IMG/VR virus record: IMGVR_UViG_2737471855_000016
Span: 1-11,988 of that record
Direction: 5' to 3' (one strand)
DNA length: 11,988 bases
From: a virus
Taxonomy: Duplodnaviria > Heunggongvirae > Uroviricota > Caudoviricetes
The position numbers were made by a program, and so were the translations under genes. How positions within the stretch are numbered: the first letter of the stretch is position 1; each line of letters opens with the position of its first letter. Shown here in pieces: positions 1 to 11,988 of the stretch. The notes under the pieces are model-generated. The model was given only the letters and a program-made list of their open reading frames with translations. It did no database searches and was not told the DNA's origin.

Positions 1-900
1 ATGAAGCGTGAAGAAATCGCTGATCTGATGGCGTTTGTCGTCGTTGCAGAGGAGCGTAGCTTCACTCGTGCAGCAGCCCGCCTGAGCATGGCGCAGTCAG
101 CTTTAAGCCAGATAGTGCGTCGTATAGAAGAACGATTGGGATTGCGGCTTCTGACGCGAACCACGCGCAGCGTTGTTCCAACTGAAGCGGGCGAGCATCT
201 TTTGTCTGTTCTTGGCCCTATGTTGCATGACATAGATTCAGCCATGGCATCCCTGAGCGATCTGCAGAACCGCCCATCCGGGACAATACGTATTACTACT
301 GTAGAACATGCAGCAAAAACGATATTGTTACCAGCAATGCGCACATTCCTGAAATCGCATCCTGAAATTGATATTCAGCTCACCATTGATTATGGTTTGA
401 CCGATGTCGTTTCTGAACGTTTTGATGCAGGCGTCCGTCTGGGTGGGGAGATGGATAAAGATATGATCGCCATTCGAATCGGGCCAGATATACCAATGGC
501 TATTGTTGGCTCACCGGATTATTTTTCTCGCCGAAGTGTTCCAACGTCAGTGTCACAATTAATAGATCATCAGGCAATTAATTTGTATCTTCCCACATCG
601 GGTACAGCAAATCGCTGGAGATTAATACGCGGTGGACGTGAAGTTCGTGTTCGCATGGAAGGTCAGCTTTTACTGAATACGATAGACCTGATCATTGATG
701 CTGCAATTGATGGGCATGGATTGGCGTATCTACCTTATGATCAGGTTGAGCGGGCTATTAAAGAAAAAAAACTGATACGTGTTTTGGATAAATTCACACC
801 AGATTTACCCGGTTATCACCTGTACTATCCACACCGTCGACATGCTGGCTCGGCATTCTCATTATTTATAGATAGGCTGAAGTATAAAGGTGCTGTTTAG
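1..900 (+). CDS. LysR-family transcriptional regulator (host gene flanking the island)
   Basis: 299-aa ORF starting at base 1 with a typical LysR N-terminal HTH (FVVVAEERSFTRAAARLSMAQSALSQ...) and a LysR-type co-inducer domain length. GC content looks higher than in the region that follows. Confidence 0.9.
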   Translation: MKREEIADLMAFVVVAEERSFTRAAARLSMAQSALSQIVRRIEERLGLRLLTRTTRSVVPTEAGEHLLSVLGPMLHDIDSAMASLSDLQNRPSGTIRITTVEHAAKTILLPAMRTFLKSHPEIDIQLTIDYGLTDVVSERFDAGVRLGGEMDKDMIAIRIGPDIPMAIVGSPDYFSRRSVPTSVSQLIDHQAINLYLPTSGTANRWRLIRGGREVRVRMEGQLLLNTIDLIIDAAIDGHGLAYLPYDQVERAIKEKKLIRVLDKFTPDLPGYHLYYPHRRHAGSAFSLFIDRLKYKGAV

Positions 901-1327
901 CACTACTTGCTGATACATTAATTTAATTCTTCTCTTAACGTATTCTCAGTTCCTTTCAACGTTTTGGTCATTTTTTATTCTTCGTACAATGGCGACAGAT
1001 GCTGATTATGATACCGAAAACGGGTTTGAACGTGCGAAGCCCGAACGTAGTGTTCGGAGTTCTATGTGCTTTACCGCATTTTGGAGACTATTATTTACAC
1101 TAAATCTGATTTGATATATTGATACTTAAAACATTTGATGCTTCCTTTGTCACTTTTTGGATGTAGGGTACATTTCTTACCTGTTTGTATGTTCTGGTGT
1201 CGTTTCATAGTCTTTTCAATGAGTTGTGATTTTATGAGTTTCCTCTCTTTGCTTGATAATGAGTTAGTTTATCGCTTGTTATTGGCTTGAATGGACTACA
1301 TGACGGACTAAAAAATGAGGGCGATAG

Positions 1328-2566
1328 ATGTCGGTAAAGCCATTAACCGTGACTGAAGTTAAGGGGATGAAACCACGTGAAAAGGACTATGCCGTTTATG
1401 ATGGGTTCGGTTTATTGCTGAATGTGAGTAAAGCCGGTGGGAAAGTGTGGCGTTTCCGTTATAGCCATCCGATAACGAAGAAACGGCAGACATACACGAT
1501 AGGACGTTTTCCTGAATTCTCACTCGCGGAAGCACGGGAAGTACGTGATGAACTTCGGCGAATGATTGCACGTGGAGTTGATCCAGTGACGGAGAAGAAA
1601 AATCGTAAAATTGAGATGTCACTAAAAAATCTACAGACATTTGAAGCTGTTGCTAATGCATGGTTCGCTTTTAAAAAGGGATCTGAATTGCGGAAACCTA
1701 CGCTGTATAATATCGAATATGAAGTATACAAATATCTTGTTCCTTTCTTTGGTAAGTACAGTATAGAAAAAATTACAGCACCAGTAGCTATTAATGCTCT
1801 GGATGCCGTATCCGATAAGAATGCGTTGCAAAAAAAATTAATATCAAGATTAAATGAAATTATGAATTATGCTGTAAATTGTGGAACATTGAAAACAAAT
1901 CCATTACTTAAGATAAAGACTGCATTCACAGGAAAGAAAAATAAATCATTAGCAGCACTACCTGTTGAAAGATTGCCTGAATTTCTGAGCTGGTGGGATA
2001 GTGTGCCTCATACCTATCAAATAGCTCATAATGCACTTTTATTCCAGATATTGACAATGGTCAGGCCAGGTGAGGCGATTAAAGCAGAGTGGTCAGAGAT
2101 TGATTTTGATTCTGGCTTGTGGATTATCCCCGCGCATAAAATGAAATGCCATCGTGAACATGTTGTTCCCTTGTCATCACAGGCTATTAGTATCCTCAGA
2201 ACAATGCAGGAAATAAAAAGAGGGCGTTATGTGTTTTTTTCCTCCAGAACAAAAGATGCGCCTATGGGGAGGAATACTATCAAGACCCCAATTGCTGCCA
2301 GCAAGTTCAAAGGGATTGTAACGTTACATGGTTTTCGTTCAATGTGGAGTACGCTTTTAAATGAGGAGGGATTTAACCCCGATGTAATCGAGGCTGCATT
2401 GGCGCATAAAAGTGGTGATAAAATAAGAGATATTTATAATAGAACTATTTATCTAGAACAGCGTAAGATCATGATGCAATGGGTCGGTGATTTTTTTGAT
2501 GATGCGAGAAAAGGGGTAATTAATAGATCCGGTGGTATGAAAGGTTTAAGAGTTGTAAATGGTTGA
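1328..2566 (+). CDS. int: Tyrosine site-specific integrase, P4/CP4-57 type
   Basis: 412-aa ORF with the P4-type N-terminal arm-binding pattern (KDYAVYDGFGLLLNVSKAGGKVWRFRY) and the C-terminal catalytic region (HGFRSMWSTLL...IRDIYNR). SD-like GAGGG lies 6 nt upstream of the ATG. Confidence 0.93.
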   Translation: MSVKPLTVTEVKGMKPREKDYAVYDGFGLLLNVSKAGGKVWRFRYSHPITKKRQTYTIGRFPEFSLAEAREVRDELRRMIARGVDPVTEKKNRKIEMSLKNLQTFEAVANAWFAFKKGSELRKPTLYNIEYEVYKYLVPFFGKYSIEKITAPVAINALDAVSDKNALQKKLISRLNEIMNYAVNCGTLKTNPLLKIKTAFTGKKNKSLAALPVERLPEFLSWWDSVPHTYQIAHNALLFQILTMVRPGEAIKAEWSEIDFDSGLWIIPAHKMKCHREHVVPLSSQAISILRTMQEIKRGRYVFFSSRTKDAPMGRNTIKTPIAASKFKGIVTLHGFRSMWSTLLNEEGFNPDVIEAALAHKSGDKIRDIYNRTIYLEQRKIMMQWVGDFFDDARKGVINRSGGMKGLRVVNG

Positions 2567-2579
2567 GGAGGTTCAGCAA

Positions 2580-2783
2580 ATGAATACCAATGAAGATATT
2601 TTATTTACTAAAGACGTAATGAAAATCTTGCGATATGGAGCAATGAGTGCATTCATCAATTTCTGGAAAGATGAGAATAATGGTTTTCCTCAGCCGTTCA
2701 GAATTGGACGACGACATACCTGGCACCGTAGAGATGTAGAAGCATGGTTAGATAAACAACGAGAACAAGCCAATCCCCACTAA
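2580..2783 (+). CDS. alpA: AlpA/excisionase-like HTH regulator
   Basis: Small ORF directly after int with the AlpA/Xis-like pattern (ILRYGAMSAF...GFPQPFRIGRRHTWHRRDVEAWL). A strong SD (GAGGAGG) sits 8 nt upstream of the ATG at 2580. An alternative in-frame ATG at 2559 overlaps the int stop (ATGGTTGA). Confidence 0.7.
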   Translation: MNTNEDILFTKDVMKILRYGAMSAFINFWKDENNGFPQPFRIGRRHTWHRRDVEAWLDKQREQANPH

Positions 2784-2796
2784 TAATATCTTTCAT

Positions 2797-2822
2797 ACCC
2801 CGCGTGCAATGCGGGGTTTTTT
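2797..2822 (+). terminator. Rho-independent terminator after alpA
   Basis: Stem ACCCCGC / GCGGGGT with a 7-nt loop, followed by TTTTTT. Confidence 0.7.
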
Positions 2823-2937
2823 GTATGTGAGGTAAAAAAGAAATGAATAAAAATATTGCCGTGACGGGCAAGGGTGACGCACGTCATGTAAAAAAATCTG
2901 TGATTTTCGTGATCTGGTCGTTCTGCGCTTTGATAGT

Positions 2938-3420
2938 GTGAACGTTCGCGTGGTGTATCTGAACGGCGATCCGTGGTTTGTTGCAAAGGATGTCTGCGCT
3001 GCGCTGGAACTGACCAATTCGCGTACGGCGTTGCAGATGCTTGATGATGATGAAAAGGGAGTAAATTTAACTTACACCCCAGGAGGAAATCAGAATATGA
3101 GCATTATCTCTGAGTCAGGTTTCTACAAACTAATAGCCCGTAGCCGCAAAGCAACGACGCAAGGCACATTCGCCCATCGTTTCAGTAACTGGGTATTCAG
3201 AAATGTGATACCGGGTATCAGAAAAACGGGGGCTTATGGTATCCCGTGGGGTGCATTACAGGATTTTTCCCGCCGCAAAGAGCAATACCAGATAAGTGCC
3301 AGCGAGAAGGGGAGGGCGCTACAGGCATGTAAGCGCAAAAAACGTGAACTGGAGGAAGAAGAAAAAAGGCTGATACGTGAATATCAGCCTGAGTTTTACT
3401 TTGGTGAGCGTATTCAGTAA
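2938..3420 (+). CDS. Bro-N domain protein (antirepressor-type), N-terminus apparently disrupted or frameshifted
   Basis: Strong Bro-N pattern (VRVVYLNGDPWFVAKDVCAALEL...LDDDEKGV...TPGGNQNMSIISESGFYKLI...FSNWVFRNVIPGIRKTGAY). The GTG at 2938 has no SD. In-frame codons upstream (DLVVLRFDSV) still look like the first Bro-N strand but have no canonical start. See the finding at 2843-2941. Confidence 0.75.
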   Translation: MNVRVVYLNGDPWFVAKDVCAALELTNSRTALQMLDDDEKGVNLTYTPGGNQNMSIISESGFYKLIARSRKATTQGTFAHRFSNWVFRNVIPGIRKTGAYGIPWGALQDFSRRKEQYQISASEKGRALQACKRKKRELEEEEKRLIREYQPEFYFGERIQ

Positions 3421-3576
3421 CCACACGCGGTGCTGATTATACGGTACATCGTGTTAACCGAGAAGCTACCCACCAGCAAGGCAAAATCTTCTGCTAAAAA
3501 ATGACATATAGCCCGTCGTCCGGAAAGCATGAAATTTTACAAAAATGGAAAATGAAGATTTTTATTGTGCTGGTGG

Positions 3577-3609
3577 GTAAAAACAAAAAGCGCCCCGTTG
3601 CCGGAGCGC
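3577..3609 (-). terminator. Minus-strand intrinsic terminator (distal)
   Basis: On the minus strand: GCGCTCCG, GCAA loop, CGGGGCGC, then TTTTTGTTTTT. Confidence 0.55.
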
Positions 3610-3704
3610 CCTTGCGAACAATTAACCTGCTGCGAAAAAATTGGATCAGTGCAGGGGAATTATATCAACTGTGTGAAGAAGCGCCACAATTGCCGGATAA
3701 CAGG

Positions 3705-3733
3705 CAAAGAAAAGGCCACCTGTCACGGTGGCC
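3705..3733 (-). terminator. Minus-strand intrinsic terminator (proximal) after the lipoprotein ORF
   Basis: Perfect 7-bp stem GGCCACC / GGTGGCC with a 6-nt loop, followed on the minus strand by TTTTCTTTG. Confidence 0.65.
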
Positions 3734-3863
3734 CTTCAACACAAATTGCGCGTTATCCCCAACGCATGAGCATCGCCAACAATGCCATATTTGCGGCTGG
3801 TGGGCAAAGCCTGAGCGATCCTGTGATTACAGGAACTACGGCATTGTCTCGGTTAGGTAGTGC

Positions 3864-4016
3864 TCAACTTTTTTTCAACTCTACATCGCAAGCACGCCGT
3901 AATAAATCGCCCTTATCGTTTGAGCAAAGACTATTTTTCTCAAAGCATGATATTAAGAGAAAGATTGTGATAATTAAAGCAACCATCATTGGTACATGTT
4001 TTTTTAATTTTAACAT
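3864..4016 (-). CDS. Small predicted lipoprotein (50 aa), not in the ORF track
   Basis: Manual minus-strand translation gives MLKLKKHVPMMVALIITIFLLISCFEKNSLCSNDKGDLLRRACDVELKKS: basic n-region, hydrophobic h-region and an L-I-S-C lipobox. AGGAG sits 6 nt upstream of the ATG. It lies 54 nt downstream of the RHH gene ending at 4071 and is followed by two terminators. Confidence 0.5.
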   Translation of the reverse strand: MLKLKKHVPMMVALIITIFLLISCFEKNSLCSNDKGDLLRRACDVELKKS

Positions 4017-4070
4017 CTTTTACTCCTATGATTGCCGCCGCGATTCCCCACACCACGGCGCTGGTGGTTT

Positions 4071-4376
4071 TTATTCTGATTCTTTGGCCTTGCGGCGCTG
4101 TAGTTCTTCACGAGCGATGGCGATAAGTTGCCCGAGTTCTTCCGTAGCTTTAATACCAATTTTTTCCACTTGCGCCAATGCATCGAGAGAAGAAATCAGA
4201 GGATTTTCACTGCTTCCTTCTGCTTGGCGGCGGGCGATCTCCCCGCGCATGGCGGTTACTATGAATCCGGCGTTGCTTTCGCCGTCCAGTTTTACGGATT
4301 CCATGCCATCAAAAGCATCATGTGGGATACGAATTGAAATCTGTTTTGATTTGTCGTTGATAGTGTTTTTTGCCAT
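4071..4376 (-). CDS. Arc/Mnt-like ribbon-helix-helix DNA-binding protein (101 aa), paralog 1
   Basis: N-terminus KSKQISIRIPHDAFDGMESVKLDGESNAGFIVTAMRGEI matches the RHH strand-helix-helix pattern. The start is taken at the second ATG (4376), spaced 6 nt from AGGAGA; the ORF-track start at 4415 has no SD. The C-terminal tail RRKAKESE is shared with paralog 2. Confidence 0.75.
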   Translation of the reverse strand: MAKNTINDKSKQISIRIPHDAFDGMESVKLDGESNAGFIVTAMRGEIARRQAEGSSENPLISSLDALAQVEKIGIKATEELGQLIAIAREELQRRKAKESE

Positions 4377-4398
4377 GTGCATTCTCCTAAACAAAAGA

Positions 4399-4475
4399 TG
4401 TGATTCAGTATACACAAAAAAGAATCACAAAAAACACTTTACCTGTGATTCAGTTGAATTTAATTTAAATCACAC
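4399..4475. promoter_or_regulatory. Promoter/operator region of RHH paralog 1 with TGTGATTC / GAATCACA inverted repeats
   Basis: TGTGATTC at 4399-4406 and 4444-4451 with inverted partners GAATCACA at 4422-4429 and AATCACA at 4468-4474. A minus-strand -10-like TATACT is the reverse complement of 4407-4412. The -35 is not convincing. Confidence 0.5.
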
Positions 4476-4500
4476 CTCAGTAAGAGGATGTAAACGACAA

Positions 4501-4532
4501 CGCCCCGAACTGTTTGCGGCAGTAGCGGGGCG
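4501..4532 (-). terminator. Candidate minus-strand terminator/hairpin separating the two RHH units
   Basis: GC stem CGCCCCG / CGGGGCG with an 18-nt loop; on the minus strand it is followed by TTGTCGTTT, a weak U-tract. Confidence 0.35.
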
Positions 4533-4652
4533 TCTAACCAAACCATTAATTGAGGTAACGATTATGGCTATAAAAGAGCATAGCTTACTCTTTATACACA
4601 CACAAACGCCCCGGAAACGGAATAATCCGTTTCATAGTTCGGTTTTGTGCAC

Positions 4653-4880
4653 TCATCCTGGCGGTCGGTTTTTGCCGGATTTAAGCCGCCGTGGGTATTT
4701 ATCGACAAAATCTTCAAGGGCAAATTTTTCTGGTGGCACTAAGCGCGGCGCTGGTGGTGGTATTTTTGTTCTGGTTAGTTCTTCCTCAAGTCTGGCGCAG
4801 GCTTCTGACTGCCTTTGCCGGATGATTTCATCATCTTGCGTTTGCGTGTCTTGTATTGGTGATAGTGTGTTGTTGGTCAT
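4653..4880 (-). CDS. Hypothetical protein (75 aa), second gene of the RHH paralog-2 unit
   Basis: ORF with an AGGG SD-like motif 6 nt upstream, 57 nt downstream of the RHH gene at 4938-5117. Acidic N-terminus and a Pro-rich segment (PPPAPRLVPP). No family recognised. Confidence 0.55.
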   Translation of the reverse strand: MTNNTLSPIQDTQTQDDEIIRQRQSEACARLEEELTRTKIPPPAPRLVPPEKFALEDFVDKYPRRLKSGKNRPPG

Positions 4881-4937
4881 GATACTGCCCTGTAAAGCAA
4901 TGCGCCGTAGTACCTCACACCACGGCGCTGATAGTGA

Positions 4938-5117
4938 TTATTCTGATTCTTTGGTCTTGCGGCGCTGGCGGCGTTTGATCTCGCCTCGCATGGCTGTAAC
5001 GATAAATTGCGCAGTGCTCTCGCCTGTTTCTTTTACTTGCTCCATAGCCTCAACAACTTCATGCGGGGCGCGAGCCTGTAATTTCTGTGATTTGTTATTG
5101 ATATGGTCTCTTTCCAT
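4938..5117 (-). CDS. Arc/Mnt-like ribbon-helix-helix DNA-binding protein (59 aa), paralog 2; below the ORF-track size cutoff
   Basis: Manual translation gives MERDHINNKSQKLQARAPHEVVEAMEQVKETGESTAQFIVTAMRGEIKRRQRRKTKESE. From memory it is strikingly similar in pattern to P22 Arc (strand, helix A, G-x-S turn, helix B). An AAGGGA SD-like motif lies upstream. It is divergent from the replication operon. Confidence 0.7.
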   Translation of the reverse strand: MERDHINNKSQKLQARAPHEVVEAMEQVKETGESTAQFIVTAMRGEIKRRQRRKTKESE

Positions 5118-5138
5118 TTCTGGTTCCCTTTGTGATTA

Positions 5139-5217
5139 CTGGAATCCAGTATACACGAAAAAGACCAAAACAAAACGCTTGAAGTGGATTCCACTTAGTG
5201 ATTATACTGGAATCCAG
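5139..5217. promoter_or_regulatory. Divergent promoter/operator region between RHH paralog 2 and the replication operon
   Basis: Near-palindromes CTGGAATCCAG (5139-5149, 5207-5217) and GTGGATTCCAC (5185-5195). Plus-strand candidate promoter: TTGAAG (5179-5184), 18-bp spacer, TATACT (5203-5208). Minus-strand -10-like TATACT is the reverse complement of 5148-5153. Confidence 0.5.
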
Positions 5218-5313
5218 CTGAGTGTTTATCACTCAATGCAAACGAGGCTGAAAAGGATTGCCGTCCTTTCGCAGCCTCTGACCACCAACGATAGCGAAAG
5301 TATCGAGGTAGCT

Positions 5314-5517
5314 ATGAGAAATCATATCACACACCCGCAAGGGCGGGACTCACACAACCTGAATAAATACATCTGGCGTTTTATCGCCCTGAGCACGGCA
5401 CAACCGCGCGTAATCCACATCGAGGCCACCAGCGAACAGGAAGCACGCCAGCAATCCCCGGCTGGCTGCGTGATGGTATTCGCTGCCCGTATTCGTCAGG
5501 AGGTGTGCCATGCCTGA
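5314..5517 (+). CDS. Hypothetical small protein (67 aa), first gene of the replication operon
   Basis: ATG preceded by GAGGT at about 6 nt. Its stop overlaps the next start (ATGCCTGA). It shares a frame with the long spurious 3565-5517 ORF, so only this 3' segment is taken as real. Confidence 0.4.
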   Translation: MRNHITHPQGRDSHNLNKYIWRFIALSTAQPRVIHIEATSEQEARQQSPAGCVMVFAARIRQEVCHA

Positions 5518-5830
5518 CATGACCAATTACCAGTACCTGATTAATCCGCATTTTAACTGTGAGCATGATATTGCTAAAAAGGTTTATTCCGCTGCGGATG
5601 GGGCTACTAACAATATATCAATGGCTGTTGCGTCAATTGGTAGCCTGATGTGGCATGCGTCAGAAAATGAGGACTATGACGAAAAGGCCATGCGCATTGA
5701 TATGGGTAATATCGGTTTGTTACTGGCAATGCTTGGACATTTTGATATTTCGTTACGGTGCACCATTGAAAATGCCACAGATGCATTAAATGCTATAAAG
5801 AAAGCGAATACTGATTCAAATCGGGGATAA
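5510..5830 (+). CDS. Hypothetical protein (106 aa)
   Basis: Strong SD (AGGAGG) 6 nt upstream of the ATG; translationally coupled to the upstream ORF. No family recognised. Confidence 0.7.
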   Translation: MPDMTNYQYLINPHFNCEHDIAKKVYSAADGATNNISMAVASIGSLMWHASENEDYDEKAMRIDMGNIGLLLAMLGHFDISLRCTIENATDALNAIKKANTDSNRG

Positions 5831-5836
5831 ATAATC

Positions 5837-6136
5837 ATGAGAACGTATTTATCTGGCTTGACTGCCAGCGGTTATGCACACCCTAAAATTGTCCCCGGCG
5901 CTATTTATCTGGATAAGAACGGTAACAGAGTAACGGTAAAAAAACTGATGTTTGACCGTGTGTATTTTATCCGTGATGGCTATTCATTTCTTAGTTCGCT
6001 GAACGTGGAGATCTTTATTTGCAGATTCCGGCGGGAAATCCCGACTTTCAGAAATAACCGTGTGTCACGTGTGGATGTGGATAAAAAACTACAGGAACTG
6101 AAAAACATGATTGCCGCGTGGAGAGAGCAGAAATGA
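5837..6136 (+). CDS. Hypothetical protein (99 aa)
   Basis: GGGGA SD-like motif upstream; its stop overlaps the primase start (ATGA at 6133-6136). Confidence 0.6.
   Translation: MRTYLSGLTASGYAHPKIVPGAIYLDKNGNRVTVKKLMFDRVYFIRDGYSFLSSLNVEIFICRFRREIPTFRNNRVSRVDVDKKLQELKNMIAAWREQK

Positions 6137-11988: not shown

Follow-up and report, generated by a model that had tools for sequence, protein, structure and literature searches.

The bro gene of the window, by which we mean the whole 11,988-nt stretch of DNA analysed here, carries a run of seven adenines (A7) in place of the eight (A8) of its near-identical homologs. This is very probably an ordinary frameshift allele, a pseudogene or a hypomorph, in which one A was lost from an ancestral A8 run, and the change is best read as genuine and heritable and not as a recoding device. 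The window is 100% identical to the chromosome of Escherichia coli RM10410 (NZ_CP042350.1) over all 9430 overlapping bases of the retrieved locus (L001). The frameshifted state of RM10410 bro is already annotated, since PGAP/RefSeq labels positions 6064..6641 of L001 (2843..3420 of the window) as "BRO-N domain-containing protein, frameshifted" (locus FS611_RS07665). Our result matches this flagged pseudogene at a mononucleotide run in sequence, coordinates and call, with no structural difference. PGAP also marks bro as frameshifted in E. coli 2014C-3097. What we add to the RefSeq flag is that the lesion is a change from A8 to A7, that it is real in many independent assemblies, and that it lies in the −1 slippery phase.

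Every sequence feature named in the original prediction was present when the window was read directly. The whole frameshifted Bro-N ("antirepressor") gene spans 2843..3420 on the plus strand and is the counterpart of a 579-nt, 192-aa gene in intact homologs. It has an ATG start at 2843-2845 with a Shine-Dalgarno-like GAGGT (2829..2833, plus strand) 9 nt 5′ of it, and the equivalent ATG is the PGAP start in intact orthologs, such as WP_033885573.1 (192 aa) of strain 154. From this ATG, a 32-aa ORF (MNKNIAVTGKGDARHVKKSVIFVIWSFCALIV; 2843..2941, plus strand) runs to a TGA at 2939-2941. Its residues 1-18 (MNKNIAVTGKGDARHVKK) are the authentic Bro-N N-terminus, and the remaining 14 residues are out-of-frame read-through. 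This 5′ fragment is also predicted as a gene on two Logan contigs. The 3′ fragment (2896..3420, plus strand) lies in the −1 frame and corresponds to residues 19-192 of the intact protein (ICDFRDLVVLRF...GERIQ), as judged from the sequence and the homolog alignment. In GenBank, the 3′ fragment annotated with the start ATC 2896 is a 174-aa protein (P0124), found on 4 contigs in addition to the 116 that carry the 160-aa product P0121 described below.

The downstream Bro-N frame is shut on its 5′ side by the predicted TGA at 2875..2877 (plus strand), and the earliest ATG, GTG or TTG after that stop is the GTG at 2938. This GTG opens a 160-aa ORF (2938..3420, plus strand) that holds the entire Pfam Bro-N domain and lacks residues 1-32. 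The ORF has no canonical start with a ribosome-binding site, in agreement with the original prediction: no Shine-Dalgarno-like sequence was found in the sequence upstream of the GTG, GCGCTTTGATAGTGTG. The TGA of the short ORF (2939-2941) overlaps this GTG as GTGA (2938-2941). The A7 tract at 2890..2896 (plus strand), identified as the deletion site by homolog comparison and codon phase, is read in the 2843 frame as GTA AAA AAA TCT, and the heptamer A_AAA_AAA thus stands in the X_XXY_YYZ phase of a −1 slippery site. The proposed fusion of the two frames by a −1 shift on this heptamer holds exactly. A shift after 2896 gives a 192-aa protein residue-for-residue equal to the intact homolog P0135.

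The homologs carry bro as a single contiguous ORF; the split is a derived and rare state. Near-identical copies in complete genomes (L002, L004, and L005) read GTA AAA AAA ATC (A8) and have one 192-aa ORF from the same ATG. A diverged lineage (L006 and L007) reads GTA AAA AAA TTC and also has a contiguous ORF. In the locus alignment, A7 is found in the window, L001, and L003, and A8 in L002, L004, and L005. L002 and the RM10410 locus differ in 3 alignment columns in ~2.2 kb, one of which is the missing A, indicating that the window allele is A8 minus one A. The N-terminus, whose alignment to homologous genes had been proposed as a check, is contiguous elsewhere; residues 1-33 hardly vary among 28 aligned members and are more strongly conserved than the middle of the Bro-N domain. 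There are 1752 protein homologs; of the best 120, every one has the full length of 191-194 aa and covers practically the whole query, save one contig-end fragment. Since the orthologs have one contiguous ORF, the split is real and not a chance pattern of ORFs. In most members of the family, the run is either an in-frame A7 or interrupted (VKKF, VKKV, VKNF). E. coli genes contain fewer AAAAAAA heptamers than expected, whichever the frame; a high indel rate or transcriptional slippage has been cited as a possible reason (Sharma et al. 2014, PMC4066793).

The bro N-terminal region is present in 182 of 5426 complete E. coli genomes. We tallied A7 and A8 from the record spans obtained with a 95-nt query, over the best 60 and 60 evenly spread rows of the 182 genomes. 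Among these rows, all records except RM10410 were one base longer than the query. A7 was seen in RM10410 and 2014C-3097 only, among the matches listed, and by extrapolation from these matches about 180 of the 182 genomes have a single ORF.

The A7 lesion is a real, inherited allele that has spread in natural E. coli. It is found in all three independent Logan assemblies (SRR7358010, SRR15108054, and SRR8931246; loci L009, L010, and L011), and L009 holds a 651-nt segment of the window exactly. The exact 160-aa downstream product (P0121) occurs on 116 contigs in public collections, including four separate NCBI accessions. The intact twin P0135 is found on 83 contigs, and another intact member on at least 1000. 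The same bro gene is present in many O157:H7 genomes.

The gene order around bro is pgrR, a tyrosine integrase, an AlpA-like helix-turn-helix regulator (named by PGAP), bro, leftward YlcI/YnfO genes, an Icd-like gene, DUF4222, a D5-type primase, an SSB, and a fusion of ClpP-like protease and major capsid protein. Pfam recognizes integrase domains, a D5_N/Pox_D5 primase, SSB, and CLP_protease plus Phage_capsid_4 in one 629-aa protein. In this protein (9560-11449, plus strand), a ClpP-like prohead protease (residues 41-173) is fused to a major capsid protein (residues 331-623). [quoted passage not shown] The definition and layout of cf-PICIs have been described, with EcCIEDL933 as the prototype (bioRxiv 10.1101/2022.09.08.507074). 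Likened by gene content, the window resembles EcCIEDL933 in its integrase, AlpA-like regulator, D5-type primase, SSB, and protease/capsid fusion, whose genes all point the same way. It differs in that it ends at 11988, just after the capsid gene, before the region for terminase, portal or head-tail genes. A GC-rich terminator-like hairpin followed by a T-run (2797..2826, plus strand), assigned by consensus match only, sits after the alpA-like gene and immediately before the ribosome-binding site of bro. Its stem (2797-2817) has 9 pairs, 6 of them GC, followed by TTTTTTG. With such a hairpin before bro, expression of the gene would need read-through or its own promoter; a consensus scan of the plus strand found no sigma-70-like promoter between 2500 and 3700.

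Although their int-alpA-bro modules are otherwise almost identical, the related satellites are highly mosaic from bro to icd. On the minus strand of this interval (window 4071-5117), RM10410 carries a 228-nt hypothetical gene and a pair of YlcI/YnfO-family genes of 306 and 180 nt. A single YlcI/YnfO gene without the extra hypothetical is found in L003, L004, and L007, and one YlcI/YnfO gene with a hypothetical in L002, L005, and L006. One plus-strand frame of the window is free of stops for 653 codons (3556-5517). It runs from just past bro until the Icd-like gene ends and lies antisense to three PGAP minus-strand genes (YlcI/YnfO 4071-4376, hypothetical 4653-4880, and YlcI/YnfO 4938-5117). 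The other two plus-strand frames contain 46 and 42 stops over 3421-5517, where ~30 are expected per frame, and none of 500 shuffles had an open stretch of more than 220 codons, the longest seen. An open plus-strand frame of 301-653 codons is kept in all seven related loci (L001-L007) despite the mosaicism and indels whose lengths are not divisible by three. The frame has no Pfam match, and substitutions in its first 545 nt are flat over codon positions (19/21/19), which argues that it is probably not a conserved protein. The segment just 5′ of the annotated Icd-like start at 5314 (5118-5313, plus strand) belongs to the same open frame, which scores best for codon usage among the six frames there, with a slightly positive value. 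By this score, the Icd-like gene may start further upstream than the PGAP position.

The A7 allele of 2014C-3097 sits on a different satellite backbone, which has a RepA helicase in place of the D5 primase. This satellite (L008, NZ_CP027449.1) is apparently inserted within a prophage large-terminase gene, in contrast to the position adjoining pgrR in RM10410. Terminase fragments flank it at 6380-7384 and 17429-18559, one without the C-terminus and the other without the N-terminus. The integrase of 2014C-3097 (L003) has three SNPs in common with the A8 loci L004 and L005. Across the A-run, the A7 allele of 2014C-3097 is closest to the A7 allele of RM10410, with one mismatch and no gap. The mismatch is a T>G change at 2875, found in the second A7 allele (2014C-3097/L003, L010, and L011), which leaves the amino acid unchanged in the 2843 frame (GGT to GGG). 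It turns the TGA at 2875-2877 into GGA and abolishes the closure of the Bro-N frame. The same change converts AAGGGTG to the more Shine-Dalgarno-like AAGGGGG, 13 nt 5′ of the A-run, but AAGGGG is also present in the intact alleles L006 and L007, so this change may mean nothing. Among the alleles compared across the run, the GGG variant is in no A8 allele. We considered two independent origins of A7 on account of the integrase SNPs that L003 has in common with L004 and L005, and downgraded this reading since the A7 alleles are mutual closest relatives and GGG occurs in no A8 allele. One A7 origin with later recombination upstream would be the simpler reading of these sequences.

The Pfam Bro-N family (PF02498) matches the intact homolog with 72.4 bits and the GTG ORF of the window with 73.1 bits, above the curated gathering cut-off of 25.6, over profile positions 1-96 of 96. 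The match covers residues 2-92 of the GTG ORF, and residue 2 of that ORF is residue 34 of the intact protein. The original prediction had placed the stretch DLVVLRFDSV, upstream of the GTG, in the Bro-N core. The start of PF02498 at residue 34 speaks against this, and several PHROG anti-repressor profiles, which align from residues 24-30 at their profile positions 3-10, speak for it. These alignments and the nearly invariant N-terminus indicate that the 160-aa product would lack conserved sequence. The intact protein gives a full-length match to phrog_2593 (E = 4e-85). By its PF02498 and phrog_2593 matches, it resembles the phage and satellite Bro-N/Ant-type anti-repressors (PF02498; PHROG 2593, 130, and 2899), with the difference that for this satellite-borne member the name "antirepressor" is an annotation label only. 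No defence-system match for the Bro-N protein was found in PADLOC. Searched by sequence, the PDB gave no solved homolog and nothing beyond chance matches to TonB (E = 0.1). The AlphaFold2 model of the intact protein, built on a shallow 28-sequence alignment, has a mean pLDDT of 44 and a pTM of 0.35 and is too poor for judging residues 1-33.

We propose that one A was lost from the A8 run of the satellite bro gene (GTA AAA AAA ATC, encoding V16 K17 K18 I19), most likely by replication slippage. The deletion moves codons 19-192 out of the frame set by the authentic start (2843) and into the −1 frame, so that normal translation would give a 32-aa peptide ending at the stop at 2939-2941. Loss or strong reduction of Bro-N function in the A7 allele would be expected from these frames. 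Of the inactivating indel suggested earlier, the indel is thus a genuine 1-nt deletion in an ancestral A8; the inactivation is what we infer. There is counter-evidence to a dead allele. A7 is common, with 116 contigs against 83 for the exactly matching intact P0135, and it occurs on two different satellite backbones and integration sites, with no further disabling mutation seen downstream of the run. The allele may therefore be neutral or still partly functional, and not dead.

Programmed −1 frameshifting at A7, one of the explanations offered in the original prediction, is not supported. The heptamer is in the X_XXY_YYZ zero-frame phase that such a site needs. As a stimulator, we looked for a stem-loop or pseudoknot 5-9 nt downstream of the heptamer or a Shine-Dalgarno-like sequence upstream. 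The 94 nt downstream fold with −24.7 kcal/mol, compared with −22.9 kcal/mol for shuffles (MFE z = −0.65), and the sole upstream element read from the sequence is a weak 5-nt GGUGA, 12 nt from the heptamer. The window contains no known RNA at the Rfam gathering threshold. Only two near-identical alleles show the split; every diverged homolog has a single frame. Compared with −1 frameshifting of the dnaX or IS911 type (A_AAA_AAG or A_AAA_AAA), bro is alike in the phased heptamer and in the weak Shine-Dalgarno-like element. It differs in having no downstream stem-loop or pseudoknot signal and no conservation of the two frames among homologs, and a shift in bro would only repair a mutation and would not yield a second product. 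E. coli heptamers without stimulators shift at 2.1-10 times a background of 0.055% (PMC4066793), and efficient bacterial transcriptional slippage has been reported for runs of 9 (PMC5009743). From these rates, read-through at the A7 heptamer should be well below 1%.

Residual expression at such a low level leads to the alternative that survives best, which we consider unlikely: the A7 allele is real but works at a reduced level as a leaky "pseudo-pseudogene" through slippage and/or reinitiation. The exact wild-type 192 aa would be restored by a low-level −1 ribosomal slip on A_AAA_AAA or by an extra A from RNA-polymerase slippage, and termination-reinitiation at GTGA (2938-2941) would give a 160-aa protein with the Bro-N domain. 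The phase of the heptamer, the identity of the shifted product with P0135, and the position of the Pfam domain wholly inside the GTG ORF are consistent with these routes, as are the frequency of the allele, its presence on two backbones and its freedom from secondary lesions. The weak GGUGA before the heptamer and the AAGGGGG of the second A7 allele could also favor a slip; AAGGGG in the intact L006 and L007 means that the latter is not specific to A7. Low-level compensatory frameshifting after a "savior indel" has been documented as a concept, with G-run mutants of the herpes simplex thymidine kinase as the example (PMC5009743). Judged from sequence alone, bro is alike in its one-base homopolymer indel and in that rare slippage on the same run could restore some wild-type protein, but a selective advantage of lowered expression would be hypothetical for bro. 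Several observations argue against leakiness. Unstimulated heptamers in E. coli reach at most ~0.5% (PMC4066793), downstream RNA structure is absent, and the A-run is shorter than the runs of 9 at which efficient transcriptional slippage was reported. As to reinitiation, the GTG at 2938 has no Shine-Dalgarno sequence, and its product would lack the nearly invariant N-terminus, including residues 24-32, where several of the PHROG alignments begin.

A stronger form of the same idea, that A7 has been selected as a "dimmer" which cuts a potentially costly antirepressor to well under 1% and leaves residual wild-type protein from a −1 slip, seems to us improbable to a greater degree still. If it were true, the T>G change at 2875 might boost the slip in the 2014C-3097-type allele through its AAGGGGG 13 nt upstream. 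It would also account for the similar frequencies of A7 and its intact twin and for the movement of A7 between satellite backbones.

A phase-variable contingency locus, in which the A-run would flip between A8 (ON) and A7 (OFF) at high frequency and vary antirepressor expression, had also been suggested and is very improbable. A homopolymer within the 5′ coding region, with both lengths on otherwise identical protein alleles (116 versus 83 contigs), is what such a locus would look like. Against it, the OFF state was seen in only 2 of the 182 complete genomes, among the matches listed, and the close relationship of the two A7 alleles, with GGG in no A8 allele, fits one origin and inheritance and not repeated switching. 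A long tract is not maintained in the family, where the run is in most members in-frame A7 or interrupted. A run of eight is also short for high-frequency slippage in mismatch-repair-proficient E. coli. Repeated independent changes of tract length among close relatives, which would mark a contingency locus, were not found, a weak negative given the limited sampling.

A sequencing error, the remaining suggestion of the original prediction, can hardly be credited, with the same allele in the Logan assemblies of three other SRA runs and its exact product on the 116 contigs. Loss of a single base from an 8-mer is the kind of residual error typical of the PacBio platform, and a homopolymer under-call in a PacBio-only assembly would look like the A7 of RM10410. 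However, two further A8 runs in the window (764-771 and 1830-1837) sit in intact ORFs. A paper that discusses RM10410 gives PacBio RS II P6/C4 in its methods and nowhere mentions Illumina, and credits the RM10410 genome itself to an earlier report (PMC10562709). The neighboring ycjY gene (L001 2139-3084, ~140 nt 5′ of window position 1) is annotated as frameshifted in RM10410. We considered it as a proxy for assembly error and rejected it, since the RM10410 ycjY sequence is 100% identical in many unrelated complete genomes, indicating a lineage-shared allele; it says nothing against the assembly. Given the independent assemblies with A7, it would be wrong to set the bro lesion aside as a homopolymer error of PacBio sequencing.

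The preferred reading, a plain and real one-base deletion behind what appeared to be a candidate for slippery-site recoding, is of value mainly for annotation hygiene. Automated pipelines give the product of the A7 allele as an "antirepressor" of 160 or 174 aa; each of these is a truncated frameshift artefact. If Bro-N acts in satellite induction or phage interference, the carriers of A7 would be natural knock-down strains.

Follow-up and report, generated by a model that had tools for sequence, protein, structure and literature searches.

The window (11,988 nt in full length) carries an E. coli satellite of the PICI type integrated between pgrR and mppA. According to the PGAP annotation it includes int, genes for an AlpA-like HTH protein, BRO-N, an Icd-like protein, DUF4222, primase and SSB, and a protease/capsid fusion. 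This gene content bears out the preliminary description, which took the element for a satellite. Two leftward units are located upstream of the Icd-like gene (Table 1). Unit A consists of RHH-A and a 50-aa ORF (lipo50), unit B of RHH-B and a 75-aa ORF (p75). The units have the promoter, the RHH 3′ end and a spacer hairpin in common and differ in the operators, the β-strand of the RHH protein and the downstream ORF. The shared minus-strand layout had been described before and all of its features were found in place, including the spacers of about 55 nt, which measure 54 and 57 nt.

Table 1. Features of the two leftward units and their surroundings in the window
Feature	Position	Strand	Basis or comparison
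Open frame of 650 codons, running antisense to both control regions and the four leftward genes	3565..5517	+	ORF list
Second terminator downstream of unit A	3613-3586	-	terminator scan
First intrinsic terminator past unit A, GGCCACC-gtgaca-GGTGGCC TTTTCTTT	3706..3733	-	sequence reading
lipo50, 50-aa ORF: N-terminal signal/anchor, Cys24 in LISC lipobox, two further conserved Cys	3864..4016	-	
Unit A spacer: hairpin CGCCGUG...CGCGGCG at 4060-4036, good SD (AGGAG) for the 50-aa ORF	4017..4070	-	
RHH-A, 101 aa from ATG, YlcI/YnfO-family RHH, 42-aa insertion before the shared RRKAKESE tail	4071..4376	-	
Unit A control region, four AATCACA-core sites	4399..4476		7-mer counts
AATCACA-core sites of unit A (third site CTGTGATTCAG)	4399-4408, 4422-4429, 4443-4453, 4467-4476		
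Leftward -10 TATACT of unit A	4407-4412	-	
Relic rightward P_icd' -35 TTTACC	4438-4443	+	TTGACC in intact relatives
Hairpin CGCCCCG...CGGGGCG, then TTGTCGTTT; relic icd leader of another island	4491..4530	-	sequence reading
Relic Icd-like 5′ end (ATGGCT..., about 14 recognisable codons: MAIKEHSLLFIHTQT) with SD	4564..4610	+	alignment with icd' of locus L002
p75, 75 aa: variable N-terminal helix, Pro-rich linker, conserved C-terminal motif KFALEDFVxKYPRRLKSGKNRPPG	4653..4880	-	
Unit B spacer	4881..4937	-	terminator-like in scan
Weaker hairpin just upstream of the start codon of the 75-aa ORF	4901-4884	-	
Unit B spacer hairpin GCGCCGTGGT-loop GTGAGGT-ACTACGGCGC	4928-4902	-	folding
RHH-B, 59-aa YlcI/YnfO-family ribbon-helix-helix protein	4938..5117	-	ORF list, family model
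Unit B control region	5139..5217		operator pattern, promoter scan
Operator O3 CTGGAATCCAG	5139-5149		pattern STGGAWTCCAS
Leftward -10 TATACT of unit B	5148-5153	-	promoter scan
Rightward P_icd TTGAAG-18-TATACT	5179-5184, 5203-5208	+	promoter scan
Operator O2 GTGGATTCCAC	5184-5194		pattern STGGAWTCCAS
Operator O1 CTGGAATCCAG	5207-5217		pattern STGGAWTCCAS
Second leftward promoter TAAACA-16-TATAAT	5228-5201	-	promoter scan
Hairpin GAGGCTG...CAGCCTC, leader of the active Icd-like gene	5244..5278	+	sequence reading
Icd-like gene, first of the rightward replication operon (hyp, DUF4222, primase, SSB)	5314..5517	+	PGAP

A direct repeat (4036-4100 and 4903-4967, 85% identity over 65 nt) spans the RHH 3′ end with the C-terminal tails RRKAKESE and RRKTKESE, the stop codon and the hairpin, in agreement with the earlier claim that RHH 3′ ends and spacers are conserved at the DNA level. 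The promoters with their 5′UTRs (4403-4439 and 5144-5180, 78%) and the 5′ coding ends of both RHH genes (77%) are homologous as well, in both cases with a spacing of 741 nt. The first 51 codons of RHH-A and RHH-B are only 65% identical, the last eight 96%. All four leftward ORFs are in one phase relative to the open plus-strand frame.

A hairpin had been proposed for both spacers. Both do fold, but only the hairpin of unit B is energetically exceptional (-24.3 kcal/mol, z = -2.9), while that of unit A (-15.2 kcal/mol, z = -0.6) is no stabler than shuffled sequence. Folding an alignment of seven variants with RNAalifold gave a consistent stem of nine pairs, one of them compensatory, with a covariation term of 0.02. 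As there is essentially no covariation, a leaky terminator is the most that we claim for a structured RNA. The hairpin and the conserved RHH 3′ end probably serve as a leaky terminator or attenuator and as the crossover point in module shuffling. The possibility that the hairpin is an integron attC-like recombination site was also considered and dropped, as nothing supported it.

Both regulators had been described as Arc/Mnt-like RHH proteins. The fold holds: both model as ribbon-helix-helix (MetJ/Arc) proteins with the β-strand, helix, helix topology (AF2 pLDDT 84.6), and structural neighbours of the model include the RHH antitoxins CopA_SO, TacA, VapB, ParD and HicB. The family assignment does not hold, as a Pfam scan at E ≤ 1 returned no Arc or Mnt-type match, the only match being PSK_trans_fac (E = 0.017 and 0.031), below its cutoff. 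Profile searches of all four proteins, proposed earlier, placed the RHH pair in the uncharacterised YlcI/YnfO family and gave no significant match for the two small proteins. RHH-A and RHH-B score 65.7 and 72.2 bits, respectively, against the family model NF041551 (curated cutoff 30), each aligning to positions 1-42 of 42, and PGAP names both alike. RHH-A is also matched over its full length by phrog_6522, a PHROG without assigned function. The four family-model libraries returned no regulator family besides YlcI/YnfO and the weak RHH antitoxin match. Searching PDB sequences with RHH-B by itself, or with the family profile, yielded chance matches only, and RHH-B had no tblastn match in 50,697 phage genomes.

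The family (DUF3950/NF041551) includes YlcI of DLP12 and YnfO of Qin in E. coli K-12. Like the window proteins, these are small proteins in mobile elements without assigned function. K-12 YlcI is only distantly similar to the window proteins (BLAST E = 2.1), and its gene adjoins cos/nohD in a lambdoid prophage rather than diverging from an icd/primase operon. In the searched literature YlcI, YnfO and DUF3950 have annotation-level mentions only and no published function, and nothing relevant was found that combines RHH with PICI.

The operator pattern STGGAWTCCAS occurs three times in the window, always inside the unit B control region, with 0.02 occurrences expected. By the predicted positions, P_icd has O2 in its spacer and O1 immediately past its -10, while O3 immediately follows the conserved leftward -10; the promoters are consensus matches from a scan, and the -35 of the proximal leftward promoter is poor. 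The unit A control region contains different repeats. Three matches to GAATCACA are located within 4399-4451 and one elsewhere in the window (0.63 expected window-wide), and the four copies of the unit A 7-mer in this region were equalled in none of 200 shuffles. The -35 of the rightward promoter P_icd' in unit A has a G-to-T change at 4440 relative to its counterparts in three other loci (L002, L052 and L055). Separate operators had been claimed for each unit, and the repeats indeed overlap the predicted promoter of each unit, far above chance.

The three-operator layout of unit B recurs in about 55 loci from many Enterobacterales genera, in which the RHH gene is divergent from an Icd-like/primase operon. 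Most of these loci have three copies of one 11-bp operator each, with an exact 7-mer present three times at about -100, -76 and -31 from the start codon (matched by at most 3 of 200 shuffles). The general form of the operator is about 11 bp, (G/C)TG-N5-CA(C/G). Its core tracks the β-strand sequence of the adjacent regulator in at least 14 specificity classes. QKLQARAP pairs with CTGGATTCCAG, QKMSARVP with CTGGCACCCA, KKLEARVP with GTGTCAGCCAC, QQLNARFP with GTGAATCGCAC and KQISIRIP with TGAATCACA, while QSLKSRVP and QALKARVP pair with GTGTGGCCCAC in Dryocola as well as in E. coli. The divergence of the β-strand alongside the operators, reported earlier for the two units, thus extends to the whole set. 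Comparative support for the predicted sequence-specific operator recognition through the β-strand can be considered strong. The association of operators and β-strand is partly due to co-inheritance, as both elements lie within about 150 bp, and the stronger argument comes from the three sites of a locus, which are identical in concert.

The survey of other genera (Serratia, Xenorhabdus, Pectobacterium, Proteus, Morganella, Yersinia, Cedecea and others) covered 46 loci. In at least 28 of them the RHH gene and icd/DUF4222/primase or RepA are divergently oriented, and about 31 have int on the opposite flank of the RHH gene. The window has the same arrangement, known for PICI master repressors: divergence from the replication operon with int on the far side. 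The module is also present in many other Enterobacterales, and 1512 of 5426 complete E. coli genomes match some part of the 2.1-kb region around it.

From this we infer that the RHH gene encodes the immunity repressor of the satellite, RHH-B being the candidate for the active repressor of this island, and we regard the region as probably the zone of immunity and regulation in a phage satellite of the Gram-negative PICI type. Each unit would constitute an immunity module composed of a YlcI/YnfO RHH repressor and three or four ~11-bp operators of its own. RHH-B dimers would bind O1 and O2, inside and just downstream of the promoter of the Icd-like/primase operon, as well as O3 immediately downstream of the conserved leftward TATACT, keeping satellite replication off and autoregulating the repressor gene. 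Alternatively, the RHH protein may bind the repeats as an activator, a Cro-like lytic regulator or an accessory factor of excision, packaging or partition. We consider this unlikely: the three operators occupy positions typical of promoter occlusion, and the leftward RHH gene would be expressed without the rightward operon. The literature speaks against a repressor in that Gram-negative PICIs are reported there to be unidirectionally transcribed and AlpA-activated and to have no clear repressor (PMC6092414). The PICI "Bro zone" is described as the seat of immunity, with RNA repressors alone mentioned (PMC10111431). No C4/isrK RNA or other relevant RNA was matched by Rfam at E ≤ 1 anywhere in the window, including the part upstream of the Icd-like gene. 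The scan did return miRNA-like matches at 8023-8136, where a long inverted repeat located past the primase gene accounts for them.

The two units were brought together by recombination. Each is 97-99% identical to the single module of another island: unit A alone is present in L002 and unit B alone in L004, in both cases divergent from icd. Unit A retains a complete divergent intergenic region with the leader hairpin, the SD and the ATGGCT start of another island's icd, and this stretch (4377-4569) matches the intergenic region of L002, icd' start included, at 99% identity. Within it the hairpin at 4491-4530 is likewise 99% identical to the icd leader of L002. A comparison of locus architecture places the leader hairpin of the active Icd-like gene in the equivalent position, and nearly all loci compared have such a hairpin in the icd leader. 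On the minus strand the relic hairpin is placed to terminate the unit B transcript. The relic icd 5′ end is in frame with the long plus-strand ORF.

Both units together were found in only 4 of 5426 genomes. Independent stacks of other alleles exist in L003 and L054; in L003 the left partner of unit B is a different unit (unit C) with the same relic junction. The protein of RHH-A itself is the single divergent regulator in L002 and adjoins the icd region in L055. The tandem is thus, on this comparative evidence, a recombinational stack of two alleles that had diverged beforehand.

According to the preliminary description, the cassette was duplicated and diversified inside the satellite. A local tandem duplication followed by divergence within the island lineage would account for the similar layout, the homologous promoters, 5′UTRs and 3′ ends, and the single reading phase of all ORFs. 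It is contradicted already by the module comparison, as units this close to single modules elsewhere share only 65% between their RHH N-terminal coding regions, and by the relic icd' promoter, leader and start codon in unit A and the exchanged partner in L003. We regard such a duplication as very improbable. In this stacking history satellites with different alleles recombined, and unit A stayed behind the active unit B as an older module that is still complete. Many alleles of the module exist, β-strand residues and operator core changing together. RHH-A is therefore a candidate for a displaced second repressor allele, orthogonal to RHH-B, which could act as a repressor on type-A satellites entering the cell and on its own relic promoter.

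Of the small ORFs downstream of the RHH genes, p75 is annotated as hypothetical by PGAP. The p75 family was restricted to E. coli in a word-indexed search, and a profile search gave 19 matches among 1.84 billion representatives, the convincing ones all short; those of the short matches that were read keep the C-terminal motif. Relatives of p75 are 55-92 aa long and differ strongly in their N-termini while keeping the C-terminal FALEDF.xKYPRRLK..KNRPPG. The AF2 model of p75 comprises a long helix (9-39), a linker and a short helix (55-61). The product of lipo50 had been described as a lipoprotein. Its LISC lipobox does fit the pattern [LVI][ASTVI][GAS]C, but the box is canonical in the window allele only: in diverged alleles it reads LKSC or LLTC and keeps the Cys. 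The product may be a small lipoprotein or a membrane peptide, and the coding status of lipo50 is plausible judging by copies at 82-86% DNA identity, which keep the ORF, SD, ATG, hydrophobic segment and three Cys and show an in-frame 1-codon indel.

The small ORFs may nevertheless be non-functional, the module consisting of the RHH gene and a structured 3′ UTR, with the ORFs persisting through constraint on the plus strand. The single phase shared by all four leftward ORFs is in line with this, and so are a PGAP annotation that is empty under lipo50 in 17 of 18 matches (a longer hypothetical ORF in the remaining one), the single protein cluster of lipo50 and the lack of such ORFs in other genera. 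The dN/dS values of 1.0-1.4 for lipo50 and 0.82 for p75 also point this way, but they are confounded by the antisense open frame and mosaic recombination, and dN/dS is uninformative at these ORFs because overlap with a constrained antisense frame depresses dS. The conserved C-terminal motif of p75, the features kept by lipo50 and the in-frame indels in both families argue for coding function. Overall, we find non-functional ORFs rather unlikely.

The preliminary description proposed a regulator-effector pair, to be checked for swapping as a unit, in a position suited to immunity, helper-interference or defence cargo. In a new two-gene system of this kind (TA-like, abortive infection or defence) the RHH protein would repress and neutralise or otherwise control a cognate effector, the pair having duplicated and co-diversified. 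The order of genes, with the RHH gene first and a small gene second behind a likely autoregulated promoter, does resemble type II TA operons with CopG, ParD, VapB or TacA antitoxins. RHH antitoxins are among the structural neighbours, PSK_trans_fac is the weak Pfam match, the p75 family has a conserved motif, and the small ORFs are placed like cargo expressed in the quiescent state.

The check on homologous loci speaks against the pairing. No conserved ORF follows the RHH gene in the 46 loci of other genera, where the gene is solitary and many loci have an intrinsic terminator directly after its stop; the second terminator downstream of unit A resembles those found in this position in several loci. 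In E. coli the 50-aa ORF is preceded by any of four RHH alleles, RHH-B included (L055-L058). Members of the 75-aa family occur behind RHH-B, an RHH-A-type allele, a QQKTARVP allele, a non-YlcI RHH gene and a non-RHH 67-aa gene. Thus p75 and lipo50 assort freely with at least four to five RHH alleles, and each of these alleles is found with either ORF. Moreover, RHH-B extends only about nine residues beyond helix 2, leaving no toxin-binding (neutralisation) domain, and lipo50, predicted to be exported, would be out of reach of a cytoplasmic antitoxin. PADLOC-DB returned no match for any of the four proteins at E ≤ 1, and Pfam, NCBIfam and PHROG had no significant match, toxin family or other, for p75 or lipo50; the helix and linker of p75 do not form a toxin fold. 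Weakened already by the context survey, the two-gene system is in our opinion improbable. It is likely, instead, that p75 and lipo50 are accessory cargo and not cognate partners of the RHH proteins. The slot past the hairpin would hold either of them, co-transcribed with the repressor in the quiescent state.

The whole region is covered by an open plus-strand frame, which is the frame of BRO-N and has the Icd-like protein at its end. There are 2 stops in this frame between 3421 and 5313, compared with 41 and 41 in the other two plus-strand frames, and its openness is conserved across genera. In this it is similar to eta of P4, a translated gene. Judging by stop-codon depletion and the P4 analogy, on which this idea is based, the frame probably allows translation of read-through transcripts arriving from int/alpA/BRO. 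Such translation would let these transcripts escape termination and override repression on induction, as reported for eta. In P4, eta translation prevents termination (Forti et al., 1999, summarised in PMC10111431), and the immunity determinant and constitutive replication promoter lie inside a long Bro-zone ORF translated from upstream transcripts only (PMC10111431). The likeness to P4 (PLE, CI RNA, nested eta/kil) consists in a long frame in phase from BRO-N to the Icd-like end across the immunity modules. The candidate immunity factor here differs in being an opposite-strand protein rather than a cis-processed RNA.

Other known switches share parts of this design. The Stl and Rpr repressors are much larger proteins of the helix-turn-helix type, while the repressor candidate in the window belongs to the RHH fold class. 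In SaPIs and Gram-positive PICIs the leftward Stl/Rpr repressor gene is divergent from the rightward replication operon and has int on its other side; the window shares the divergent repressor layout, int beyond it and accessory genes between int and the repressor (PMC6092414). In comparison with Arc and Mnt of the P22 immI region, the window RHH proteins lack a sequence-family match, and each control region contains three or four operators. Here a satellite replication operon starting with an Icd-like gene would be the target; in P22 it is the antirepressor gene that is regulated. The lambda cI-rexAB operon has accessory genes co-transcribed with the immunity repressor and expressed in the quiescent state. 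The small ORFs downstream of the repressor in one predicted transcript are similar in this respect, but p75 and lipo50 have no homology to exclusion or defence proteins in the libraries searched.

Overall, we expect immunity modules stacked by recombination, with small ORFs as cargo and a translated corridor running across them, to be the probable explanation of the locus. A more far-reaching combination can be offered as a tentative speculation: YlcI/YnfO RHH proteins could be master repressors of Gram-negative PICI-type satellites with at least 14 orthogonal specificities, encoded antisense inside an Eta-like corridor where AlpA-driven read-through overrides them, stacking could confer immunity against a second satellite type, and the p75/lipo50 cargo could act on helper or competing phages.

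The module as we see it consists of a small leftward RHH gene and three allele-specific candidate operators bracketing the promoter of the replication operon. The YlcI/YnfO family may be the master repressor of such islands in Gram-negative bacteria. If its members are repressors, they would provide Gram-negative PICIs with an Stl-like switch, explain heteroimmunity between satellites and constitute a naturally occurring set of small repressor/operator pairs orthogonal to each other. As for the antisense open frame, it would be a second case of translation-dependent anti-termination across an immunity region, here overlapping a protein gene on the opposite strand.

The leftward genes of unit A (RHH-A followed by the 50-aa ORF lipo50) and unit B (RHH-B followed by the 75-aa ORF p75) sit between BRO-N and the rightward Icd-like gene, after which come a hypothetical gene, DUF4222, a primase, SSB and a ClpP-protease/major-capsid fusion. 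The island agrees with the integration/Bro/replication/late layout of Gram-negative PICIs (PMC10111431). E. coli RM10410 matches positions 3500-5600 at 100% identity, and in that genome the window belongs to an island that occupies the pgrR-mppA interval. The four minus-strand ORFs, the spacers and the repeats are present as the preliminary description had them, and so is the conserved DNA covering the RHH 3' ends and spacers (4036-4100 and 4903-4967, 65 nt, 85% identical). The promoter/5'UTR regions and 5' coding ends of the two units are likewise homologous and lie 741 nt apart; over their first 51 codons RHH-A and RHH-B are 65% identical, versus 96% over the last eight.

Features of the window and their coordinates
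Feature	Position	Direction	Remark
Tyrosine integrase	1328-2566		
AlpA-like HTH	2580-2783		
BRO-N gene	2938-3420		frameshifted; annotated pseudogene by PGAP
True terminator, predicted	3613-3586	leftward	scan
True terminator, predicted	3733-3706	leftward	read from sequence
lipo50	3864-4016	leftward	unit A
RHH-A gene	4071-4376	leftward	unit A
GAATCACA, three sites	4399-4451		0.63 expected window-wide
Fourth site, AATCACA core	4467-4476		
Leader hairpin of relic icd'	4491-4530		unit A relic region
p75	4653-4880	leftward	unit B
RHH-B gene	4938-5117	leftward	unit B
STGGAWTCCAS, three sites	5139-5149, 5184-5194, 5207-5217		only sites in window; 0.02 expected
Conserved leftward -10	5148-5153	leftward	abutted by O3
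P_icd, predicted	5179-5208	rightward	TTGAAG-18-TATACT
Second leftward promoter, predicted	5228-5201	leftward	O1 in its spacer; its -10 overlaps P_icd -10
icd leader hairpin	5244-5278		
Icd-like gene	5314-5517	rightward	
Long imperfect inverted repeat	8023-8136		

Both RHH proteins belong to NCBIfam NF041551 (YlcI/YnfO), with 65.7 bits for RHH-A and 72.2 bits for RHH-B against a cutoff of 30, and also match PHROGs of unknown function. The Pfam scan returned a weak match to an RHH antitoxin family and nothing else. In the AF2 model built from 27 homologues (pLDDT 84.6), helices 19-28 and 35-58 come after an extended N-terminus. Together with the family matches, this model makes the initial label "Arc-like RHH" right for the fold and wrong as a sequence-family assignment. 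No published function for the YlcI/YnfO family was found in the searched literature, where the family turns up only as accessory annotation of PICIs and cf-PICIs. In E. coli K-12, ylcI (L062 8252-8446) lies about 390 nt from nohD, with a lambda-type cos sequence in between; its product has only distant similarity to the satellite RHH proteins (BLAST E = 2.1). NF041551 therefore joins at least two contexts, which may differ in function. RHH-A carries a 42-residue insertion (AEGSSENPLISSLDALAQVEKIGIKATEELGQLIAIAREELQ) at residues about 51-93, between helix 2 and the common RRKAKESE tail. Mnt and Arc are told apart by a C-terminal oligomerisation extension, which the insertion recalls; its presence coincides with four operator sites, versus three.

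We surveyed other genera (Serratia, Xenorhabdus, Pectobacterium, Dickeya, Proteus, Morganella, Yersinia, Cedecea, Citrobacter and others), scanning one genome per species, and obtained 46 loci. In at least 28 of them the RHH gene diverges from icd/DUF4222/primase or RepA, and in about 31 it has int on its far side. The region between RHH and icd has a single architecture in all loci compared: the icd SD, a long leader hairpin, operator O1, a TATA, operator O2 and TCAAG, which is the -35 of P_icd (the predicted rightward promoter of the Icd-like/primase operon) on the opposite strand, then about 25 T-rich nt, gtgTATACTg, operator O3, an SD and ATG. Within most loci all three operators have one core in common, and an exact 7-mer is present three times, which at most 3 of 200 shuffles match. 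From locus to locus, the core and the RHH beta-strand vary in concert. Linkage alone could produce this association; that the three sites are identical within a locus yet diverged between loci is what linkage cannot explain.

Beta-strand and operator core in the classes distinguished; further classes exist
Beta-strand	Operator core	Remark
QKLQARAP	CTGGATTCCAG	
QKMSARVP	CTGGCACCCA	
KKLEARVP	GTGTCAGCCAC	
QQLNARFP	GTGAATCGCAC	
KQISIRIP	TGAATCACA	
QMTTVRIP	GTGTATTTCAC	
QSLKSRVP/QALKARVP	GTGTGGCCCAC	Dryocola and E. coli alike
QTVAARVP	GTGTTGAACAC	
QSVTARIA	GTGTCTTACAC	
KRFDVRVP	GTGTCGGACA	

The placement of the unit B operators suggests what they are for. O2 lies inside the spacer of the predicted P_icd, while O1 runs downstream from the -10 of this promoter, overlapping its end. 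We infer that RHH-B would be a repressor which shuts off the replication operon and regulates its own gene. Near-copies of the type-A operator are also found away from the unit A promoter: the palindrome CCTGTAATCACAGG (3822-3835), some 30 nt beyond the stop codon of lipo50, and GTAATCACA (5131-5139), which follows O3 closely in the RHH-B 5'UTR. Both may be additional RHH-A sites involved in looping or cross-regulation, or else evolutionary leftovers.

The long hairpin between the operators and the icd SD is present in nearly every locus (L005-L059 equivalents). Its stem is kept while the sequence varies, and the opposite strand resembles an intrinsic terminator; in stacked islands it sits where the transcript of the upstream module should end. 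No C4/isrK match for this hairpin was found in the window.

The preliminary description proposed a new two-gene system of RHH regulator and small effector, and this claim is not supported. In other genera, none of the 46 loci has a conserved ORF behind the RHH gene, and many show an intrinsic terminator immediately past the RHH stop. In E. coli each small ORF pairs with several RHH alleles. Relatives of p75 come after RHH-B, the RHH gene of a third module (unit C), an RHH-A-type allele whose operators are likewise TGAATCACA (L052), the QQKTARVP allele of L054 and a non-RHH 67-aa gene (L051). Relatives of lipo50 follow RHH-A, RHH-B (L056), QALKARVP and QTVAARVP alleles. Modules always switch at the conserved RRKAKESE-stop-hairpin segment.

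A profile search of 1.84 billion representatives gave 19 matches to p75, for which the structure model has a long helix, a Pro-rich linker and a short helix. The short matches retain FALEDF.xKYPRRLK..KNRPPG behind very different N-termini, and for this reason we regard p75 as a real protein. Copies of lipo50 at 82-86% DNA identity retain the SD, the ATG, the hydrophobic segment and three Cys, with one in-frame indel and dN/dS of 1.0-1.4. The lipobox (LISC) is canonical in the window allele only; lipo50 is a plausible but unproven coding gene. PADLOC defence models matched none of the four proteins, and Pfam, NCBIfam and PHROGs gave no significant match for p75 or lipo50.

Every variant of the spacer hairpin (4928-4902 in unit B, 4060-4036 in unit A) folds to the same stem (GCGCCGUGGU/ACUACGGCGC with the loop GUGAGGU in unit B). 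In unit B its stability far exceeds that of shuffled sequence (z = -2.9) and the hairpin registered as terminator-like; in unit A this is not so (z = -0.6). The alignment fold of seven variants has nine consensus pairs, with a single compensatory change and a covariation term of 0.02. Read most simply, the hairpin would act as a T-poor leaky terminator lowering expression of the downstream ORF, and the same segment would also supply homology for module exchange.

Of 5426 complete E. coli genomes, just 4 have both units. L002 has BRO and unit A alone (lipo50, RHH-A), whose divergent neighbours are a different icd allele and a RepA-helicase operon, and L004 is the window island without 3812-4650, carrying only p75 and RHH-B. 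Positions 4377-4569 are 99% identical to the complete intergenic region of L002: past the relic leader hairpin come an SD and the ATGGCT start of a relic icd' at 4564, and beyond this stretch lie about 14 recognisable codons and the junction with the p75 end. The relic rightward -35 (4438-4443) reads TTTACC, versus TTGACC in L002, L052 and L055, where the promoter still drives icd; this G to T change at 4440 would fit the decay or silencing of a displaced promoter. L003 has the same relic junction left of unit B, with unit C beyond it (3468-3923, minus strand) in the order 64-aa classical RHH without detectable YlcI similarity, hairpin spacer, 67-aa p75 homologue. L054 (3300-3663) is another stack, in which one more relic leader and promoter are joined by an ORF of 58 aa, and in L051 (2700-3237) a hairpin spacer is followed by the non-RHH 67-aa gene, divergent from an Ash-family gene. 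Given the single-module relatives, the relic junction and the other stacks, the arrangement is a recurrent recombinational stacking of already diverged alleles and not the local duplication within the satellite that was originally suggested.

L002 and L004 lie directly behind a truncated prophage terminase large-subunit gene (L002 659-1663, L004 660-1658) and are therefore helper-embedded PICIs, in contrast to the chromosomal pgrR-mppA site of the window island. By length and annotation their integrases are nearly identical to that of the window; BRO-N is intact in both, unlike the window copy. The inverted repeat just 3' of the primase gene has reiterated GTTCACC / GAACAG motifs and produced spurious Rfam miRNA-precursor matches. 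A PICI replication origin has been placed 3' of the replication gene (PMC6092414), and by analogy the position of the repeat would fit an origin.

All four leftward genes share a single phase, and antisense to them and both control regions runs a plus-strand open frame of 650 codons (3565-5517), which shares its phase with BRO-N and whose end encodes the Icd-like protein. Between 3421 and 5313 this frame has two stops (3502, 3553), versus 41 in each of the other plus-strand frames. In 41 loci of other genera, the stops in the same frame number 3 in 2800 codons opposite the RHH gene (other frames: 163 and 211), 37 in 2706 in the intergenic region (213 and 213) and 160 in 4059 beyond the RHH stop (296 and 298). 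Open spans are there mostly 300-1300 nt, more than half exceeding 600 nt, and in several loci begin within a few nucleotides of the BRO match end. By inspection, the translation outside the RHH overlap looks unconserved; what is maintained seems to be the openness of the frame rather than a protein. P4 offers a precedent, described in PMC10111431 with reference to Forti et al. 1999: its Bro-network gene eta contains both the constitutive promoter and the immunity determinants, translation of full-length Eta requires transcription from an upstream late promoter and is coupled to the alpA homologue, and this translation prevents termination. The long frame might similarly be a translated corridor, along which read-through transcripts would cross the leftward repressor modules without termination.

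The module resembles the P22 Arc/Mnt-type switch in its proposed mode of working, Stl/Rpr of Gram-positive PICIs in position and P4 in its eta-like context, but its sequence family is that of none of these: it is the uncharacterised YlcI/YnfO family, whose K-12 namesake YlcI is only distantly related and adjoins cos/nohD. If it represses as we infer, a leftward RHH repressor that is conserved and comes in many specificities would be a useful addition.

Follow-up and report, generated by a model that had tools for sequence, protein, structure and literature searches.

A rare probable gene of 50 codons behind the YlcI/YnfO regulator gene of a PICI-type Escherichia coli satellite and its candidate product, an exported envelope peptide

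The window analysed here, a stretch of 11,988 nucleotides taken from an IMG/VR virus record (IMGVR_UViG_2737471855_000016), includes on its minus strand, at positions 3864–4016, an open reading frame of 50 codons which is probably a real gene, as judged from the way in which it has been conserved among diverged alleles. From the searches described below, the gene is rare and has no known relatives. The explanation that best accounts for the observations as a whole, and to which we give an even chance, is that it is a PICI cargo gene, co-expressed with the adjacent regulator gene and encoding an exported peptide that acts at the cell envelope. By sequence it is an orphan, of a familiar type of small envelope peptides encoded by mobile elements; no significant match was obtained when its alleles were compared with Pfam, PHROGs, NCBIfam and PADLOC. 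Provided that the peptide is produced and works at the envelope, it would represent a sequence-orphan and easily overlooked type of satellite cargo, in a slot located directly behind the regulator gene and apart from the defence hotspots reported until now.

The window is 100% identical to part of E. coli RM10410 (NZ_CP042350.1), where it covers an island of approximately 11 kb inserted between pgrR and mppA. The island genes encode an integrase, an AlpA-like HTH protein, a frameshifted BRO-N protein, two YlcI/YnfO proteins, an Icd-like protein, a DUF4222 protein, a primase, an SSB and a protease/major-capsid fusion. Related islands are located at other genomic sites. The features used here to define a PICI are an integrase, an AlpA-like regulator, a primase or replicase, a length of about 10–15 kb and insertion between host genes, and all of these are present; the same gene set has been listed for PICIs (PMC13612085). 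By its gene content and position, the island is a PICI-type phage satellite.

The small ORF, whose coordinates take in the stop codon, starts with ATG and would be translated as MLKLKKHVPMMVALIITIFLLISCFEKNSLCSNDKGDLLRRACDVELKKS. Codons 1–23 (3948–4016, minus strand) encode a predicted signal peptide, in which lysines K3, K5 and K6 are followed by 19 uncharged residues and then by L-I-S-C24. Codons 24–50 (3867–3947) encode the predicted mature part, which carries Cys24, Cys31 and Cys43 and has a net charge of +1. A first-pass annotation of this DNA had counted the three cysteines correctly and the mature residues as about 26; there are 27. The translation initiation region (4017–4027, minus strand) includes an AGGAG sequence (4023–4027) separated from the ATG by the 6-nt spacer TAAAAG, and the predicted RNA fold leaves this Shine-Dalgarno (SD) sequence exposed and unsequestered. 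Both the 50-aa ORF and its strong SD had been pointed out in that annotation, and both are indeed present in the sequence. The AlphaFold model of the peptide consists of two helices predicted with low confidence and is uninformative.

The length of 50 codons is by itself unremarkable. The window includes 216 ATG-initiated ORFs of at least 30 aa and only this one passes the lipobox rule; 0.70 such ORFs are expected by chance in a random Markov-2 window and 0.027 if an SD is also required. The lipobox alone is therefore near chance level, and its combination with the SD corresponds to p ~0.02. In codon usage the ORF scores as neutral (−0.03), whereas real genes nearby score +0.12 to +0.26. The ORF had earlier been described as unannotated, and RefSeq/PGAP has no call for it in E. 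coli RM10410. An allele in which the stop codon is changed to Trp and is read through is nevertheless annotated in another genome (WP_266177826.1), and the 50-aa form has been called on 43 contigs by other gene callers. The ORF illustrates how genes of about 50 codons can be lost in standard annotation.

In all, we recovered six protein alleles together with one stop-loss variant, which reads on to 87 aa, from E. coli genomes, IMG/VR, assemblies and one metagenome contig. The six alleles are spread over at least 20 loci. Among 5426 complete E. coli genomes, DNA resembling the ORF was present in 18 and the neighbouring non-coding module (~3578–3810) in 783. An exhaustive phmmer search of 1.84 billion representative proteins retrieved two clusters only, while a word-indexed protein search recovered the identical protein alone. 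IMG/VR provided six loci and one new allele, and a metagenome scan one locus with an allele that was already known. Searches with tblastn of 50,697 phage records and of 72,556 plasmids retrieved nothing, as did two scans of GTDB representatives.

Conservation in homologues had been proposed in the first-pass annotation as a check on the ORF, and the alleles are in agreement with it. All six keep the reading frame, the single indel being a 3-nt in-frame deletion, and all keep the ATG together with the block AATCATAGG(A/G)GTAAAAGATG, including those whose upstream sequence beyond this block is unrelated; the SD-ATG block is the sole upstream element retained in such cases. The hydrophobic core and all three cysteines are retained in every allele. 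Residues common to all include C24, F25, E26, K27, L30, C31, D37, LRRACD and a C-terminal K-S. The two allele classes differ at 23–26 of the first 66 nt of the ORF and both are still hydrophobic in this region. We simulated random substitution at the observed densities in three lineages, scoring retention of an open frame, a hydrophobic core and the three cysteines: chance retention was 0.011, 0.078 and 0.12, and rose to 0.020, 0.107 and 0.157 when the antisense frame was also required to stay open. These values, the deletion that leaves the frame intact and the preserved initiation block together argue for selection on a translated product whose signal peptide is only loosely constrained.

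The contrary reading, that the ORF is untranslated and that the segment is conserved either as a structured 3′ RNA of the regulator gene or because the plus-strand frame 3556–5517 has to be kept free of stop codons, is in our estimation unlikely, although it accounts for several properties of the ORF. The dN/dS ratio reaches about 1 or more, variable columns are distributed over the three codon positions as 21/17/12, without the excess at third positions that would be a wobble signature, and the codon-usage score is close to that of the antisense frame (−0.02). The plus-strand frame has no stops where 17.5 would be expected and has remained open in 17 related loci; conservation of the 3′ untranslated stretch exceeds that of the ORF; and both the missing PGAP call and the existence of a stop-loss allele fit an untranslated segment. 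However, requiring an open plus-strand frame raises the chance of the minus-strand ORF features merely 1.3- to 2-fold in the simulation. Neither would this reading lead one to expect that the SD-ATG block alone is kept across unrelated upstream sequences, that the sole indel leaves the frame intact, or that replacements preserve the hydrophobic core and the three cysteines.

In every locus examined, the peptide ORF lies 36–54 nt downstream of a YlcI/YnfO gene and on the same strand, at a distance which varies with the regulator allele. In the window this gene (4071–4376, minus strand) encodes a 101-aa RHH-like protein of the YlcI/YnfO family (NF041551, 2.8e-18; phrog_6522, 2e-57; RefSeq WP_001107606.1). 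The spacer between the two genes (4028–4070, minus strand) can form a hairpin containing the Chi site GCTGGTGG (4060–4067, plus strand). On the minus strand it has no U-tract and is therefore not a terminator (−15.2 kcal/mol, z −1.1 on the minus strand; −6.3 kcal/mol, z +0.6 when read on the plus strand), and the entire interval between regulator gene and peptide ORF is free of minus-strand terminators. The promoter region of the regulator-peptide unit includes three copies of an operator-like repeat, TGTGATTC, at 4399–4454, two in direct and one in inverted orientation. Other regulator alleles are preceded by different sets, with three copies of TGGAATCCA upstream of the second YlcI/YnfO gene and three copies of GTGCGATTCA in locus L014. 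That each allele has a repeat set of its own fits an immunity-type regulator. In related islands the YlcI/YnfO gene is transcribed divergently from icd and the replication genes, and this position, together with the allele-specific upstream boxes, argues that the protein is a regulator. In the publications retrieved by our literature search, YlcI/YnfO proteins of satellites are merely listed and no role is assigned to them.

The peptide gene had initially been described as wired to an RHH repressor, which was taken to suggest tightly controlled, possibly toxic, expression. The linkage to the YlcI/YnfO gene is found in every locus examined, whereas there are only weak indications of an RHH fold in the regulator: the protein matches the RHH antitoxin-type Pfam family PSK_trans_fac at E 0.017, below the cut-off; its model (pLDDT 71) consists of a short N-terminal segment followed by two helices; and neither a PDB sequence search nor a Foldseek search with the model returned a match. 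The expression pattern proposed does not agree with the arrangement of the genes. Since the peptide gene is located downstream on the same strand, behind a gap without a terminator, it is expected to be made whenever the regulator is made rather than to be repressed by it.

Downstream of the ORF there are two strong minus-strand hairpins, as the earlier mention of tandem terminators implied. The first, T1 (~3703–3737), is an intrinsic terminator with an 11-bp stem (centroid −19.4 kcal/mol, z −3.1) and a UUUUCUUU tail, starts approximately 125 nt past the peptide stop codon, is conserved among loci with changes in its loop, and is the likely end of the transcript. The second, T2 (~3578–3615; −20.4 kcal/mol, z −3.7), starts at approximately 250 nt, also carries a U-tract, and is kept in ten loci with one compensatory pair change. 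A perfect extended −10 sequence, TGATATAAT (3659–3667), is located between the two, so that T2 may be a back-up terminator or may end a separate RNA of about 70 nt initiated from this −10 sequence; its place in a tandem is uncertain to that extent. The 3′ untranslated stretch (3804–3863, minus strand) is specific to the peptide cassette and is predicted to fold with the neighbouring module (z −2.2). An Rfam search across the window gave nothing credible, C4/CI-type RNA included. Two other candidates for this region were rejected: a cos site or other phage-derived sequence, as there is no meaningful phage match, and protein coding on the plus strand across the conserved module, where substitutions (31/34/41) show no codon periodicity and codon usage resembles that of non-coding DNA.

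The N-terminus of the peptide has the organisation expected for export. A basic n-region and an uncharged h-region directly preceding the lipobox position are found in six of six alleles: K3 is common to all, the lysines lie within the first eight residues, and the uncharged stretch is 13–19 residues long and ends at −3 or −1. Counted between lysines, the hydrophobic stretch is 13–16 residues in four alleles (13 in two of the alleles, which is too short for an anchor like that of Hok), a length which suits the h-region of a signal peptide and not a transmembrane anchor. The standard lipobox is [LV] at −3, [ASTVI] at −2, [GAS] at −1 and C at +1, with variants in which the cysteine is invariant (PMC8048626). 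The LISC of the window allele passes both a PROSITE PS00013-type rule and the G+LPPv2 pattern, whereas the other five of the six alleles, with LKSC in four cases and LLTC in one, fail the standard lipobox rules. The signal had been called a textbook lipoprotein signal, a description which suits the window allele only. As controls, Lpp, EcnB and lambda Rz1 pass the rules and HokC fails.

Lipidation is favoured by the cysteine at position 24, which is invariant (including in the in-frame deletion allele) and comes immediately after the h-region, by the Leu at −3 in all alleles and the Ser (five alleles) or Thr (one allele) at −1, and by the absence of a c-region of the kind present in signal peptidase I substrates. 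The Pfam LPAM models returned zero matches at E values up to 1–10, a weak negative. We regard lipidation of the window-allele peptide as plausible, with slightly better than an even chance, but insecure; across the peptide family as a whole it appears less likely than for the window allele. The net charge of the mature part, which is hydrophilic, ranges from −1 to +1 among the alleles. All of the models would place the 27 residues of this part on the periplasmic side, where oxidation of C31 and C43 would be possible.

Two further readings are that of a toxin and that of a release or lysis protein. The peptide might be a small membrane-active toxin, Hok/Gef-like or other, acting in lysis, in abortive infection or in post-segregational killing, for which either the upstream RHH-like protein or an antisense RNA would be the antidote. 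It shares with members of the Hok/Gef family (PF01848) a length of 50 residues, a basic N-terminus followed by a hydrophobic helix, a tail in the periplasm with a cysteine after K-x-L (the K-x-LC motif) and carriage by a mobile element; the regulator has the weak PSK_trans_fac match given above, and the window, alone among the loci, has a plus-strand promoter-like site (3947–3974) and a hairpin (4051–4068) antisense to the 5′ end of the gene. These last two features are not conserved, however: the site and the weak T-run hairpin (−6.3 kcal/mol, z +0.6) are missing in loci L005, L006, L007 and L010, and a type I toxin-antitoxin system was rejected as a candidate. Hok membership was rejected likewise, as no allele matches PF01848 at E up to 10 while seven true Hok sequences do, and hhalign gives a probability of about 11% (11.5%, over 10 columns). 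The hydrophobic segment is also shorter than in Hok proteins (13–16 residues in four alleles, 20 in HokC), and the peptide gene differs from hok/gef genes in having no conserved antisense RNA that we could see and in lying in an operon, after a regulator gene, with an SD that is both strong and exposed; since the ORF begins 36–54 nt past the regulator gene, a separate long-leader transcript is not evident. Translation from such an SD and co-transcription with a regulator that is needed constitutively are ill-suited to a toxin, and a mature part as hydrophilic as this one is not an amphipathic lytic helix. A type II toxin-antitoxin pair was another rejected candidate: the regulator family and the neighbouring module are far more widespread than the peptide (783 genomes against 18); most islands by far have the regulator gene but not the peptide gene; the slot is occupied elsewhere by a basic protein; and no toxin match was obtained in PADLOC, Pfam or NCBIfam. 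Overall, a toxin seems distinctly unlikely.

The other reading, a release or lysis lipoprotein of the satellite comparable to the colicin lysis proteins (bacteriocin release proteins) or to an o-spanin, we consider very improbable. The size agrees with that of the pre-lipoproteins of this kind (45–52 aa, with a mature part of ~28 aa) and the lipobox of the window allele is canonical, but that of the other five alleles is not. The island has no partner i-spanin, holin or endolysin, and the gene is part of the regulator unit rather than of a late or packaging operon. Lysis_col, entericidin and the PHROG lysis families are all unmatched, and membership of the lysis proteins or entericidins was rejected for all alleles on the Pfam and NCBIfam results. 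For the lysis or release protein and the entericidin-like toxin suggested in the first-pass annotation, the comparisons gave no counterpart: the peptide resembles neither a lysis protein nor an entericidin, and neither Hok nor any family of defence proteins. What the peptide has in common with colicin lysis proteins and entericidins A/B is being a very small pre-lipoprotein (41–52 aa in those families, with mature parts of 21–28 residues); there is no sequence similarity, the genetic context differs, and the mature part is highly charged and putatively cysteine-bridged, neither amphipathic nor Gly/Ser-rich.

Among the closest known systems are also small superinfection-exclusion lipoproteins. 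The T5 Llp and Cor proteins are small phage lipoproteins with an intramolecular disulfide which block FhuA from the periplasm, and it has been proposed that other TonB-dependent transporters are blocked in this way too (PMC9586334). Like Llp and like Cor of phi80, T1 and N15, the peptide would be a small pre-lipoprotein encoded by a mobile element, with a hydrophilic mature part and two further cysteines, and by analogy it might be expected to act at the periplasmic face of the outer membrane. It differs from them in lacking any sequence similarity (PHROG, Pfam, NCBIfam) and in the size of its mature part, which is 27 residues as against at least 58 for Llp, as implied by the Cys11-Cys58 numbering (PMC9586334). 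In addition, its lipobox is canonical in one of six alleles only, and its gene is found in a satellite behind a regulator gene rather than beside the gene for a receptor-binding protein.

A second parallel concerns the position of the gene. In phage lambda, rexAB follows cI and is co-expressed with the repressor. The ltp gene of the Streptococcus thermophilus phage TP-J34 has likewise been placed in the lysogeny module (PMC3952083). The peptide gene resembles both by analogy, as an accessory envelope gene in a lysogeny or regulator module which would be active in the resident state. Neither Ltp, a far larger Gram-positive surface lipoprotein, nor RexB, a polytopic membrane protein, is homologous to the peptide, and the carrier in the present case is a PICI-type satellite. 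A literature search combining PICIs with lipoproteins or superinfection exclusion returned, among the matches listed, general reviews and work on other systems only.

In the explanation that we prefer, a cargo gene for an envelope-acting exported peptide, transcription would start at the YlcI/YnfO promoter, pass through the peptide gene as the second gene and end at T1. The peptide would be translated from its own strong SD and would be made alongside the regulator in the resident, uninduced state. The 50-residue pre-peptide would be exported by means of its N-terminus, acting as a Sec-type signal peptide, and the LISC sequence of the window allele would allow Lgt/LspA processing to a lipopeptide of 27 residues, for which Phe at +2 may, with some uncertainty, indicate the outer membrane. 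C31 and C43 would close a disulfide loop in the periplasm. In some alleles the hydrophobic core, 13–19 residues in the family as a whole, would be too short for a stable membrane anchor. A role at the level of the envelope of the carrier cell is suggested by three points taken together, namely that the mini-domain would be exported and capable of forming a disulfide, that it would be expressed along with the regulator, and that the cargo turns over in the manner of a cassette. Bound to a receptor or channel on the periplasmic side, the peptide might keep out the DNA of incoming phage or of rival satellites. This exclusion role, which is based on analogy with the systems described above and had been among the options listed in the first-pass annotation, is the specific role that we favour, although only tentatively and as rather unlikely in itself. 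Should the peptide be produced and have its effect at the envelope, it could account for strain-specific resistance to particular phages or rival satellites, and its 27-residue mature form would be a very small and chemically tractable ligand for an envelope target.

The cassette that carries the gene appears to be exchangeable. In most related islands the same slot is occupied by an unrelated basic protein of 57–75 aa (MTDK...RFAPCAFALEQFLKEY), and the window carries both types of cargo in the form of two regulator-cargo modules in tandem. Compared with the related locus L004, the window has an insertion of 812 bp bounded by a repeat of the 3′ end of the regulator gene. The two loci are 97.5% identical across window positions 1340–4100, yet the peptide ORF differs by approximately 22% (33 of 150 positions). 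Both edges of the cassette bear Chi sites, the one already mentioned in the spacer and a distal one at 3796–3803 (plus strand) which is included in a nearly invariant block of 50 nt. Such local divergence of the ORF within otherwise nearly identical sequence, together with a Chi site at each edge, suggests that cargo alleles are exchanged through homologous recombination.

A much broader proposal may be formulated from these elements, which we regard as a distinctly improbable one. The 27-residue peptide would represent a new and unusually small class of exclusion factor, carried in a Chi-flanked swappable cassette under the control of a satellite immunity regulator and blocking a receptor or DNA-entry route from the periplasm, while the antisense strand would hold a stop-free leader frame of 650 codons, maintained by selection and leading into the icd/replication operon. 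On that view separate constraints would act on the two strands of these 150 bp, the peptide on one and obligatory ribosome transit on the other.

Two observations on the window as a whole concern the satellite rather than the peptide. Chi sites are in excess, with 13 observed compared with 0.33 expected from shuffled sequences, and this excess is unexplained; a literature search for Chi sites, RecBCD and PICIs together returned one general review only. The plus-strand frame at 3556–5517 is stop-free over 650 codons and antisense to all four minus-strand genes, and is also unexplained. As features of satellite biology, the Chi-flanked cassette, the excess of Chi sites and the stop-free frame leading into icd may prove to carry more weight than the peptide.

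The window carries two regulator-cargo modules in tandem, one pairing the 101-aa YlcI/YnfO regulator with the small predicted exported peptide (3864-4016, minus strand) and the other a 59-aa YlcI/YnfO regulator with a 75-aa basic protein. In comparison with L004, a closely related island, positions 4101-4912 form an 812-bp insertion, at whose boundaries the 3′ end of the regulator gene is repeated. Each of the two YlcI/YnfO regulators has a separate set of operator-like repeats, and this suggests that the tandem modules confer dual immunity specificity.

The basic protein is an alternative cargo which occupies the same slot as the peptide and is far commoner there. It is 57-75 aa long (window 4653-4880, minus strand; 2736-2909 and 2917-3114 in the related islands L014 and L015), carries the motif RFAPCAFALEQFLKEY and has no family match in Pfam, PHROGs, NCBIfam or PADLOC. 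The peptide itself also exists as a read-through allele: in E. coli AREA_492 (L007, 2414-2677) its TGA stop codon is mutated to TGG, resulting in an 87-aa product (RefSeq WP_266177826.1) which is present on 17 contigs.

The conserved non-coding flank of the cargo slot includes a candidate small RNA (window 3578-3667, minus strand). This would start from a perfect extended -10 element, TGATATAAT (3659-3667, minus strand), which is invariant in all 14 aligned copies of the module and is followed by about 70 nt of conserved sequence up to the intrinsic terminator T2 (3578-3615, minus strand), whose stem shows one compensatory change. The candidate has no match in Rfam. The same flank carries a nearly invariant 50-nt block, TTATCCCCAACGCATGAGCAT.GCCAACAATGCCA.ATTT.CGGCTGGTGG (3756-3805), which includes a Chi site; outside this block, identity within the module, which occurs in 783 E. 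coli genomes, is 77-97%.

The candidate small RNA would lie antisense to the beginning of a plus-strand frame of 650 codons (3556-5517), which opens at about T2 and continues without a stop until the Icd-like gene ends. No stop is observed in this frame compared to 17.5 expected, and the remaining two plus-strand frames contain 40 and 37. Opposite it, on the minus strand, lie four ORFs, those for the peptide, the two YlcI/YnfO proteins and the 75-aa protein, and all four have an identical phase relative to it. The equivalent frame is open over 334-765 codons in 17 distinct loci (L002-L012, L014, L016, L017, L023, L024 and L026), irrespective of the cargo or regulator allele. Only its C-terminal 48 residues have a family match (Icd-like), its codon usage is not gene-like, and no codon periodicity of substitutions was found in the conserved module. 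The frame could represent a leader which requires translation, for example against Rho-dependent polarity.

Chi sites (GCTGGTGG) are strongly over-represented: there are 13 in the 12-kb window (1989, 3569, 3796, 4060, 4750, 7629, 8509 and 10601 on the plus strand; 3470, 5426, 6946, 8535 and 10773 on the minus strand) compared to 0.33 expected from shuffled sequences. The island includes 14 in 11.4 kb against a single site in 5.5 kb of host flank, and related islands have densities of 0.6-1.5 per kb. Three of the plus-strand sites fall in a 500-bp stretch around the peptide cassette, whose edges they mark. Among the papers searched, a general review was the only one to mention Chi sites, RecBCD and PICI together.

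Two further features of these islands were observed. In L017-L022 (about 5441-8153; several assemblies) the satellite integrase gene adjoins a Nu1 gene and a gene with a GpA_ATPase product of 408 residues, which suggests that the island is inserted in a lambdoid prophage, within its large terminase gene. The BRO-N domain gene (window 2843-3420) is annotated by RefSeq as frameshifted in the window island and in L004, and as intact in L005, L006, L007 and L015.

What the first reader, a model, noticed from the sequence alone, without database searches (positions are those of the whole stretch)
5118..6136. Divergent control region and three coupled small ORFs preceding the primase: candidate helper-sensing or derepression module
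RHH paralog 2 is transcribed divergently from an operon of three small genes (67, 106 and 99 aa) that are translationally coupled into the primase gene, with stop/start overlaps at 5510-5517 and 6133-6136. Palindromic operators overlap both candidate promoters. The 5' leader has nested hairpins (GAGTGTTTATCACTC; GGCTG-AAAGGA..TCCTTT-CAGCC at about 5218-5290). In P4-like and island systems this position holds the small proteins that sense or derepress the helper, but none of these three is recognisable to me.
Basis: inference. Interest (0 to 1): 0.5.

Follow-up and report, generated by a model that had tools for sequence, protein, structure and literature searches.

The report
P4-type kil/primase control region
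This is the on/off switch and first operon of the replication module of an E. coli phage-satellite island: it is built like the kil-to-primase operon of satellite phage P4, but it appears to be guarded by a small divergent repressor and a previously undescribed antisense RNA instead of P4's immunity RNA.

Summary
The divergent small gene, the three coupled ORFs, the overlaps ATGCCTGA (5510-5517) and ATGA (6133-6136), three palindromic operators and the hairpins are all present and conserved.

Two of the three "unrecognisable" proteins belong to known families:
- ORF1 is an Icd-like protein, the family of P4 Kil.
- ORF3 is a DUF4222 protein, the family of the EHEC regulator RgdR.
- ORF2 is a narrow-family helical hairpin. 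It sits where P4 has its helper-derepressor epsilon but shows no similarity to it.

The region matches the P4 left operon (kil, small genes, primase), down to a near-identical SD/start/stop junction.

- The divergent YlcI/YnfO protein has a ribbon-helix-helix fold. Its operators are island-specific and bracket conserved promoters.
- The "leader hairpins" are selected on the minus strand. They look like a roughly 80-nt cis-antisense RNA with a terminator that covers ORF1's ribosome-binding site, and no Rfam family matches it.
- ORF1's reading frame is stop-free for 1.76 kb upstream, running antisense through three genes, like P4's nested eta/kil.

P4's C4/CI RNA is absent. All functions are inferred, not shown.

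The parts
4938..5117 (-). YlcI/YnfO-family ribbon-helix-helix protein ('RHH paralog 2'), candidate autoregulated repressor of the divergent promoters
5138..5150 (.). Operator O1, palindrome ACTGGAATCCAGT, abutting a minus-strand -10-like TATACT (5153..5148) that I take as the leftward promoter
   Evidence: The CAGTATAC box next to an island-specific half-site is conserved in the 9 intergenic regions compared.
5179..5208 (+). Rightward promoter P_R: -35 TTGAAG (5179-5184), 18-nt spacer, -10 TATACT (5203-5208); predicted start near 5215
   Evidence: The -35 box TTGA(A/C)G is conserved in 8 of the 9 intergenic regions compared, with a -10-like hexamer 17-18 nt downstream (L004 also).
5182..5196 (.). 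Operator O2, palindrome AAGTGGATTCCACTT, in the P_R spacer
5206..5217 (.). Operator O3, ACTGGAATCCAG, over the P_R -10 and start site
   Evidence: (inverted repeat I14).
5220..5234 (.). Small hairpin or inverted repeat GAGTG-TTTAT-CACTC at the 5' end of the P_R leader; role unassigned
   Evidence: A different inverted repeat (CACCTTG..CAAGGTG) occupies the same position in other islands. In L003 it scores as a second minus-strand terminator.
5236..5314 (-). Predicted cis-antisense RNA of about 80 nt. It starts near the ORF1 start codon, is complementary to ORF1's SD and leader, and ends in the hairpin 5278..5244 plus a weak U tract
   Evidence: The minus-strand fold is more stable in 16 of 16 loci. 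RNAalifold and pair counts give 96% of cells paired, 14 of 22 pairs with compensatory changes, and 0 of 500 shuffles as good. G.U pairs occur in 55 cells on the minus strand against 3 on the plus strand, and the 3' flank is T-rich only on the minus strand. The covariance model scores 67.9 bits here, but this copy was in the training set. No Rfam family matches.
5321..5329 (-). Candidate extended -10 promoter of the antisense RNA, TGaTATGAT, lying inside ORF1 codons 3-6
   Evidence: Sequence reading. TATGAT, TATGCT or TAGACT lies 4-10 nt upstream of the start-codon complement in all 16 loci listed. This is inferred, not tested.
5314..5517 (+). ORF1, 67 aa, Icd-like/Kil-family protein; first translated gene of the operon
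   Evidence: NF033153 at 6e-20 (71 bits, cutoff 25). P4 Kil hits the same model at 1.6e-21. ORF1 is 52% identical to ECs1577 of Sakai Sp7. dN/dS is 0.22.
5499..5517 (+). Coupling junction GAGGTGTGCCATGCCTGA: SD, ORF2 start and ORF1 stop
   Evidence: It is near-identical to the P4 kil/epsilon junction GAGGTGTCCCGTGCGTAA.
5510..5830 (+). ORF2, 106 aa, narrow-family helical hairpin in the variable slot (the epsilon position in P4)
   Evidence: Only phrog_15327 matches. 15 representatives reach E<=1e-3 out of 1.84 billion. The AF2 model has two long helices and pLDDT 78. No structural match is better than E = 0.5. A 41%-identical homologue in Superficieibacter starts at the same kind of 8-nt overlap.
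5837..6136 (+). ORF3, 99 aa, DUF4222/RgdR-family protein; its stop overlaps the primase start (ATGA)
   Evidence: PF13973 at 1e-16. It is 31% identical over its full length to RgdR/ECs1581. A DUF4222 gene sits directly upstream of the primase in L002-L006 and L012.
6133..7950 (+). Primase/helicase (D5_N, DUF5906, Pox_D5); the gene the operon delivers
3556..5313 (+). Stop-free upstream extension of the ORF1 reading frame (586 codons), running antisense through three minus-strand genes; eta-like nested ORF
   Evidence: It has 0 stops against 37 and 40 in the other two frames (P about 3e-14). The same holds in 12 related loci. Every minus-strand gene inside is stop-free in this phase although synonymous resampling predicts a probability of 0.08-0.84 per gene. 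P4 eta/kil is the precedent (PMC10111431).
4071..4376 (-). YlcI/YnfO paralog 1, part of a duplicated upstream control module
   Evidence: NF041551 at 4e-18. Repeat families D1-D5 show the duplication.
4475..4576 (-). Second copy of the antisense-RNA element (hairpin 4500-4533), followed by a degenerate Icd-like start at 4564
   Evidence: The covariance model scores 77.9 bits, but this copy was in the training set.

Best explanation
The region 5118-6136 is the control region and first operon of the replication module of an ~11-kb PICI-like satellite island. It is a variant of the P4 left operon (kil, small genes, alpha primase).

Shown by sequence or comparison:
- The operon starts with a Kil/Icd-family gene.
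- Each gene is linked to the next through an overlapping or closely adjacent stop and start, ending in the primase.
- A ribbon-helix-helix protein is encoded divergently.
- Three island-specific palindromes sit on conserved promoter elements.
- A conserved RNA structure is under selection on the minus strand across ORF1's ribosome-binding site.
- ORF1's frame is kept free of stops far upstream.

Inferred mechanism:
1. In the resting island the RHH protein binds O1-O3 and represses both P_R and its own promoter.
2. An ~80-nt cis-antisense RNA pairs with the SD region of any leaky P_R transcript and blocks ORF1 translation. Because the downstream genes depend on coupling, untranslated mRNA is then prone to Rho termination and the primase stays off. 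This antisense RNA would take the place of P4's C4/CI RNA.
3. On induction, either the repressor is removed or transcripts arriving from upstream are translated in the long in-frame ORF. Those ribosomes would run through the control region, stop at ATGCCTGA and re-couple into ORF2, ORF3 and the primase, as P4 Eta does.

Inferred roles of the three proteins:
- ORF1 is mainly the translational gate, and probably toxic like Kil and Icd.
- ORF3 is a small basic DNA-binding accessory of the primase.
- ORF2 is the exchangeable accessory protein, whose target may be the helper phage.
For: Homology to P4:
- ORF1 and P4 Kil both hit NF033153.
- The junction is GAGGTGTGCCATGCCTGA here and GAGGTGTCCCGTGCGTAA in P4.
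- P4 eta is an in-frame upstream extension of kil. PMC10111431 states that Eta translation prevents termination and that eta is coupled to the alpA homologue.
- Related islands L005 and L009 carry isrK and C4 RNAs directly upstream of their Icd-like gene, as P4 does.

Repressor:
- Three palindromes against 0.14 expected.
- Conserved -35, -10 and operator layout, with operators that differ between islands along with the RHH strand residues.

Antisense RNA.

Open frame:
-.
- The frame opens at or next to the alpA stop in L003-L005.
- No plus-strand terminator lies between alpA and Icd-like in L003, and only two weak 5-bp candidates in L004.

Conservation of the operon.

Published experiments on relatives:
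- RgdR binds DNA non-specifically (PMC3378721).
- An Icd-like gene in a primase-containing locus was called the likely effector of phage-triggered cell death in ECOR61 (bioRxiv 10.1101/2023.04.06.535777).
- AlpA activates downstream PICI genes (PMC6092414).
Against: - There are no transcript, binding or toxicity data for this island. Every functional step is inferred.
- In this window the antisense terminator has a poor U tract (GUUUGCAUU), and its promoter is only a -10-like element.
- This window has a strong plus-strand terminator just after alpA (2797-2817). It also has three in-frame stops at 3418-3555. The route by which the long ORF would be transcribed and where its translation would start are therefore unclear here.
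- The long ORF may be a decaying remnant of a Bro-type Eta gene. The BRO-N pseudogene is in the same frame.
- 5 of 18 related loci lack the long open frame.
- The loci used for covariation are related to one another, so the shuffle statistics overstate independence.
- ORF2's function is unknown.
Confidence: 0.6

Rival explanations
1. The three small proteins are themselves the helper-sensing or helper-derepressing factors, acting like P4 epsilon (antirepressors or sensors that bind helper-phage proteins).
For: ORF2 sits exactly where P4 has epsilon, behind the same coupling junction. The slot between Icd-like and DUF4222 varies between islands, holding one 106-aa gene here and three genes of 61-80 aa in others. 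That variability is typical of helper-specific accessory genes. A phage protein triggers a locus containing an Icd-like gene and a primase in ECOR61 (bioRxiv 10.1101/2023.04.06.535777).
Against: None of the three is similar to epsilon, orf151 or orf106. ORF1 and ORF3 belong to families with other described activities, cell killing or division block and non-specific DNA binding (PMC10111431, PMC3378721). ORF2's predicted fold is a generic helical hairpin. The published helper input into Gram-negative PICIs is alpA transcription (PMC6092414).
Confidence: 0.25
2. The hairpins act in the plus-strand mRNA leader. They could be an attenuator, a stabilising 5' structure, a protein-binding site, or the target of a trans-acting C4-like RNA. 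No antisense RNA is made.
For: The plus-strand leader also folds well, z = -4.1. The SD lies at the base of a small plus-strand hairpin (5289-5305). Related islands use a sense-strand C4 RNA that targets the SD region.
Against: There is strong strand asymmetry. G.U pairs occur in 55 cells on the minus strand and 3 on the plus strand. The minus-strand fold is more stable in 16 of 16 loci. A T-rich tail follows only on the minus strand. The window has no C4 or isrK hit at E<=1.
Confidence: 0.12
3. ORF1 and the antisense RNA form a type I toxin-antitoxin or abortive-infection module. Its main role is to kill or arrest the cell on phage attack, and control of satellite replication is secondary.
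For: P4 Kil kills cells (PMC10111431). An Icd-like protein was called the likely effector of phage-triggered cell death in ECOR61 (bioRxiv 10.1101/2023.04.06.535777). A small protein whose RBS is covered by a cis-antisense RNA is the type I layout, as in SymE/SymR (my own knowledge).
Against: In the related loci fetched here the Icd-like gene is usually followed by a primase and is never seen as a stand-alone pair. The same SD/start/stop junction links it to the next gene here and in P4. In ECOR61 all six linked genes were needed. This reading does not exclude the main explanation.
Confidence: 0.3
4. The long stop-free frame upstream of ORF1 is a relic of a once-continuous Bro-type Eta gene and has no present function.
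For: The BRO-N pseudogene (2938-3420) is in the same frame, and only three stops (3418, 3502, 3553) separate it from the open stretch. The translation is Cys/Ser-rich and looks non-protein-like. 5 of 18 loci lack the long open frame.
Against: The frame stays open through real minus-strand genes that diverged to 27-68% identity, and through intergenic DNA whose length varies only in multiples of three: 196, 199, 190, 193 and 187 nt. A relic would accumulate stops at the rate seen in the other two frames, 37 and 40.
Confidence: 0.3

Closest known systems
Satellite phage P4 left operon (PLE/PLL, eta/kil, CI RNA, epsilon, orf151, orf106, alpha)
   Same: The first translated gene is a Kil/Icd-family protein of 65-67 aa. 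It is the C-terminal part of a much longer in-frame ORF. An almost identical SD/start/stop junction couples it to the next gene. The operon ends in a P4-type primase (PMC10111431).
   Different: The window has no C4/CI or isrK RNA. It has no epsilon, orf151 or orf106 homologues. A divergent RHH gene with operators is present. The long ORF runs antisense through three genes. No sid, delta or psu genes are annotated.
Phage P1 immI operon (c4 RNA, icd, ant)
   Same: An Icd-family ORF heads the operon, and its translation is needed for downstream expression. An antisense-type RNA targets its RBS. Both points come from my own knowledge of P1. The NCBIfam model is named after Icd.
   Different: P1's C4 RNA is made from the same strand and acts in trans. 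Here the predicted RNA is a true cis-antisense transcript, and the downstream cargo is a primase rather than an antirepressor.
Gram-negative PICIs and cf-PICIs (EcCICFT073, EcCIEDL933 = OI-51/Sakai Sp7)
   Same: They share int, an alpA-like HTH gene, Icd-like, small ORFs, a DUF4222 gene (RgdR in OI-51), primase, SSB and capsid genes (PMC6092414, PMC3378721, bioRxiv 10.1101/2022.09.08.507074).
   Different: These elements are described as unidirectionally transcribed and without a known repressor (PMC6092414). This island has three minus-strand genes, including two RHH paralogs. It carries only a ClpP-capsid fusion, not the full cf-PICI packaging set.
RgdR (ECs1581), the DUF4222 regulator of LEE and motility in EHEC
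   Same: Same Pfam family, same length (99 aa) and same position overlapping the primase start.
   Different: Identity is only 31%. The RGD motif at residues 20-22 is PGA here. The host strain context is different, and LEE regulation is probably not its native role.
Cis-antisense regulators of phage and toxin genes (P22 sar RNA, SymR/SymE, lambda OOP)
   Same: A short RNA is transcribed opposite to the RBS of a regulated or toxic gene and ends in an intrinsic terminator (my own knowledge, compared).
   Different: There is no sequence relation and no Rfam match. The RNA has not been detected experimentally.

Membership tests
Icd-like / P4 Kil family (NCBIfam NF033153) | Profile score above the curated cutoff | tested here: met
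   ORF1 scores 71.1 bits against a cutoff of 25. P4 Kil scores 76.1 bits.
Icd-like / P4 Kil family (NCBIfam NF033153) | Cell killing or division block on expression | not testable with these tools
   Reported for P4 Kil (PMC10111431). For P1 Icd I rely on my own knowledge.
P4 left-operon architecture | kil nested at the end of a longer in-frame ORF (eta) | tested here: met
   The frame is open for 1758 nt upstream, with 0 stops against 37 and 40 in the other frames. In P4 it is open for 456 nt. Translation has not been shown.
P4 left-operon architecture | C4/CI immunity RNA (RF01695) and isrK/seqA element upstream of kil | tested here: not met
   The window has no hit at E<=1. Both are present in P4, L005 and L009.
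P4 left-operon architecture | epsilon helper-derepression protein after kil | tested here: not met
   BLASTP of ORF2 against epsilon gives no alignment at E<=100.
P4 left-operon architecture | P4-family primase at the end of the operon | tested here: inconclusive
   Pfam D5_N, DUF5906 and Pox_D5 pass their cutoffs. TIGR01613 scores 97.5 bits, below its cutoff of 108.7.
DUF4222 / RgdR family (PF13973) | Profile score above the gathering cutoff | tested here: met
   60.7 bits against a cutoff of 27.
DUF4222 / RgdR family (PF13973) | RGD motif at residues 20-22, linked to LEE activation | tested here: not met
   The residues are PGA in ORF3 (PMC3378721).
Ribbon-helix-helix repressors | Strand-helix-helix fold | tested here: met
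Ribbon-helix-helix repressors | Binding to repeated operator sites at its own or a neighbouring promoter | not testable with these tools
   Three palindromes on promoter elements, island-specific across loci, are consistent with this. Binding has not been shown.
Gram-negative PICI | int, alpA and pri-rep in an island of about 10-15 kb | tested here: met
   (about 11 kb between pgrR and mppA).
Gram-negative PICI | Unidirectional rightward transcription with no divergent regulator | tested here: not met
   Three annotated minus-strand genes lie at 4071-5117.
cf-PICI | Full capsid and packaging set (capsid, protease, portal, connectors, HNH, TerS, TerL) | tested here: not met
   Only a ClpP-major capsid fusion and two small ORFs precede mppA.
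Helper inducibility (any satellite family) | Excision, replication and transfer on helper infection | not testable with these tools
   No experimental data exist for this island.

The most novel reading that the evidence does not exclude
A large family of enterobacterial satellites has replaced P4's C4/CI immunity RNA with a two-layer lock. The first layer is a divergent RHH repressor with island-specific operators. The second is a previously undescribed cis-antisense RNA over the kil/icd-like ribosome-binding site. An Eta-like "bridge" ORF is kept open even through the antisense of the repressor genes, so that translated read-through transcripts can bypass both locks. This would supply the missing repressor and immunity logic of Gram-negative PICIs.
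Probability: 0.35. Interest if true: 0.7.

Novelty: new variant of a known kind. Interest (0 to 1): 0.55.

Why it matters
- Gram-negative PICIs and cf-PICIs are described as having no known repressor and a one-way gene layout, with AlpA as the only known switch (PMC6092414). Matches to this region occur in about 1,700 of 5,426 complete E. coli genomes. A conserved divergent RHH gene with matching operators, an RNA structure selected on the antisense strand of the first gene's ribosome-binding site, and a P4-Eta-like open frame together give concrete, testable candidates for how these islands stay silent and how induction reaches the primase.
- The analysis links three items usually treated separately (P4 Kil, "Icd-like" annotations and the EHEC regulator RgdR) to one operon type.
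- It indicates that the conserved "Ash" peptide motif is the translation of an RNA gene.

Tried and rejected
- Rfam scans found no known family in the leader. I ran the window at E<=1 and 16 loci at gathering score. The C4 hypothesis for this window was dropped.
- Searches of the phage collection with DNA and with ORF1 protein gave a single satellite-like record and no P4 hit. P4 Kil was linked only through the NCBIfam profile.
- BLASTP of ORF2 and ORF3 against P4 epsilon and orf106 found nothing.
- The deep HMMER search for ORF2 returned only 15 representatives. Some were repeat proteins that are probably spurious.
- PDB sequence searches for the RHH and ORF3 were empty.
- The covariance model R1 found only the sites it was built from, so it adds no independent support.
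- Forti et al. 1999 could not be fetched. The P4 eta/kil mechanism is cited through PMC10111431 instead.
- A literature search for an sRNA in OI-51 found none described.
- I tested whether the long open frame is the usual codon-aligned antisense shadow ORF. It is not: the minus-strand genes sit in a different phase.
- The idea that alpA read-through feeds the long ORF is weakened for this window by the terminator at 2797-2817.
Full report
**Where the window comes from.** The window is 100% identical to the E. coli RM10410 chromosome. It holds an ~11-kb integrase island between pgrR and mppA. The gene order is:
- integrase (1328-2566) and an AlpA-like HTH gene (2559-2783)
- a frameshifted BRO-N gene
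- three minus-strand genes: YlcI/YnfO 4071-4376, a hypothetical gene 4653-4880, and YlcI/YnfO 4938-5117
- on the plus strand: Icd-like 5314-5517, a hypothetical gene 5510-5830, DUF4222 5837-6136, and the primase 6133-7950
- a small ORF, SSB, and a ClpP-capsid fusion

Matches to the 4000-8000 stretch occur in 1716 of 5426 complete E. coli genomes.

**Checking the observation.**
- The three ORFs, their lengths and the overlaps ATGCCTGA (5510-5517) and ATGA (6133-6136) are as described. ORF2 and ORF3 are separated by 6 nt.
- TGGAWTCCA occurs three times in the window, all in the 196-nt intergenic region. Chance expectation is 0.14, and 0 of 200 shuffles reach 3.
- A sigma-70-like site, TTGAAG-18-TATACT (5179-5208), has the second palindrome in its spacer and the third over its -10.
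- The first palindrome abuts a minus-strand TATACT (5153..5148).
- The hairpins exist, and the leader folds better than all 200 shuffles, z = -4.1.

**What the three proteins are.**
- *ORF1* hits NCBIfam NF033153 (Icd-like) at 6e-20.
- *ORF3* hits Pfam DUF4222 at 1e-16.
- *ORF2* hits only a PHROG of unknown function.
- The characterised DUF4222 member is RgdR (ECs1581). It is a 99-aa basic protein of EHEC O-island 51 that activates LEE1, represses motility and binds DNA non-specifically (PMC3378721).
- In Sakai, ECs1581 lies directly upstream of the primase, overlapping its start. It sits inside prophage-like element Sp7, which carries capsid, portal and terminase genes.
- ORF3 is 31% identical to ECs1581 over its full length but has PGA where RgdR has RGD.
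- ORF1 is 52% identical to ECs1577, the first gene of that Sakai operon.

**The link to P4.**
- The last 65 codons of the P4 ORF annotated as "cI gene product" are Kil. Kil hits the Icd-like model at 1.6e-21.
- The kil/epsilon junction in P4, GAGGTGTCCCGTGCGTAA, is nearly the same as the ORF1/ORF2 junction here, GAGGTGTGCCATGCCTGA.
- The operon is therefore a homologue of the P4 left operon, and ORF2 sits where epsilon sits.
- ORF2 and ORF3 show no similarity to epsilon or orf106.
- ORF2 has only 15 representatives at E<=1e-3 among 1.84 billion proteins.
- ORF2 is predicted as two long helices with pLDDT 78 and has no informative structural match.
- The slot between Icd-like and DUF4222 varies between islands.

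1. RHH start codon
2. SD
3. operator half-site
4. CAGTATAC box
5. A-rich tract
6. TTGA(A/C)G -35 box, conserved in eight of the nine
7. operator
8. -10 hexamer
9. operator

The operator sequences differ from island to island. So do the residues of the predicted DNA-reading strand (KLQA, ALKA, QLNA, TVAA and others). This pattern is what an immunity-specific repressor would produce. Binding itself has not been shown.

**The hairpins belong to the minus strand.**
- A hairpin precedes the Icd-like gene in 16 of the related loci fetched, at the position of window 5244-5278.
- Folding the same 70-nt windows on both strands gives a more stable minus-strand structure in 16 of 16 loci (summed -446.8 against -322.5 kcal/mol), with G.U pairs almost only on the minus strand.
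- On a 17-sequence minus-strand alignment, RNAalifold finds a 13-pair hairpin and an upstream stem-loop.
- On that alignment 96% of cells pair, 14 of 22 pairs show compensatory changes, 0 of 500 shuffles do as well, and slid controls reach only 37-49%.
- Cells that pair only as minus-strand G.U number 55, against 3 for the plus strand. The 3' flank is T-rich only on the minus strand.
- A -10-like hexamer lies 4-10 nt upstream of the start-codon complement on the minus strand in all 16 loci. In the window it reads TGaTATGAT at 5329..5321.
- The simplest reading is a ~80-nt cis-antisense RNA complementary to ORF1's SD, ending in an intrinsic terminator.
- No Rfam family matches it.
- In the window the U tract is weak.
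- The window holds a second copy at 4475-4576 next to a degenerate Icd-like start.
- Islands L005 and L009 instead carry isrK and C4 RNAs upstream of their Icd-like gene, as P4 does. The antisense element is absent from P4 and L009. L005 still has one upstream, beside a truncated Icd-like start.

**The long open frame.**
- ORF1's frame has no stop from 3556 to 5313, while the other two frames have 37 and 40 (P about 3e-14). Twelve related loci show the same, each with P below 2e-4.
- The frame runs antisense through real genes. These genes are not in the codon-aligned phase that usually produces shadow ORFs.
- Synonymous resampling gives each gene only a 0.08-0.84 chance of being stop-free in this phase.
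- Intergenic lengths vary only in steps of three.
- In L003 the frame opens at the alpA stop codon. In L003-L005 an in-frame ATG follows the alpA stop by 9-11 nt.
- L003 has no plus-strand terminator on the way, and L004 has only two weak 5-bp candidates.
- This mirrors P4. [quoted passage not shown]
- In this window the case is weaker. A strong terminator follows alpA (2797-2817). Three in-frame stops (3418, 3502, 3553) separate the in-frame BRO-N pseudogene from the open stretch.

**Best explanation and comparison with what is known.** The region is a P4-type kil-to-primase control region in a PICI-like satellite.
- The RHH protein and the antisense RNA would keep the operon silent.
- Translation of ORF1, or of the long ORF that ends in it, would open the operon by coupling.
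- These steps are inferred from anatomy and from P4.
- The island fails the cf-PICI test because it has only a capsid-protease fusion. It also departs from the published description of Gram-negative PICIs as unidirectional and repressor-less (PMC6092414).
- The helper-sensing idea survives only for ORF2, by position, and through the ECOR61 report that an Icd-like plus primase locus responds to a phage protein (bioRxiv 10.1101/2023.04.06.535777).

**Verdict.** I file the region as a new variant of a known kind. Interest is moderate: nothing has been tested experimentally, but the antisense RNA, the repressor with its operators and the Eta-like frame are specific, testable additions to an open question about how these islands are controlled.

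Noticed in passing
L005 4750-4837 and P4 (L020) 8420-8507: The conserved peptide motif of what PGAP calls "ash family protein" (MVGWAGASSEAPVPF...) is the in-frame translation of the C4/CI antisense RNA gene. The PHROG label "transcriptional repressor" on Icd-like families probably comes from the old annotation of the P4 cI ORF as a protein.
   Followed up: partly
window 8023-8136: A large, nearly perfect inverted repeat with repeated GTTCACC/ACTGTTCACC units lies just downstream of the primase gene. It is probably the island's replication origin. It produced spurious microRNA-family hits in Rfam.
   Followed up: no
window 4036-4440 versus 4903-5180: The control module is partly duplicated (RHH gene, its 5' region and the promoter box; 77-85% identity over the repeat families). 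The upstream copy keeps an antisense-RNA element and a degenerate Icd-like start at 4564.
   Followed up: partly
window 2938-3555: The BRO-N pseudogene is in the same reading frame as ORF1. Only three in-frame stops (3418, 3502, 3553) separate it from the 1.76-kb open stretch. This suggests an ancestral continuous Bro-type Eta ORF of about 880 codons.
   Followed up: partly
protein clusters P0001 (171 aa, 36 members) and P0020 (324 aa): Natural variants exist in which Icd-like and ORF2 are fused in frame (...ARIRQGCAMPDM...). In one variant the gene call starts at the Eta-like MAHKTKAT start and runs through both.
   Followed up: no
window 2797-2817: A strong plus-strand intrinsic terminator (9-bp stem and a T run) sits 14 nt after the AlpA-like gene. 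Relatives L003 and L004 have none at the equivalent position.
   Followed up: partly
window 9560-11449: A ClpP-like protease fused to a major capsid protein is the only morphogenesis gene in the island. No portal, terminase or connector genes precede mppA, so this is not a complete cf-PICI.
   Followed up: no
L007 1117-1185, L013 1153-1218, L014 803-868, L015 902-967: The Rfam int-alpA RNA motif (RF02996) lies next to the integrase gene in several related islands. It was not detected in the window at E<=1.
   Followed up: no
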